From an uncultured Spirochaetota bacterium (GTDB taxonomy: Bacteria; Spirochaetota; Spirochaetia; SZUA-6; Fen-1364): DNA of 64,000 nt. A program made the position numbers and the translations under genes. The stretch is from contig CAVUXE010000048.1 in assembly GCA_963745235.1 (NCBI GenBank), positions 32,001-96,000 of the forward strand. The letters are read 5' to 3'. The notes beneath the pieces were generated by a model. That model did no database searches. It was not told the origin of the DNA and saw nothing but the letters and a program-made list of their open reading frames with translations. Below, in pieces: positions 1 through 64,000 of this stretch (within the stretch, counting starts at the first letter, position 1; the number at the start of each line of letters is the position of its first letter).

Positions 1-292
1 CCCGGGCGTGATCACGGGGGATTCGCTGGAGGAGGAGAGCTTCGCCTCCGGGCTTCTCGAGTACCCGCACTACACGCGGCCGGAGGTGTTTCGCGGGGCC
101 AGCGTGCCGGAGGTCCTCCTGTCGGGGCACCACGAGAAGATCCGCCAGTGGCGGCTCATGAAGAGCATCGAGAAGACGATGAAGCTCCGCCCGGAGCTCC
201 TGGATTCGGACAGCCTTCCGGTGGAGGCGCGGGAGCTGCTAGGAAAGATCAGGAGAGAAGGAGACGAACATGGACGTAATGAAGGCGCTTGA
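1..292 (+). CDS. trmD: tRNA (guanine37-N1)-methyltransferase, 3' part (window edge)
   Basis: [32 protein letters not shown]-terminal TrmD signature; directly upstream of rplS. Confidence 0.95.
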
Positions 293-687
293 AGCGGAGC
301 AGATGAAGGAGAACGCGGAGGAGTTCCGCATCGGGGATACGGTGAAGGTTCACTACAAGATCATCGAGGGAAAGACCGAGCGCGTGCAGGTCTTCGAAGG
401 AATCGTCATCGCGATGAAGCGTGACGGGCTTCGAAAGACCTTCACCGTGCGCAAGATCAGCTACGGCGTCGGCGTGGAGAGGATCTTCCCCCTGCATTCC
501 CCGAAGATCGCAAAGATCGTCCGCGTGCGGGAAGGGAACATGCGGCGCGCAAAGCTGTACTACCTGCGCGGCAGGTACGGCAAGGCTGCGAAGGTCGCAG
601 GAGCTCATCCATCGCAAGCGGGAGAAGGTGCCGGAGACCGGGACTGCGGAGCAGCCCGACGCGCCGCAACCCGGAGAAAAGGCCTGA
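270..687 (+). CDS. rplS: 50S ribosomal protein L19 (frameshift ~597)
   Basis: [50 protein letters not shown]; C-terminus continues in another frame ([10 protein letters not shown]..) to stop 687. Confidence 0.95.
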
Positions 688-712
688 CGAGGAGCGCTGG
701 CTCCCCCTCCCC

Positions 713-1721
713 GTGAGCGGGCCTTTTGTTACGCCGGGCGCCGCCGACGGCGCCATGCAGCTTTCCCTCCGGCCGGGGCTTCGCCTCCGGCCCGGAGAGA
801 CCATCATGCTCACCGTCATCAAGCGGCTGGACGTCGACAAGTGGGCGGTCGGAATAGGCGGGCGCGTGTACCCTGCATATTCGCGGATCATGCTCGAAGC
901 CGGCTCCGTTCTGAAAGCGCGGGTGAGCTCGTCGAGCCGGCTATCTGCTGCTCTCCCTGTCTGAACAGCCCCCGGATCCCATCAGCGCTGCCCTCGGCCG
1001 ACACGGCATACCGGGCGGTGCCGCATCAGAGGTGATTGCGCGCGCCTTCCTTCTGAGCGGCCTTCCCATCCGGGCGGAGACCATCGAAAAGGCAAGAGTG
1101 CTCCTCTCCCGGCTCAAGCTCGCCCCGCACAAGGGGGCGCGGTTGATCGCAACACTGATGGACAAGGGAATCGATCCCGGGAGCCGCGGCATTGACGCCC
1201 TCCTGGGAATGCTTTCCTTCGGTGAGCGCGGGGGAGGAGATCCCCGGCGATACCGCGGGAAGCCGATGCCCTCAACGGGAGAGGCTGTCAAGGAGTTTGC
1301 CGCCGGGCTCGCCGTGGGCGCGCCCGAGGCGCCGGACGCGATCCAGGCGTTCAACCACCGCCGGGGCCGGGCGCAGACGTGGGTGGTGGTGCCTTTCGTC
1401 TTCGACGCGGAGCGCGAGCGAATGGCCGGGACCATCAAGATCCTGTATGACCCCTTCCGCGCGCGCCCTCTCAAGCTTGCCCTCACCGTGAATGGCTTTT
1501 CTTTCTCCCTGCCCCTGGAGGGGAAGCGCCGGAAGCTCTCCGTATTCTGTGACGAGCCGTCCCTGCGCGTCTCTGCACAGCGGGGACTGGACATGCTACG
1601 GGCAAAATTCCATAACATGGGAATGGAAGTTGACGATACTATACTTGGAGGGGAAGCCTTTGACGGATTCTCCCCCGTCGCGGAGGGATCTTCCTTCCCG
1701 ATCATTGACGTTGCGGGGTGA
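713..1721 (+). CDS. Conserved hypothetical, YlqG/FliK-C-like protein (frameshifts ~945-1030)
   Basis: ORF pieces 713-964 and 1032-1721 read as one gene; lies between rplS and an FlhB-like gene, as ylqG does before ylqH in Bacillus. Confidence 0.55.
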
Positions 1722-1724
1722 TTC

Positions 1725-1988
1725 GTGACGGGGCACGAGGACAGGGCGGTAGCCATCCACTACACGGAGGAGCTCCCGGCGCCCATTATCCTCGCCTCGG
1801 GGAGGGGACGCATGGCGGAGGCCATCGTGCGCATTGCGCGTGAGAGCGGGGTCACCCTTGTCGCGGATCCCGACCTGGCGGACGCCCTGATCCCGCTGGA
1901 CGTCAACTCCCTCATCCCTGAGACCCTGTACGAAGTGATCGCAGCGCTTCTCGTTTTTGTGCGAGGGCTGAAAGCAGAAAGAAAATGA
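1725..1988 (+). CDS. FlhB C-terminal-like export switch protein (EscU/YscU/YlqH family)
   Basis: AVAIHY...AP.ILASGRG..AEAIV.IARE.GV....LADAL..LD....IPE.LY.VIA.LL. Confidence 0.9.
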   Translation: MTGHEDRAVAIHYTEELPAPIILASGRGRMAEAIVRIARESGVTLVADPDLADALIPLDVNSLIPETLYEVIAALLVFVRGLKAERK

Positions 1989-3157
1989 AGAGCATCCGCA
2001 CCAGCGAGCTTCGAGACGGGATGATGTTCGACAAACCCGTCTACATGGACGGGGAGAACGTCTTCGTTCCTCCCGGTGTTCCCATCCGGCAGAAGGACAT
2101 CGACAGGCTCACGCGCTGGGACATCGGCGAAGTGCGGACCGACGGGTCCCCCATAACGGAAGAGCAGAAGAAAGAGGCGGAGAAACAGAGTGACGCGACC
2201 CTCCTCCGTGATCTTCCCACCGAGAAGAAGAACCTTGATGCCTACCTGCGCGCAATCGACGAATACGAGCACATCTCGAACAGCGTGGCGCAAGGGGAAG
2301 CAATCGACAGGGCGCGCATCGACTCCGTGGTGAACCTCCTCCTGGAGCGGATCAAGGAAGGCAAGAACGAGATGATCCAGCTCATCCTGATTGCGGGAAA
2401 GATCGAGCGCAAGATTGCCGCTGGCGTGATCAACGTCACCATCCTTTCCACCATCATGGGGATGGTCCTGAAGTTCACCAGCCATCGCCTCATCCAGCTT
2501 GCCACCGGCGCTCTTCTGCACGACATCGGAATGGTGAAGGTCCCCAAGACGATACTGCAGAAAAAGGAAAAGCTCACCCCGGAAGAGCTGAACCAGATCC
2601 GCACGCATCCCATCCATTCCTACCGCGTCATCTCCAAGGAGCTGAAGTACCCGGAAGAGATCGGCGTCATTGCCCTTCAGCATCACGAGAGATGGGACGG
2701 GCAGGGCTACCCGCGCAAGCTGCACGGGGAAGACATCAACATTTTCGCGCGCATCGTTGCCGTGGCGGACTCCTACATGGCAATGATCAACAATCGGCCC
2801 CATCGGAACTCGATGATCGGCTACAGCGCCATGAAGAACGTTCTGAGCGACAACGGCAGGCATTTCGACCCCAAGATCCTCAAGGTTTTCCTGGAAAGCA
2901 TGGGGATCTACCCCATTGGCAGCATCGTGCAGCTGAACAACTCGGCCATCGGCCGGGTGGTGGAGACGCACACGGAAGCTCCCCTGCGGCCCGTGGTCGA
3001 GCTGATCATCGACGAGTACGGGAACACGCTCGGCGAGCGCGAGGTCGTCGACCTGCTCGAAAAGAAGGGCGTGTTCATCGTCAAGGCAGTGGATCCGAAG
3101 TCCCTGGCCCCGGCGCCGGGCGGCCCGGCGCAGGATGCCCGCGCGGCCGGCTCGTGA
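1985..3157 (+). CDS. HD-GYP domain c-di-GMP phosphodiesterase
   Basis: LLHDIG, HHERWDGQGYP and ARIVAVADSY motifs. Confidence 0.92.
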   Translation: MKSIRTSELRDGMMFDKPVYMDGENVFVPPGVPIRQKDIDRLTRWDIGEVRTDGSPITEEQKKEAEKQSDATLLRDLPTEKKNLDAYLRAIDEYEHISNSVAQGEAIDRARIDSVVNLLLERIKEGKNEMIQLILIAGKIERKIAAGVINVTILSTIMGMVLKFTSHRLIQLATGALLHDIGMVKVPKTILQKKEKLTPEELNQIRTHPIHSYRVISKELKYPEEIGVIALQHHERWDGQGYPRKLHGEDINIFARIVAVADSYMAMINNRPHRNSMIGYSAMKNVLSDNGRHFDPKILKVFLESMGIYPIGSIVQLNNSAIGRVVETHTEAPLRPVVELIIDEYGNTLGEREVVDLLEKKGVFIVKAVDPKSLAPAPGGPAQDARAAGS

Positions 3158-3180
3158 GCATTGGCGTGGGAGGCCGAACG

Positions 3181-3550
3181 GTGCGGGTACAGTCGCGGAG
3201 GAAGGGAACGGCGGGAGAAGAGCGCGCCGTCGCATGGCTCCGTTCACAGGGGTGGACAATCAGGGAACGCAACTTCCGCACCCGTCGCGGGGAGATCGAC
3301 GTCATTGCGGAAAAAGGCTCCACGGTCGCTTTTGTCGAGGTCAAGGCATGGGAATCGCTGCCGCAGAGTGAGCTGGAGTACGCCCTTTCCGCCCGAAAGC
3401 AGTGGCGGATCGCGCAGGCGGCTCGGTTCTACCTGGCTTTGCACCCCGGGGTGACTGGGAGACAGATGCGCTTCGACGTGATATTCCTGGGGGCGGGAAA
3501 TGAATCGGATCCGCCACATCGAAGGGGCGTTCAATGGAGGGGTCGACTGA
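3181..3550 (+). CDS. YraN (UPF0102) family nuclease-like protein (frameshift ~3500)
   Basis: G..GEERA..WL...GW.I.ERNFRTRRGEIDVIA....FVEVK..RFDV; ends IRHIEGAFNGGVD* in shifted frame; GGAGG before GTG 3181. Confidence 0.88.
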
Positions 3551-3687
3551 TGGTGCGGACTGCAAAGAAGACCGATCCCCAGAAGATCGCTGAGCTGAAG
3601 GTGAAGATCCACGACGAGGAATACCTCCTGCAGGCCATCCAGAAGATCGCGCAGGATCTCACGAAGAATCTCGAGCACGGAGAATAG
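3550..3687 (+). CDS. Small hypothetical protein (45 aa)
   Basis: MVRTAKKTDPQKIAELKVKIHDEEYLLQAIQKIAQDLT; ATG overlaps upstream TGA; GGAGG RBS. Confidence 0.75.
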   Translation: MVRTAKKTDPQKIAELKVKIHDEEYLLQAIQKIAQDLTKNLEHGE

Positions 3688-3690
3688 CGG

Positions 3691-4245
3691 ATGAGCTCCC
3701 GAAGCTTTCGTCGGCGAAACAACAGGCGCAAGCACAACAGGCCCGCGGCGGGGACGGATAGTCGCGCGCCTGCCCAGCAGGGACCGGCGGCCAGGACCCG
3801 CAGAAGGAACCAGGGCAGCGCAGCAACCAGGGCCGGGGGCCGAGGCGGGAGAACCAGCGGCAAGGGCAGCCCGCGAAGAAATCCTTCCGGCGGGAGGCGC
3901 TCACCACCCGACAGGGCAAGGGACGCGGCCGGCCATGTCCAGTTCCCGGAGCCTCCCCGCGTGTATCCCGACTGTCCTGTTTGCCAGCAGCAGGTCAGGG
4001 AGCTCCCCTCCGCCTTGACGCACCGGGCAACAGGTCAGCCCGCGCACTTCGACTGCATCATGCGAGAGCTGCGGGATTCCAACGAGCTTCTGCCGCAGGA
4101 AAGGATCTGCTACCTGGGCGGCGGGACCTTTGGGATAATCGAGCTGCGGCCGGGACCCGGAAAGTTTGTCATCAAGAGACGAATCCCGTACGAGGAAAAG
4201 GAAGCCGTCCAGGAGTGGAAGAAACCTCTCCTGATCCTGCTCTGA
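3691..4245 (+). CDS. Hypothetical protein, Arg-rich N-terminus with CxxC/HxxC zinc site
   Basis: CPVC...HFDC...YLGGGTFGII; in operon with upstream genes. Confidence 0.75.
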   Translation: MSSRSFRRRNNRRKHNRPAAGTDSRAPAQQGPAARTRRRNQGSAATRAGGRGGRTSGKGSPRRNPSGGRRSPPDRARDAAGHVQFPEPPRVYPDCPVCQQQVRELPSALTHRATGQPAHFDCIMRELRDSNELLPQERICYLGGGTFGIIELRPGPGKFVIKRRIPYEEKEAVQEWKKPLLILL

Positions 4246-4260
4246 AGCCCCGAGAGAGAG

Positions 4261-5053
4261 CTACTTCGAAGATTTCAGCTCGTCCAGAACCTGCAGCGCC
4301 TTCGCCTTGACGGTGCGCAGGTAGTTGCCCTGGGCAATCTTCACCAGAAGCCGATACGCCTCCGGGTCCTTGAGTCCCCCCGGGGTTTTCTGCGCGAGCT
4401 TTTCGATGGCAAGGCTGACGGCGTAGCCGAAGTTCTGGTCAGGAGACTGGGGATCCTCCATATTGTAGGCGAACTCGATTGCCTGTACGACCTCGTTGTT
4501 GGGATTCATCCCGAGGTTTCCCAACGCGTACGCCGCCTCCGCCTTGACAATGGGTTCGTCATCTATCAGGAGCACGCGCACGAGGGCGTTCTTGGATTCT
4601 TCTGTCCCAACGCGGCCAAGAAGGTTTGCGGCGCGCCGACGGACCTCGGGGAAATTGTTGATCTGGTGACCACTTTCCCGTGAGATCCTTCCCGGAGCCT
4701 TCCATTGCCAGGTACTCGAGGACGAACTCCACCTGCGAGGCGTCCGCGCCGCTGACGCCGGAATTGATTCTCTTTTCCAGGTCGTCCAGGGCGCTCAACT
4801 TGATCTCCAGGTCATCCGAGGCTGCCTTCTCTCTCAGGATCTGGAACTCGATGCTCTTGAGGAACAGTTCCTCGATGGTGATCTCCTTGGATCCGCTCTG
4901 TGTGCCTGACGGGGAGCCCGCCTGCGCGCCGGTCTGGCCCTGGGTGGTGTCCTGTGCGGAGAGGAAAAGGACAGGAACGAGGAAGAAAGCAAACGCCAGG
5001 ACGGTCAGTACTGTCTTTCTCGCGGTGCACCGCGCGTTATAGGCTTCTCTCAT
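4261..5053 (-). CDS. Exported HEAT-repeat protein (frameshift ~4692)
   Basis: Signal peptide; after repair reads NNFPEVRRRAANLLGR..DEPIVKAEAAYALG (HEAT/PBS repeats). Confidence 0.75.
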
Positions 5054-5074
5054 GTGTGCTCCTGTTCCTTTCTT

Positions 5075-5596
5075 TCAGTCCTGATCCTTCGGCCATATGT
5101 CCACCTTCCAGCGCCCGTCCTCCCGTACGAGATAATACAGAATCACGGGCCGGCCATCAACGATGGTCAACGCCTTGACGTGCGTTTCGTCAAGGAAGTT
5201 GATGTCCGTCAGCGATGCCTGGACGCGACTGCGCACGACCACATTTTCGAAATAATCCTTCAGGGTCCTCAGGACGATCCCGCTCTTTTGCAGCACGCCG
5301 CTGTGGGAGGCCACGTCAAGAAACTTCGGGTCACTGGTTCTGGCGATGTAGGCGCTGGTGAGATAGGACCGCCACCCCTCGTAGTCCTGCGCGTTGATGA
5401 GCGACGTCAAGTCCGCTATCACCACCTTCACTTCGTCGAACGTCCTGTTGTAGAGCTCCGGCGTCACGACGAACTCCTGCTGCAACCCCGGGGAGTCCTG
5501 CGCCGGGGAGGAATCAGGGGACTTCGTCTGCGATGCGCATGCGAACAACGACATCACGGCGGCCACGGGAATGCAGATCCTCCACACCGGGCTCAT
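5075..5596 (-). CDS. Hypothetical lipoprotein
   Basis: Lipobox-like SLFAC; ATG 5596 sits 8 nt after a TAGAAT -10 box. Confidence 0.75.
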   Translation of the reverse strand: MSPVWRICIPVAAVMSLFACASQTKSPDSSPAQDSPGLQQEFVVTPELYNRTFDEVKVVIADLTSLINAQDYEGWRSYLTSAYIARTSDPKFLDVASHSGVLQKSGIVLRTLKDYFENVVVRSRVQASLTDINFLDETHVKALTIVDGRPVILYYLVREDGRWKVDIWPKDQD

Positions 5597-5604
5597 TACC
5601 AACA

Positions 5605-5655
5605 ATTCTATATGCCGGCATACCGCTTGTCAAAGATTTTTGGGGCCGGTATTCT
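5605..5655. promoter_or_regulatory. Overlapping divergent sigma70 promoters
   Basis: Minus strand TTGACA(5633-5628)-N17-TAGAAT(5610-5605); plus strand TTGTCA(5627-5632)-N17-TATTCT(5650-5655). Confidence 0.75.
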
Positions 5656-5662
5656 CGACGGT

Positions 5663-6238
5663 ATGTTCAAGGTGCTGCTCCCGGGAACTTTCGACCCTCC
5701 GACGAACGGCCACCTCAACATCCTCCGCCGGGCGTCGCGGCTTTTCGACGCGGTCCAGGTGGTCATAGCCGTCAACCCCGAAAAAGTCTACCTTTTCAGC
5801 GCGGAGGAGCGGCTCGGAATGATGAGCGCGCTGGCGCAGGACCTGCCGAACGTCACGGTCTCCACCTGGAACGGCCTGATCGTGGACTTTGCGGACCGGA
5901 TCGGCGTTCACGTGATCGTGCGCGGCGTGCGCGCGCTGGCGGATTTCGACTACGAGTTCGAGCTTTCCGTCATGAACAGGTCCCTCAATCCGAGAATCGA
6001 AACGATTTTCCTGCCGACTGACCAGAAGTACTCCGTGATCCGCTCGTCGGCAATCAAGGAAATCGCCGGCTTCGGCGGGGACATCTCCGGGATGGTGCCG
6101 CCCCACGTCGCAAAAGCGCTGCAGGAGAAGCTCGCACCCCGCGCAACGCGAGCAGACTCTGACGCCTTGACATTCGAGGGGGTTAGTGTAGCTTTCCGTG
6201 CAGTCACGGCGGCCCGTGACTCATCACAACATAATTGA
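5663..6238 (+). CDS. coaD: Phosphopantetheine adenylyltransferase
   Basis: PGTFDPPTNGHL, IVRGVRALADFDYE, SS.IKEIA.FGGDIS.MVP; 3' end may be over-extended. Confidence 0.95.
   Translation: MFKVLLPGTFDPPTNGHLNILRRASRLFDAVQVVIAVNPEKVYLFSAEERLGMMSALAQDLPNVTVSTWNGLIVDFADRIGVHVIVRGVRALADFDYEFELSVMNRSLNPRIETIFLPTDQKYSVIRSSAIKEIAGFGGDISGMVPPHVAKALQEKLAPRATRADSDALTFEGVSVAFRAVTAARDSSQHN
6167..6194 (+). promoter_or_regulatory. Putative sigma70 promoter for rpmF-acpP-rnc
   Basis: TTGACA-N16-TAGCTT. Confidence 0.55.
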
Positions 6239-6248
6239 GGTGACGAAT

Positions 6249-6437
6249 ATGGCTTTGCCGAAAAGAAGAATATCGAGGGCAAGGGGACGCAAGCGCCGCT
6301 CGGCGAACATGCGTCTTGCGGTCCCGACGCTCGTGGAATGCAGCAACTGCGGAAACAGGGTCATGCCGCACCGGGTCTGCCCCAAATGCGGGTTCTACAG
6401 GGGAAAGCAGATCCTCAAGCCCGAGGAAATGGCGTGA
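6249..6437 (+). CDS. rpmF: 50S ribosomal protein L32
   Basis: MALPKRRISRAR..KRR..CSNCG..MPHRVCPKCGFYRG. Confidence 0.96.
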   Translation: MALPKRRISRARGRKRRSANMRLAVPTLVECSNCGNRVMPHRVCPKCGFYRGKQILKPEEMA

Positions 6438-6506
6438 TCGTCAGAGCATCCAGAGAACACCCCCTCGCGCATTGATTCACATCATTTCAACAGGAGGTTG
6501 AACTGT

Positions 6507-6746
6507 ATGGACGAGCTGTTTGAAAAAATGAAGAAACTCATCGCCGACCGGCTTGAGATCGACGAATCCAAGATCACCCTCGATTCATCCTTCCGCCAGG
6601 ACCTCGGGGCGGACAGCCTGGACACGTACGAGCTCGTGTACGCCATCGAGGAAGAGCTCGGCATCAGCATCCCGGATGAAAAGGCGAACGAGTTCGAGAC
6701 CGTGCGAGACGCTCTGGAATACATCCGCTCCCAGGTGAAGAAATAG
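6507..6746 (+). CDS. acpP: Acyl carrier protein
   Basis: DLGADSLDTYELVYAIEEE; AGGAGG RBS. Confidence 0.96.
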   Translation: MDELFEKMKKLIADRLEIDESKITLDSSFRQDLGADSLDTYELVYAIEEELGISIPDEKANEFETVRDALEYIRSQVKK

Positions 6747-6753
6747 GAAGGTT

Positions 6754-7569
6754 TTGTTCAAGAGAAACAGACGAGCGCCGGCCATTACGCTGAAGCCGGA
6801 GAGAAAGAAGGAGCTCCAGCTCTTCGAACGGCATGCGGGAATCCGTTTCCGGGAGCTGGAGTTCCTCAACCAGGCATTCACGCACCGTTCTTTCGCCAAC
6901 GAGCTGGGTGAGACGGGCGAGAACAACGAGCGGCTGGAGTTCCTCGGGGACTCCGTGCTCGGCCTCGTCGTGAGCGAATACCTCTACGAAACCCTCCCCG
7001 ACCAGCCGGAAGGGGAGCTTGCCCGGATCAAGAGCTTCGTCGTGAGCGAGGCGAGCCTTTCGGAGATCGCCCGCGGCCTGCGCGTGGACAACTACATCCT
7101 CATCGGCAAGGGGGAAGAGTACTCCGGGGGCAGGTCCAAGAAGGCCATCCTTGCGGACTGCCTGGAAGCCATCATCGGCGCGTACTACCTGGACTCGGGA
7201 TTCCAGCCCTCCGGCCGCTTCGTCCACCAGATGCTCATCCCGGAAATCAACAAGGTGCTGGAGAACCGGCACGCCAAGGACTACAAGACCCTCCTGCAAG
7301 AGTACGTGCAGAAGCGGATGAAGACCTATCCGAAGTACCGGGTCGTGCAGAAGACGGGGCCGGACCACGACAAGACATTCTGGATCGAAGTGCACGTCGG
7401 GAGACCGGTCCTTCGGCGCGGGCAAGGGCAAGAACAAGAAGGAAGCCGAGCAGGAAGCGGCGCGCATCGCCTACGAGGGGATGCACGTGGCCGCAGAGCC
7501 CGGCACGTCCGGGGCGCTCACCGTCTGCGCCGTCCCGCGGCAGAGCGGACACCCGGGACCGGCGCGTAA
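6754..7569 (+). CDS. rnc: Ribonuclease III (frameshift ~7400 in dsRBD; end approximate)
   Basis: NERLEFLGDSVL, ILADCLEAIIGA, DYKTLLQE, GPDHDK.F; GKNKKEAEQEAA in shifted frame. Confidence 0.95.
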   Translation: MFKRNRRAPAITLKPERKKELQLFERHAGIRFRELEFLNQAFTHRSFANELGETGENNERLEFLGDSVLGLVVSEYLYETLPDQPEGELARIKSFVVSEASLSEIARGLRVDNYILIGKGEEYSGGRSKKAILADCLEAIIGAYYLDSGFQPSGRFVHQMLIPEINKVLENRHAKDYKTLLQEYVQKRMKTYPKYRVVQKTGPDHDKTFWIEVHVGRPVLRRGQGQEQEGSRAGSGAHRLRGDARGRRARHVRGAHRLRRPAAERTPGTGA

Positions 7570-7585
7570 GGAGGGGAGGCGCCGC

Positions 7586-8943
7586 CTACCCTCCGAGTCG
7601 CTCGCGGTACAACCTTCCCGCAATCTCCAGCAGCTTTTCCTTTTCGTTCAAAGCAGGGTCTTCCAGCACGGCTTGAAGAAGCTCGTTCAGGATGATGCCC
7701 ACCGTCGGTCCGGGCGGGATGGCCAGGCGTTCCATGAGGTCATTGCCGTCCACGGCCAGCTGGCGGACGGTGAAAGCGCGTCCCGCTCTCCATGACTGCA
7801 CGCACGCGCGAAGCGAAGTCCGCAAGCCCCTGCGGGAAAGCAGACGCATTCTCCCGGCACATCCCGATCTGGTCCGCCCTGCGCAGGGCCATGATGTCAT
7901 CGATCTTCTGCTCTCCCACCCGCGCTATGAGCCGGCGAACCGCCGCGTCCGACCATTCCTCCTGGTAGTTGAACATGTGGTGGGCCACAAGGTGCGACAC
8001 GTCCTTCACCACGGCGATGGGAAGCTTCAGCCGCGTGAGGATTTCCTCCGTCATGTGCGCGGAAACCCTCTCGTGCGCGTAGAAGGTGGGACGGCCGTCA
8101 GGCCCCACGGCGCGCGTCCGCGGCTTTCCGATGTCGTGCAGGAGGGCGGCCAGGCGCAAGATGAGGGAAGACGGCGGGGCGGCGTCGCAGGCGTAAAGGG
8201 AGTGCGTGAACACGTCGTAGCAGTGGAGGCTGCCCTGTTCGACGCCCACCCCCTCCAGCAGCTCGGGAAGGACCACCCCGAGGATGCCGGTTTCCTTCAT
8301 GAGGAAGAGGCCGACTGACGGGAGGGGGGATTCCAGGGTCTTGAGAAGCTCGTCCCTGACTCGCTCCGCGGAAACCTTGGCAAGGATGTCAAGCGCGCCC
8401 GGGATGGCCGCCCGTGTCGCTTCATCGACGGCGAAGGAAAGCTGCGCGGCAATCCTGCAGGCACGCAGGGGCCGAAGACCGTCCTCCCGAAAGCGCTCCG
8501 CCGGATCTCCGATTGCCCGGATGACCCGGGCCGCCAGGTCCTTGCGCCCGGCGTGAGGGTCAATGATTTCGATCCCTGAGGAGATCGTACGCCATGGCGT
8601 TGATGGTGAAGTCCCGGCGGGCAAGGTCGTCGAGGATTGTCGGGGCGAAGGCGACGCTGTCGGGCCGGCTCCCGTCGCTGTAGTCCGTCTCCGTGCGGAA
8701 GGTCGTCACCTCGAAGGTGGTTCCCTTGAAGAGCACGGTGACCGTTCCATGCTTGATGCCTGTCGGTATGACACGGCGGAAGAGCGAGAAGACCTGGTCG
8801 GGCAGCGCGTCGGTGGCGATGTCGAAGTCGGTATGGGACCTTCCCATCAGCGTATCGCGGACGGCGCCGCCCACCAGGTGACACTGGAAGCCGGACTCGC
8901 GAAAAGGAGCCGCAAACTCTCTGACGACCCGGGGGATGCGCAT
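7586..8943 (-). CDS. cca: CCA tRNA nucleotidyltransferase with HD domain (frameshifts ~8570 and ~7790)
   Basis: LVGGAVRD..DFDIAT, EVTTFR, DLARRDFTINAMA, RFREDGLR, LLHDIGKP, LAVDGNDLM. Confidence 0.9.
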
Positions 8944-8983
8944 TGCGGCTCAAGTAAATAGGTTTCGGATGGTCAGTGTCAAC

Positions 8984-9012
8984 AAAAAAGCCGCCCCGAC
9001 GGGGGCGGCTTT
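8984..9012 (-). terminator. Rho-independent terminator of flaB
   Basis: AAAGCCGCCCC-loop-GGGGCGGCTTT stem followed by a T-run on the minus strand. Confidence 0.88.
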
Positions 9013-9032
9013 CCAGATTGCTCCGCGGGGAC

Positions 9033-9905
9033 CTAGCGGAACAGCTGCAGGACCGTCTGCGGCTTCGTGTTTGCCTGCGCCAGCATGGCGGTGGAGGACT
9101 GCACAAGGATCTGGTCCTTCACGAACTCCACCATCTGCGCTGCCATGTCGGTGTCCCTGATCAGGCTCTCGGCCGCCTGGAGGTTCTCCGCGCCGACAGC
9201 CAGCCCCTTCATGGCGTACTCCAGCCTGTTCTGGTAGGCGCCCAGGTCCGCCCTCTGCTTGTTGACGAGCCTCAGGGCGTGGTCCAGCACCCCGATGGCC
9301 GCGTTGGCGTGGTCCGGGGAGGACAGGGAGATGAAGGTGGCGTTGGCCGGCAGGCCGTTGGCTCCCTGGATCCCCAGCCCCTGGGCGGTCATGGTGCCGA
9401 TGTACACGCGGGTTCTCTGGTCCATGTTGGCCCCGATCTGCAGCCACATGCTGCCGGTGACCGCGTTCTCTCCCGTGGAGCGGGCGAAGCGGCCGGTGAG
9501 CATGTTCATGCCGTTGAACTGGGCGTGGGAGGCAATGCGGTTGACCTCTGCCACGAGGGCGGAAACCTCCACCTGGATCTGCATGCGGTCCTCGTCGGAG
9601 TAGATGCCGTTGGAGGCCTGCACCGACAGCTCGCGCAGCCTCTGCATGATGTCCTGGCTCTCCTGGAGGTAGCCTTCCGCGGTCTGGATGAAGGAGATGC
9701 CGTTCTGAGCGTTGTTCTCCGCCTGGTGGAGGCCGCGGATCTGGGAACGCATCTTCTCCGAGACTGCGAGCCCGGATGCGTCATCGCCCGCGCGGTTGAT
9801 GCGCATGCCGGATGAGAGCTTCTCCATGTCCTTGTCCGCCTGGATGCCGTTGAAGAACAGCTGGCGGTCGGTGAAGAGAGCGCTCATGTTGTGATTGATG
9901 ATCAT
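9033..9905 (-). CDS. flaB: Periplasmic flagellar core protein FlaB
   Basis: [54 protein letters not shown]; 290 aa; AAGGAGG RBS. Confidence 0.97.
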
Positions 9906-9929
9906 CGAATCCTCCTTGAACGGTTCGTG

Positions 9930-9949
9930 CCCGGACGTCCCTGTCCGGG
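9930..9949 (-). promoter_or_regulatory. CsrA-type GGA-loop hairpin in flaB 5'UTR
   Basis: CCCGGAC-AGGGAC-GTCCGGG on the mRNA. Confidence 0.7.
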
Positions 9950-9964
9950 GTGATCTCCCTTCAA

Positions 9965-9991
9965 TGGTCGGAAGAATCCGGGGGTGCTTGA
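9965..9991 (-). promoter_or_regulatory. Putative sigma28 (FliA) promoter of flaB
   Basis: TCAA-N15-TCCGACCA versus consensus TAAA-N15-GCCGATAA. Confidence 0.65.
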
Positions 9992-10062
9992 GAAAATCCG
10001 AACACCGACGATTTCGTTGAAAGAAGCCCGCGAAACGGGTACTCTTGAGCACAAGAGACCGG

Positions 10063-11847
10063 ATGATGCTGGAGAAAACGAGGCTGGAGGAACTTTCGCT
10101 GGCTCTTCCCGAGAAGGAAAGGAAAGACCTCCTGGAGCGGATTGCCCGTCGGATGGAGCGCACGGAAGGGGAGGAAGCCTTCCCCGTCGAGCTGAAGGAG
10201 GACGAGCGGGAGAAGATCATCTCCTTTGAAATGAAGGAAGCCGGCGTATGGGTGCGCTTCCTGATATGGCTGCGAACGTTCATCACGGGACGGACCCGGA
10301 AGGAAGTTTTTGTCGATATCCGTCTCCGGCGGCTCAAGTCTCACATTCAATCGGTGAATCCCGGGCTCACCGGGTTCGAGACGAGGGATCTCACGCCGAA
10401 GCTGGCGCGCAGGCTGTTCGAGGTCTACCAGCGCATCCACCCTCTTCTCCCCTTGTATCATGCCCTTGGCTCCGATAAGGCGTTCAAGGGGGAAGCCTTT
10501 TCCTGGCTCGTTGATCGTCGCTATGAGAACGCAAAGAGCAGTCTGGAGCAGTTCGTCGCCGAGGAGGAGATGGAAGAGCTCTTCGCAACCACCGGCCAGA
10601 CGGAAGACATCAGGAAGAGACTATCGGCGCGGCTCAGTGAATACGTGCGTACCATTCCGGAAACGTTCCTGCTTCAGACAGAGGAGAGCGCCAGGCTGCA
10701 CCTCTGCATCGGCAGGCTCGTCTTCTTCCCCTTCGCGGGACTCCTCAGATATTTCAGCTATGTTGTTGCCGATCCGGAAGACCCGGAGAGGGCTCCCGCA
10801 TTCGAGCATGCTCCGGCAATGCTGACCCTGGACCTGCTTGAGAAGCTTTCCATCGTGCTCTCCCAGCTCCTCGGGCTGGCTCCGGACTTTCCCTACGCGG
10901 AGGAGCCGGTAGCCTACTACCTGCTGGTCCGGGCCGGGTTGCGGCCTCGTGAAGAAAAGGACACCGCAAAGATAGAACAGGAGCTCATCCGCGTGCGCGC
11001 GGAAATCCGCTCCCTCACAAGCGAAATCGAGCAGTTCGACCGGACGGTGCCTCTGCTGGACATCGTGCGATATTTCCGATCGGATCCGTGGTTCCAGCTC
11101 GTCTCCGGAACGCCGCAGCTTTACCTGAGAAACCTGTACTTCTCGAACCTCAAGACGCACCTGGCGGAGGAGCTGGAACAAAGGCTCGGAACCGTGAAGG
11201 AAAAGGTGATCGGGAAGAAGATTCAGGATCTGCTCAAGGGAACACGTCTTGTCGGGCTCGCCAACCTGAAGGAAGCCCCCGAAGATGCGCTGCGCAAGGA
11301 AGGGTTGCCGTATCTCACATGCGTTCGGAGCATGACGCTCCTGTACAACTACCTCCAGCAGCAATTCAAGGGTGTGATCCAGGAGGCGGCACAGCTCCTG
11401 GGAGCCACCGCGCTGGCCAACAACCGCATCACCCAGAACCGCCTCACGCTGGCGATATCCAACCTGGAAGACCTCGAAGCCAGGATCATCCTTTTTGACC
11501 GCTCCCTGTCCCCGGATGAGGATGACGGAAAAACGCTCGTCCGCTTCCGCTCAAACCTCGCCACGGACCTGCTGTCACAGAAGGGCTATCGCGCCTTCAT
11601 TATCCAGAAGGACGGGGAGGGGAGGGACCTCATTGAGAAGGCCAGGGAGAACCTGGTGAGCGTGCGCCGGATCTTCGAGGAAGTCCGCTTGAGCACCTTC
11701 GAGACCACCCGGTCAACGCTCAAGACGCTGCACGTGTTCCGCGGCAGGAACCAGACCCTCGGCCAGATCCTCACCTCCCGCTCGGACGCAATCGGGGCTT
11801 TTCTGGCGCTCCTTGATCAGCTGGTCGAAGTGGAAAAGGGCGACTGA
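10063..11847 (+). CDS. Conserved spirochaete helical protein (DUF5312-like)
   Basis: Long intact ORF divergent from flaB; family recalled from Treponema, not searched. Confidence 0.65.
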
Positions 11848-12347
11848 GCGACCATCTCGCGGAGGCGCCGGGTCGTCTCCCGGGGATCCTCCACCAGCAC
11901 CCTCTTGCCTGCAATCAGGTCCGCGATGCCCGTCTCCCGCGGGTAGCGGGGGATGATATGCAGATGCAGATGATTGATCGATGCTCCCGCCGCGGGGCCC
12001 ATGTTGAAACCGATGTTGTAGGCGTGGGGCGCACTTGCGCGGTCCAGGAGATCCAGCAGGAACCTCTGTAATCCGGCGAGCCTGCTCTCTTCATCCGCCG
12101 TGAGCTCCCGCACGTCCTCCACGTGACGAAGGGGATACACGAGGAGGTGGCCGGGGTTGTAGGGATAAAGGTTCACCGACACGATGAAAAGCTCGTCCCG
12201 CCAGATGCTCAGGTCCACGACGTCAGGGTTGCGGTCCCGTATCATGCAGAGGATGCACCCGGATGGATGCTTCCCCTTGACGTAGGCCATCTTCTCGAAG
12301 TTCAGGAAATAGCCGTGGTCCCCCAAAGCGCTACTCCAGCCCGCCAA
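11817..12347 (-). CDS. HIT family hydrolase
   Basis: CILC, NLYPYNPGHLL, GASINHLHLHIIPR histidine triad; start approximate. Confidence 0.92.
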   Translation of the reverse strand: MAGWSSALGDHGYFLNFEKMAYVKGKHPSGCILCMIRDRNPDVVDLSIWRDELFIVSVNLYPYNPGHLLVYPLRHVEDVRELTADEESRLAGLQRFLLDLLDRASAPHAYNIGFNMGPAAGASINHLHLHIIPRYPRETGIADLIAGKRVLVEDPRETTRRLREMVAQSPFSTSTS

Positions 12348-13227
12348 GCTTGTCCAGGAGATCGAGGGCCTGGAGGTCTTTCGTCGTCAGTTTCTGGCTC
12401 GTCTCGAGGAAGAGAAACTTGATCAGGGCGGGGTACTTCGCAAGGAGCTCGCCGTACCTGGTGAGTATGGCGATGGTGGCTTCCTGCCTCTCAGCGGCCC
12501 TGCGCTGAAGGGCATCTTCGGCAACCTGCTGGGGAGCCTGGAGGGAAAGGGCCTTTTCCCGTTCGTCGATGATTCTCATGTAGGCGGACCGGAGCTTCCG
12601 GTAAAGCTCGGCGTCGGGCATCTTCAGGATCACAGGGGAGATGGACAGAAACTCGAGGCGAGGGAAGCTTTCCTTCAGACCGCTGACCAGTGCGGCAGCG
12701 AAGGAGCTGGGACCCGCGGCGGATTGGCCTGGAGAGTCGTCAGCCTGCGGAGTGACGTTTGCAAGTCCGAGGGCAAGCTCCGAAGCGCGTCTCTGGATCT
12801 CGCTGTTCGTCTGGTCGTACCAGTCCCCGATGTTCTCCTGCCGGAGACCCTCGTTGGCCACCAGCCCGGGCAGCGCGTCCGGACGGATTCTGTAGAGCGC
12901 GGAAAGCTTGATGTCCACGGAGAAGTCCGGCCGCTCCGGCATGAGCGCGGAGTACGCCTCAGCGGAGGGAAGGAGCGAACGGATCTCCGCGTCAGCCCTC
13001 TCCGTGCTCAGGCTGATGCGGTACAGGGTGAGCGCATGCGGCACCAGCCGCTCCCATCTCCACGTGAACCCCGAAGGGCCGATCACGGATTTGCCAAATC
13101 CCCGCGACGTCGTAAAAGGCACCGCCCACGTATCCGGGCCCAGTGAGAGCTGGACCCATCCGGCAAAGAAGCCGACGAGCACAAGCACGAGAAGGACGGC
13201 CGTCGGAATGTACCAGTAATTCCGCAT
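12331..13227 (-). CDS. Membrane-anchored hypothetical protein, SPFH/band-7-like
   Basis: N-terminal TM, PSGFTWRWERLVP, C-terminal coiled coil. Confidence 0.6.
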   Translation of the reverse strand: MRNYWYIPTAVLLVLVLVGFFAGWVQLSLGPDTWAVPFTTSRGFGKSVIGPSGFTWRWERLVPHALTLYRISLSTERADAEIRSLLPSAEAYSALMPERPDFSVDIKLSALYRIRPDALPGLVANEGLRQENIGDWYDQTNSEIQRRASELALGLANVTPQADDSPGQSAAGPSSFAAALVSGLKESFPRLEFLSISPVILKMPDAELYRKLRSAYMRIIDEREKALSLQAPQQVAEDALQRRAAERQEATIAILTRYGELLAKYPALIKFLFLETSQKLTTKDLQALDLLDKLGGLE

Positions 13228-13313
13228 GAATCTTTCGGCGCCGGTCTGCGCTCAACCGAGATTGCGGCGCGCCGCTGGTGTTGCGGCAGGCCTTGAACTA
13301 TAGTGTAACTCGG

Positions 13314-13649
13314 ATGAAAGAATATCCTTTTCTCACACGGCTGTCCAGTTTTACGGGCAGAGCAGTGGTGTTCTTCTTCTTTCTTTCCCTGCTGCTTTTC
13401 TTTTTCTATATCCTGGGCAACTACCAGGACTTCCTCGACTCCACGCAATTGTTCCTTTTGACCCTGCTGCGGCTTGCCCTTTCCCTGGAGCTCGCAAGCG
13501 GCGCGTATCTCGCCATCTTCCTGGTGCGCCGCACTGTTCATGAGCGCCGGGCCTTTGTGCTTCGGTGGATCCTGCTGGCTTTCTCCATGACCGGCTCCGG
13601 CGCTCTCCTGCTCGTTCTCCAGTATATCCGCGCGTGGCTGCGCGCCTGA
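13314..13649 (+). CDS. Small membrane protein (3 TM)
   Basis: Hydrophobic ORF containing GNYQDFLDSTQ. Confidence 0.7.
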   Translation: MKEYPFLTRLSSFTGRAVVFFFFLSLLLFFFYILGNYQDFLDSTQLFLLTLLRLALSLELASGAYLAIFLVRRTVHERRAFVLRWILLAFSMTGSGALLLVLQYIRAWLRA

Positions 13650-13669
13650 AAAACCGCTATACTCCGCGA

Positions 13670-14841
13670 ATGTCTGTCTTCACGGTCGAATCCCCAGCCG
13701 CCATCCATTTCGGTGTTGACACGCTCGACAGGCTCGGCCAGATCGTCGCAAAGGACGGACCGCGCGTTCTTGTCCTCACGGGCGAACGGTGGATGGCATC
13801 TTCCGGCTGGACGCAAAAGCTCCGCCAGCTTCTTTCCGGTCACGAGGTTCAATCTCTCCCCTGCCCGCACGGCGAGCCGTCCACCGAGTCACTTGCATCA
13901 TGCGCGGAGGCCGCGCACCCGTTTTCTCCGACGGTGATCGTTGCCATCGGCGGCGGATCCGTCCTGGACACGGCGAAGGCGCTGTCAGCTCTTCTGCGCC
14001 ACGGCGGACCGGTTTCGAGATATCTCGAAGGCGTGCCGGGCTCCGTGGCGGTGCCGGGCCCGGGCGTTCCCTGGGTCGCGGTGCCGACAACCGCCGGTAC
14101 GGGAGCCGAGGTGACGAAGAACGCGGTCATACGGGCAACTGACCTAGGCGTCAAGCGAAGCATGCGCTCGCCGCACCTGCTCGCGCGGGCGGTGGTCGTT
14201 GATCCGCGGCTGACCCTGACTCTCCCCCCCCGGTGACCGGTATCTCGGGGCTGGACGCTTTGACGCAGCTGGTGGAGGCGTACGTCACCCCGAAGTCAAA
14301 CCCTTTTGTCCGGTCGCTGATCGAAGGCGCGTTCGGGCCCATGATCGCCTCCCTTGAGCGTTTGAGCTCGGACCCGGCGGACATCGACATGCGCTGCGCT
14401 GCAAGCTATGGGGCGCTCGTCAGCGGGCTTGCGCTGGCCAACGCCGGGCTGGGCGCCGCTCACGGCTTTGCCGCCGCGTTGGGCGGGATGTTCGAGGTGC
14501 CCCACGGTCTTGCCTGCGCGGTTTCGCTTCCGCTCGTGCTGGAGGCCAACGCGGAGGTGACAGGGGAACTGGTTGCACAGCTCGCCGTTCGCGCTCACGC
14601 TGGCGGAAGCTCCACCGCACATCCAGTCCAGTGGCTTGCCGACAAGGTGAGGGAGATCCTGCGGGCATTCGGTTTGCCGCAAGACCTGCGGGAATACCAC
14701 ATTCCTGCCGAAAGGATCAGTGAGATCGCGGAGAAGTCCTCGGGATCCAGCATGAGCGGCAACCCGCGACAGCTCGGCCTGGCGGAGCGGGAGAAGCTCC
14801 TCGCAAGGATCGTCTGCGGCGAAACGGAGAACGAGGGATAA
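13670..14841 (+). CDS. Iron-containing alcohol dehydrogenase (frameshift in C-run 14224-14231)
   Basis: AIGGGSVLDTAK, VPTTAGTGAEVT, DALTQLVEAY, ANAGLGAAHG, PHGLAC. Confidence 0.92.
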
Positions 14842-15209
14842 TGACCAGGGCGGTCCGGGGTGCCATCCAGGTGAGCCGCAACGAGCGGCGCGCAATCCAC
14901 GAGGCAGCGTTGCGGCTCATCGATGAGCTCCTGAAGAAGAACCAGGTTCGCGGACGGGACATCATCAGCATACTTTTCTCCCTGACGACCGACCTGGACG
15001 CGGGAAACCCGGCGACCGGCCTGCGCGAGGGCGGGTTTCTGGAGACGCCGCTTTTCTGCGTTCAGGAGGCGAAAGTCGAGGGCGGGATGGAGCGAGTCAT
15101 TCGGGCCCTTGTCACGTTCGAGGGAAAGAGGCGTCGGAAGGCAATTGCGATCTACCTGGACGGCGCCGAGGCGCTTCGTCCCGACATCGCCCCGGGGAGA
15201 TCTCCGTGA
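14841..15209 (+). CDS. aroH: Chorismate mutase, AroH class
   Basis: RAVRGA, FSLTTDLDA.NPA, CVQE, VIR, YLDGAEALRPD. Confidence 0.92.
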   Translation: MTRAVRGAIQVSRNERRAIHEAALRLIDELLKKNQVRGRDIISILFSLTTDLDAGNPATGLREGGFLETPLFCVQEAKVEGGMERVIRALVTFEGKRRRKAIAIYLDGAEALRPDIAPGRSP

Positions 15210-16777
15210 AGCTTCCCGGCAGCGTGTGGCACGTGGCGCGGGAGTACGCCGGGCTGGCTGAGGCGGGCGGTGTGAAAGACGTGGTTCGGGGACTGGCCGA
15301 CGCCCTGGTCCGACGAGGCGTTTCAACCACGGTCGTCATACCGCTCTACGGTTTCCTGGCGCCTCTGGTGGAGAAGAGGAGACCGGTTACCTCGTTCACG
15401 ATGTTGCTGCCGGACCAGGACAAGGCAAACGAGCTTTTCGAAGAGCGCGTGCGGATCTCCCAGTCGGAGATGCAGGGCGTGAGGCTTCTTCTGGTAGAGT
15501 CGCCCCGCTTTTCCTCGCTGCGCGACGTGTATACATACACAGCCCAGGACGAGGCGGAGAACGAATGGCGAAAGAAGGGGACGGGCCATTGGGATTCCCA
15601 TCAGCTGAACCTGTTGCTTCAACGCGCGGCGCTGGAGGCCGCGGCCGGGCTTGGCGAAGCTCAGGTGCTGTTTCACTGTCATGACGGCCATACCGCGTTT
15701 CTTCCTGCACTCATGAGGGAATCTCCTGCATTTGCGGAGGCGTTCAGGCTCTCTGCTTCCGTTGTGACAATCCATAACGCGGGCAAGGGCTATCACCAGG
15801 AAGTGTGGTCCCCCGAGTTTGCGGCCCTGCTGACAGGACTGCCACCGTCGGTGCTGGAGAAGGGGATGCTGGGGGGCACCGTGGATCCGCTGCTCCTGGC
15901 CGGTTCCTACTCCCTGCTTTGCACCGTGTCAGAGCAGTACGCGCGGGAGTTGCTTGCGGAAAAAGAAGACGAGGTGAGCGGAGGCCTCGGCAGGGCCTGC
16001 CGGGAGCGCGGCATCCCGCTTGCCGGAATCACGAATGGAATAGATCCCACCCCCTGGGATCCGCGTTTCCCTGAGCGGTCGGCGCTCGGCGTGAGGTTCG
16101 ACCCGTCAACCGGTGACCTTGCGGGCAAGAGGGAGTGTCGCAAGACCCTGGCAGAGCGCCTCAACATCCCCCGGGGACCGGCGGAAGACCGGCTTCCCTT
16201 GTACGCTTTCGTCGGAAGGCTGACCGAGCAGAAAGGCGTCGACATCCTGTTCAGCTCGATCAAGGAAATCCTTTTCCATGAAGACAGCCCGCTCTTCGTC
16301 GTCCTGGGGTCCGGGGAAAAGCAGAGAGAGGACGTGTTTGCGCAGCTTGCAGTGCAGCCGCAAACGCGGGGGAGGCTCTGCTTCGTTCCGCGCTACGACC
16401 CGGCGCTGGCAAAGCTCATTTACGCTGCAAGCGACTTCTTTCTCATACCGTCCCTGTATGAGCCATGCGGGCTCACCGACTTCATCTCCCAGGTCCTCGG
16501 AAGCATACCCATTGCGCATCACGTCGGCGGCCTGGTGAAGGTGAGGGATGGTAAGACCGGATTCTCGTATGATGAGCAGTCCCCCGTGGCCCTTTCCGCC
16601 GTACTGAAGAGGACGACAGGCATGTTCGTCTCTGATCCGTCCGCGTTGGAGGCCATCCGGAGGCGGGCCTTCTCTGAGATATTCTCCGCGCACACCTGGG
16701 ACAAGGTTCTGGAGGAAGGCTACCTTCCTCTCTACGCCAAGGCATTCGAGGAGGCAACCCGGTGGACGCGGAAGTAA
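15206..16777 (+). CDS. glgA: Glycogen synthase
   Basis: GGVKDV, HCHDGHT, TIHN, GITNGID, GRLTEQKGVD, PSLYEPCGL. Confidence 0.9.
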   Translation: MKLPGSVWHVAREYAGLAEAGGVKDVVRGLADALVRRGVSTTVVIPLYGFLAPLVEKRRPVTSFTMLLPDQDKANELFEERVRISQSEMQGVRLLLVESPRFSSLRDVYTYTAQDEAENEWRKKGTGHWDSHQLNLLLQRAALEAAAGLGEAQVLFHCHDGHTAFLPALMRESPAFAEAFRLSASVVTIHNAGKGYHQEVWSPEFAALLTGLPPSVLEKGMLGGTVDPLLLAGSYSLLCTVSEQYARELLAEKEDEVSGGLGRACRERGIPLAGITNGIDPTPWDPRFPERSALGVRFDPSTGDLAGKRECRKTLAERLNIPRGPAEDRLPLYAFVGRLTEQKGVDILFSSIKEILFHEDSPLFVVLGSGEKQREDVFAQLAVQPQTRGRLCFVPRYDPALAKLIYAASDFFLIPSLYEPCGLTDFISQVLGSIPIAHHVGGLVKVRDGKTGFSYDEQSPVALSAVLKRTTGMFVSDPSALEAIRRRAFSEIFSAHTWDKVLEEGYLPLYAKAFEEATRWTRK

Positions 16778-17577
16778 GCCTGAAGACGTCCATCGACGTT
16801 GCTCGGATCCGCCGGGCGTGTCGTGTTGCGGAAGACTGCATGCGGTTTCTTTCCGGGCAGATCCATCCGGGTGCGACCACCGAAGATCTGGACCGCCAGG
16901 CAGCCCGCTTCCTGAACAAGCACAGCGCGGCTTCCGCTCTTCGCGGGTACCGGGGTTTTCCCGGGTGCATCTGCACTTCGGTGAACAATGTCGCCGCCCA
17001 CGGTATTCCTTCAAACAGAACGGTCGAAGAGGGAGATCTGATCTCACTCGACATCACGGTGAACCTGGACGGCTGGTTTGGGGATACGGCCTGGAGCTTC
17101 ATCGTCGGAAAAGGGGGCCCGGACAGCCGGCGGCTGCTGCGAGCTGCCTGGCGGGCAACACTTGCGGGAATACGGGCTGCCCGGGCGGGAAACCGCATTG
17201 GCGACATAGGGGCCGCCATTCAGAAAACGGCCCGGGCGTTCGGATGCTCGGTCATTGAAGACTACGTGGGCCACGGGATTGGCAGGGCCATGCACGAGGA
17301 CCCCCTGGTGCTCAACTTCGGTGCCGCGGACACGGGGATGAGGATCGTGCCCGGAATGGTTTTCACGGTCGAGCCGATGCTGAACCTTGGCGGCCGGGAG
17401 GTCCACGTCACGGAGGATGGCTGGACCCTGGTTACAAGCGATGGGAGCCTCTCCGCGCAGTTCGAGCACACTGTCGCGGTGTTCCGCGACTACACTGAAG
17501 TGCTCACCTATTCACGGGGCGACATCTTCGAGTCCGGCGACTTTCCCCCATCATTCACGGATTCCGCCCCGCGTTGA
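16762..17577 (+). CDS. map: Methionine aminopeptidase type I
   Basis: CTSVNN.AAHGIP, D......GWFGD, GHGIG..MHEDP, TVEPM, SAQFEHT. Confidence 0.95.
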   Translation: MDAEVSLKTSIDVARIRRACRVAEDCMRFLSGQIHPGATTEDLDRQAARFLNKHSAASALRGYRGFPGCICTSVNNVAAHGIPSNRTVEEGDLISLDITVNLDGWFGDTAWSFIVGKGGPDSRRLLRAAWRATLAGIRAARAGNRIGDIGAAIQKTARAFGCSVIEDYVGHGIGRAMHEDPLVLNFGAADTGMRIVPGMVFTVEPMLNLGGREVHVTEDGWTLVTSDGSLSAQFEHTVAVFRDYTEVLTYSRGDIFESGDFPPSFTDSAPR

Positions 17578-17648
17578 GGTTGGGGGAAAGCACCTGACGG
17601 CCCGATATTCCCAGCACGGGCTGATGACAACAGGCTGATGAAAGCGGC

Positions 17649-17677
17649 TTGACAGTGAAAAGTGCGCGTTATAGGTT
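17649..17677 (+). promoter_or_regulatory. Sigma70 promoter of tRNA-Thr
   Basis: TTGACA-N17-TAGGTT. Confidence 0.7.
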
Positions 17678-17691
17678 TTTTCGGAATTGTC

Positions 17692-17764
17692 GCCACCTTA
17701 GCTCAACTGGCAGAGCACGTGATTTGTAATCTCGAGGTTCTCGGTTCAAGTCCGAGAGGTGGCT
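17692..17764 (+). tRNA. tRNA-Thr(UGU)
   Basis: GCCACCT/AGGTGGC acceptor stem, TT-TGT-AA anticodon loop, GGTTCAAGTCC T-arm; no encoded CCA. Confidence 0.95.
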
Positions 17765-18083
17765 TACAGACGAAGTTCGCGGCGCTCTGCCTCACCATGG
17801 CGACAACGCCCGTCCAGTCACGCAGGGCCAACGGGGAGTCCTTGCCGTGGCCCGCCGTCTCGATACGTCCTGAGGCCTCCGCCTGTGGGACTTGGTCGAT
17901 AAGGGGTCTACGGCCTTCCCCCGGGCCCTGGCACGCTCTTGGATCGCTTACAATGAGCATTTTGGATCGAGGGCGTCCAAAAATACACAAGCACTGGCAT
18001 CGCAGCGGCAAAGTCTGCGCTGGAGACCGTGACCGTTCAGTCGCTTGTTTGATCCTACGGACTCAGGGATTCAAAACTTTGAT

Positions 18084-18112
18084 TTGACTGCTCCGCGGCC
18101 GGCATTTAGATT
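18084..18112 (+). promoter_or_regulatory. Sigma70 promoter inside the islet
   Basis: TTGACT-N17-TAGATT upstream of ORF 18133. Confidence 0.55.
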
Positions 18113-18132
18113 CACTGTAGCATCATACGGGG

Positions 18133-18516
18133 GTGAAGAGCATGGGCAGTAAATACCCTTTTCCATTGCTCTGTGTTGTGCTGCTCGCCTCCAATATTCC
18201 GCTATGGGCCAATCCGCTTATGACTGACCGACGGGACGGTGACAAGCGCAGCCCGATCGATCTTTCTACGGGAAGCCCAGAGCCAAGCATCCAAAACGGT
18301 GACAGTAGCCTCTTCGCCCCGAGTCAGTGGAGCGCTCCTCATTCAAAAAACACGTCGCCCATTGATTCGTCCAACGGCTTTACTCTTGGAAAGTTTCCGC
18401 TGTTCTCGACCCGTTTGATACGCAACGCTCTGCCGGTGGAAATAGCGGTCCTCTTCGAAGGCTGCTCTGACGGACCCGCTTGCCTGGTTGAAGCCGGCCT
18501 AATGTTGAGGTTTTGA
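18133..18516 (+). CDS. Hypothetical exported protein or gene remnant
   Basis: Signal-peptide-like N-terminus behind a promoter; no recognisable domain. Confidence 0.35.
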   Translation: MKSMGSKYPFPLLCVVLLASNIPLWANPLMTDRRDGDKRSPIDLSTGSPEPSIQNGDSSLFAPSQWSAPHSKNTSPIDSSNGFTLGKFPLFSTRLIRNALPVEIAVLFEGCSDGPACLVEAGLMLRF

Positions 18517-18581
18517 CGTTTGCGGGTACATCAAGACGCCTGTGCAGGGCAAAGAACCACAGGGGAAGGGAGAGAACACCG

Positions 18582-19133
18582 GTGAGACAGCGAATAGTCA
18601 TTGCTGTAGCTCTCGCGGTCCTTATGGCGGCCTCTGCATATGCACAGACAAATTTCTTTTTGCTGGTAGAAACTGGAACACCGCAGCAGATACAGGCTGC
18701 TATCGACGCTGGCGCGGACGTAAATGCTGCGAACGCGTTCGGTTCGGCCCCTCTGCTGCTCGCTGCCAAGTACAACCATAATCCTCTTGCCCTTACCGTT
18801 CTCTTGAATGCAGGCGCGGACGTCAACGCTCGCAGCAACTTCAACAATACGCCCCTGTTAGTCGCCGCCCAGTTCAACACGAACCCTGAGGTGATAACCA
18901 CACTCTTGAAGGCCGGCGCTGACCTGAGGGCCCGGGGCAGGGACGGCATGACCCCTCTCATGTTTGCCGCTGGAGGCACCTTTAACCCCGAAGTAGTGCT
19001 GGTGCTCCTGAAGGCTGGTGCAAACGCGAAGGGGAAAGACATGAATGGGAAAACAGCGCTTGACTACGCACAAGAGAATCCGAGCTTGAAAGGCACCGAT
19101 GCCTATCGGCAGCTTCAGGAAGCGTCACAGTAA
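18582..19133 (+). CDS. Secreted ankyrin-repeat protein
   Basis: Signal peptide (ASAYA|Q); GADVNA..G.APLLLAA, TPLLVAA, GMTPLMFAA, GKTALDYA. Confidence 0.92.
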   Translation: MRQRIVIAVALAVLMAASAYAQTNFFLLVETGTPQQIQAAIDAGADVNAANAFGSAPLLLAAKYNHNPLALTVLLNAGADVNARSNFNNTPLLVAAQFNTNPEVITTLLKAGADLRARGRDGMTPLMFAAGGTFNPEVVLVLLKAGANAKGKDMNGKTALDYAQENPSLKGTDAYRQLQEASQ

Positions 19134-19249
19134 GCCAGGCAAGGACCGGGTTGCAGGGCTCGCCGATTATTGCGCCGCCGGCCCTGCAGGTGGTTGCGAG
19201 AGTGGATTGTAGAGTATCGCAGAGTGTCGTCGAACATGTGTTCGTCGTC

Positions 19250-19268
19250 TCAACTCCGAGAGGTGGCT
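19250..19268 (+). repeat. attR-like direct repeat of tRNA-Thr 3' end
   Basis: 18/19 identical to 17746-17764, with the last 14 nt exact. Confidence 0.85.
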
Positions 19269-19271
19269 GAC

Positions 19272-19944
19272 TCACCCCATGGCAGCCTGGTTGAGGTAGT
19301 CGATGAAGGGCTTCATCGCCTTGAGGCTCTCCAGCACAAGAGCCGGAAACTCCGGGGAGGCAACGGTCTTGTCATCGAACCTCTCCATTACGCATACCTG
19401 CTTGTAGCGGAGCAGCTCGATCTCAGGATGATCGCTCGGGTACCCCTGGGGAGCGGTCTTCACCTTCTCTCCGGTCAGCTCCTGGAAATGCCGCTTGAAC
19501 TGCACGCTGCTGAGGATCTTCTTGAATGGGCCGGCACCGGCGTCCATGGCCTGCCTGAATGCAGACAGCTGCTGCGGGGTCGGTTCCCAGAGGCCGCCAG
19601 CAGCCATCGACTTTCCATCTGGTTGCAGGTGCAGGTGATACCCGATTCTGCCGGATTTCCTTCCTCCGGGAACTATTCCTGCGCCCAGGCCGGTCTTGTA
19701 CGGGCTCTTGTCCTTGGAGAAACGGACATCGCGATAGATCCGCATCATGCAATCCTTCGGAGTCACTCCGTCAAGGTCCACCACCTTGCCCAAGCCGGGC
19801 AATGAGCTGGCCCACCAGCACCTCGAACTGATTCATGGCCTGCTCGTACTGCTCCCTGTTTGCCTCGAACCACTGCTTGTTGTTGTTTTTCCCGAGCCCC
19901 GAGAGGAACTGAAGGGCAGAGCGAAGACCGGGATCTTTCGTCAT
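19272..19944 (-). CDS. DUF2461 (TIGR02453) family protein (frameshift ~19800)
   Basis: FL..L..NNNKQWFEANR..Y; RIYRDVRFSKDKSPYK; K.KTAPQGY..DHP.IELLR.K. Confidence 0.88.
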
Positions 19945-20100
19945 TGGTTGCCTCCGTTCGTCAAGGTCTATAGTACAAACACGTCCGTCCGATCGACCAT
20001 GAGCCGGCACCGGGCCCGCACGGGCGGTAGCTGGCCGGCACAAGGCCCTTGACAGAAGCGGATGATTTCTCATATGACCATGTGACAAGTCCATGGGTTG

Positions 20101-20182
20101 GGGGAGATTCCCGAGTGGTCAAAGGGGGCAGACTGTAAATCTGTTGGCTACGCCTTCGAAGGTTCGAATCCTTCTCTCCCCA
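20101..20182 (+). tRNA. tRNA-Tyr(GUA)
   Basis: GGGGAGA/TCTCCCC acceptor stem, GCAGA-CTGTAAA-TCTGT anticodon arm, long variable arm, GGTTCGAATCC; TTGACA at 20049 upstream. Confidence 0.96.
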
Positions 20183-20198
20183 ATTCCTACAGCACACC

Positions 20199-20642
20199 AT
20201 GCGGGAACCTTTCTACAGTGACGGCTTGCGCTTCGGATGCACCCGGTGCTCGAAGTGCTGCCGACATACCCCGGGCTACGTTTTTCTTTCGGAGGCTGAC
20301 ATCGAACCCCTCCTTCGGGCGCTGTCAGTGCCGCGGCAGACCTTTCTGCAGGGATATTGCCGTCGGGTTCGCTTCGGTCCTGTGCAGAGACTCAGTCTCA
20401 AGGAGAGACCGAATGTGGACTGCATCCTGTGGGAGGACGGGGGATGCTCGGTGTACGAGGCGCGGCCTCTGCAGTGCCGCAGCTTTCCGTTCTGGAGCTC
20501 CTGCCTCTCCTCAATGGAAGAGTGGCAATTCCATGGGCGCCAATGCCCGGGGATCGGAACGGGCCCGCTGCACTCCCGCAAAGAGATCGAGGGCTGGCTT
20601 GCGCAGCGGATCAGTGAGCCGTTCATTGAGGTGGGGGGCTGA
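20199..20642 (+). CDS. YkgJ/CxxCxxCC cysteine cluster protein
   Basis: CTRCSKCC, DCI, GCSVYEARPLQCRSFPFW, CPGIG. Confidence 0.9.
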   Translation: MREPFYSDGLRFGCTRCSKCCRHTPGYVFLSEADIEPLLRALSVPRQTFLQGYCRRVRFGPVQRLSLKERPNVDCILWEDGGCSVYEARPLQCRSFPFWSSCLSSMEEWQFHGRQCPGIGTGPLHSRKEIEGWLAQRISEPFIEVGG

Positions 20643-20646
20643 ATGG

Positions 20647-20820
20647 ATGGGCGGGATTTTTCTTTCGGACAGCGAGGAGAACGAGCTGTACGTGATGCTC
20701 AAGCCGCGTGAATCCGACCTTCCAGAGCCGCTCAAGGTGCTCCTCCGCCGGGTGGAGAAATCCCTCTACCAGCGCATGACAATTGAAGACATCGAGGGGC
20801 TTTCCGCGCGCTTTTCCTGA
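20647..20820 (+). CDS. Small conserved hypothetical protein
   Basis: MGGIFLSDSEENELYVMLKPRE..LLRRVEKSLYQRMTIEDIE. Confidence 0.7.
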   Translation: MGGIFLSDSEENELYVMLKPRESDLPEPLKVLLRRVEKSLYQRMTIEDIEGLSARFS

Positions 20821-20829
20821 GCGAAATCG

Positions 20830-20858
20830 TTGATTTCGCGCCGTGCGAGCGATATTTT
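20830..20858 (+). promoter_or_regulatory. Putative sigma70 promoter for mltG-dnaG-rpoD
   Basis: TTGATT-N17-TATTTT. Confidence 0.45.
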
Positions 20859-20889
20859 CAGGTAGGGCCGGGGAAGGCCTGGTGGATCC

Positions 20890-21906
20890 ATGAGCAGACG
20901 CGCAATCCTTCTTCGGATATCGACCGTTGCCCTGGGAGTGGTTCTCTGCGCGGCGGCAACCCTGGCCTTTCTGAACTCGAGCCCGAGGCCTGCAGGTGAC
21001 AGGCTGTTCTCCATCCGGCCCGGCGAGAGTCTCTCTCGAATCAGCGAACGGCTCCAGGATGAAGGCTTCATCCGATTCGCGCCCTTTCTCGACGTGGTCG
21101 GCAGGATTCGCGGGACACAGGGAGACTTCAAGGCCGGATACTACCGTATCCCCGCGGGCGCCTCGACTCTGTCCATTCACTGGCTTCTTGTGGAGGGAGC
21201 CCAGACCCTGGAGAAACTCACCATTCCCGAGGGGTGGACATCCACCAAGATCGCGCGTCACCTGGAAGCGGAGGGCGTCTGCTCGGAGGCGGATTTTCTG
21301 GAGGCCGTGAAATCTCCCGCGCTGATTTCGAAGTTCGGCGTGCCCGGGAGGAGCCTGGAGGGGTACCTGTTTCCTGACACCTACTATGTCCCCCGGCCTT
21401 TCCCCGCGGATGCCATGGTGGAGCTGATGGTGAAGACATTCTTCGACAGCGTCAGCGGGATATACCCCGGATGGAGGGAGATGCGCCAGGACAAGCTCCG
21501 AGATACGCTGATCCTGGCCTCCATCGTGGAGCGGGAGTACCGCATGCCGGATGAGGCTCCCCTCATCGCTTCCGTCTTCTACAACAGGTTGAAGCTGAAC
21601 ATGGGGCTTGAATCGTGCGCCACTCTTGAATATATTATCACGGAGATCCAGCAAAAGGCACACCCGGAGTACATCACGACGGAAGATGAGAAGCTCAACT
21701 CACCGTACAACACGTATAAGTGGGCGGGTCTGCCGCCTGGTCCGATCTCGAATCCTGGAAGGACAGCGCTGGAGGCCGCTTTCCGTCCTGCGCAGACAGA
21801 TTACCTGTATTTCGTGCTCCGAGACGCGGACGCTGGCCGGCATTACTTCTCTCGCGATCTGAGCGAGCACAACCAGGCGAAGTACCTCTATTTGAAGAAA
21901 TCGTAG
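20890..21906 (+). CDS. mltG: Endolytic transglycosylase MltG
   Basis: TIPEGW, LEGYLFPDTY, ILASIVERE, SVFYNRL, SPYNTY..GLPPGPISNPG, YLYFV. Confidence 0.95.
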   Translation: MSRRAILLRISTVALGVVLCAAATLAFLNSSPRPAGDRLFSIRPGESLSRISERLQDEGFIRFAPFLDVVGRIRGTQGDFKAGYYRIPAGASTLSIHWLLVEGAQTLEKLTIPEGWTSTKIARHLEAEGVCSEADFLEAVKSPALISKFGVPGRSLEGYLFPDTYYVPRPFPADAMVELMVKTFFDSVSGIYPGWREMRQDKLRDTLILASIVEREYRMPDEAPLIASVFYNRLKLNMGLESCATLEYIITEIQQKAHPEYITTEDEKLNSPYNTYKWAGLPPGPISNPGRTALEAAFRPAQTDYLYFVLRDADAGRHYFSRDLSEHNQAKYLYLKKS

Positions 21907-21910
21907 GGGT

Positions 21911-23692
21911 ATGCGGATACCGGAAAGCACGCTCTCCGAGATTCAGAACCGCCTCGACATTGCGGAGGTCATCGGGGAGTACGTGACCCTGCAGCGCAAG
22001 GGCGGGAGATACTGGGGCCTCTGTCCCTTTCACCAGGAGAAGTCGCCTTCCTTCACCGTGACCCCGGAGAAGGGAGTCTACTATTGTTTCGGATGCCACA
22101 AGGGGGGCGGGCTTTTCCAGTTCGTGATGGACGTGGAAAAGATCGAGTGGCGCGATGCCGTTGAGCTCCTGGCAAAGAAAGCGGGAGTGGAAATCCCCCA
22201 GGGAGACGCGGGAGGGGAAGGGGCCAAAAGGGAAGCGCTTCTGGAGCTCAATAAGAGGGTCGCCGGAAGCTTCCACTGGCTGCTCCGCGAAGGGGCGCAG
22301 GCGGAGGCCGCCCGGACGTACCTGGAATCCCGGGGCGTGAGCAAGGAGATAGTTGACAGTTTCCAGCTGGGCTACGCTCCCCCGGAAAGGGAGTGGCTGC
22401 ACAGGTTCCTGAAACAGAAGAGCTACTCCGATGAGTTCCTGGCGCAGACGGGGTTGTTCACGCAGGCTTCGCGGGGCGGCATGGGGACGTTGTTCACAAA
22501 CCGCGTCATGTTTCCCATCGCCAACGCTCGGGGGGAAACGCTGGCATTTGGCGGAAGGGCGCTGGGAGACGTCCAACCGAAGTATCTGAACTCCCCTGAG
22601 ACGGCGTTTTTCCGCAAGGGTGAGAACCTTTTTGCGATCGACAAGGCGGCGGCTGCCATTCGCAGCGCAGGCGCGTTTGTCCTGGTGGAGGGCTACATGG
22701 ATGTCCTGGCGATGCACCAGGCAGGCATCGCCAATTGCGTGGCCCCGCTGGGAACGGCGCTCACGGAGCCCCAGGTGCGGCTCCTGAAGCGCTACGCGCA
22801 GAAGGGAATCCTGGTGTTTGACGGAGACGATGCCGGGCAGAAAGCCAGCATGCGGGCCATCGAGATGCTGGAGCGCCAGGACTTGATTGCGCAGGTCGTT
22901 GTTCTTCCGGACGGCCAGGACCCGGCGGACTTCGTGCAGAAGGGGGAGGCCGCGAAGCTTCGGGAGCTGTTGGAAAGGCCCCTGGACAGCTTCCGCTACT
23001 TGACGGCAAGGGCTCTCGCCGCGCGTGACCTCGCCAGCCCGGAAGGCAGGGAAGGGTTCCGCGATTTCCTGTTTCCGTACGTGGCGGCCGTTGGCTCCCA
23101 GTTGAGGGCGGACGGCTACCTGACGCAGATTGCGGAGGCTCTTGGCGCGGAGCCCGGAGCCATTCGCCGGGATTTTTCGGCCTGGAGGTCCCGGGAGAAA
23201 GACCGCGGAAGGGGCAAAGCGGTGAGCACAGCGGAAGGTCCCGCGGCTGTTTCCGCGGACTTGTTTCTTTTTCTCGCCGTTGCCGCGAATCCGGAGCTCT
23301 TCCCACTTGTCCGCAACGGCGGGATTTCGATTTCTGATCTCGATGATGAGCGCGCCAGGCAGCTTTTCATCGCGTTGGAGGAATGCTTTCGGGCGGAGGA
23401 AACCGGGCTTGACGCGTTGTGCGCACGGATCGACTCGCCTGCGCTGCGGGATCTTGTGATTCGCAAGGTCGCGAGCGGAGAGTTCGACATGAACCAGGAA
23501 AGACTGGTCAGGGACGGAGTGCGGCGCGTACGCCAGAGGGAGCTCGCAAAGCGCATCGACCTGTTGGGGGCGGAAATGCGAAGGATCGATCGAGAAAGCC
23601 CGGATGCCGCGCGCATGCGTGAGCTTCTCGCGGAAAAGATGCATCTGGACGACGAGCTTGCGAAACTGAACACGGGGGCTGCAAGGGCTTGA
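21911..23692 (+). CDS. dnaG: DNA primase
   Basis: [15 protein letters not shown] zinc finger; PKYLNSPET; VEGYMDV; FDGDDAG TOPRIM motifs. Confidence 0.97.
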
Positions 23693-25635
23693 AAACGAAA
23701 ACGACGACAAAGGCCAAACAAGCGCCGCACGCGGCGTCACGGGAAACGCAGAAGGCGGCGCGGGAAGCGCCGCACGCTGCGTCACGGGATGCGAAGCATG
23801 CCGCGTCACGGGAAGCGCCCCACGGGGCGTCAAGGGAATCGGCTCACAAGAGGGAAAAGGCCGTGGGGAGGGCTGCCTCCAAGATCACTCGCGGCGCCGC
23901 CCCGTCTTCGGGAAGCGTCGAGCTCGCCGACGACCCGGCTATCAAGAAGCTCCTCGAGTATGCGAAGGGGAAGAAGAGCGTCAGTTATGACGAGGTGAAC
24001 GATTTCCTTCCTGACTCGATTGTGCACTCGGACCGAATCGAAGAGGTCATCGGTCTGCTGGAAAAGCACAACATCAAGCTGGAAGACGAGGAGATCAACC
24101 TCGACATCGAAGAGGAAAAGCCCGGGAAGGACCGCAAGAAGCTCATTTACAGCGACAAGGAATCCTCGGTGGATGATCCCATCCGCCTCTACCTGCGAGA
24201 GATCGGCAAGGAGAATCTGCTCACCGCAGAGCAGGAGGTCGAGCTCTCCAAGCGGATGGAAGAGGGAGAGAACGTCGTCAAGGGAGTCATCAAGAACTCC
24301 GGCGTGCTGGTGCGGGAGTTCCTCCGCCTCGGTCTACGCGCTACCTCCGTCAAGGATCCCCGGGAGATGAACCTCTCCAAGAAGGAGGCCACCGAGTACC
24401 TGGCGGAGACCCGCAAGCTCGGCGCTTTCTATCGGGAGCCCTTCAAGGATCACCTGCCGGGCGTGAAGCGCTACATGGAGATGAAGCGCCAGACCGAGTC
24501 CGAAGGCGGGGACATCTTCGACGACGCGTTCCTGGAGATCCGCAAGGACGTTGCGGACTCCCTCAAGAAGGTCGAGCTGCGCCCGGAGGACATCGCGGCC
24601 ATTGCGGACCGGCTCATTGCCGTGGCCCGGCGGATCCGTTCTCTTCAGAAAGAGATGACACGGGTCGAGAGGCGGCTTCATATTGCCTCTGCAAAAGACA
24701 TGAAGTCCATCGTGCGCAGGCTCCCTGTCAACGCGGAAAGGGAGAAGCTGGAGAAAGCCGTCGGGATGGGGCTGGAAAGGGTGCGGGAGCTGCTCCGCCT
24801 TCATCAGGGCAACGAGAAGAAGCTCCAGCGCTACGAGACGGTGTTCGAGAACAAGGCTGAGGACATCCTGGCCATGGCGGACGAGATAGACCGCGGCCGT
24901 ATCCTCATGAAGGAAGCCAAGGACCGACTGATCAAGGCAAACCTCCGCCTGGTCGTGAGCATCGCCAAGAAGTACACAAACCGCGGCCTTCATTTTTTCG
25001 ATCTGGTCCAAGAAGGGAACATCGGTCTGATCAAGGCGGTGGAGAAGTTCGAATATCGAAAGGGCTACAAGTTCTCCACCTATGCGACGTGGTGGATCCG
25101 TCAGGCCATCACGCGCTCCATCTCGGACCAGGCCCGCACCATCCGGGTCCCCGTCCACATGATCGAGCAGATCAACAAGGTGATGCGCGAATCGCGCCAG
25201 CTGATGCAGGTGCTGGGCAGAGAGCCCACGGATGACGAGGTGGCGGAAAAGCTCGGTTGGGCCACCGGCAGGGTGAAGGCCGTGAAGAGCGTGGCGCGCG
25301 AGCCCATCTCCCTGGAGACCCCTATTGGAGAGGAAGAGGACAGCCTGCTCGGGGATTTCATCGAGGACAAGGAAGTTGAGAGCCCCTCCAACATGACGGC
25401 GTTCCGGCTGCTCCAGGAGCAGCTGGAGTCCGTCCTGACCACGCTTCCGCCGCGGGAACAGGAAGTGCTCAAGATGCGCTTCGGCCTGGAAGACGGGTAC
25501 TCCTTGACGCTGGAGGAGGTGGGCCTCTACTTTAACGTCACGCGAGAGCGGATCCGTCAGATCGAGGCCAAGGCGCTTCGGCGGCTGCGCCACCCCACGC
25601 GGAGCCGGCGCCTGAAGGATTATCTGGAACACTAG
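23689..25635 (+). CDS. rpoD: RNA polymerase primary sigma factor
   Basis: [67 protein letters not shown]. Confidence 0.97.
23722..23856 (+). repeat. Degenerate 24-nt tandem repeat in rpoD 5' end (APHAASRE-like, ~6 units)
   Basis: GCGCCGCACGCGGCGTCACGGGAA-like units at 23722, 23767, 23791 and 23815, plus two shorter units. Confidence 0.85.
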
Positions 25636-25655
25636 GGCAAGGAAAAGGAAAAAAC

Positions 25656-26477
25656 ATGGCACGGACAGTGTATGACAAGCTGAGAGCGCTCCAGGACGTC
25701 CTCTCCAAGAAGTTCGACGTGGAGAAGGAGATCCAGGAGATACCCAAGTCCCTCGCGACGAAGACGGAGCTTCTCAACCGCCTGAAGAAGTCCTTCATGG
25801 ACAAGAGCGCCACCTACGAGGCCGCGCAGGCGCGCGTGGTGGACCTGGGCCAGAAGCTCACCGAGGCGGAGCAGGGCCGCGAGGGCTTTGAAGGCCAGAT
25901 GGACGTCATCAAGACGCAGCGCGAGTACGAGGCGCTGGACAAGGAGATCAAGGACGCCACGGAAAAGGAGCAGCAGCTGCGCAAAGAGCTGCAGCGCGAG
26001 CAGACCTCCCTGGAGGAGCTCAAGGGCGCCATCGAAAAAGAAGAGATGATGATCCGCAAGCAGGAAGAGGACGTCAAGGAAGAGCAGTCCAAGATCAAGC
26101 TGAAGATCAAGGAAAAAAACGGAGAGCTGAAGAAGCTGCAGGGGGAGGAGAAGAAGATCACCCCGGGCCTCGATGAGGACATCCTTTTCAAGTTCGAGAG
26201 GATCATCAAGAGCAAGTCGGGCCTCGGTATCGTGTCCCTCACCAAGGGCGTCTGCACGGGATGCTACATGATTCTCCCTCCCCAGTTCGTCAACACGGTC
26301 AGGCTCGGAGAGCGCGTGGAGTTCTGCCCGTACTGCAGCCGCATCCTCTTCTACCAGGAGGACGAGGAGGGGGAGAGCCTCGAATCCGCCGTCGTCGACG
26401 AGGAGGTCGAGGACGAGGAGGAGGAAGAGGAGGAGCAGGAGGAAGAGGCGCCGGAAGAAGAGGAAGAGGAGATATAA
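25656..26477 (+). CDS. C4-type zinc ribbon coiled-coil protein (DUF164/CT398-like) with acidic tail
   Basis: Long coiled coil, CTGC..LPPQ..CPYCSRIL, poly-Glu C-terminus. Confidence 0.9.
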   Translation: MARTVYDKLRALQDVLSKKFDVEKEIQEIPKSLATKTELLNRLKKSFMDKSATYEAAQARVVDLGQKLTEAEQGREGFEGQMDVIKTQREYEALDKEIKDATEKEQQLRKELQREQTSLEELKGAIEKEEMMIRKQEEDVKEEQSKIKLKIKEKNGELKKLQGEEKKITPGLDEDILFKFERIIKSKSGLGIVSLTKGVCTGCYMILPPQFVNTVRLGERVEFCPYCSRILFYQEDEEGESLESAVVDEEVEDEEEEEEEQEEEAPEEEEEEI

Positions 26478-26565
26478 GGCGATCGGCGCTCCCGTTGATT
26501 CGCTGCGCGAATCAACTGCCGCGCCGATCGGCCTCCCCCACCATCGGCTCTGCCGATGATAGGGG

Positions 26566-26974
26566 AGGGCAGATCAGGTCACCGCTCGAGCAAGTCCAAA
26601 GGACTTGCGAGAGAGGAAAGTCCGGGCTCCAGAGAGCAGAACGCCGGCTAATCCCCGGGTCCTGGAACCGCAAGGCCATCCAGGAACAGAAAGTGCCACA
26701 GAGAACAGACTGCCTGCAGCAAACCCGCAAGGGTTTGCGAAAGGTGAGGGTGAAAAGGCGGGGTAAGAGCCCACCGCCCGTCCGGCAACGGACGGGGCAC
26801 GGAAAACCTCGTTCGGAGCAAAGCCAAGCAGCAGGGGGCTGCTCGTCCAATTGCAGCTCGCGGCCAGGCCGCGCGGCTGCAAGAACCTGCGGGTCGGCTG
26901 CACGAGGGCACGGGAGACCGCGGCCCCAAGAGAGATGGTGACCCTCGACAGAACCCGGCTTATCGATCTGCCCT
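26566..26974 (+). ncRNA. rnpB: RNase P RNA (type A)
   Basis: GAGGAAAGTCCGGGCTCC, AAAGTGCCACAGAGAA, GGGTGAAAAGGCGGGGTAAGAGCCCACCG, GACAGAACCCGGCTTA; P1 helix AGGGCAGATC/GATCTGCCCT. Confidence 0.96.
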
Positions 26975-27014
26975 TTTTCTGATATTCATTGAGGGTGTCC
27001 GGCGTGAAAGACTC

Positions 27015-27965
27015 ATGATCCTGAACTATGATCACTACCGAACCGGCCAGCGCAAGCACGGCCGCCGGAGAGCCCTCATTACTCTGGGCGCGGCCGCCCT
27101 GCTTGTCCTGGTCGTGCTGGCCCTCGTGCTGAAGCTTCCGTCCCGGCTCTTTGATCCCGGGGTAGCTCGACAGGCACCGGGGAAGCTTCCAGACCTGTGG
27201 AAGTCAGAGAACTATGAAGGGGTCATTGCGGCCGCTGATTCCGTGCTCAGGGGAGATCCCCTGAATGCAACGGCGCTTTCCTATCGCGGGTTCGCCTATT
27301 TCTATCGCGCCGCTGCGGAAAACGCCCTGGAAGAGAAGCTGCCCTACCTCGATGAATCCATCGTTTCACTGAGGCGCGCGCTGCTGGTGGGCACGCCCTT
27401 CAACGGGGAGGCGGACTACGTCCTGGGCAAGGCTTACTTCTACAAAGGGAAGTACTACTACGACGAGTCGATCTCCTTCATGGAAAGCTCCCTGGCAAAG
27501 GGGTACGTCCAGAAGGACTCCAACGAGTACATCGGCCTCGCCTACACCCAGCTCGGTGACTACGAAAAGGGAATGGAGTACTTTCTTACCGCTCTCAAGG
27601 ATGACTCCGGCGACCTTCTGCTCTTGACAATCGGGCAAACTTACTACCAGATGAAACGGACCGGAGACGCGATCGACTATCTCCTGCGCACTCTCAACAA
27701 GACTGACGACAAGGCGATAGAGAAGCGGGCGCGGTTCCTCCTGGGCGAGATTTATCTCGACAGGAACGAGCTTTTCAAGGCTGAGGAGCAGTACACGGAA
27801 ATCGTGAAGGTGGATCCCCAGTCAGCGGACGCCCATTTCTTCCTTGGAGAGGTGTACGCGAAGATGAACGACCCCGTAAAGGCCAGGGCGGAATGGCGCA
27901 ACGCGTTGATCATAGATCCTTCTCACTATGGAGCGAAGCTCCGCTACTATTCCTCACGGAAGTAG
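27015..27965 (+). CDS. Membrane-anchored TPR protein
   Basis: N-terminal TM; TPR patterns YVLGKAYF, FLLGEIY, AHFFLGEVY. Confidence 0.88.
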   Translation: MILNYDHYRTGQRKHGRRRALITLGAAALLVLVVLALVLKLPSRLFDPGVARQAPGKLPDLWKSENYEGVIAAADSVLRGDPLNATALSYRGFAYFYRAAAENALEEKLPYLDESIVSLRRALLVGTPFNGEADYVLGKAYFYKGKYYYDESISFMESSLAKGYVQKDSNEYIGLAYTQLGDYEKGMEYFLTALKDDSGDLLLLTIGQTYYQMKRTGDAIDYLLRTLNKTDDKAIEKRARFLLGEIYLDRNELFKAEEQYTEIVKVDPQSADAHFFLGEVYAKMNDPVKARAEWRNALIIDPSHYGAKLRYYSSRK

Positions 27966-28071
27966 TCTCGTGCCCGCCGCGGCCCGCGCCGCTGCAGCAT
28001 GAATGTCACGGCAGCGGCGGCGCGGCAGACCCCGCGGACGCCCACCGTGGCCGCAAAGGGAGGTTTTCCTG

Positions 28072-29109
28072 ATGGCCTGGGACAGGATGTTTGAAGCTTT
28101 TTCCACCGATCTCGGCATAGATCTCGGCACGTGCAGCACGCTTGTTCACGCCCGCGGCAAGGGGATAGTCCTGTGCGAACCGTCAGTGGTTGCCATGGAG
28201 CGCGGCACCAAGAAGGTGATGGCGGTGGGCACGGAAGCCAAGAAAATGCTCTGGAAAACCCCCGGCGACATCGTCGCCCTGCGGCCAATCCGAGACGGCG
28301 TCATTGCGGACTTCGAGGCGACGGAGAAGATGATCAGGTACTTCATTGAGAAGGTCATCTCCCGCCGATGGTTCGTCAAGCCGCGGATGGTGATCGGGGT
28401 TCCCACCTGCATCACCGAGGTGGAGAAACGCGCGGTTCGCGACTCCGCCGAACAGGCAGGGGCCCGCGAGGTCTACCTCATCCAGGAATCCATGGCGGCC
28501 GCCATCGGCGCCAACATCCCCATCCTGGAGCCCGCCGGACACATGATCTGCGACATCGGGGGCGGCACCACCGAGATCTCCGTCATCTCCCTCGGCGGCA
28601 TGGTGGTCACCAACGCCATCCGCGTGGGAGGGGACGAGTTTGATGAGGCAATCATCAAGCACGTGCGGAACGTGCACAACCTCATCGTCGGTGAATCCAC
28701 GGCAGAGAACGTGAAGATAACAATCGGGAACGCCTCTCCCGACAAGAAGATCGACAAGATGGAGATCAAGGGCACGGACGCCATTACGGGCCTTCCTCGG
28801 AAGCTGGAGATGGATTCCGTGGAAGTGCGCGAAGCGCTGCAGGAGCCCATCAACACGGTGATTGAAGAGATCAAGAAAACCCTCGGCCAGACGCCCCCCG
28901 AGCTGGCCGCGGATATCGTGGAGCGCGGCATCGTCATGACGGGAGGCGGCTCGCTCCTCAAGGGGTTCCCGAAGCTCATTTCCAAGGAAACGGGGGTCCC
29001 GGTGATCCTCGCCGAGAACCCGCTTTTGTGCGTGGCCCTCGGCGCCGGGAAGTTCCTCGAGAGCCTCGTGCGGGAGAAGAACTCCAAGTACTTCAACGTG
29101 AAGACCTGA
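28072..29109 (+). CDS. mreB: Rod shape-determining protein MreB
   Basis: [31 protein letters not shown]. Confidence 0.97.
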
Positions 29110-29113
29110 TCCC

Positions 29114-30023
29114 ATGCCCGGTCTGTTCGAAGGCTTCGTAGCGAGGCACAGGAAGGGCGTCACGCTGGCCGTCCTGGTCATCGTGTCCCTGACCTTCCTG
29201 CTCGTGTCCAACCGGTCAATCGTGATCAAGCCCAAAGAGGTCGGGCTGTCCTTTGTCGGGTTCTTTCAGAAGGGGTTCACAGGATTCTTTCGCTGGTTCG
29301 GCGACACGGCGGGCTCCATCCGGCAGCTCAACGCCGCACGGGACGAGCTCGATGCGGCGCGGGCAAAGCTCCAGGACATGGACAGGGTGACCCGGGAGAT
29401 CGTGGAGCTCCGCCGCCAGAATGCCATGCTGAGAGGGCAGCTGGACCTTTCGCAGTCTCTCCCTCCGGACCGCATCGCGGCGGAAGTCATTGCGCGTGAC
29501 ACGGACAACCTCTTTTCGACCATCACCATCAACAAGGGCGCGCGGCAGGGAGTTCGCCCCGGGCATGCCGGTGGTGGCGTACCAGGGAGACATGGAGGGG
29601 CTGGTCGGAAAGGTGCTCTCCGCGGGCCCCGGCGCTTCCCAGATCCTCCCCCTGTACGATCCTCAGTGCCTTGTTTCGGCCCGGCTGGACGCCTCGCGTG
29701 ACGAAGGGCTTGTGAAAGGGGAGGGCAAGGACCACGGGACTCTCCTCCTCCAGTACGTGAAGAAGACCGCCAAGGACGCCATCCAGTACGGAGACCTCGT
29801 GGTCACCTCCGGGCTCGGCGGGCTCTATCCGAAGGGGATCAACCTGGGCCGGGTCCGCGACATCCGCGCCCTGGCATATGAGACGTCGCTGGAGATCGAG
29901 GTGGAGCCCATCATCAATTTCGACAGGCTCGAATACGTATTCCTCATCGATGCGGAAAGCAGCGGCGGGCCGCCCGGAGCACAGGCAGGGCCTTCCGGAT
30001 CCACGGGGGCGCCGGGGCAATGA
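29114..30023 (+). CDS. mreC: Rod shape-determining protein MreC (frameshift ~29558)
   Basis: TM plus coiled coil, AEVIARD..TITINKG, GMPVV..GLVGKV, GDLVVTSGLGGLYPKGI. Confidence 0.93.
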
Positions 30024-30535
30024 ACAGGGACGGACGAATCACACTCTTCACCATCTTCGCCCTTGCCCTGTGCGTACTCCTGCAGTCGACGCTCCTCAAC
30101 CGGATAGCGATCAAGGGAGTCCGCCCTGACCTTGCCCTCATTGTGCTGATCTTCGTCTCCATGCGCAGGGGCTCCATGGTCGGACAGGTCTCGGGATTCG
30201 CCGCCGGGATCTTCGAGGACCTCATGAACGTCTCACCGCTCGGCTTCCACTCCCTCATGCGGACGCTCATCGGCTACCTCTATGGCATTTTCGCCGGCAA
30301 CGTGTTCATTGATCCGTTTCTCATGCCCATGGTTCTCACGGTAATCGCCACTATCCTGAAAGGCCTGCTTGCGGGGATCATTTCGGCGATTTTCGGAATT
30401 GCGTCGTCGGGTTTCATCACATTCACCGGAAGGCTCTGGATCGAGGTCGCCTACAACGGTGTGCTTGCGCCGTTCCTTTTCGCGCTCCTGGGACTCTTTC
30501 GGATCTTCAAGCAGGCGGACAAGGAAGGGGCCTGA
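30020..30535 (+). CDS. mreD: Rod shape-determining protein MreD
   Basis: LQST..I.GVRPDLALI..G...GF.AG..ED; hydrophobic; position in mre operon. Confidence 0.92.
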   Translation: MNRDGRITLFTIFALALCVLLQSTLLNRIAIKGVRPDLALIVLIFVSMRRGSMVGQVSGFAAGIFEDLMNVSPLGFHSLMRTLIGYLYGIFAGNVFIDPFLMPMVLTVIATILKGLLAGIISAIFGIASSGFITFTGRLWIEVAYNGVLAPFLFALLGLFRIFKQADKEGA

Positions 30536-32385
30536 TGGAGCACGGAGAGCGGCAGCAGCGGCGGCGTTTCGTCTTTCTCACCGCCCTCTTTGCCGGCTGC
30601 ATCGGTTTCCTCGTCCTGTACCTGTTCTGGCTCCAGATCGTCAAGGGCTTCGAGTTCAAGCAGCGGGCCAAGGACGTGTCCCAGCGGGAGGTCCCCATCC
30701 CGGCGCAGCGTGGGGAGATCTTCGACCGCAATGTCGACGACCCCCTCGTCTTCAACGTGGACTCATTCGCCGTGGATGTGACTCCGGGCGAGGTCGCGTC
30801 AGCGGACCTGCCCACACTTTTCCAGAGCCTGTCGAAGGTCCTCGCAATCCCCGTGGCTGACATCCAGAAAAAGATCCCGCAGAAGAATTACCGCACCTAC
30901 CAGCCCGTGGAGATTTCCGGCGGGGTCCCTTTGCAGACGATCTCCTACATCGCGGAGCACCTCTCGGACTTCAGCGGCGTGAGCTGGCACAACAAGCCCA
31001 TCCGAAACTACGTGGAATCCAGCTCGCTTGCGCACGTGATCGGCTTCGTCGGAGACATCACTCACGAAGAGCTGCAGGTCCTGTACAACCAGGGCTACGA
31101 GTCGGGGGACGTCCTGGGCAAGACTGGAATCGAGAAGGAGTATGACGACATCCTGCGGGGAAAGGACGGCACCCGTTTTCGCGTGGTGGACGTGAAGGAG
31201 CGGCGGCTCACCGGAGAGGAGCAGGAGGTGGTCCCGCCCGTGCCGGGCAAGAACGTCGTTCTCACGATCGACAAGCGCATCCAGAAGCTTGCGGAGCAGG
31301 CCCTCGGGCCCCGGAAAGGCTCTGTTGTGGTTCTCAAGCCGGCCACGGGGGAAATCCTTGCCATGGTGAGCTACCCGTCCTTCGATCCGAACAAGCTTTT
31401 TGCGCCGGATGCGGGAGACTACTTCGGCAAGCTCTCCCTGGATCCCACGTTCCCCTTCATCAACAGGAGCATCCAGTCCGTGTATCCCCCGGCATCGACG
31501 TTCAAGATCATCATGACAACGGCAATCGTGGACGACGGCACCATCCCCATCAACCGGATGGTGCGATGCACGGGGAAGCTGGTGTTCGGGGACCGCGTGT
31601 TCAACTGCTGGGTGAAGACGGGCCACGGGTACGAGGACCTCTTTGGCGGTCTTGCCGACTCCTGCGACGTGTATTTCTGGACGATGGGCAACGAGCTGGG
31701 CGTGGACAAGATCGACAACTACGCGCGTGACTTCGGCGTGGGCTCCCTGACCGGGATCGATCTTCCCGAGGAAAGAACCGGTCTTCTTCCCACCCCCGAA
31801 TGGAAGGACAAGATCAAGCACCAGAAGTGGCTGGGCGGAGACACGTTGAACCTCGCCATCGGCCAGGGGTTCGTCACGATGTCTCCCTTGCAGATGGCGG
31901 ACATGGTGGCAATGGTCGCCAACAGCGGCGTCGTCTACCGGCCACACCTGTTGAAAGAGACACGGGACCCGTTCACCGGCCAGGTCCTCTCAACCATCGC
32001 GCCGGAGGTGCTGCACGAATCCCCTGTGAGCAAGGAGTCCTGGCACACGGTTCAGCAGGCCCTGCGGGGGGTCATTACCCGGGGCACGGCAGCTCCGGTG
32101 ATAACGACGAAAGCGGTGCAGATCGCCGGAAAGACGGGGACGTCGGAAGTGGGGATCGAGGGCCAGTGGCACTCGTGGTTCGCGGCCTACGCGCCGTTCG
32201 AGACCGACAAGCCTGAGGACAGGGTCGTCGTGGTGGTGATGGCGGAAGCCTCGCCCAACTGGGAGTGGTGGGCGCCCAAAGCCGCGAACCTGATCTTCCA
32301 GGGAATCTTTGCCAACCAGACCTATGACGAGGTGCTCAGCACGTTGAAGCCTTGGTACGCGCCGGTGGCAGGAAGAGTGGAATGA
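30535..32385 (+). CDS. mrdA: Penicillin-binding protein 2
   Basis: AQRGEIFDRN, YPPASTFK (SxxK), SCD (SxN-like), AGKTGT (KTG). Confidence 0.95.
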   Translation: MEHGERQQRRRFVFLTALFAGCIGFLVLYLFWLQIVKGFEFKQRAKDVSQREVPIPAQRGEIFDRNVDDPLVFNVDSFAVDVTPGEVASADLPTLFQSLSKVLAIPVADIQKKIPQKNYRTYQPVEISGGVPLQTISYIAEHLSDFSGVSWHNKPIRNYVESSSLAHVIGFVGDITHEELQVLYNQGYESGDVLGKTGIEKEYDDILRGKDGTRFRVVDVKERRLTGEEQEVVPPVPGKNVVLTIDKRIQKLAEQALGPRKGSVVVLKPATGEILAMVSYPSFDPNKLFAPDAGDYFGKLSLDPTFPFINRSIQSVYPPASTFKIIMTTAIVDDGTIPINRMVRCTGKLVFGDRVFNCWVKTGHGYEDLFGGLADSCDVYFWTMGNELGVDKIDNYARDFGVGSLTGIDLPEERTGLLPTPEWKDKIKHQKWLGGDTLNLAIGQGFVTMSPLQMADMVAMVANSGVVYRPHLLKETRDPFTGQVLSTIAPEVLHESPVSKESWHTVQQALRGVITRGTAAPVITTKAVQIAGKTGTSEVGIEGQWHSWFAAYAPFETDKPEDRVVVVVMAEASPNWEWWAPKAANLIFQGIFANQTYDEVLSTLKPWYAPVAGRVE

Positions 32386-32434
32386 AGCGTTCGCGAACGC
32401 TGCGCCGCGTTTCGCCCGCCTGGCCTTCCCGAAG

Positions 32435-34860
32435 ATGCGGCTGATCGACCCCGTTCGCGACCTTTCGAGCATACTCCAAAGCGTCGAGAAACCAGCTCGC
32501 TACGTCGGGGGTGAGTACGGCTCCTTGCTCAAGGACAACGCCGCACTCTCGGTGGCCATCTCGTATCCGGACCTGTACGAGATCGGCATGTCCAACAATG
32601 CGGTGAGAATCCTCTACAACATCCTGAACGCCCTGCCGGACGTCCAGTGCGAGCGGGTGTTCGCGCCGGCTCCGGATTTCGAGGCCCGGCTTCGCGCGGC
32701 GGGCATTCCGCTCTTTTCCCTGGAGTCAGGGAGGGCGCTGCGAGACTTCGACCTGATCGGGTTTTCCTTCGGATATGAGCTGACCATTACAAACGCGCTC
32801 GCCATCCTGGAGTGCGGCGGGGTGAGCGTTGAGACCGCGGCGCGGGGCGCCGATGAGCCGATCGTGATCGTCGGGGGGCCGGCGGCAGGCAATCCGGTTC
32901 CTTTCGGCGTCTTCGCGGATTGCGTTTTCATAGGGGAAGCGGAAGGCTGGGCGGAGCGAGCCTTCTCAGACCTGGGACGCATGAAGAAGCAGGGGGCTTC
33001 GCGCGCGGACTTGCTTTCCTGCCTGCGCGCTGATCCGTCCATCTGGTACACAGGACGGACGGAGAAGGTAAGGCGGGCGCTCTGGAGGGGGTTCGCCGCG
33101 CAACTGGCTGACACGTGTTTTCCCGTGCCGAGCATGCGGGTGGTGCAGGATCACGGAACGGTGGAGATCATGCGCGGGTGCCCGAATGCCTGCAAGTTCT
33201 GTCATGCCACGGTGTACTACCGGGCGTGCAGGCGCAAAGCAAGGGACCTCATCCTGCGTGAAGTGGATCACCTGGTGAGAGCCGGGGGATACCGGGAGAT
33301 CACGCTCTCCTCCCTGTCGTCCGGGGACTACACGGGAATCCATGACCTGGTGCAGGACCTGAACTCCCGCTATGCGCCGCTCCTCGTGTCCTTCGCACTT
33401 CCCTCCCTCCGGGTGGATTCCCTCGGGCTGCAGCTGCTGGCCGAGATCTCTCATGTTCGAAAGAGCGGGCTCACTTTTGCCGTTGAAACGGCGAGGGATG
33501 AATGGCAGCAGGAGATCCGCAAGAAGGCCGGCCTCGGGAAAGTCGTTGAGATTCTCAGGGAGGCACGCTCGCAGGGATGGCGGGCGGCCAAGTTCTATTT
33601 CATGGTCGGCCTTCCGGCGTCCTTCGAGCAAGACGAGGCTTCAGCCATCGTGGATTTCCTGTCCGAGGTGCAGGCAACCACGGGAATGTCCTTGAACGTG
33701 AACGTGGCGGCATTCATTCCCAAGCCTCACACCCCTTACCAGCGCTCCGCGCAGATCACCGAAGACAAGGCGCTGGAAAGGATCATGGCGGTGAAGGCAG
33801 GGCTGCGAGGGAGCGGATTCAAGATTGGTTACCATGCTCCCTTTCTGTCCGTCCTGGAGGGAATTGTCTCCCGGGGGGACGAAAGGGCCGGGCGGCTCGT
33901 CCTTGACGCATACCGGCGCGGCGCACGCCTGGACGCCTGGGAGGAGCACATCAGGATCGACATCTGGCGTGAGGCAATTTCGGCCGCTGGCTGGGACGTG
34001 ATCTCAGAGACATGCAGGCAACGGGCTCAGGACGAAAAGCTCCCGTGGGATCTTGTTGCCCTGGGCCTTTCCGCAAGCGAGATATCTGACGTCCAGCCCT
34101 TGGTGTCACAGCGGCAGCCCGCGACGTCGTCACCTGCCGCATGCTCCGCCACGTCGTCACCTGCCGCATCGCCACCGCCATCTCACCCGTGGCGCCTTTG
34201 GGCATCGCGGATGCCGCCGGCATTGCAGGCACCGCGGACGCCGCATGGATGCGCCTTCTTTTCACTTTCTCAAAGACAGGCCGCTCGGTTTTCATTTCCC
34301 ACCTCGACCTCATGACCGTCATGGAGAGAGCGCTTGCCCGGGCGGGCTACCGAGCCCGATTCACAGAAGGATTCAACCCGAAGCCGCGCCTGGAGTTTGC
34401 AAGCCCCCTTGGGCTTGGAATTGCCTCGATGGAAGAAGTGGCCTGCATAGACCTGCGCGGCCTGGATTCCACCTCTTCTTTTCTCTCGCGAATGAACTCC
34501 GCGCTTCCTCCGGGAATCGCCATCCGAAGGGCGGCTGCCGTGCTGCCTCCCGTGCCCCTGGCTCCCCGGCGCTCCCTGATGTCGGCATGCTGGGGCGCTG
34601 AGTACGAAGTAGTCGGGCAGGGAGATGCGCGTATTCTTCGACTGAGGGCCACCGAGCCGTCAATCCGTAAGACCCTCGAAGCGCAGGGTGTTTGGGGGGC
34701 AACGCGGGCGGTCCGCACGCGCACGTTCGCGCGGGGGAGGACGGACGAGCCTGTTTCCTATTTCGAGGCGTTCTGCGGCTTGTCCGACTCTGCCGCTTCC
34801 AATGACGCTGCCGCGGGCGTTTCCGCCGAGGCCGCGGAGACTTCCTCGGACTTGACCTGA
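32435..34860 (+). CDS. TIGR03960-type radical SAM protein, probably fused to a TIGR03936/DUF2344 domain (frameshift ~34180)
   Basis: VEKPARYVGGE, YPDLYEIGMSN, EIMRGCPNACKFC, PSLRVD, FIPKPHTP; C-terminal FSK.G...FISHLD..ERAL.RAG..FTEGFNPKPRL. Could be two genes. Confidence 0.88.
34124..34169 (+). repeat. Direct repeat with 27-nt period in the interdomain linker
   Basis: ACGTCGTCACCTGCCGCAT at 34124 and 34151. Confidence 0.8.
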
Positions 34861-35657
34861 TTCCACAGGGAGTCCATTCGCGCAAGACCGGCGTCAGAAG
34901 GCGTGACCCCTTGGGCGGCGAGGCGTTTCTCGATCTCCCGGAACCTGCGCTCGAACTTCACGTTCGTCGCGTGAAGCGCGACGGAAGGGTCCACCTTCAG
35001 GAAGCGGGAAAGGTTGATCACCGAGAAAAGAAGATCTCCTACCTCCGCCTCTATCTCTCCCGGGACACCTTCCTTTGCGGCTGCCGCCAGCTCTTGCATC
35101 TCTTCGGCGATCTTGTCCCACACGGGGCCCGCGGAAGGCCAGTCGAAACCGACCTTCGCCGCTTTTTTCTGAAGCTTGAGGGATTTCTCCAGGGGCTGGA
35201 GCGCTGCCGGCAGATGGTCCAGGACGGAGTCCGCGGCGGGCTCTGTCCCTTTCTCTGCCGCCTTGATCTCGTCCCACCGAACGAGGATTTCCTTCACCGA
35301 CCCCGCGCTCGCGTTTGCGAACACGTGCGGATGACGTCGCACCAGCTTCTCGTGGATCCGGTGCAGCACCGATGACACGGTGAATGTACCCTCCTGCTCC
35401 TTCATCCAGGCGACCATCGTCACGAGCAGGTACAGGTCTCCAAGCTCTTCCTCGAGGTTTTTCTCGTCCCGTGCATCGATGGCGCTGACCGTCTCCCACA
35501 CCTCCTCCACAAGGCTGGGGCGAAGGGTGGTGGGAGTCTGGGCGCGGTCCCACGCGCACCCGTCAGGTGCTCGCAGGCGTTGGATGGTTTGCAGAAGCTT
35601 TGCAAACGATGCCGCGGGATCGTCGCTGTTCGATTCTCTGCCTGTTTCACCGTTCAT
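34758..35657 (-). CDS. mazG: Nucleoside triphosphate pyrophosphohydrolase MazG
   Basis: LRAPDGCAWDRAQT, EELGDL, KLVRRHPHVF, KAAKVGFDW, EVGDLLFS..N. Confidence 0.95.
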   Translation of the reverse strand: MNGETGRESNSDDPAASFAKLLQTIQRLRAPDGCAWDRAQTPTTLRPSLVEEVWETVSAIDARDEKNLEEELGDLYLLVTMVAWMKEQEGTFTVSSVLHRIHEKLVRRHPHVFANASAGSVKEILVRWDEIKAAEKGTEPAADSVLDHLPAALQPLEKSLKLQKKAAKVGFDWPSAGPVWDKIAEEMQELAAAAKEGVPGEIEAEVGDLLFSVINLSRFLKVDPSVALHATNVKFERRFREIEKRLAAQGVTPSDAGLARMDSLWNQVKSEEVSAASAETPAAASLEAAESDKPQNASK

Positions 35658-35718
35658 GGCGGCAGTTAACAGGCGTGTTGAAAGGGTGTCAATACCAGGC
35701 GCGCGCGGCGGCGTGCCG

Positions 35719-36864
35719 CTATTTCGACTCGGAAATGAGGGAGCGCAGCTCGCGCGCCAGCTCGTCCCCGTTCTTCACATCGAGGATGCGGTCGTTGATG
35801 CTCACGACCGGTCCATGAGCGCACATCCCCCGGCAGGGGACCGTTTCCAGGGAGAACATGCCGTCGGGTGTTGCTTCTCCGCTTGAAATGGAAAGAGTCT
35901 TTCCGATGGCTTCCAGGAGCTCCTGGGATCCGTTCTTTGTGCACGACTCTCCCCGGCACAGCGCGATGCGGTAGCGCGCGGGCGGATCCGTGCGGAACAC
36001 GGGGTAGAACGCGGCGGTCTCCAGGACTTTTTCCCGCGTGATGTTCAGGAAATCTGCTATGTAGCCAATTGAGTCCTGGGACAGGTACCCGAAGGTCTTC
36101 TGCGTATCTTCCAGGACCCGCACCAGGAACTCCCTCTTCGGCTGGTAACGCGCAAAGATGTCGATCAGCGCCTGCGGCGGGTTTGTCCGCGCATCCTGGG
36201 GATGGTTCTCCTTTTTCCGTCTCTTGAGGTAATGGGACAGGATGGCGAGACCCAGGGCAATGTTCTCATTGCGCACAACGATGTCCGAGGGCACGGCGAG
36301 CTGGGTCGGAGAAAAGTTCCAGATGGCCTTGATCCCGAGGGAAACGATGCGTCCCGCCACCGACTGCGCGGCGTCCTTGGGAACGCAAATGATGGCAATG
36401 CCCACGTCGAAGCTGCGCACCACCCTCTGGAGGGACTCCATGGGGAGGATTGTGAACGCGCCGAGAATGCTCCCGGTCTTGGACGGGTCGTTGTCGAAAA
36501 TCGCCACGAGACGCAGGCCATACTGCGCCAGGCCCGGGTACTGACTGAGCGCTGAGCCCAGGTGGCCCGCGCCAATCAGGATTGCAGTGTTTTCGTAGTT
36601 GATCCCGAGAAACTCCTCGATGGCTTTCTTGAGCCCGAGGATGGAGTAGCCGGCCTTCGGCTTTCCCTTGTAGCCGATGAGGGACACATCCTTGCGCACC
36701 TGGGTGTCATCAATGCGGAAGAACTGGGCAAGATGGCGGGAGGATACGTAGGATTCACCCCGCGCCTGCATTTCAGCGAGGATCTGGTGATAGAGCGGGA
36801 TGCGCCTCAGCGTCTGTTCAGGAATAGGGTGGTCGATGGTGTCAAGGAATTCTCTCTGTTCCAC
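35719..36864 (-). CDS. rex: Redox-sensing repressor Rex fused to a C-terminal NuoE/HydC-like [2Fe-2S] domain
   Basis: IPEQTLRRIPLY..VSS..LA..QVRKDVS..G..G..GY (wHTH); GAGHLG.AL, FDNDP, GIKAIWNFSP (Rossmann); then FGYL..FY..F..CRGESC..CRGMC.HGP. Confidence 0.9.
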   Translation of the reverse strand: MEQREFLDTIDHPIPEQTLRRIPLYHQILAEMQARGESYVSSRHLAQFFRIDDTQVRKDVSLIGYKGKPKAGYSILGLKKAIEEFLGINYENTAILIGAGHLGSALSQYPGLAQYGLRLVAIFDNDPSKTGSILGAFTILPMESLQRVVRSFDVGIAIICVPKDAAQSVAGRIVSLGIKAIWNFSPTQLAVPSDIVVRNENIALGLAILSHYLKRRKKENHPQDARTNPPQALIDIFARYQPKREFLVRVLEDTQKTFGYLSQDSIGYIADFLNITREKVLETAAFYPVFRTDPPARYRIALCRGESCTKNGSQELLEAIGKTLSISSGEATPDGMFSLETVPCRGMCAHGPVVSINDRILDVKNGDELARELRSLISESK

Positions 36865-36875
36865 TGGCCCAGCTG

Positions 36876-38105
36876 TCACGGAGAAAGCTGCTGGAACTGG
36901 TCCTGGAGGGAAAGGGTCTTCTGCACCGTCCGGATGCTGTCTGCCGCTGGCTGGTACTTCGGATCTATCTGGAGAACGGCCTTCCAAAGCTCTATGGCCT
37001 TCGCGTAGTCTCCGTTTGCAAACTCATCCACTCCCTGCAGGTACAGCTGGTCCGCGCGGGCCTCTCTCTCCCCACGCCCTGAATCCCCGAGGTCGAGCTT
37101 CGCCTGGACGCTGAACTTGTCCAGGGGGCTCAGCGACCCGCTGAGGTCCACGTTGTAATTGACGTCGAAGTTGAGTGTCCCCATCTCTATCATGGTGCCA
37201 AGGCTGATCCGGGGGTTGTCCGCCTTCATCAGAACGCCTGCTTGAAGGGAAAGGAAGCTGGTCACGGCGACGTTGGTGCCGACCGCCACGTTCCATACTT
37301 CCGCTGGCGGCTGCCATGAGAACATGAAGGGATAGTTGAAATCCAGAGCGATCGTCCACGGCCGCAGCGGGCTCCAGGCAATCCCCGCGCTGGCCACCTG
37401 GGGAAGCGTCTCATCCGACAGTGTCGTGATTCCGAGGTTCTTCACGGCTGCCCCGACGGAGAAGTTTTTCGTCCGTGAGGAGTAGAACTTCAGCAAGTTG
37501 AAGCTTGTCTGGACTCCAAAATCCGCCATGACCGCCAGTGAGGACTGGTTGGCAGCAAAGACGGCGGGAATGCTTTGATACGCCGTCTTCAGATTGGCCC
37601 CGACGGAGACCCCGCTGAAGTAATAGCCGGAGAAGAAGTTGTATGACACGTTGGCCGTGAGCGTCGTTTCGGTTATGTAGTCCTGCGCGCCGGCAACGCC
37701 CCATTCGTTATACGCGGTGAAGGGGACGTAGAGGAACTTCCCGGCAAGCCCGACTCCGAGGTCGTTGAACCTCATCGTGTAGACTGCTCCCTCCAGGTTC
37801 GAGTCCGCGATCCAGGCGTGATGGAAAAAAGAGAGCTCAGTCCTGGCCATGCGGGAGCTGGCCGCCGGGTTCGACTCCATGAAGCCGGCGTCCGCCGCCA
37901 TTGCGGTGTATGCAGTTCCCATTCCCTCCAGCCGGCCGCCCATGGGAATGAGGAGCGTGGGGAACGAGGTGAGCCCCGTGTTCGGGTCCGCAAAGTTCTT
38001 CAGCAGGTTTGACCACGCGGAGTAGAAGTCCGCGCTTTGGGCCCACAGCCCGATGGGGGCAATGACGAGAAGGCAGAATATGGTGAAAAATTTCGCGCCT
38101 TTCAT
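36876..38105 (-). CDS. UPF0164 family (FadL-like) outer-membrane barrel with C-terminal TPR
   Basis: Signal peptide; DPNTG.T.FP.LLIP.GG..EGMGTAYTA...D....E.NPAAS; LSFFHHAWIADS; amphipathic strands; TPR LYLQG..G.Y.KAI.LW. Confidence 0.85.
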   Translation of the reverse strand: MKGAKFFTIFCLLVIAPIGLWAQSADFYSAWSNLLKNFADPNTGLTSFPTLLIPMGGRLEGMGTAYTAMAADAGFMESNPAASSRMARTELSFFHHAWIADSNLEGAVYTMRFNDLGVGLAGKFLYVPFTAYNEWGVAGAQDYITETTLTANVSYNFFSGYYFSGVSVGANLKTAYQSIPAVFAANQSSLAVMADFGVQTSFNLLKFYSSRTKNFSVGAAVKNLGITTLSDETLPQVASAGIAWSPLRPWTIALDFNYPFMFSWQPPAEVWNVAVGTNVAVTSFLSLQAGVLMKADNPRISLGTMIEMGTLNFDVNYNVDLSGSLSPLDKFSVQAKLDLGDSGRGEREARADQLYLQGVDEFANGDYAKAIELWKAVLQIDPKYQPAADSIRTVQKTLSLQDQFQQLSP

Positions 38106-38207
38106 CAACATCTAATTATACATCGGTTCAAGCCAACAATCCAGGGAGAGGATACAATGAAAGCATGGTGGGGGTGACCACAGGCCAATTTTCGTCGATA
38201 ATGGAAA

Positions 38208-41200
38208 TTGTGGGGTTCTGTGCGGACACATAGCCTGAAAGCCCTTGCGATCTTGGTCTGCCTCTTGCTTCTGCCCGCAGCTCTCGTCATTGGCGGCGGA
38301 CAGCAGGAGGCGAGCCTGTCCGACGTGCAGCGCCTCATGGACCAGCTTGACTACCCCGGCGCCCTCAAGCTCCTGGCGAAGATCCAGCGCGAACACCCCG
38401 ATCAACGCGACGACACACAGCGCCTCATCATGATGATCATCTCGAATCAAGGCAAGGAGTACAACCAGGTCCTGACCCGTCTCATCCATGTTCTTTACGT
38501 GGAGGAGGATGCGGACGCGGCGCTGCCTCTCATCGATACGCTGCGGCGGCTCGACCCGTACAGGTCCAAGGGCGAAGCGCAAAAATCGCTCCTGTATGTG
38601 AAGTTCCTGAAGCTCATGGATTCCGCGGCGGCCCTCCTGAATGAAGGGAAAGTCCCCGAGGCCATTGACCTCTATCTATCACCGTTCACGGACCCCGCAA
38701 AGGCCGGGTTCGACATGGACAAGCCGGCCTTCGATTCGGCCGGGTACGGGAACATCGTGGCCGCGAGCGTTCGGGGTGCCGTGGCAAGAATTGTGGATGC
38801 AGGCACGCAGGCGCGAAATGAAGCGCCTTCCGTGCGCGGGGCGCAATCCGCGCTGAGCTCGGTGGTGACATCCGCGCCGGGACCGCAGACCCTTGCCCGG
38901 CTTGACGAGGGTTTCGCCCCCCTGGCGCTCGTCCGCCAGCAGGAGCAGGCCGTGCTCTCTTCAGCCGCCGCTCTCGACGATGTGAGCAAGGCGATTGGAG
39001 AAAGCCCCCAGGGGACCGGAGGTGAGTCATACCTTCGCTACATTTCCTCCCTCACGCGGGGCCGAAAGGGCAAACCGGCGGAGGGTCTTGCGCAGGCCGT
39101 GGCAATGTTGTGGGAGCCGGCAGCGGAGTCGGCCGCAAGCGCTGCCGCAGGGGCCGCCGCCTCCTCCTATTCCGAGGCGCGAAAGCTTTTCGACCAGGGC
39201 GACCTGGCCGCTGCCGAGCCGAAGCTCCAGGAGGCGTATGACCGGGGGGTGCTCGCGGTCAAGGCCGGTTCATTTACGGCGGGAGCGCTTCACCCCTCCG
39301 CCGGATGGGGGTTCTCAGCGTCGGACTCGACTCGATTGGCGTCACTCCTGGAAAGGATCTCCCAGAGCCAGGAGACTGCCGCCGAGGCCGCGGCCCTGCT
39401 GCAGCTGATCTCCTACGAACGACGCGCTCAGGCCCTTCCCTCGGAGGCAACACTGGACGCCCAGGCTATAGCCGCGGCCCGGGCACAGGAGATGTCCCTG
39501 CACGATGAGGCTCTCGGGGCGGGCAAGAAATGGCAGGCGCGTGCGTCCGAGCTGGCGCAGCAGCAGCTGACGGGACCCGCGCTGGGTGCCCTGATCGAGG
39601 GGGCCAACGCAATGGCGCAGAGATTCGATTCGTTCACCGCGCAGCTATCTCAGAAGGACCTCGCCTACGCGGTGGCCCTGGCTCGGAGCGGGGCGGCTCA
39701 GTTCGCGACGCGCCTCTCAGACGAAGTCAAGCTCCGTATGGACGGGCAGGACACCCTGAACGGAACCGTGAACGGAAAACAGCCGGCCCAGGACGTCTAT
39801 GTCGAAAGAAAGCCGGGCGCGGCGCTGAAGTCGTTCAACGACGCCTCCTCGGCACTGGATCAGCTGACCACGGACATCGCCGATTTCAGGACGAAATTGA
39901 GCGGCCCGGTAGCGACCAACCCTACTATTGCGGATATCCTGGCGAACCTGGACACAGTGGAGTCGAAGGTCCGAACGGAATCAAGCGAGGTTTCGCGTCT
40001 TGCCCAGCTCGCCGAACAGCAGCATCAGGACGCCCTCACGAAACGCAAGGAGGCGGACCTCGCTTTTTCGGACGGCAGCCGGGCGCTTGCCGCGAAGCAA
40101 TACGACGGGGCGAAGCTCCAGCTTGGGGATGCGCGCGATCTTTACCTGGACTCCCTTCTTCTTGAAGAAGACCCGGCGGCTCGCAAGAGATACACGGCGG
40201 AAATACCCGCCCTCATAGACCGGGTCAACAACGCCATCGTGGAGCAATACATCGCGGACGTGGACGCCCAGGTGAGCGAGGGTCGAAGGCTCTTCTCGAA
40301 CGGGGAGTTCCTCAAATCGTTCCTTACCCTGGAGACAGCCCAGGGACGGTGGAAGGCGACCCTGGGAGACAGGCCGAACTCTGACCTGGATGCCCTCCTG
40401 GACAGGGTCCGCAAAGCGCTGCAGGCAAGCGGCGGACGGGATCTTGCACCGGACGACTCCCGCGCTCCCGTCATCAACGGCTTCCTCAACATTGCCAACG
40501 ACAAGGCGGGGCGCGCCGAAAAGCTTCAGAAGAACGATCCGCGGAGGAAGCAGCTCCTGGACGAGGCCTACGACAACGTCATGTCGGCCCTCGATGTCGA
40601 CCCTGTGTATCGCAACGCAAAGGCGCTGCAGCTTCGCATCCGCAAGCTGCAGGCAAAAGACGATGCTGCCTTCCGCGCGGAGGCCAAGGCGGAGATCGAT
40701 TCGATCATCGCTGAGTACCACAACAAGAAAGGCCAGCCTGAGCGGTTGTATTTCGCGCTGAAGGACTACCAGGACATTCTGCCCGACTACCAGCCCCTGC
40801 GGGGTGCAATCCAGGAGCTGGAGATCAGCCTCAACTTGAGGATCCGGCCCCCGTCGGACGCGGAGATTGCAAGCTCGAACAAGAGCCTGGCGGATGCCGA
40901 GGGCATCTACAATGCCCGTGACAGCACCACCTATGGGACCGCCCTGAACGATCTGGACGCCGCCATCAAGCTCAATCCGTCCAACGAACGCGCCAAGGCG
41001 CTCCGCAGGGAAATCCTCCAGAAGCAGGGGAGCCCGGAAGCAAGCGGCCTCTCGCCGGCGGATTTCGCGAGATTTGCGCAGAGCAAGCGCCTCTTTAATA
41101 CGGAAGACTACGCGGATGCCTTGCCGATTCTTGATAGCCTGCACGAACGGAACGCGAGCTACCCGCCTTTTGAGCTGCTCTACCACCTGACGCGGCAGAA

Positions 41201-41216
41201 GCTGGGGTTGGAATGA
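38208..41216 (+). CDS. Large exported alpha-helical/TPR-like protein (~1000 aa)
   Basis: Signal sequence followed by GGGQQE; helical repeats; DAAIKLNPSNERA; start approximate (38208 or 38220). Confidence 0.8.
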   Translation: MWGSVRTHSLKALAILVCLLLLPAALVIGGGQQEASLSDVQRLMDQLDYPGALKLLAKIQREHPDQRDDTQRLIMMIISNQGKEYNQVLTRLIHVLYVEEDADAALPLIDTLRRLDPYRSKGEAQKSLLYVKFLKLMDSAAALLNEGKVPEAIDLYLSPFTDPAKAGFDMDKPAFDSAGYGNIVAASVRGAVARIVDAGTQARNEAPSVRGAQSALSSVVTSAPGPQTLARLDEGFAPLALVRQQEQAVLSSAAALDDVSKAIGESPQGTGGESYLRYISSLTRGRKGKPAEGLAQAVAMLWEPAAESAASAAAGAAASSYSEARKLFDQGDLAAAEPKLQEAYDRGVLAVKAGSFTAGALHPSAGWGFSASDSTRLASLLERISQSQETAAEAAALLQLISYERRAQALPSEATLDAQAIAAARAQEMSLHDEALGAGKKWQARASELAQQQLTGPALGALIEGANAMAQRFDSFTAQLSQKDLAYAVALARSGAAQFATRLSDEVKLRMDGQDTLNGTVNGKQPAQDVYVERKPGAALKSFNDASSALDQLTTDIADFRTKLSGPVATNPTIADILANLDTVESKVRTESSEVSRLAQLAEQQHQDALTKRKEADLAFSDGSRALAAKQYDGAKLQLGDARDLYLDSLLLEEDPAARKRYTAEIPALIDRVNNAIVEQYIADVDAQVSEGRRLFSNGEFLKSFLTLETAQGRWKATLGDRPNSDLDALLDRVRKALQASGGRDLAPDDSRAPVINGFLNIANDKAGRAEKLQKNDPRRKQLLDEAYDNVMSALDVDPVYRNAKALQLRIRKLQAKDDAAFRAEAKAEIDSIIAEYHNKKGQPERLYFALKDYQDILPDYQPLRGAIQELEISLNLRIRPPSDAEIASSNKSLADAEGIYNARDSTTYGTALNDLDAAIKLNPSNERAKALRREILQKQGSPEASGLSPADFARFAQSKRLFNTEDYADALPILDSLHERNASYPPFELLYHLTRQKLGLE

Positions 41217-44200
41217 GACGATCGACTCGAACGCTCTTTGCGCTCTGCGCCGTCATTCTCCTCACGCCAGCCGCCCGGGCGCAGGACATTTTCTGGGATA
41301 CGCCGGATGTTTTCCCGGACCAGCAGGTGCGCTATTCCAGCTCGTTCGCCGCGGCGGGAAAGATGGCGGTCGCGTGGGAAGAGATCGTTCCCAAGGGAAC
41401 CGGCAGCGGCCAGATCTACCTCTCACTCGGCGTGAGCACCGACGGAGCCACGTGGACGTACAACCGCCATTTCTTCGGGCCCGTCCCCTACAGCGGGCTC
41501 GAGCAGGGCTCCGAGCCGCTGATCTACTCGATGGTGATCGACAGGGACGGAAGAATAGTCGTGGCGGTCACCTCAGCGGAACGGGAAATCACGGTTCTCG
41601 TCTCTTCGGAGGCGAACCTGAACTTTGTGACCGTGGCGCACATTCCTTCTCAGCTTTCCGTCGTTGCACCAAGTCTCTTTCTGACCCGGGACGGGATGTA
41701 CCTGTTGTTCGTCACAGAGGCCATGGGAAGCCGCTCCAACCTGTCCTTGGCGTGGAGCTCCTCCCGAGACGGCCAGTCATGGAGCCCCTTCGCTCCCTTC
41801 ATCGCGGCCGGTGAGCCCGGGGACGGCATTCAGCTGCAACCGGACCACGTGAGCTTCCATGGGAAAGAGATCGTCGTCTTCCAGTCGCAGAAAGTTGGCC
41901 AGGAAGACTACCAGGTGTTTCTCAAGGAAAGCCTCGACGGGGGAGAGACGTGGCAGAAGGCCCGGGAAGTCACTGGTCTTCAAGGTTTCAAAGAGACAGT
42001 TGCGCGCACCGAGTACAAACCGGAGAACTTTACAAACCAGAGACCCCCGGATTTCCGTTGTCGGGGATGTGCTCGGCATGGCTTGGGAGCGTACGCTCCT
42101 GGGGAACGCAATTGGGGACCTCTACTACTGCGAGCTGGACGACAACGGGAACGTTGTAACGCCCTTCGGACGCGTCGACCCCGCCACGGGAAGCCTGTTC
42201 GCGCAAATCATCCCCTACGGCGCCCGGGAGCTCCTCCTGTACGAGCAGAGCGCCGCGGGTGCATACCGGATCATTCTTTCGGAAAAGGACAAGACATGGA
42301 GCCCCCAGGTCCTGGGCCGCGGGCTTCCCGGCAGCGCGCAGTTCCCCCACGCGGTGGTTTTCAAAGGATCCGTGTACGTGTTCTGGGAGTCCAAGGGGAC
42401 AGCAACATCCCAGCTTGTCGCCTTGCGGCCGAAGCGCTCGGTTACCGCTCCGTCCCTCATGGCCGTGGGCTTCGAGCCTGGCGTGCCGGTGAAGAGCGAC
42501 GTGGCCACCGTTCACTGGAAACAGCCGGACGACTCCGTGGGGATCGAGTTGTATGACGTGACGGTGAGCTACGGCGACACCGTGGTGGAAAAAAAGAGGC
42601 TTGCCGCGGACACGCCCGACATGGCTTTCTCCAGGCCAGTCACCAGGGACGGGACCTGGCGAATCGAGGTGGTGGCGCAGGACATCGCGCATAACCGCTC
42701 CAAGCCGGTGTCGGTGGATTTCGTTCGGGACACCATTGCGCCTCAGCGCGTGGCCATCAACCCGCCGGCCCTGGATGACGCCGGTTTCGTTTCCTCCAAC
42801 TCGTTCAGCATCAGCTGGAGCTCTCCTGCGGACAAGAATGTCGTTGGCTACACCTGGGAGGAGCAAAAAGTCTCCGATTCCCAGCAGGAATACCAGCCCG
42901 ACCAGGTCAAGCTTCTCTCACCGCCGGACCGGCCCCTGACAACGGGGACCTCTGTCGCATTCGACAACCTGGAAAACGGCGTTCACGCCTTCACCGTGCA
43001 GGCAATCGACCGGGCCGGCAACGTGAGCGAGCCGGCAACGATCATTCTCAACCTGGACAAGTTCAAAGCCTTTACCGCCATCTACACCGTGCTCTCCGCG
43101 CCGGACGAGCTGGGCAACGTGCACCTGACCATCCGCGGCAAGGGATTCATCGCCAACGGGGCTGTCCAGGCGCTCTACCTCACCCGCGGGGATACGCCCC
43201 CGTATGATCGAGTCTTGACGGCAGGAACGGGGGGATTCTCGGTTGAAAGCGACTCGAGAATCACCGGGCCTGTCCTGGACAACACGTTCCCGTCCGGATC
43301 GTACCTCGTGGGACTTCTGCAGACTTCGGGCAGGCCATATTTCTGGACCGGAGGGAGGATCGATTTCCAAGTGCCGGGCACCGTGCGTGTCGGCAGCTTC
43401 AGCGTCCTGCTTCCGCGCTGGATCGGCGGCGGGGCGCCGCGCTACGGCGCGCCGCTGGACAGGCTCATTGTCGCGCTCCTGGTTGTAATGCTCGCGGCGG
43501 TCGGCCTGGTCTCGGTACGCAGGATGGTCTCCGTGGCGCAGGAAGGGGCGCAGATCCGAGGTGAGGTCCTGGCCCTCCTTGAGGGCAGGCCGTCCGCCGC
43601 CTGGGAGGAAAGGAAAACGCGCATGAAAGAGCTTCAAAGGAGGGGAGTGGGACTTCGGGTCAAATTCACCCTCCTCATGGTGGTCCTTGTGACCATCATT
43701 GTCCTGATCGTGTCGGTCCCCCTGGGCGTGCAGATGATAGGCCAGCAGGGCCAGTCACTCGCGGATGGGCTGGAAAAGCGCACCCGTCTTCTCATTGGGA
43801 CCATCGCAGCCAGCGCTGAAGCGGAAATACGCAAGACGACCGTAAACGGCGGCGACATAGGGATTGCGTCTGTGCCGGACATCATAAAGCCGATGGAAGA
43901 GGCCGTGTTTACCACTATCACCGGACCGGCGGATGTCGTGCGCTTCCCCAACACCGCCGCGCGGGATTTCGTGTGGGCCAGCAACAGCGACTCGTGGAAG
44001 AAGCGCAAGGCCGCGGGGACATTCGAGGTGGCCATGGAGGCGGAGAGTGACCCCCTGGCGTCCTCTATTGTGCCCGCGTTGCAGAAGCGCATCAATGATG
44101 CCGCCCCGGTGGCCCTGGCAGCGGAGCTGGACGACTGGCAGAAAGCCCGTGACCGTCTCCAGGAGCTCAGCGGCATCCCCAATCGAACGGCTCGGCAGCA

Positions 44201-45875
44201 GACGGAGCTCCAGGGCATCCTGGCCGGCCTGTCGAAGAAAGTGGCCGCCATCGACAACGGCCTCAAGACACTTCCCGAGAACGACGTGTACAGCGAGCCG
44301 CGCTTCGACGTTCAGAAGCCGCTTGCCCCGCGCTATCTCTTCTACAAGCCCATTGTGTACTTCGTTCCCGGCGACAAGTCGTTCTACCAGGGTCTCGTCC
44401 GGCTGGAGGTCGATACGACCACCATCACCCGGCAGATCGTCGACTCCAGGAACGGCCTCATCCGGAGCACGGCCCTCATCGCCCTGGCCGCAATTGGTCT
44501 TGGAATCCTTGGCGCAATCCTCATGGCGAGCATCACCGTCACCCCTATCCGCAGGCTGGCTCGCGGAGTCGCGGTCATCCGGGACACCGAGGACAAGGAG
44601 GAGCTGAAGGACCACACGATCACGGTGCGGACGCGGGACGAGATCGGGGAGCTTGCCGCCACGGTCAACGACATGACGCACGGGCTGGTGGAAGCTGCCA
44701 AGGCAAACAAGCAGCTCATGATCGGAAAAGACGTGCAGAAGAGGTTCCTTCCGCTGATAAAGAGCTCGGGAAAAAGCAGCGGGAATACGGCCGAAGAGGA
44801 GAGCGACAAGGTCTCGATGTTCGGATACTACGAGGGGGCCAAGGGCGTCTCGGGAGACTACTTCGACGTCAAGAAGCTTGACGACGTCCACTATGCCTTG
44901 ATCAAGTGCGACGTCTCCGGCAAGGGTGTCCCCGCGGCCCTCATCATGGTGGAAGTCGCAACGCTCTTCATCAACTACTTCCGTGATTGGCTGAAACGAA
45001 AAGAGCAGATCATGAAGATCGCTGACCCGAAGGAGCGTCAACGCGCGCTGAAGGCGCTGGAACGCGTCGACTCGCTGGTGTACACGATCAACGACATGGT
45101 GGAAGAGCGAGGATTCGACGGACGGTTCGCCGCCCTCATGATATGCATCTACAACGCGGCCACCGGGGAGGCCAGCATCTGCCACGCCGGAGACAACATC
45201 GTGAACATATACCGGGTCGCGGAACGGAGCATGGTTCCGATCACCCTTGCGAAGGCCCCGGCCGCCGGCACCTTCGCTTCTTTCCTGGTCGAAACCACCA
45301 GCCCCTACACGCAGGTCGTTCAGAGGCTCTCACCGGGCGATGCGCTGTTCCTGTACACTGACGGACTGGAGGAAGCGCAACGCAGCCTGCGCAACACGCA
45401 GTTCGAAGTCACCCCGTGCGACGAGCCGGGCCTGAAAGAAGGAGAGTGGCACCTCGGGACGCATGAGAAGGGGAAGAAGACCGAAGAGTTCGGTCGTGAC
45501 CGGATCAGCGGCGTCATCAACGCCGTTTTCAACAAGGGCAGGTACCGGCTCTCCCGCAGCCACAACCCGATCCCTGAGGAGGAGCTGGACTTCGACTTCT
45601 CCTCCAGCGCGGCCACGGTGAAAGACGCGGTGCTGGCCCTTGTTGCCGCGGAGAAAGTGTATCGATTGATCCCGGACCCCTCCGCCGGGGCGGAGAGCCG
45701 GGTGAACGTGGACGAGAAGGTGGAGGCGTTCCTGAGGCAGCATTTCCTGCAGTACGGACGCTACTTCTCCCATCCCGTGGAAGGCCAGCACGTTCCGGGG
45801 TATGTGACGTTCACCCATATCAAGGAAGATGAGCAGTACGATGACCTCACGCTCCTTGTGATCCAGAGGAAGTGA
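41213..45875 (+). CDS. Membrane receptor: Asp-box propeller, Ig/FN3-like domains, 3 TM, HAMP, SpoIIE/PP2C phosphatase (frameshift ~42047)
   Basis: STDGATW, SRDGQSW, SLDGGETW; AIDRAGNVS; PIRRLA..TRDEIGELA..N.M; VSGDYFD, DVSGKGVPAALIM, YTDG, QYDDLTL. Confidence 0.88.
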
Positions 45876-45909
45876 CCTGCCGATACAGGAGACAACGAGG
45901 GAACATGCA

Positions 45910-47068
45910 ATGAAAAGGATCATTCTTGCAGTCGTGCTGGTGGTTGCGGGGAGCTCGCTGGGCTTCGCTCAGAGCGCGAGTGTCACCATCCAGAATGAGG
46001 AGAGCACCACGTTCTACTACACGGTGGATCCCCCTGACCTCGCCCAGCTCACCACGGGAAGCCCTCTTGCTGCGACGAGAGTTGCAGAGTTCTTTGCCGC
46101 GCAGGCAACCGAGCCCCAATTCGCGGCGTTGGCGCCCGGCGCGCAGGCGAGCCTGCAGGGACTCACGGATGGCGCTCACCTGCTGGTAGGGTTTTTCGCA
46201 ACGCAGGATCAGGATACGTTCCCGGTACGGCTGATAACGCTCCAGGCGGACAGCAGAATGGGGGACAGGTTCTACTCGGTGTACGGCAGCCCGGCCATTG
46301 TGGATGCCGCCCGAGGGGTCGGCCGCCTGGCGCAGTTTGCTCGTTCTTCCTCGTCGGAGCAGCCCCCCGTGGCAGCGCAGGTCACACCCGCCCCGGCGCG
46401 AGTCACCCCGCCGCCGGCGCAGGTCGCGCCCGCCCCAGCGCCCGCCGCCCCGCCGCCCGCGCAAGAGACGCCGCAGACGCAGGCAGCCCCGGAGCAGGCT
46501 CAGACGCAGCCTCCCGCCGCGGCGGCCGCAACACCCCCGGTGGTCTCTTTCTCCCCCAGCTACAATCCGGTTTTCTTCACGAGGGAATCGCGAGGCGACT
46601 TCTCCGTCCAGCCCATTGCGGGCTCGCGCGCGTGGACTCTCCTGGATATGCACATATCCGCGTTTTCCGCGCGCATCGATGACAAGGTCCTGACGCTCAC
46701 GCTGAGTTCGGAGGGAGACTTTTCCCCCGATGTTTCGTATTTCATCTACGCGTTCGACACGCGAGCGCCGGGCGCGCCGTCCGTCTTCACCCTCGAGCTT
46801 CGACCCCGAGCGCTGCCGGACCGAGGGGCGTGCATCCTGTGGCAGAACGGGTCCGCCGCGCCGGCGCTCTTTGGATCGGCTACGAGTGGAGGGAAGGACC
46901 GCCATCGTGGCGGCCAACCTGGCGGACGAACCGGCAGACGTGCAGCAGGCGCTGGGGAGCGCGGGCTCCTTCGACTTGACGTCGTGCTGGTTCGACAAGC
47001 CGGACGGTGTCTACGAAGAGTTCTATTTCGCAACCGTGGCGATGGCGGATATTCCCGTCACACGTTGA
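45910..47068 (+). CDS. Exported two-domain protein with Pro/Ala/Gln linker (frameshift ~46885)
   Basis: Signal peptide (LGFA|Q); low-complexity linker; continues in ORF 46730-47068. Confidence 0.7.
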
Positions 47069-48110
47069 AGCGGATCAGGAGCACATCCCCGTCCTTGACG
47101 ATGTACTCCTTTCCCTCGAGTCGGACTTTCCCGGCCTTCTTCGCTTTTGCGAAATCCCCGGCCTCAAGGACATCCTTCCAGTCAGCAATCTCTGCCCGGA
47201 TGAAGCCCTTCGCCAGGTCGCTGTGGATCTCACCGGCAGCGGAAACGGCTGTTGACCCCTCGCGGATGCTCCATGCCTTGCACTCGTCATCACCCACCGT
47301 GAAAAAGCTCACGAGGTGCAGGGTGGCGTACACGTGGCGCAGGAACCTGTTCTTTGCCGGCTCCGTGAGCCCCAGGTCCCGAAGGAACTCCTGCTGGTCC
47401 TGGGCCGGAAGCTGGGCGATTTCCATTTCCATGTCCCCACGGATCGGGAACGCCGGGACGCCCATCGCTGCCGCCTCAGCAAGAACCTCGTCATGGGCCA
47501 CTGGTTTCTCACCGAGGTTGACGATGACGAAGAGCGGCTTGGCGGTGAGAAACCCGAAGCCTGCAAAGATTTTCTGGTCTTCCGGGGAGAAGAACGCGCT
47601 CCCCAGGGGCTTGCCCGAGCCGAGCTGGGAGACGATCTGCTGGAGGAGGTGGTACTCCCTGCCGTCCCGCTTCGCTTCCTTGTCCAGCCGGGCAACTCGC
47701 TTTTCGGCAATCTCATAGTCGCCGAACACAAGGGAGTCCATCACCTTTCGCAATTCCCGAAGGGGCGTTCCGCCCGGGATTGCGGGGGGCGCGGATGCGT
47801 TTTCGAATGCGCGAACGACAATGGCGATGGCGTCAGCCCTCCTGACATCGGCCAGACCGGCCGGGGCGATGCCTCCCTCCTCGTCGTGCTCGAGCGGCAG
47901 GTCTTTGAACAACACCGTCGCGTGCGTGAGCTTCTTGGGGCTGTACAGCGCCGCCATCCTGTCCAGCCGGTCATCCGGGACTCTGACCTCGGAGAGGTAG
48001 GGCTGCCGTTTGCCTCCCGCGGAATCTCCCGTGGGCGCCGTCTGGCCGGTCAGGGCATTGAAAATGGTCGTCTTCCCCGACCTGCCAAGACCAACGATGA
48101 CTGTTTCCAT
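47058..48110 (-). CDS. ychF: YchF/Obg-like ATPase, divergent (DUF933 C-terminus)
   Basis: GLGRSGKTT, VPDDRLD, FLTAKP, FFTVG.DE..AW, AG.IHSDLAKGFIRAE, RLEGKEYIVKDGDV..RFNV. Confidence 0.85.
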   Translation of the reverse strand: METVIVGLGRSGKTTIFNALTGQTAPTGDSAGGKRQPYLSEVRVPDDRLDRMAALYSPKKLTHATVLFKDLPLEHDEEGGIAPAGLADVRRADAIAIVVRAFENASAPPAIPGGTPLRELRKVMDSLVFGDYEIAEKRVARLDKEAKRDGREYHLLQQIVSQLGSGKPLGSAFFSPEDQKIFAGFGFLTAKPLFVIVNLGEKPVAHDEVLAEAAAMGVPAFPIRGDMEMEIAQLPAQDQQEFLRDLGLTEPAKNRFLRHVYATLHLVSFFTVGDDECKAWSIREGSTAVSAAGEIHSDLAKGFIRAEIADWKDVLEAGDFAKAKKAGKVRLEGKEYIVKDGDVLLIRFNV

Positions 48111-48133
48111 GTCTTCTCCTGAAAGCTCGAGGC

Positions 48134-48162
48134 TTGCACGTTCGCGAAGGCCACGGTATAAC
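48134..48162 (+). promoter_or_regulatory. Putative sigma70 promoter
   Basis: TTGCAC-N17-TATAAC. Confidence 0.55.
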
Positions 48163-48200
48163 GAATGCCTTGATCCTTTCAAGGCGATCCAGGGGTGCGG

Positions 48201-48509
48201 GTGAAAGCACGATATTACTGCGGCAACTGCTCTCGAGAGGTAAGCTCGAACGCCTCGGTCTGTCCCTATTGCGGCAGCAGCTTCACAGCGGTGCGTTGTC
48301 CCAAGTGCAGCCATGAGGGAAAGCCGCCGGAGTTCAAAGACGGGTGCCCTGTGTGCGGATACCTGATGAGCCAGGAGGTTCGCGTCGCGGCAACGCCCGT
48401 GCCGCGAAAAACGCAACGCACCATGTCGCGCAGGTTCTATCGCATTGCCGGGCTCACGCTCCTTGCGCTCTGCGCCGTCCTCATCGTCCTGCTCCTGGTC
48501 AGGCCGTAA
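48201..48509 (+). CDS. Double zinc-ribbon protein with C-terminal TM
   Basis: CGNC, CPYC, CPKC and CPVC followed by a hydrophobic tail. Confidence 0.82.
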   Translation: MKARYYCGNCSREVSSNASVCPYCGSSFTAVRCPKCSHEGKPPEFKDGCPVCGYLMSQEVRVAATPVPRKTQRTMSRRFYRIAGLTLLALCAVLIVLLLVRP

Positions 48510-48519
48510 GACCCCCTTC

Positions 48520-50152
48520 TCAGTACAGGAACCCGAGCCCGCCGCCCCCCATGAAATAGTAGCTCGACACGCTGTCAACCTCTCCCGCAACCATTGCTGA
48601 AACGAGAACACGCGTGCCGGGCACGAGCCAGGTGGCCTCTGCTCCGACCTGCAACGGGGTCGGCGTGCCGATGGCAGGGAAACCTCCCGGCAGAGGTTGT
48701 GTCCGCACGGTGGCTGAGATTCCTGTCGTGACGCTGCCGAGGTCCGCCAGGACACCCCCGCGGAGGTAGATCCACGCGAGCGGGCTGGGCGACGTTGAGC
48801 CGTACGGCGACCACAGCGACCCGGCCACCCCGAGAGATCCCAGGAGGCTCACCGGCCCGAGGACGAGCTGCAGCGGGACGGCGATATGGACGACCGGTAA
48901 AGTCGGTAAAGGTGTCAGTGAGGAGGACATTTCCGGCCGTCGGGGAGGAGTCATACTGAAACGAGACCTTCGCTTCGACTGCCGCTTCCAACCCGACCTC
49001 CCGGGTGGGGGAAAGGAAGTTCCACCTGATCGCAGCGCCCAGGGCAAAGGGGATTGCCACCGTGCTGGGGATGATGCCGCCCGTGGCATCTATCTCCAGC
49101 CTGCTGCCGATCCCTGCCCGTATCCCCAGGAGGAGCGGTGCGCGCAGGGTGGTCCCATCCGAATATGCGGCGCCCAGGAACGAAGCCTGAACCTCCTGGG
49201 GAGGAAGGACTTCGGCCACGGGGGCATAGAGCAGCCCGGAGCTGCCGCTCCACGTGCTGCGGGGAGCGATCTTCAAGGTTCGGTCCACGATCAGCGCTTC
49301 TTCCTGCTGCGAAGATTCATCATCCTTGCCCTGACCGGAGACCACGAGCCGATAATCGCCGTCGGGCAGAGGGCTGCCGTTGCTGTCACGCAAGTCCCAT
49401 TGAAAGGTCTGGTTCCACGTCGAAAATGCGGGCAGGTCCCGGCTGTACATGAGCTGATCTTTCTGGTCGAACACCTCCACCTTCCCTGCGCCGGGCCCGC
49501 TGACTGAGAACTGCGCCTCGGCGATGCCGAGCACGCCCGGGTTGTCCGGATTGACCTGCGGGTGAAGAAGGGAGAGGCCTGAGATGAGAAAGGGCGTGGG
49601 GGCGAGAGTAACGGAGAGCGGGGTGACGGTCTTCTCCGAGACGATGACCGTGTCCTTGAACTCGGTGTACCCGAAAGCTCTGACCAGAACAGGATAGCTG
49701 CCGACGGGGAGCTCCTGGAGGCCCGGCCCGACGGTGACGCTTCCAACGGTAATCATGCTGTCCGCTGGTGAGACATCGATCTTGAGGAACCCTGTTATCT
49801 GCACCAGGCTGGTCTGGTAGAACATGTAGTCACTGGTGTACTGGAGCCAGACCGACACCTCGCGATACCCGGACTTGCGTAGGATGATATGGTGCCACCC
49901 TTGAACGATGTCGGTGACGATGAAAGGGGTCAGGCCCTCGTAGTTGTCATCCACCCAGACTTCGGCCCGGTCCGGATCAGACACTATCTCCAGGCCCACC
50001 TTGCTCGTGGGAACCTGGGTTGGCGGCTTCTCCTGCGGCGGCGCCGTTCCCTCGCTGACCGTCACGCGGTTTGCTGTCGAGCCGGAGGAGGCGCAGGATG
50101 CAAGGATTCCAACCAGGAGCGCTGCTGCAAGAAGGGCCGCCAGGGACTTCAC
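48520..50152 (-). CDS. PEGA-domain lipoprotein with FlgD-like Ig domain and beta-rich C-terminus (frameshift ~48895)
   Basis: Lipobox LASC; LEIVSDP..AEVWVD...G.TP PEGA motif; F.WDLRDSNG.PLPDGDY; ends GGGLGFLY. Confidence 0.8.
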
Positions 50153-50254
50153 GGGATGATTGTAGCCCCCTCACATGCCGTAATGCAAGGACAGCGTGTT
50201 TTCGTCCGCTCGGCGGCGCGAAGGGGGTCTTGAAAACCACCGATAATGGGAGGG

Positions 50255-50857
50255 ATGATGCGATCTGCGATGGTTTGGACTCTTCACCCGATGCCGCCCG
50301 CGCTGGCGCGCCTGGCCCTCCTGCTTTCCCTGTTGCTTGCCGGCGGGCCAGCTTCTGTGGGCCTGTTTGCACAGGCCGCCTCGCCGCCGCCGCAGGCCTT
50401 GCCTCGGGGCTTTCGGGGCATCACCCTTGGCATGGGTCTGGACCAGGTGAAAAGCGCTCTCGTTGCGGATCCGCTTTTCGGCTATCGGGGGGACCCGGAC
50501 GTCAGCCTCCTTCCGCAATCGCACCAGTACCTCATTGAATGCGCGGGAGCCTCCTACGTGCGCCGGGCCTACTTCCAGTTCGCCGACAAGCGGCTTCTGA
50601 CCATGATTCTTGTCCTGGACACCGAGAAGCTCGACCATTTTTCGCTCTTCACCGCCTTGAGCGCAAAGTACGGCCAGCCGGAAAGTCTCAGTCCCCAGGA
50701 AACGGTGTGGCAGTCGGATTCCGTTCGCCTTTCCCTTGAAAGGCCGCTGACGGTGAAATACATCGACCGGGCGATGTTCGCTTCTCTTCTCGGCAAGGGC
50801 GGCGCTCCGAGTGACCTGGAAAGCATGTCGAGAGAGAAGTTCATTGAGCAGTTCTGA
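50255..50857 (+). CDS. Exported hypothetical protein
   Basis: Signal peptide; LP.GFRGI.LGM..LSAKYG.P. Confidence 0.75.
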   Translation: MMRSAMVWTLHPMPPALARLALLLSLLLAGGPASVGLFAQAASPPPQALPRGFRGITLGMGLDQVKSALVADPLFGYRGDPDVSLLPQSHQYLIECAGASYVRRAYFQFADKRLLTMILVLDTEKLDHFSLFTALSAKYGQPESLSPQETVWQSDSVRLSLERPLTVKYIDRAMFASLLGKGGAPSDLESMSREKFIEQF

Positions 50858-52037
50858 TCCGGGCGACGGCCCGCGCATCGTCCTGAAACCCGGCCGGGAT
50901 TCTCCCGCTCGAAAGAGGCAGCACCCGTGGATCTACAGCCAGGCCGTTGCCGAGGTCAAAGGAGACTCATCCGGAGAGGACCTGCATCTCATCGTTGCCT
51001 CGGATGGCAGCCCCGTTGGATGGGGGTTCTACTCGCCGGCAAGCCTTATTGCCGTCCGCATGGTGAGCTTCACCGGTGAAAAGCCGCCGCAAGACTGGGC
51101 GGCAGAGCGGACCGCGCTGGCCTTCCAGCTCCGCGGCGCCCTCCATCTCGACACGGACGCATTCAGAGTCGCGAATGCGGAGGGGGATTTTCTTCCCGGG
51201 CTCATCGTCGACCTGTACGGCGACACTGCCGTGATCACGGCCCACGTGCAGGGAATGGAGGCCCAGGCTGACCGGATCAGCGCCCGCCTGCAGGGCCTTG
51301 TCCCGGAGGCACGCGTGTACTTCAAGAAGGATGAGCACTACGGCCGAGTCGAAGGGCTGGCCCGCGCATCCGGATATCTTGCCGGCACCGGGGATGGCAG
51401 CTGCGTCATCCGCGAGGGGGCCGTGCGGCTGACGGTCGACTACCAGGCAGGACAGAAGACGGGATTCTACCTCGACCAACGCGCGAACAGGCGCCTGATT
51501 GCCCGATCAAGCGCGGGGAAAAATGTTCTCAATCTCTTCTCCTATACTGGAGCGGTCGCCCTGGCGGCCGCCGCTGCAGGCGCGACACGGGTCATTTCCG
51601 TGGAAAGCTCGCGCCGTGCCATTGAGCTGGCGCAGGAGAATGCCCGCATGAATCCGGCCCTGCAACCCAGCGCGCTGGAATGGGTGCAGGCTGATGTGTT
51701 TCGCTTCCTCGAGAGCCCCGGCCGGCATGATGTGGTGGTGGCTGACCCTCCACCTTTCGCAAGGAGGCGCGCTGAGCTCGCCGGCGCGGTCCAGGGATAC
51801 CTGTCGCTTTTTCAGCAGTGCCTGCGGATTCTCTCTCCCAGCGGCCTGGCATTCCTGTTCTCCTGCTCCGGCGCAGTAGACAGGCCGACGTTCCGCGACA
51901 TCGTGGTTGAGGCGGGCCGCAGGGCCGGGAGACGGGTCAGGCTGCTCAAGGAGCTCCACGCTGACCTGGACCACCCGGTGGCGGCATCACATCCGGAAGG
52001 AGAGTATCTGAAGGGATGGATGGTGCATGCTGAATGA
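50844..52037 (+). CDS. RlmI-like SAM-dependent rRNA methyltransferase
   Basis: HPWIYS, EGDFLPGLIVD, GQKTGFYLDQR, LNLFSYTG, DPPPFA, SCS, PEGEYLKG. Confidence 0.9.
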   Translation: MSSSDPGDGPRIVLKPGRDSPARKRQHPWIYSQAVAEVKGDSSGEDLHLIVASDGSPVGWGFYSPASLIAVRMVSFTGEKPPQDWAAERTALAFQLRGALHLDTDAFRVANAEGDFLPGLIVDLYGDTAVITAHVQGMEAQADRISARLQGLVPEARVYFKKDEHYGRVEGLARASGYLAGTGDGSCVIREGAVRLTVDYQAGQKTGFYLDQRANRRLIARSSAGKNVLNLFSYTGAVALAAAAAGATRVISVESSRRAIELAQENARMNPALQPSALEWVQADVFRFLESPGRHDVVVADPPPFARRRAELAGAVQGYLSLFQQCLRILSPSGLAFLFSCSGAVDRPTFRDIVVEAGRRAGRRVRLLKELHADLDHPVAASHPEGEYLKGWMVHAE

Positions 52038-52476
52038 GACAAGGCTCCTGCTCCGTCTTGCCGTCATGGTGATCATGACCTGTGCCTTGACCGGCTGCAC
52101 CCACAGCCTGGACAGGATCATTGTGCGCTCAGCGGGCAGAGAGATCACCGCGGAGGTGGCTCGTACAGACAGCGAGCGGGAGAAGGGGCTCATGGGCCGC
52201 ACTCACCTGGGACCGGCAGAGGGGATGCTTTTCGTGTTCGACCGGGATGAGCACCTGGAGTTCTGGATGAAGAATACGCCGCTCCCGCTCTCAATCGCCT
52301 TTCTCAGCGCCGAAGGGAAGATCCTGGAGATACGGGACATGGAGCCGTTTGACCTGCGGACCATCCGCTCAAGGTTTTCCGCCCGCTATGCACTTGAGAT
52401 GAACAAGGGGGCCTTTCAGAGCCTGGGAATTGCGGAGGGGGACCTGGTCACTTTTCCGCAGGGATTCTCCCGGTAA
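52027..52476 (+). CDS. DUF192 domain lipoprotein
   Basis: LTGC lipobox; E.A.T..ER.KGLM.R, GMLFVF, FWMKNTPLPLSIAF, YALEM. Confidence 0.9.
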   Translation: MLNETRLLLRLAVMVIMTCALTGCTHSLDRIIVRSAGREITAEVARTDSEREKGLMGRTHLGPAEGMLFVFDRDEHLEFWMKNTPLPLSIAFLSAEGKILEIRDMEPFDLRTIRSRFSARYALEMNKGAFQSLGIAEGDLVTFPQGFSR

Positions 52477-52515
52477 CGCGCGCCCGTGATCCAGCGACCG
52501 CCTGCGTCTCCGCGG

Positions 52516-52767
52516 TTATTCCCGGTCATCCTCGGAGAGCTCAGGGAAGAGCTCGAGCCCCGGCTCTCCCTCTTCGCCAACGGGCTCATGCGTCAGGATC
52601 TCCACCTTCCTTTCCACCCGCGAAAGGTCTTTCTCCAGGGACCTGGCAAGCTTCATTCCTTCTTCGAAAAGCGCAACCGCCTCCTCCAGGGGGATCTTTC
52701 CCTCACGCAGCTTTTCCGCGAGCTTTTCAAGTCTTTCCAGCCTCTCTTCAAAGCTTTTCGTCGGCAT
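52516..52767 (-). CDS. xseB: Exodeoxyribonuclease VII small subunit
   Basis: SFEERLERLE...L..G.IPLEEA..LFEEGMKL. Confidence 0.93.
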   Translation of the reverse strand: MPTKSFEERLERLEKLAEKLREGKIPLEEAVALFEEGMKLARSLEKDLSRVERKVEILTHEPVGEEGEPGLELFPELSEDDRE

Positions 52768-53971
52768 GCGTCTCCTCCACGATTGCGCTCATTCCTCCCT
52801 GCGCGAGCCGTACGTCCAGCCCGTCCCCAACGCTCACACCCTGCGCGGTCAGCAGCACCGTGCGCGTTTTCCGGTGCGTGACCACCGCGTAGCCCCTCTG
52901 AAGGACGGCAAGGGGCGAATAGGATGCGAGCTCCCGAGAAGCCAGCTCGTATCTGTGGCGAGCCTCTGACAGCCCTGCGTTGAACCCCAGGCCGAGCCCT
53001 TCCCGCGCATCGTCCAGGCGCTGCAGGTAAGGCTGAAGAAACAGGCGGACGTTGCGCTCCAGGTTCTCTGCCGTGAACTGCCCCAGGAGTAGGCGGATTC
53101 TTTCCAGGCGCTGCTGCAGGGATGCCTCCAGGGAAGCGGTGAGCCCCGAGACCTGCGCGAGCAGCTCCGAAGCCGAGGCAGCCACCATCTCCGCGGCAGC
53201 GGACGGAGTGGGGGCGCGAACGTCCGCCGCCAGGTCGGAAAGAGTGATGTCCGTCTCATGTCCTACCGCGGAGATGACGGGAACCGGGGACGCCGCAATG
53301 GCACGAACCACGATTTCCGAGGAAAAAGGCAGGAGGTCTTCCAGCGAGCCTCCGCCTCTGCCGACAATGATCACTTCCCCGAGCTTCCACCGCGCCGCAA
53401 TCTCTATGGCGTGGGCAATCCTCTCATCCGCGCCCTCTCCCTGGACAGGCGTGGGAAGAATGACGACATCCATCCCCGCGTTCCGCCTTCGCAGCACACG
53501 GAGGATGTCCCGGACCGCGGCCCCGGTGGGGGAGGTGATGACGGCGATCCGGGACGGAAGCAAGGGAAGGGGTCTCTTGCGCGATCCATCGAACAGGCCT
53601 TCCGCCGCGAGGAGGCGTTTTCTCTCCTCCAGCATGGCCAGGATGTCTCCCTGACCGGCCCGCGCCAGCGTTTCACAGATGAGCTGGTAATTGCCTCTTC
53701 GGGGATAGACGGAGATGCCGCCCGTGGCCGTGACGAGCATCCCGTCTTCCGGGTTGAACCTCACCGCTTCCAGCCTGCCCCGGAACATGACAACGGAGAG
53801 CACCGCGTTCGCGTCCTTCAGGCTGAAATACCAGTGGCCGCTTGCCGACGGCCGGAAGTTGGAGACCTCACCCTGCACCGTGATCCACGGGAAGCCGTCC
53901 TCCAGCGTGCCCTTGATGAGCTCCGTTATCTCACTGACCGTGTAGTGCGAGCCCGCTGACCTCTCCGGCAT
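52748..53971 (-). CDS. xseA: Exodeoxyribonuclease VII large subunit
   Basis: GEVSNF..SGHWYFSLKD, ITSPTGAAVRDI, GRGGGSLEDL, SAVGHETD, APTPSAAAE. Confidence 0.96.
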   Translation of the reverse strand: MPERSAGSHYTVSEITELIKGTLEDGFPWITVQGEVSNFRPSASGHWYFSLKDANAVLSVVMFRGRLEAVRFNPEDGMLVTATGGISVYPRRGNYQLICETLARAGQGDILAMLEERKRLLAAEGLFDGSRKRPLPLLPSRIAVITSPTGAAVRDILRVLRRRNAGMDVVILPTPVQGEGADERIAHAIEIAARWKLGEVIIVGRGGGSLEDLLPFSSEIVVRAIAASPVPVISAVGHETDITLSDLAADVRAPTPSAAAEMVAASASELLAQVSGLTASLEASLQQRLERIRLLLGQFTAENLERNVRLFLQPYLQRLDDAREGLGLGFNAGLSEARHRYELASRELASYSPLAVLQRGYAVVTHRKTRTVLLTAQGVSVGDGLDVRLAQGGMSAIVEETHADEKL

Positions 53972-54033
53972 AGCCAGCAGCCTACACCTTTCTTGAACTT
54001 CCCGGCAATCTGTCGATACTATCATGGAGGGTC

Positions 54034-55542
54034 ATGAAGAATATCGCCATCATGAACGCAATTGATCTGCGCCCTCCGGCAGGGAGGCCCGTTGTCCGGG
54101 GGGCCTCAGCCTTGCAGAGAGCCATGGAGTTCGGGCGAGGGCTTCCAGGCGTTGACCAGCTCCTGATCCTTGCTTCAGATTCCACGACGCGGCTCCTTGC
54201 TCATGAAACGCCCCTGGATTGCCGGGTGATTGCGCGTCCGACGTGGACCGTGTCGGATCTCACGGGAGAAATGGAGAAGGCGAGTGAAGGGTTCGAGGAC
54301 CTGTTTTACTTCTTCGCGGACTATCCCTTTCTCGACCCGGCCATTGCGCAGAGGATGCACGCAAACCACCGCAGGTACTGGGCGGACTATACGTTCGCGG
54401 ACGGGTTCCCGCAGGGTTTGACGCCGGAAATTGTGACACGGGAAGCAATCAGCCGCCTCCGCGGAATGTCCGCTGCAGACGTCAGCCATCCAGACCGGGA
54501 AGCGCTGTTTACAGTAATCAGGAAAGACATCAACTCCTTCGACATCGAAACAGAGCTTGCTCCCGTGGACCTGCGGCTCCTGCGCGTCTCACTCTCCGCC
54601 GACACCGAGCGCAACTTTCTTCTTTTGAAGCGGATCGTCGAGAAGGGCGGCATGGACACTGAATCGATCTGCCGGGTTCTCCAACTGGAGCCAGGCATTC
54701 TTCGGACCCTGCCGGCCTTTTTTCCCATCCAGATCGTCGAGAAGTGCCCTCACGCCTGCACCTACTGCCCGTACCCGGTTTTTGCGGGGAATGTCACCAC
54801 GAGGGCCGGTGTCATGGACCCTGAGCGGTTTTCCAGCCTGGTCGGAAAAATCGCGGCGTTCAGCGGGGACGCCGTGGTGGACGTTTCCTTGTGGGGAGAG
54901 CCCTCTCTTCACCCGAAGATCTTCGAGATGATCGGGTCGGTTCTCAGCACGCCGGGACTTTCCCTCGTGATCGAGACCTCCGGCGTGGGCTGGGAGGAGG
55001 GGATGTTCCGCCGGGTGAAGGACTCTTTTGCCTCGCAGCCGACATGGATCGTGTCGATGGACGCTTCCACGGAAGAGATGTATCAGCGGCTCCGCGGGGC
55101 GGGCTTTGCGGAGGCCACCAGGACCGCCGAGCTCCTGCTTTCGATCTTTCCCGCCAGCACCTGGGTCCAGGCGGTGCGCATGAAGGAAAACGAGGACGAC
55201 CTCGACCTCTTCTACAAGTCGTGGAAGACGAGGACAGAGAACATCATCATCCAGAAGTACGATTCGTTCAGCAGTTTTCTGCCGGACCGCAAGGTCGCGG
55301 ACCTTTCTCCGGTGAGACGGTTTCCCTGCTGGCACCTCAAGCGTGACATGGCAATACTCATCGACGGGACGGTTCCCCTGTGCAGGGAGGACGTGCGCGT
55401 GGAGCATGGGCTGGGGAACGCATTCACCGAGGACCTTTCCGCCATATGGGATCGCGGGGAAAGCGCTTATCAGCAGCATATCCGGGAAAAGTACCCGCAC
55501 ATCTGCGCAGGCTGCGATGAGTACTACACGTACAACTTCTGA
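54034..55542 (+). CDS. Spiro-SPASM protein (cytidylyltransferase-like N-domain, radical SAM, SPASM)
   Basis: AD.PFLD..ADYTFADGFP.G, KDINSFDIET, CPHACTYC, WGEP, PCWHLKRD..DG.V.LCRED, C.GCDEYYTYNF. Confidence 0.88.
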   Translation: MKNIAIMNAIDLRPPAGRPVVRGASALQRAMEFGRGLPGVDQLLILASDSTTRLLAHETPLDCRVIARPTWTVSDLTGEMEKASEGFEDLFYFFADYPFLDPAIAQRMHANHRRYWADYTFADGFPQGLTPEIVTREAISRLRGMSAADVSHPDREALFTVIRKDINSFDIETELAPVDLRLLRVSLSADTERNFLLLKRIVEKGGMDTESICRVLQLEPGILRTLPAFFPIQIVEKCPHACTYCPYPVFAGNVTTRAGVMDPERFSSLVGKIAAFSGDAVVDVSLWGEPSLHPKIFEMIGSVLSTPGLSLVIETSGVGWEEGMFRRVKDSFASQPTWIVSMDASTEEMYQRLRGAGFAEATRTAELLLSIFPASTWVQAVRMKENEDDLDLFYKSWKTRTENIIIQKYDSFSSFLPDRKVADLSPVRRFPCWHLKRDMAILIDGTVPLCREDVRVEHGLGNAFTEDLSAIWDRGESAYQQHIREKYPHICAGCDEYYTYNF

Positions 55543-56500
55543 AAGCGCCAAGGCTCCGGGGGCCGTACCCAGCCGCGTCCCCTACACCGTCATTGGGGGC
55601 CCCCGGTGGGACCGGGTGAGGAAGTATCCCTACAGCATGACTCTGCTCGTGATGAGCAGAGGCGACAGGCTCTTTCGCGCGGAGCTGCTTTCTGACCTGC
55701 TTTCCCGTGACCTCGGTGAGGTCCTTTGGGTCGAGGGGCACGAGCCTTCCGCGGATGTCGAGTCGCTTGCCAGAGACCACCCGGATGTTCGCTTTCTGCT
55801 CCTGAAGGAGCCCACGACCGCCGGGGAGCGCATCAATATCGGGATCGCGGAGGCTCGCTCACCTGTTGCCCTTTGTCTCTGGAGCGATATGCGCCTTTCC
55901 CGGGTTCCCGCGGCACTCCCGGAAGCCCTTGAAAAATCCGGGGTCGTCTGCACGGTCCCCCTGTCACGCAACGCCAGGCTGCAGCCCATCCCATCCTGGC
56001 AATCCCCGGTTTGGAAGAAGCGAAGACTCTCCCTTGCCTTCCGGATTCCGCGGCGCGAGGGAGAGCCCACGCTGTTTCCTTTCGATTATTGCGGCATCTA
56101 CAACTCGGAGAGGTTCCTTCGCACCGGAGGATTCGATCCCTCCATCTCCAACCCTTACTGGCAGAAGCTGGACTTTGGATTCCGGTGCTTTCTCTGGGGA
56201 GAAAGGATTGCCGGCACAACGGAGGTTTCCCTCACTTATACCGCGTCTCCTCCGACGGATGATTCGACTCCTGACCAGAGCTACAAGCTCTTTTTCCTGA
56301 AGAACATGGCAGTTCGGATGCGCCGGGAAATGGGTGTCTTGCCGGTTCGGCGCATCCTGGATTACATCGTGCATTCAGACGCAAGCCCTCTGTACTCCCT
56401 GCGGGAGTTTGCCGCGGCGCGGGACTGGGTTCGGACCCACAAGTTCAGGTTTCGCAAGGACCCGCGGGATGTCATGCAGAAATGGGAGGGAGCCGAATGA
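55517..56500 (+). CDS. GT-A-fold glycosyltransferase-like protein
   Basis: GERINIG, LWSD, FD..GIY, GGFD..I.NPYWQKLDFG; start approximate. Confidence 0.7.
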   Translation: MSTTRTTSESAKAPGAVPSRVPYTVIGGPRWDRVRKYPYSMTLLVMSRGDRLFRAELLSDLLSRDLGEVLWVEGHEPSADVESLARDHPDVRFLLLKEPTTAGERINIGIAEARSPVALCLWSDMRLSRVPAALPEALEKSGVVCTVPLSRNARLQPIPSWQSPVWKKRRLSLAFRIPRREGEPTLFPFDYCGIYNSERFLRTGGFDPSISNPYWQKLDFGFRCFLWGERIAGTTEVSLTYTASPPTDDSTPDQSYKLFFLKNMAVRMRREMGVLPVRRILDYIVHSDASPLYSLREFAAARDWVRTHKFRFRKDPRDVMQKWEGAE

Positions 56501-57190
56501 GCCTGGGGGTCTTCATCCAGGTGCGGCTCGGCTCGACGCGTCTCCCCTCAAAGGCCCTCCTTCCGCTGCCCGGGAGGCACCATCATCCAGCACGTGATGC
56601 GCAGCATGTCACTGGTGCCTTGCGACACGCGCGCTCTTGTGACGGAGGCTGGGAGCGCGGAGGCTCTTGCCCCGCTTGCCAGGCAGGAAGGGTTCGCTGT
56701 TTTTGTCGGTCCAGAGGACGATGTCCTGGCGCGCTACTGCATGGCGAGCAGGAAATACGGGGTTGACACCGTGATTCGCGCAACCGGCGACAACCCTCTC
56801 ACCTCGGCCGGACTTGCGCGAAGCATCCTGGAGGCCCACCGGCGAAGTGGCTCGGACCTGAGCCACTACCTTGGAGTTCCCCTGGGAAGCGGGGTGGAAG
56901 TGGTCGCGTCGAAATCTCTCTATGCCGCAGAAAGGGAAGCGGCAGACCCCACGGAAAGGGAGCATGTGACGCCGTTTCTCTACCGGCATCGCGAGCGCTT
57001 TCAAATAGAAGAGCCGCAGGCGCCTGCGGGCTTCGCGCTTGCGGACGCCAGGGTGACGGTGGACACCGAGCAGGACTACCTGCTTGTGAAGCGGATCTTC
57101 GAGGACCTGTACAGAGGTGAGCCCATTGAAGCGGGAGACATCGTGTCCTGGTTTCGGGCCGCGGCCATGAGGGCAGGGGAACAGGGATGA
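56497..57190 (+). CDS. SpsF-like cytidylyltransferase, CMP-nonulosonate/Kdo synthetase fold (frameshift ~56572)
   Basis: IQVRLGSTRLPSKAL, G.EDDVLARY, IRATGDNP, REHVTP, VTVDT.QD. Confidence 0.88.
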
Positions 57191-58977
57191 GCATCCGACG
57201 GACATATCTCCTTGTCCCCGCCGCCGGCGCAGGCGAGGGCCTCGGTCACCTTGCGCGCTGCCGCCGTCTTGCGGATCACCTGGCAAGCGGCGGACCGCGC
57301 GGCGCCGTCCGCCCCCGCGTCACGTTCCTGGCATCCCACCTGGATGAGGCATCGAAGCGGCTGCTGCGAGGGAAGGCCGGGCCGGAAGTCATTCGGGACC
57401 TGAAACCGGGCAGACAGTGGGACCTCATTGTGCTGGACCGACGGGAAACGCCGGTGGAAGAGCTTCGGAGACTCCAGAGAAGCGGCCCCGTCGTGTGCCT
57501 GGATGAAGGCGGGGCAGCGCGGGACTCGGCTTCGTTTCTCATCGACGCAATCCCCCGGTTGCCCGGCGGTCCCGGGCCCAATCTTTCCTCCCTTTCCCTC
57601 CTGGAGCTTCCACGGCGTTCCCGTCTCAAGGTGAGATGGCCTCCCCGGAAAATCCTCGTGAGCTTCGGCGGCGAGGATAGCGAGAACCTCAGCAGCCGGC
57701 TGCTGGACGCCCTGCTCGTCAACAACGTGTTCTCCCCCGGGCAGATCACGCTGGTCGAAGGTCCGCTGTTCAAAACGAAAGTCTGGCCCCCGGGGGTCGA
57801 TGTGGTGCGCAATGCCTCCCGGCTTACGCGCATGCTCTCCGCGTTCGACGTCGTTTTCTGTCACTTCGGGATTACCGCTCTTGAAGGTCTGGCCTCAGGG
57901 GTGCCGGTCATTCTTCTCAACCCGAGCGCTTATCACGCGCAGCTGGGCAGGTCATGCGGCTTTGCGGATATCGGGATCCGTGCCCCGGATACCCGAGCCC
58001 TCAAGACCCTGCTGGATGATGGGGCGGCCATGCAGGCGCGCGTTGACAGCTTCAACGCGAAGGCAGGCAGGCAGCGTCGCTCATGGCCTCTTCCCGGAGT
58101 GCTTTCGTCCATGCGCCCCCGGGGAAAGCCACGGTGCCCGGTGTGCGGCCGTGACGGAAACAGGGTTGTGGCCCGGTTTCCCGACCGCACATACCGGTCC
58201 TGCGGCGGATGCGGAGTCACGTACCTGGAAAGCTTCGCCGAGGACGGCATGGAGTACGGGACCCGGTATTTCGGCGCAGAATACAAGGCTCATTACGGCC
58301 GCACGTACCTTGAAGACTTTGGGGCAATCAAAGCCGCGTCCGCTGAGAGGCTTCGAATCATCCGGGCCGTGTCGGGGGAGAGTACTGACGGCGTGATGGT
58401 GGACGTGGGGTGCGCGTTCGGACCGTTTCTTTCCGCCGCGACCGACCTGCGGCTTGCCTGTTTCGGCATTGATGTCTCGGAGCAGGCGGTGAGGTACGTG
58501 CGAAAGGAGCTCGGAGTTCCCGCCATCTGCTCTTCCTTTGAGGCGGCGCAGAGACGGCAGCTGCCGCGGAGAATATCCGCCATCACGCTCTGGTATGTCA
58601 TCGAGCATTTTCTCGACGTGGACCTCGTTCTGAGGAAAGCATCCGCGCTCCTGTCGGCCGGAGGTGTTCTTGCCTTCTCGACCCCGAACGGAGACGGGAT
58701 CTCCGCGCGGAAAAACCTTCGGGAGTTCCTGGACAGGAGCCCGCCGGACCATTTCACGATCCTCCGGCCGTCAGGACTCGGCAGGATCCTTGCAGCCCAT
58801 GGCTTCGAGCTTCAGCGCGTTCGAATCACGGGCCACCATCCCGAACGCTTCCCAGGGTTTCTGGGGAAGGCCGGGCTCAGGGCAGGGGCGGGCTCGCGGG
58901 TGCTTGGCCGGGTGAGCAGGCTCATTGGGCTGGGCGACACGTTCGAGGCCTACGCCGTCAAAGTGGACCAGGCATGA
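57187..58977 (+). CDS. SpsG/PseG-like GT-B domain fused to zinc finger and class I SAM methyltransferase
   Basis: GEGLGHLARC, LVSFGGED, HFGITALE, CPVC..CGGC, VDVGCAFG.FL, YVIEH, STPN. Confidence 0.8.
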   Translation: MSIRRTYLLVPAAGAGEGLGHLARCRRLADHLASGGPRGAVRPRVTFLASHLDEASKRLLRGKAGPEVIRDLKPGRQWDLIVLDRRETPVEELRRLQRSGPVVCLDEGGAARDSASFLIDAIPRLPGGPGPNLSSLSLLELPRRSRLKVRWPPRKILVSFGGEDSENLSSRLLDALLVNNVFSPGQITLVEGPLFKTKVWPPGVDVVRNASRLTRMLSAFDVVFCHFGITALEGLASGVPVILLNPSAYHAQLGRSCGFADIGIRAPDTRALKTLLDDGAAMQARVDSFNAKAGRQRRSWPLPGVLSSMRPRGKPRCPVCGRDGNRVVARFPDRTYRSCGGCGVTYLESFAEDGMEYGTRYFGAEYKAHYGRTYLEDFGAIKAASAERLRIIRAVSGESTDGVMVDVGCAFGPFLSAATDLRLACFGIDVSEQAVRYVRKELGVPAICSSFEAAQRRQLPRRISAITLWYVIEHFLDVDLVLRKASALLSAGGVLAFSTPNGDGISARKNLREFLDRSPPDHFTILRPSGLGRILAAHGFELQRVRITGHHPERFPGFLGKAGLRAGAGSRVLGRVSRLIGLGDTFEAYAVKVDQA

Positions 58978-60570
58978 AGACCATCATGATTCTTGGCGCC
59001 GGGGTCATGCAGCTTCCCGGGATACGGCTGGCAAAGCAGAGCGGTTGGCGGGTCATCGTCGCTGACGGAAACATGGAAGCCCTGGGAAGCCCGCTTGCGG
59101 ATCATTTCGAGGCAGTGGACCTGAAGGACAAGGACGGCCTCCTCGCCGTCGCGAGGCAGTACCACACGCGTTATGGACTGGACGGCGTGTTCACGGCAGG
59201 GACTGATTTCTCATCGTCGGTGGCCTGGGTTTCTGAAAAGATGGGGCTTCCCGGAATCACGTTCGAGGCCGCCATGCGCGCCACGGACAAGTGCCTGATG
59301 AGAGAGGCGTTCCAGAGGGCTGGCGTGCCGAGCCCGGGCATTCGTGTGCTTGTCGGGCTCCTTGGACCCCGGTGCAAGCCTTGGCGGATTGCAGTTCCCC
59401 CTCGTGGTCAAGCCGGTCGACAACATGGGCGCCCGCGGCGTGCGCAGGGTCGACTCACGGGAGGCATTGCTGGACGCATACCGCTCGGCTCTTCCGCTGT
59501 CGCGATCCTCCCGTGTCATTGTGGAGGAGTTCATGGAGGGTCCTGAGCTGAGCCTGGACGCGGTGGTCTACGGGGGCAAAGTCACCGTTTGCGGCGTGGC
59601 TGACAGGCACATCTTTTTCCCGCCGAGCTTCGTCGAAATGGGCCATACTATGCCCACCTCCCTCGACCCCCCCGCGGTTCGCCGCATCGAGGAGGTCTTC
59701 GAGGCAGGCATCCGCGCAATCGGGATCCAGAACGGGGCGGCGAAGGGCGACATCAAGCTTACCGCGCACGGCCCCATGGTGGGGGAGATAGCGGCCCGGC
59801 TTTCCGGGGGGTACATGTCAGGCTGGACATTCCCCCTTTCCTCTGGCGTCGAGGTCACACAGGCTGCCATGAACATTGCAGTCGGCTTGCCCCCCGGTGA
59901 TCTTGCGCCGCGGCTCACAAGAGTGGTCGCGGAAAGGGCTTTCATTTCCATCCCCGGGAGAGTCATGCGTGTGGCCGGCGAAGAGGAGGCGCGGAGGCTG
60001 CCGGGGGTGGCAGAGGTTTTTGTGCGTGCGGCGCCGTGCGACAACGTCGTATTTCCAACGAACAACGTTGAAAAATGCGGGAACGTCATAACGATTGGCG
60101 ATACGCGGGAAGACGCAGAGCGGACTGCCCGGACCGCGCTCAGTCGGATCTTCATCCACCTCGAGCCACTCAACCACCTGACCACCCGCTTTCTTTTTCG
60201 GGGCGCAGGGACCGACGCCTTTCAGACGCCAGATCAGCCTCTTCTTTCGGCGGTCGAAACCATGCCGCCTTTCCGCGGGAGCTTCGAAGATCAGCGGCCA
60301 GGCTCACTGGTGAAGGTCCAGGCAATCCGCGGCTTCCCGGACCCTTCCTGCAGAGACTGGCATGGTCTTCCCTTCGCGGAGGCGGTGCGGATTGCCCTCG
60401 ATGGCGTCGGGACACTGGTGGATGGCCCCGAAGCCGGCGGCCTTGTCCTGTGCGGACTCTTCTGGAGGGCGGTCCTCCGCGGAAGCGCCCAGGGCGGCCG
60501 CTATCTGTTGGACAGCGTTCGTGAAGCATCGCGCCGCGGAGCGCTGGGGGAGCTCCTCGCAGGATCATGA
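58974..60570 (+). CDS. ATP-grasp domain ligase (frameshift ~59337)
   Basis: ILGAG..Q, TDK.LMR, FPLVVKPVDNMGARGV, VEEFMEGPELS, KGDIK, GEIAARLSGG. Confidence 0.88.
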
Positions 60571-61610
60571 AGCCATTTCGCCGCCTGCTGCCCTTTCTTC
60601 TCGTAATGACCTTTTCCGCGGCCGCCTTCGCGCAGGAGAGGAACCTGCTCTCCATGGTCGGTGAGCTGGGAGCGGGGCTGGAGTGGGATCCCCTGCGGGA
60701 CCGGGGCGTCATATCTCTGGGAGATGACAGGATCTCTCTGGGTGTCGGGCTGCCGCTGGCCATCATCAACTACCGGCTTGCGGTTTCGATCCAGGCTCCG
60801 ACGCGTCGCGACGGAGCGGTCTGGCTTGCCGCGGAAGCCATGTCGGAAATCAGCAAGGCGCTCGAGCAGGACAGGCTTGCCCACACGGCGGGGCACCTGC
60901 GCATCGCGGCCATCCTCATTGATCCAGGCCATGGCGGTGAGGACCCGGGAGCAACGGGGAACTACATGGTGGGAAAGAAGTCAATCCCCATCCGTGAGAA
61001 GGACGTTGTTCTGAAAATCGGTCTCACCCTTTCGCGGATGTTGCAGAAGGCGCTGCCTGACAAGGAAATCCTTCTCACACGTTCAGATGACACGTACGTC
61101 ACCCTGGAGAAGCGGGCGGAGATGGCAAACAGCCTCCTCGGCAAGACAAATGACACGGTGCTCTACCTTTCCATACACGCGAACTCGACCTTCAACAAGT
61201 TGAGCCAGGCGAAAGGGTACGAAGTGTGGTACCTGCCGCCGGAATACAAGCGCACGCTCCTCGAGGGGAAGGACCCCTCCACCAGCGAGCTCATCCCGAT
61301 CCTCAACAGCATGCTCGAGGAGGAGATTTCCGTGGAGAGCATCGTGCTCGCCCGGGAGATTCTCTCGGGGTTGAACGCCTCCATCGGGGACCTCACGGAA
61401 AACAGGGGCATGCGCCAGGAGCCCTGGTACGTGGTTCGCAACGCGAAGATGCCCGCCGTCCTCGTGGAGGTCGGCTTCATGTCCAGCACTGAAGAGGCGG
61501 CGCGCCTGGCTGACGACGCGTACTTGAAAGGGATCGCAGAGGGATTGTACACTGGCGTCTGCTCGTTCATCGCTCGATTCGAAAGATACGGGAGCTCCGG
61601 TGTTCAGTAG
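60567..61610 (+). CDS. N-acetylmuramoyl-L-alanine amidase (Amidase_3)
   Basis: IDPGHGGEDPGA, EKD, LTR..D..V.L..R, SIHAN, MPAVLVEVGFMS. Confidence 0.93.
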   Translation: MKPFRRLLPFLLVMTFSAAAFAQERNLLSMVGELGAGLEWDPLRDRGVISLGDDRISLGVGLPLAIINYRLAVSIQAPTRRDGAVWLAAEAMSEISKALEQDRLAHTAGHLRIAAILIDPGHGGEDPGATGNYMVGKKSIPIREKDVVLKIGLTLSRMLQKALPDKEILLTRSDDTYVTLEKRAEMANSLLGKTNDTVLYLSIHANSTFNKLSQAKGYEVWYLPPEYKRTLLEGKDPSTSELIPILNSMLEEEISVESIVLAREILSGLNASIGDLTENRGMRQEPWYVVRNAKMPAVLVEVGFMSSTEEAARLADDAYLKGIAEGLYTGVCSFIARFERYGSSGVQ

Positions 61611-62104
61611 ACTTGATTTCATCCTCGACATGCGCCTGAGAGGAAGACCCGCCATTGTCGGATACGTCATCCTCGGCGTCCTTCTTGTATCCCTTGTGAC
61701 CTTCCTGCTCGTCGGCAATCGCCAGGGTCGAGCGGATCCTCTATTTCCCCCGCGAGCACGGACACGGTTTTCTGGCGGAGCCCCGCTTCCTCACGAGGCA
61801 TCGGGGCGCGGAGGACAACATCGCGGAGCTCGTCAGCAGCGTCCTGCTGGGTCCCTCTCGCCATGACGCGGCCCGCCTTTTCGCCCGAGGCGCGACGGTC
61901 CGCGCGGCCATGCTTCGAGGCCACACCCTGTACCTGGACCTGACCGCCCGCGTCCTCGAAGTGGATCCGGAGGTGCCGCTCTCCGGAAGCGAAGCGTTCG
62001 AGGCTCTCGACAAATCCATCCTGCTCAACTTCCCCCGTGTTCACGAGATCGTCTTGTACATCGACGGACAGCTCCCGCGCCCCGCGGCCAAGAAAAATAT
62101 TTGA
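61600..62104 (+). CDS. GerMN-like membrane-anchored protein (frameshift ~61722)
   Basis: TM, then ILYFP..EPRFL..LLGP..LYLDL..I..NFP...EI.LYIDG after repair. Confidence 0.7.
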
Positions 62105-62128
62105 CAAAGCACATCCCGTCACTATAAT
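62101..62128 (+). promoter_or_regulatory. Consensus sigma70 promoter of flaA
   Basis: TTGACA-N16-TATAAT. Confidence 0.9.
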
Positions 62129-62173
62129 TGTGCATGTGACTCCGGAACGACCTAGCTGTGAAAGGAGCAATGC

Positions 62174-63214
62174 ATGAAACGGCTGTTCGTTTTTGTTGTC
62201 GTTGGGCTGCTTCTCGGCGGAACAGCGTTGTTTGCCGACACATCGGTGCTCATCGACTTCGGGAAGCTTGCTGCGGACACCACCATCGGGACCCAGACGG
62301 TCCCGTCAGAGAACGGGCCAACGCTGATCGACTACAGCAACGTGGCTGGTGCCTCCTTCAGCGACGCTGAAAGAGCGGTGATGAAATCCTCGCTCGCGCT
62401 CGGAAACTGGGGCGTCGAGCTCGCCTCATCTGCGCGGTCTGTGGCCAACCAGAGCGTAAGCTTCACGAAAGAAGCAACCGTCTCGGCTACTGCCAAGCCT
62501 TTCAACGGTGAGGACATGGCCAACAAGAAAGTGCTCGGCGTACGAGTGCATTTCCCCATTGACCCGTACAACTCATGGGCAATGGTCACTCCGCCCTTCG
62601 ACATCCCCGCCTACGCGGACAAAACAGGGCCGGATGGAGTCACTGTCGCCGCGGCGGACAAGGGCGTTGGAGCGAAGTTCGAGGATGGATACGGGGTCGT
62701 CAAGAACGTGGGCGTGCTCAAGAGCCTGTCCATCACCGTCTACGGCGCCAACTACCCCAACGGTCTTGGAGTCATTGTTTCAGACCAGGACGGCAACCAG
62801 CAGACCCTGTTCATGGACTACCTGCAGTTCGACGGCTGGCGCACCCTGACCTGGAACAACCCCAACTACGTCACTGACGTGCGCAACAGGGAGCTCAGGC
62901 GCTTCCCGTTGTACCCGCAGGGAATGCCGTACCTGAAGCTGATCGGTCTCGTGATCTACCGGGACGCGGCGCAGATGGGCGGTGATACTGTGACCTACTT
63001 CAAGGACATCAAGATCACCTACGACAAGGCCCTCATCAATACGAACAGAGACATCAACGACGAGGCTGTGTGGGGTATCCTGCAGCAGCGCCAGGAAGCC
63101 CGCAGACTGGCTGAAGTCAGGCGCCTTGGGAACATCCAGGTCCTCCGGTTCCTGGAGAAGGAAAAGATGGACGCTGGGCAGGCCACAACGGGAACTCAGC
63201 CGGCAAAGCAGTAG
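62174..63214 (+). CDS. flaA: Flagellar filament outer layer (sheath) protein FlaA
   Basis: Signal peptide, VLIDF.KL, SLAL.NW.VELASSA, LGVRVHFP, GYGVVKNVG.LKS, FDGW..LTW.NPNY, YFKDIK..YD. Confidence 0.95.
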   Translation: MKRLFVFVVVGLLLGGTALFADTSVLIDFGKLAADTTIGTQTVPSENGPTLIDYSNVAGASFSDAERAVMKSSLALGNWGVELASSARSVANQSVSFTKEATVSATAKPFNGEDMANKKVLGVRVHFPIDPYNSWAMVTPPFDIPAYADKTGPDGVTVAAADKGVGAKFEDGYGVVKNVGVLKSLSITVYGANYPNGLGVIVSDQDGNQQTLFMDYLQFDGWRTLTWNNPNYVTDVRNRELRRFPLYPQGMPYLKLIGLVIYRDAAQMGGDTVTYFKDIKITYDKALINTNRDINDEAVWGILQQRQEARRLAEVRRLGNIQVLRFLEKEKMDAGQATTGTQPAKQ

Positions 63215-63240
63215 CGGCAAAGTCGCAGAACGGAACACAG

Positions 63241-63276
63241 AAGAGGCCTTCCCCGCGGAGGGCCTCTTTCTTTTTT
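63241..63276 (+). terminator. Rho-independent terminator of flaA
   Basis: AAGAGGCCTTCC-CCGC-GGAGGGCCTCTT followed by a T-run. Confidence 0.88.
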
Positions 63277-63319
63277 GGCGTGCCCGGCAGAGCGCCCGCT
63301 TTCTATGAGAGAGTTGCCT

Positions 63320-64000
63320 CTAGAGAGTTGCCTCGATGCCTATGAACGCGTCGAAGAAGGTGGAGACTGAGAAAGGAAAGAGCTTCATATTTGCCTTGAG
63401 GGTCCACACGACTCCGGGGGTGGCGAAAGACACGTAGGGGGACACGACGGTCTGCAGGATGCCCGGGGTGGTCATGGATGAGGATGTGAACTTGAAGTTG
63501 CCCTCCATGCCGCCGCGGACAGATGTCTTGATAAGGTCCCCGACGTACGCGTTGACATTCACGTCGAAATTGCCGACCTCCGAGGGATTGTAGAACTGCT
63601 GGTAATACGCCGGATGCCAGAAGAACGTCGGGACGATGGAGAACTGGTCGAGATGGAGACGCGGTTCGAAGAGGAGGTAGAACTGGTTGATCGAAAAGGC
63701 GGTGCTTGCATCCCATTCGGGCACTCCCACCTGCGCGAAGAACTCGACATCCTTGTTCGTTGCGTAGAGCATGAGCCCGCCCCTGTAGAGCCCGTATGTC
63801 GTCGTGGTAGTGTAGGTCAGCCCGAAGAACCCCTCAAGCTTTACGACATCCAGGTTCACCAGGGCGCGCACGTCCGTGGAGTATGAGCCAAGCTGCCCAG
63901 GGAGCGTGGCAATCGCGCCGGCTGGCAGGCTCAGCAGGTCGTTGTAGTGGGTATCTTCGTAGGCATACACGCTGAAGCGCAGCGTTTCCTTCACCGGTGT
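63320..64000 (-). CDS. Putative outer-membrane beta-barrel protein, 3' part (window edge)
   Basis: Open frame with aromatic-rich amphipathic strands (YLLFEPR, FFWHP.YY), ending FIGIEATL. Confidence 0.7.
   Translation of the reverse strand, partial: TPVKETLRFSVYAYEDTHYNDLLSLPAGAIATLPGQLGSYSTDVRALVNLDVVKLEGFFGLTYTTTTTYGLYRGGLMLYATNKDVEFFAQVGVPEWDASTAFSINQFYLLFEPRLHLDQFSIVPTFFWHPAYYQQFYNPSEVGNFDVNVNAYVGDLIKTSVRGGMEGNFKFTSSSMTTPGILQTVVSPYVSFATPGVVWTLKANMKLFPFSVSTFFDAFIGIEATL

Follow-up and report, generated by a model that had tools for sequence, protein, structure and literature searches.

The window analysed here is a stretch of 64,000 nucleotides from an uncultured soil bacterium of the Spirochaetota (GenBank assembly GCA_963745235.1, contig CAVUXE010000048.1, positions 32,001 to 96,000). 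Its minus strand carries a single open frame of 381 amino acids, running from a GTG at 36864 to the stop codon at 35719-35721, in which the repressor Rex is followed by a domain of the HydC/NuoE type. The features of the locus are as follows.

36876..38111, minus strand: UPF0164 outer-membrane family gene (PF03687, E 1.2e-46), 11 nt upstream of the rex start
35719..36864, minus strand: rex-hydC-like fusion gene, 381 codons plus stop, GTG start
36682..36825, minus strand: Rex winged-helix DNA-binding domain, residues 14-61 (PF06971)
36307..36594, minus strand: Rex Rossmann NAD(H)-binding domain, residues 91-186 (PF02629), with GAGHLG at 36556-36573
36223..36261, minus strand: last helix of Rex (alpha9 equivalent), residues 202-214, from DSSP on the AF2 model
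36169..36222, minus strand: linker, residues 215-232 (18 residues), with high column entropy and low pLDDT
35980..36168, minus strand: HydC/NuoE-type helical cap, residues 233-295 (PF01257 from profile position 3; helices 231-286 in the model)
35764..35979, minus strand: thioredoxin-like [2Fe-2S] subdomain, residues 296-367 (PF01257)
35956-35958, 35941-35943, 35833-35835 and 35821-35823, minus strand: codons of C303, C308, C344 and C348
34758..35657, minus strand: mazG (PF03819), 61 nt downstream of the fusion gene

A longer form started at a TTG would extend to 36987 and thus overlap the upstream gene, whose end lies at 36876.

The fusion protein and its locus

A preliminary description, made from the letters of the window, had proposed that one frame encodes a full Rex, a short linker and a NuoE/HydC-type domain, and both the open frame and the Pfam matches confirm this: Put_DNA-bind_N (PF06971) at residues 14-61 with E 2.8e-15, CoA_binding/Rossmann (PF02629) at residues 91-186 with E 2.1e-14, and 2Fe-2S_thioredx (PF01257) at residues 235-367 with E 1.1e-36, the last covering profile positions 3-135 of 145. 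The motifs it quoted are all present, namely QVRKD (R57-K58), GAGHLG (98-103), CRGESC (C303, C308) and CRGMC (C344, C348), and Pfam bears out the neighbours it named, an outer-membrane family gene 11 nt upstream and mazG downstream. Its statement that no nuoF or hydB gene is near also agrees with the profile search, which gave no NuoF/HydB (PF01512) match on the window's contig C48. With mazG downstream, the fusion locus is not a hydrogenase operon.

The Rex half is canonical. With the NCBIfam Rex equivalog NF003994 it reaches 241.2 bits (cut-off 130), and residues 13-216 align end to end (E 1e-32 to 1e-35) with the Rex proteins of Thermus aquaticus and T. thermophilus (T-Rex), Bacillus subtilis and Thermotoga maritima and with Thermoanaerobacter RSP (PDB 1xcb, 3ikt, 2vt2, 5zz5/7wb3, 3wg9); the alignment to T. 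maritima Rex runs through residue 216, to the end of that protein. The winged helix, the Arg-Lys base-reading pair, the GxGxxG motif and the last helix are common to the canonical proteins and the fusion, whereas approximately 165 additional C-terminal residues, the Fe-S domain, are found only in the fusion. R57-K58 (36691-36696) align with R48-K49 of T. maritima Rex (PDB 5zz5/7wb3), the base-reading pair according to PMC8836258. In the alignment of the fusion family K58 and D59 do not vary at all and V56 and R57 hardly vary, and G98, G100, G103 and F123-D124, which make up the GxGxxG motif and the acidic residue after beta2, are invariant in 119 sequences.

PMC8836258 also describes alpha9 as the element of solved Rex that tilts upon NADH binding. 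A C-terminal helix of this type is present in the fusion, as indicated by helix 202-214 of the model together with the T. maritima alignment. The AF2 model is confident over residues 227-380 and has pLDDT below 50 over residues 201-226, a low value that is expected for helix 202-214 because such a helix packs on the partner subunit. The linker that follows, KRRKKENHPQDARTNPPQ (residues 214-231), begins with a conserved basic RRKKE and continues with a variable stretch; with a mean identity of 49% and a column entropy of 1.60 bits it is the most variable segment apart from the C-terminal tail.

This Rex is the sole one found in G000, the genome of the window (one PF06971 match above cut-off in the profile search), as it is in 5/5 relatives of 96-99% completeness; G000 itself is 85.7% complete, so that a second Rex or more operators could escape notice. 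For the homologue P0042 in the Protein Atlas the listed matches are all plain-Rex clusters, with scores of 0.76-0.77, below counting level.

The pair of UPF0164 gene and rex occurs in the fused form at three loci (L033, L034, L035) and with plain Rex at two (L027, L028), and sister lineages likewise carry a plain Rex there. One genome of the same family, G022, has a plain Rex in the same UPF0164-rex-mazG order and possesses hydCB genes, so a Rex at this locus can do without the HydC-like domain. No Rex box with up to three mismatches was found near the fusion gene that would point to autoregulation; the two Rex-box matches in the window, at 22482 and 29265, are within chance. This absence of a box, like the plain Rex of G022, was counted against the dual-input reading set out below. 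A promoter and terminator scan yielded nothing relevant, and the metatranscriptome run X18, with no contigs over the stretch, says nothing on expression.

Integrity, distribution and origin of the fusion

That the fusion is real and evolutionarily maintained is strongly supported. Logan contigs of three runs from three studies cross the junction at 36150-36250 (X1 36146-36354, X2 36122-36390, X4 35995-36658) and contain no indels within the coding region; one of the three runs may be the source sample of the window. Among the 120 best relatives in the database all but one (119) have the three Pfam domains, at 67-94% identity. Within the order, 20 of 92 genomes possess an intact fusion gene; 16 of these belong to family f1 and four to f8, so that two of eight families are represented, and the fusion was found in more than 100 sequence clusters. 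The converse idea, that all homologues are two genes, fails within the fusion clade and holds outside it: at 20 loci from nine other phyla, and also at loci of this order, rex and hydC are separate but adjacent genes on the same strand, in places separated by a gap of just 1 nt or overlapping by 4 nt.

A sequencing or assembly frameshift that joined adjacent rex and nuoE-like genes has a negligible probability and can be considered refuted. It could draw on two relatives (G012, G020) whose contigs end at or just past the Rex part and on three assemblies (G008, G018, G021) in which the gene lies in broken frames; against it stand the independent contigs of three runs that cross the junction without indels, the 20 genomes with an intact gene, the three domains in 119/120 best relatives and a linker motif whose amino-acid sequence is conserved. 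The AAGGAG at the junction, which together with an out-of-frame ATG had been noted as a conceivable internal start, merely encodes the K-E of KRRKKE, which the family conserves. The frame of that ATG stops after nine codons; an internal start was rejected for this reason, and the short frame argues likewise against a frameshift. True decay of the gene in G008, G018 and G021 was also set aside, since these assemblies consist of few contigs and yet are 60-72% complete, which makes them look indel-prone.

The claim of a complete NuoE-type module stands as far as the fold and the four ligands are concerned, but as a NuoE the domain is atypical. It remains below the cut-offs of all NCBIfam NuoE-type models (nuoE_fam, HoxE, FdsG and the NuoE equivalogs), the best being TIGR01958 (nuoE_fam) with 109.2 versus 142.4 bits; PDB sequence matches of the HydC-like part reach down to E 2.5e-27. 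With HydC, NuoE, HoxE and NDUFV2 (e.g. PDB 7p5h_C, 8a6t_C, 7q4v_C, 2fug_2) it shares the two-part fold of cap and thioredoxin-like subdomain and the Cx4C...Cx3C pattern; unlike these subunits it is encoded without a flavoprotein partner and sits on a long branch. Fusion-family members keep 21 of the 32 conserved columns of canonical HydC/NuoE and replace 11, mostly beside the cluster ligands (CxGTACHV becomes CRGE[TS]CSR, CLGxC becomes CRGxC), and the replacements, often charged residues, are conserved within the family.

C303 and C308 occur in 119/119 members of the fusion family, C344 in 116/119 and C348 in 114/119; all four are kept in 111/119. To judge from these ligands, the fused domain would hold a [2Fe-2S] cluster. 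In the other eight members Ser or His replaces one ligand, among them the three closest relatives, which carry C348H, and this was counted against a dual-input function. So was the faster evolution of the HydC-like part, with an identity of 64% versus 92% for the Rex part, along with the better conservation of the cap: its column entropy of 0.84 is below that of the thioredoxin-like, cluster-binding half, and a protein-contact role therefore fits as well.

In the tree the fused domains form one clade (support 100/100), which is nested among the HydCs of the order, including the HydC of the target operon described below (support 98/98), on a long stem of 1.12 substitutions per site. This placement strongly supports the view that the fused domain is a diverged duplicate out of the same clade as the HydC of the regulated operon.

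Predicted operator and the hydCBA operon

Rex-box sites with up to two mismatches number 12 in G000, the best intergenic one being TTGTGAATCTATTCACTA. Its distance from the downstream hydC is 43 nt, and a TTGACA precedes it by about 33 nt. A box with 0-3 mismatches stands at the same position relative to hydC in 20 of the 21 family genomes that have upstream sequence, and like boxes precede hydC in one f8 fusion genome and in one f6 plain-Rex genome. In a position-weight scan, with a matrix trained solely on hydC sites, the hydC site scored 29.8 bits, compared with 19.9 for the next best and 20.2 for the best site of the reversed-genome null. Other sites of G000 with up to two mismatches are mostly intragenic and score in the null range, and a search for the Rex-box pattern in five good genomes turned up few matches. 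Hence the only strong predicted Rex operator in G000 overlaps the hydC-hydB-hydA promoter. It is of the same type as that of canonical Rex, TTGTGAA-N4-TTCACAA, which PMC2883068 gives as the consensus.

The operon behind this site encodes HydC, the NuoF-like HydB, the [FeFe] hydrogenase subunit HydA, a HydS-like gene and two-component genes. G000 contains five NuoF-type genes, each with its own NuoE or HydC, and the remaining four NuoE/NuoF loci have Rex sites with three mismatches at best, or none. That no enzyme partner is vacant was counted in favour of the dual-input reading. The fusion appears to control the hydCBA operon, on the strength of the predicted operator, and its predicted regulon comes to essentially one operon, whereas broad fermentation regulons are described for other Rex proteins. 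Control of hydrogenase genes by Rex is established in Firmicutes according to PMC6391272. Genome G023 keeps the fusion; at the thresholds used neither a hydCBA operon of this type nor an operator with up to one mismatch was found in it, and the fusion without such an operon was likewise counted against two inputs.

A second type of Rex-HydC fusion, here called P0127-like, forms a single frame at 6/6 metagenome loci. It has the same domain order as the fusion in the window, Rex then HydC, its HydC part belongs to the same HydC clade, and it is tied to the same type of operon with hydB, hydA, a response regulator and a HydS-like gene. It arose independently, its identity to the protein of the window being 34%, and it differs in position: it stands first in the hydrogenase operon, whereas the gene of the window lies at the housekeeping UPF0164-rex-mazG locus and the operon retains hydC. 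In all three loci with downstream sequence hydB and hydA directly follow the fused gene and a separate hydC is missing, so the fused HydC presumably serves there as a subunit of the hydrogenase itself. The HydC part of this second type is of the canonical kind, with 165-169 bits against PF01257, compared with 126 bits for the fusion in the window.

Possible roles of the HydC-like domain

Rex is the textbook sensor of the NADH/NAD+ ratio and is regarded as a single-input switch. The hydrogenase encoded by the operon is an electron-bifurcating [FeFe] enzyme of the HydABC type, which carries many Fe-S clusters and consumes NADH and reduced ferredoxin jointly. We tentatively favour, at somewhat less than an even chance, a reading in which the fusion represses hydCBA, responds to NADH and receives a second input from an Fe-S cluster through the last helix of Rex. 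By analogy with solved Rex proteins, the NAD+-bound or apo form would bind the operator and repress hydCBA, and NADH would tilt alpha9 so that the DNA is released. The appended domain would hold its [2Fe-2S] cluster in a pocket that has been remodelled and carries more charge, and because it is attached directly to alpha9 the state of the cluster (present or absent, oxidised by O2 or other oxidants, or reduced by ferredoxin) could bias the switch. The hydrogenase would then be derepressed solely when both signals are favourable. The preliminary description had proposed such a sensor of two redox signals, with docking on a NuoF/HydB subunit as its other option, and its interpretation is partly supported.

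Unlikely, though of appreciable probability, is a role in enzyme docking, by which the HydC-like domain has kept its ability to bind a flavoprotein of the NuoF type (HydB), either replacing the genuine HydC or beside it. Rex would be tethered to the hydrogenase or titrated by it, and transcription would follow the amount, the assembly or the flavin-site state of the enzyme and not the cluster as such. The independent P0127-like fusion, with hydB and hydA directly behind it and no separate hydC, fits this, as do the adjacency of rex and hydC at the 20 loci of nine other phyla and at loci of this order and the origin of the domain in the clade that includes the HydC of the target operon. The N-terminal cap, moreover, is retained as the best-conserved part of the domain, while the short Rex-[2Fe-2S] fusions P0156 and P0261 are without it. 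Every NuoF-type gene of the genome, however, is already paired with a NuoE or HydC, and the 11 replaced columns out of 32, often with charged residues, are concentrated at the cluster loops. In complex I structures that cluster faces the flavoprotein. The long stem and the scores under every NCBIfam NuoE/HoxE cut-off also speak against docking, and the distribution does not match it well, G022 having the operon with a plain Rex and G023 the fusion with no such operon found. A prediction of the complex between HydB of the regulated operon and fusion residues 227-381 gave a score of 0.00 and a mark of 0.32 in a run without controls, and counts neither for nor against binding. Quite unlikely is the more specific proposal of a physical wiring of Rex to the hydrogenase, in which the domain plugs into HydB and the promoter is set by the assembly or flavin-site state of the enzyme, in the manner of a trigger enzyme. 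Were it true, the two independent fusions and the rex-hydC adjacency in nine other phyla would be traces of a general contact between Rex and HydABC, unnoticed in model organisms.

It is distinctly improbable that the domain senses nothing and is either a structural add-on altering the oligomerisation or stability of Rex or the degenerating leftover of a rex-hydC fusion. Its faster evolution (64% versus 92% identity), the replaced ligand in 8/119 members, its absence from the same locus in G022 and an operator architecture at hydC shared with plain-Rex families would agree with a remnant, but the domain is intact in two families and in more than 100 sequence clusters, non-ligand residues are invariant and the family-specific replacements are conserved, and both of its subdomains are modelled confidently; the frame-broken copies are confined to G008, G018 and G021, the few-contig assemblies of low completeness.

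The preferred dual-input reading concerns a natural Rex that bears an Fe-S domain derived from the HydC lineage of its apparent target hydrogenase, and it makes testable the question of whether one polypeptide integrates the pyridine-nucleotide pool with the ferredoxin, Fe-S or oxygen state. Natural controls exist in the plain-Rex orthologues at the same locus, in the Cys-to-His and Cys-to-Ser variants and in the independent in-operon fusion. Docking, if it took place, would constitute a new kind of direct feedback from enzyme to promoter in anaerobic H2 metabolism, with relevance to engineered redox-responsive control of hydrogen production.

The view that no characterised protein has this architecture is upheld: the PDB sequence search returned no chain spanning both halves, and the largely open-access literature searched contained no account of Rex fused to NuoE or HydC. 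A comparison is offered by the [2Fe-2S] regulators SoxR, IscR and RsrR, in which the state of the cluster gates promoter activity. They belong to the MerR or Rrf2 proteins and bind the cluster within their own fold, and the analogy is functional only, with no kinship in sequence or fold; in the fusion, unlike in these regulators, an NADH sensor has gained the entire domain of an enzyme subunit.

Fusion gene, junction and neighbourhood

The rex-hydC-like gene consists of a single unbroken frame of 381 codons with a GTG start, in which all motifs quoted in the preliminary description are found. The domains of its product and the neighbouring genes in the window are:

35719-36864 (-), fusion gene
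residues 14-61, Rex winged-helix domain PF06971 (Pfam)
residues 91-186, Rossmann/CoA_binding domain PF02629 (Pfam)
residues 235-367, thioredoxin-like [2Fe-2S] family PF01257 (Pfam; profile positions 3-135 of 145, E 1.1e-36)
32435-34315 (+), radical-SAM gene (Radical_SAM_N2 and Radical_SAM) with a low-complexity tail
34141-34860, DUF2344 ORF, overlapped by the radical-SAM gene in another frame
36865-38111, UPF0164 outer-membrane family gene
38208-41216 (+), 1002-aa ORF, divergent from the UPF0164-rex unit, no Pfam match at E 1e-5

Residues 13-219 are an equivalog-level Rex (NCBIfam, 241 bits versus a cut-off of 130), and residues 13-216 can be aligned over their full length with solved Rex proteins, the last helix, alpha9 (residues 202-214), included. 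In this alignment R57-K58 correspond to R48-K49 of Thermotoga maritima Rex, which are described as reading operator bases (PMC8836258). The C-terminal part is similar to NuoE, HoxE and FdsG, yet it stays under every NCBIfam cut-off (best nuoE_fam, 109 versus 142 bits).

As first described, the gene lies between an outer-membrane gene, 11 nt 5' of it, and mazG. The outer-membrane gene belongs to UPF0164, mazG starts 61 nt 3' of the fusion gene, and the contig carries no NuoF/HydB-type gene. The UPF0164 gene and rex form a conserved tight pair, 6-40 nt apart, across families and with both fused and plain Rex (L028, L033, L034, L035), family f6 included. The radical-SAM and DUF2344 parts form one frame in genomes G022 (L027 4705-6972, 755 aa) and G018 (L039 97-2415, 772 aa), so the window probably has a frameshift near 34140-34315, whether genuine or introduced by assembly.

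The AAGGAG and the out-of-frame ATG reported at the junction are both present, but the former is a pair of codons that specify the conserved Lys-Glu of the KRRKKE linker motif, and the frame of the latter spans 9 codons only; neither was retained as Shine-Dalgarno sequence or start. The junction is spanned, free of coding-region indels, by Logan contigs of three runs from three studies of soil and peat metagenomes; the source sample may be among these runs. The proposed architecture search found all three Pfam families in 119 of the best 120 relatives among 610 matches (67-94% identity), the single exception being a 352-aa fragment. With these contigs, these relatives and intact copies in 20 genomes, a joining of two genes by sequencing or assembly is practically out of the question.

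Distribution, related arrangements and origin

Of 92 genomes from the order, 46 match at E <= 1e-60. The fusion gene is intact in 20 of the 92 (16 of family f1, the window's genome G000 included, and four of f8), cut by a contig end in two of the 46 and in broken frames in three, which have few contigs, yet are only 60-72% complete and are read as indel-rich assemblies. The other 21 carry a plain Rex orthologue that ends after the last Rex helix (59-82% identity over the Rex part). One of these, G022 of f1, has the same UPF0164-rex-mazG-radical-SAM context, with Rex ending 10 nt before mazG. Contigs of G012 (C527) and G020 (C236/C40) terminate right at, or just past, the Rex part of the fusion; short-read assembly may have been confused there by paralogous NuoE-type sequence.

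A library of 1.84 billion proteins at 50% identity represents the entire fusion family by a single cluster (P0101) and fragments, and public annotation of the relatives reads merely 'redox-sensing transcriptional repressor Rex'. The idea that all homologues are two genes fails for the spirochaete family, whose single-frame form is restricted to Spirochaetota-labelled records (L044-L046) in a species-representative genome collection. It does describe 20 loci of other phyla (Bacteroidota, Ignavibacteriota, Elusimicrobiota, Planctomycetota, Lentisphaerota, Armatimonadota, Vulcanimicrobiota, Omnitrophota, Bacillota and Thermotogota), where rex is followed by a separate same-strand hydC; two further loci are ambiguous. 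The distance between separate rex and hydC genes can shrink to 1 nt, or the two can overlap by 4 nt.

A second, independent Rex-HydC fusion, the P0127-like proteins, is 34% identical to the window protein and in a single frame in six of six metagenome loci. It is directly followed by hydB, hydA, a response regulator and a HydS-like gene, without a separate hydC, in all three loci with downstream sequence. With PF01257 at 165-169 bits, its HydC part counts as canonical, and by phylogeny it falls with the type of HydC encoded on contig C37 of G000 (80/79 support). Five of the six loci (L183, L185, L186, L187, L188) have a conserved imperfect Rex-box-type palindrome 22-25 nt 5' of the fused gene, with four mismatches to the Rex consensus, which hints at autoregulation of this in-operon fusion. 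A third kind, P0156/P0261 (about 300 aa), joins Rex to the thioredoxin-like [2Fe-2S] core only (PF01257 positions about 62-140), with all four cysteines kept and no NuoE helical cap.

G000 holds five other NuoE-type modules, every one beside its own NuoF-type gene:

C37, HydABC operon
C3, second [FeFe] system
C58, complex I
C15, NuoE-NuoF-GltD-like set
C35, Hox-type [NiFe] system, NuoE and NuoF fused

A maximum-likelihood tree was built from 48 NuoE-type domains. The fused domains of f1 and f8 form one clade in it (100/100), with a stem 1.12 substitutions per site long, and this clade is nested (98/98) within a group of the order's HydCs that includes the C37 type. Other parts of the tree hold complex I NuoE, Hox and those HydCs of other phyla that are encoded next to rex. 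From this nesting and long stem, the fused domain is a captured, fast-evolving duplicate of the HydC lineage that Rex appears to control. It was gained once for f1 and f8 and is missing from some lineages, through either loss or a later gain; a tree with no species root fits both.

Predicted operator and target operon

The only PF06971 match above cut-off in G000 (5.85 Mb, 85.7% complete) is the fusion gene, the sole Rex found there, and five of five fusion-bearing relatives (96-99% complete) likewise have one such match. Scanning the whole G000 genome with the operator consensus TTGTGAA-N4-TTCACAA gave 12 sites with at most two mismatches, the majority intragenic. The top intergenic site, TTGTGAATCTATTCACTA, lies on C37, 43 nt 5' of the hydC start and about 33 nt 3' of a TTGACA, and overlaps the promoter of hydCBA. 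The operon encodes HydC (163 aa), NuoF-like HydB (607 aa), the [FeFe]-hydrogenase HydA (533 aa), a HydS-like hydrogenase-domain protein and two-component signalling proteins. A box with 0-3 mismatches occupies the equivalent position 5' of orthologous hydC in 20 of the 21 family genomes having upstream sequence (0 mismatches in six, 1 in nine, 2 in two, 3 in three). The C37 site scores 29.8 bits, the runner-up 19.9 and the reversed-genome best 20.2, with a weight matrix built from these 20 boxes and hence biased to this operon; the plain consensus scan agrees. The visible target of the fusion Rex is thus predicted to be the bifurcating-type hydrogenase operon hydCBA. Boxes resembling it also lie 5' of hydC in one f8 genome with the fusion and one f6 genome with a plain Rex; therefore the Rex-hydCBA link is not fusion-specific.

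In the C37 operon the HydS-like gene (L146 4132-5241 (-)) is followed by kinase and response-regulator genes, and C3 encodes a 670-aa hydrogenase-like sensor kinase (L147 2954-4966 (-); [FeFe]-hydrogenase H-domain, HisKA, HATPase_c). Hydrogenase expression in G000 seems to have several sensory layers.

The HydC-like domain and its possible role

The AF2 model, built on 119 sequences, is confident for the Rex and HydC-like domains, with pLDDT < 50 only at residues 1-12, 88-91 and 201-226, the last being the last helix and linker; from the pTM of 0.37, fixed inter-domain packing is absent in the monomer. Mean identity to the window protein over the 119 sequences is 92% for the Rex part, 49% for the linker and 64% for the HydC-like part, where the helical cap varies less than the thioredoxin-like half. 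Two ligands, C303 and C308, never vary; Ser replaces C344 in three sequences, and C348 is His in three and Ser in two. The His carriers (P0002, P0006, P0008) are the closest relatives of the window protein (89-94% identical), and their Cys3His site would offer a natural variant for comparison.

Of 32 canonical columns (>=85% conserved in 38 HydC/NuoE proteins) the fusion family retains 21; the 11 replaced lie mainly next to ligands. C-x-G-T-A-C-H-V becomes C-R-G-E-[T/S]-C-S-R, C-L-G-x-C becomes C-R-G-x-C, and G296 is changed to A and G282 to E. That the domain is a structural or decaying remnant is improbable: the replacement residues are conserved within the family, and the cluster environment looks re-tuned, not decayed.

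NADH binding is reported to tilt alpha9 like a pendulum, driving the DNA-binding domains off the operator (PMC8836258). In the fusion protein a HydC-derived domain that keeps its ligands and has a remodelled cluster pocket is tied via 18 residues to this NADH-transducing helix, whose role is known from solved Rex proteins. The protein would repress hydCBA in the NAD+ state and release it with NADH, and the appended domain would bias this alpha9 switch too, adding a second condition: the occupancy or redox state of its cluster, which would depend on ferredoxin, oxygen or the supply of Fe-S. We tentatively favour such an NADH-responsive repressor with an added Fe-S-based condition. Two-condition control would suit an enzyme that depends on NADH plus reduced ferredoxin and is full of oxygen-labile clusters.

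Docking of the domain on HydB, which would couple repression to the enzyme itself, is the main alternative and rather unlikely. The conserved helical cap and the existence of the in-operon P0127-like fusion speak for it, but each NuoF-type gene of G000 is already paired with a NuoE, the loops around the cluster have been remodelled, G022 combines the operon with a plain Rex, and G023 keeps the fusion, yet a hydCBA operon of the window's type was not found in that genome. G023 has a different HydC-HydB-HydA-like operon on C1, preceded by an NrpR-like regulator gene (L155 973-1980 (+); HTH_12 and NRD1_2) and with no Rex box.

No solved PDB chain spans both halves, and no description of a Rex-HydC fusion was found in the full-text literature, with partial coverage, in line with the first impression that no such protein has been characterised. 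Both protein families, Rex and HydC, are already known, as is the control of hydrogenases by Rex; the combination, the orphan location and the re-tuned cluster pocket appear to be new. Rex normally acts as a homodimer, and P0124, P0128, P0133 and P0202 (394-443 aa) join two Rex copies in tandem, with two winged-helix and two Rossmann domains per chain, and are single-chain pseudo-dimers.
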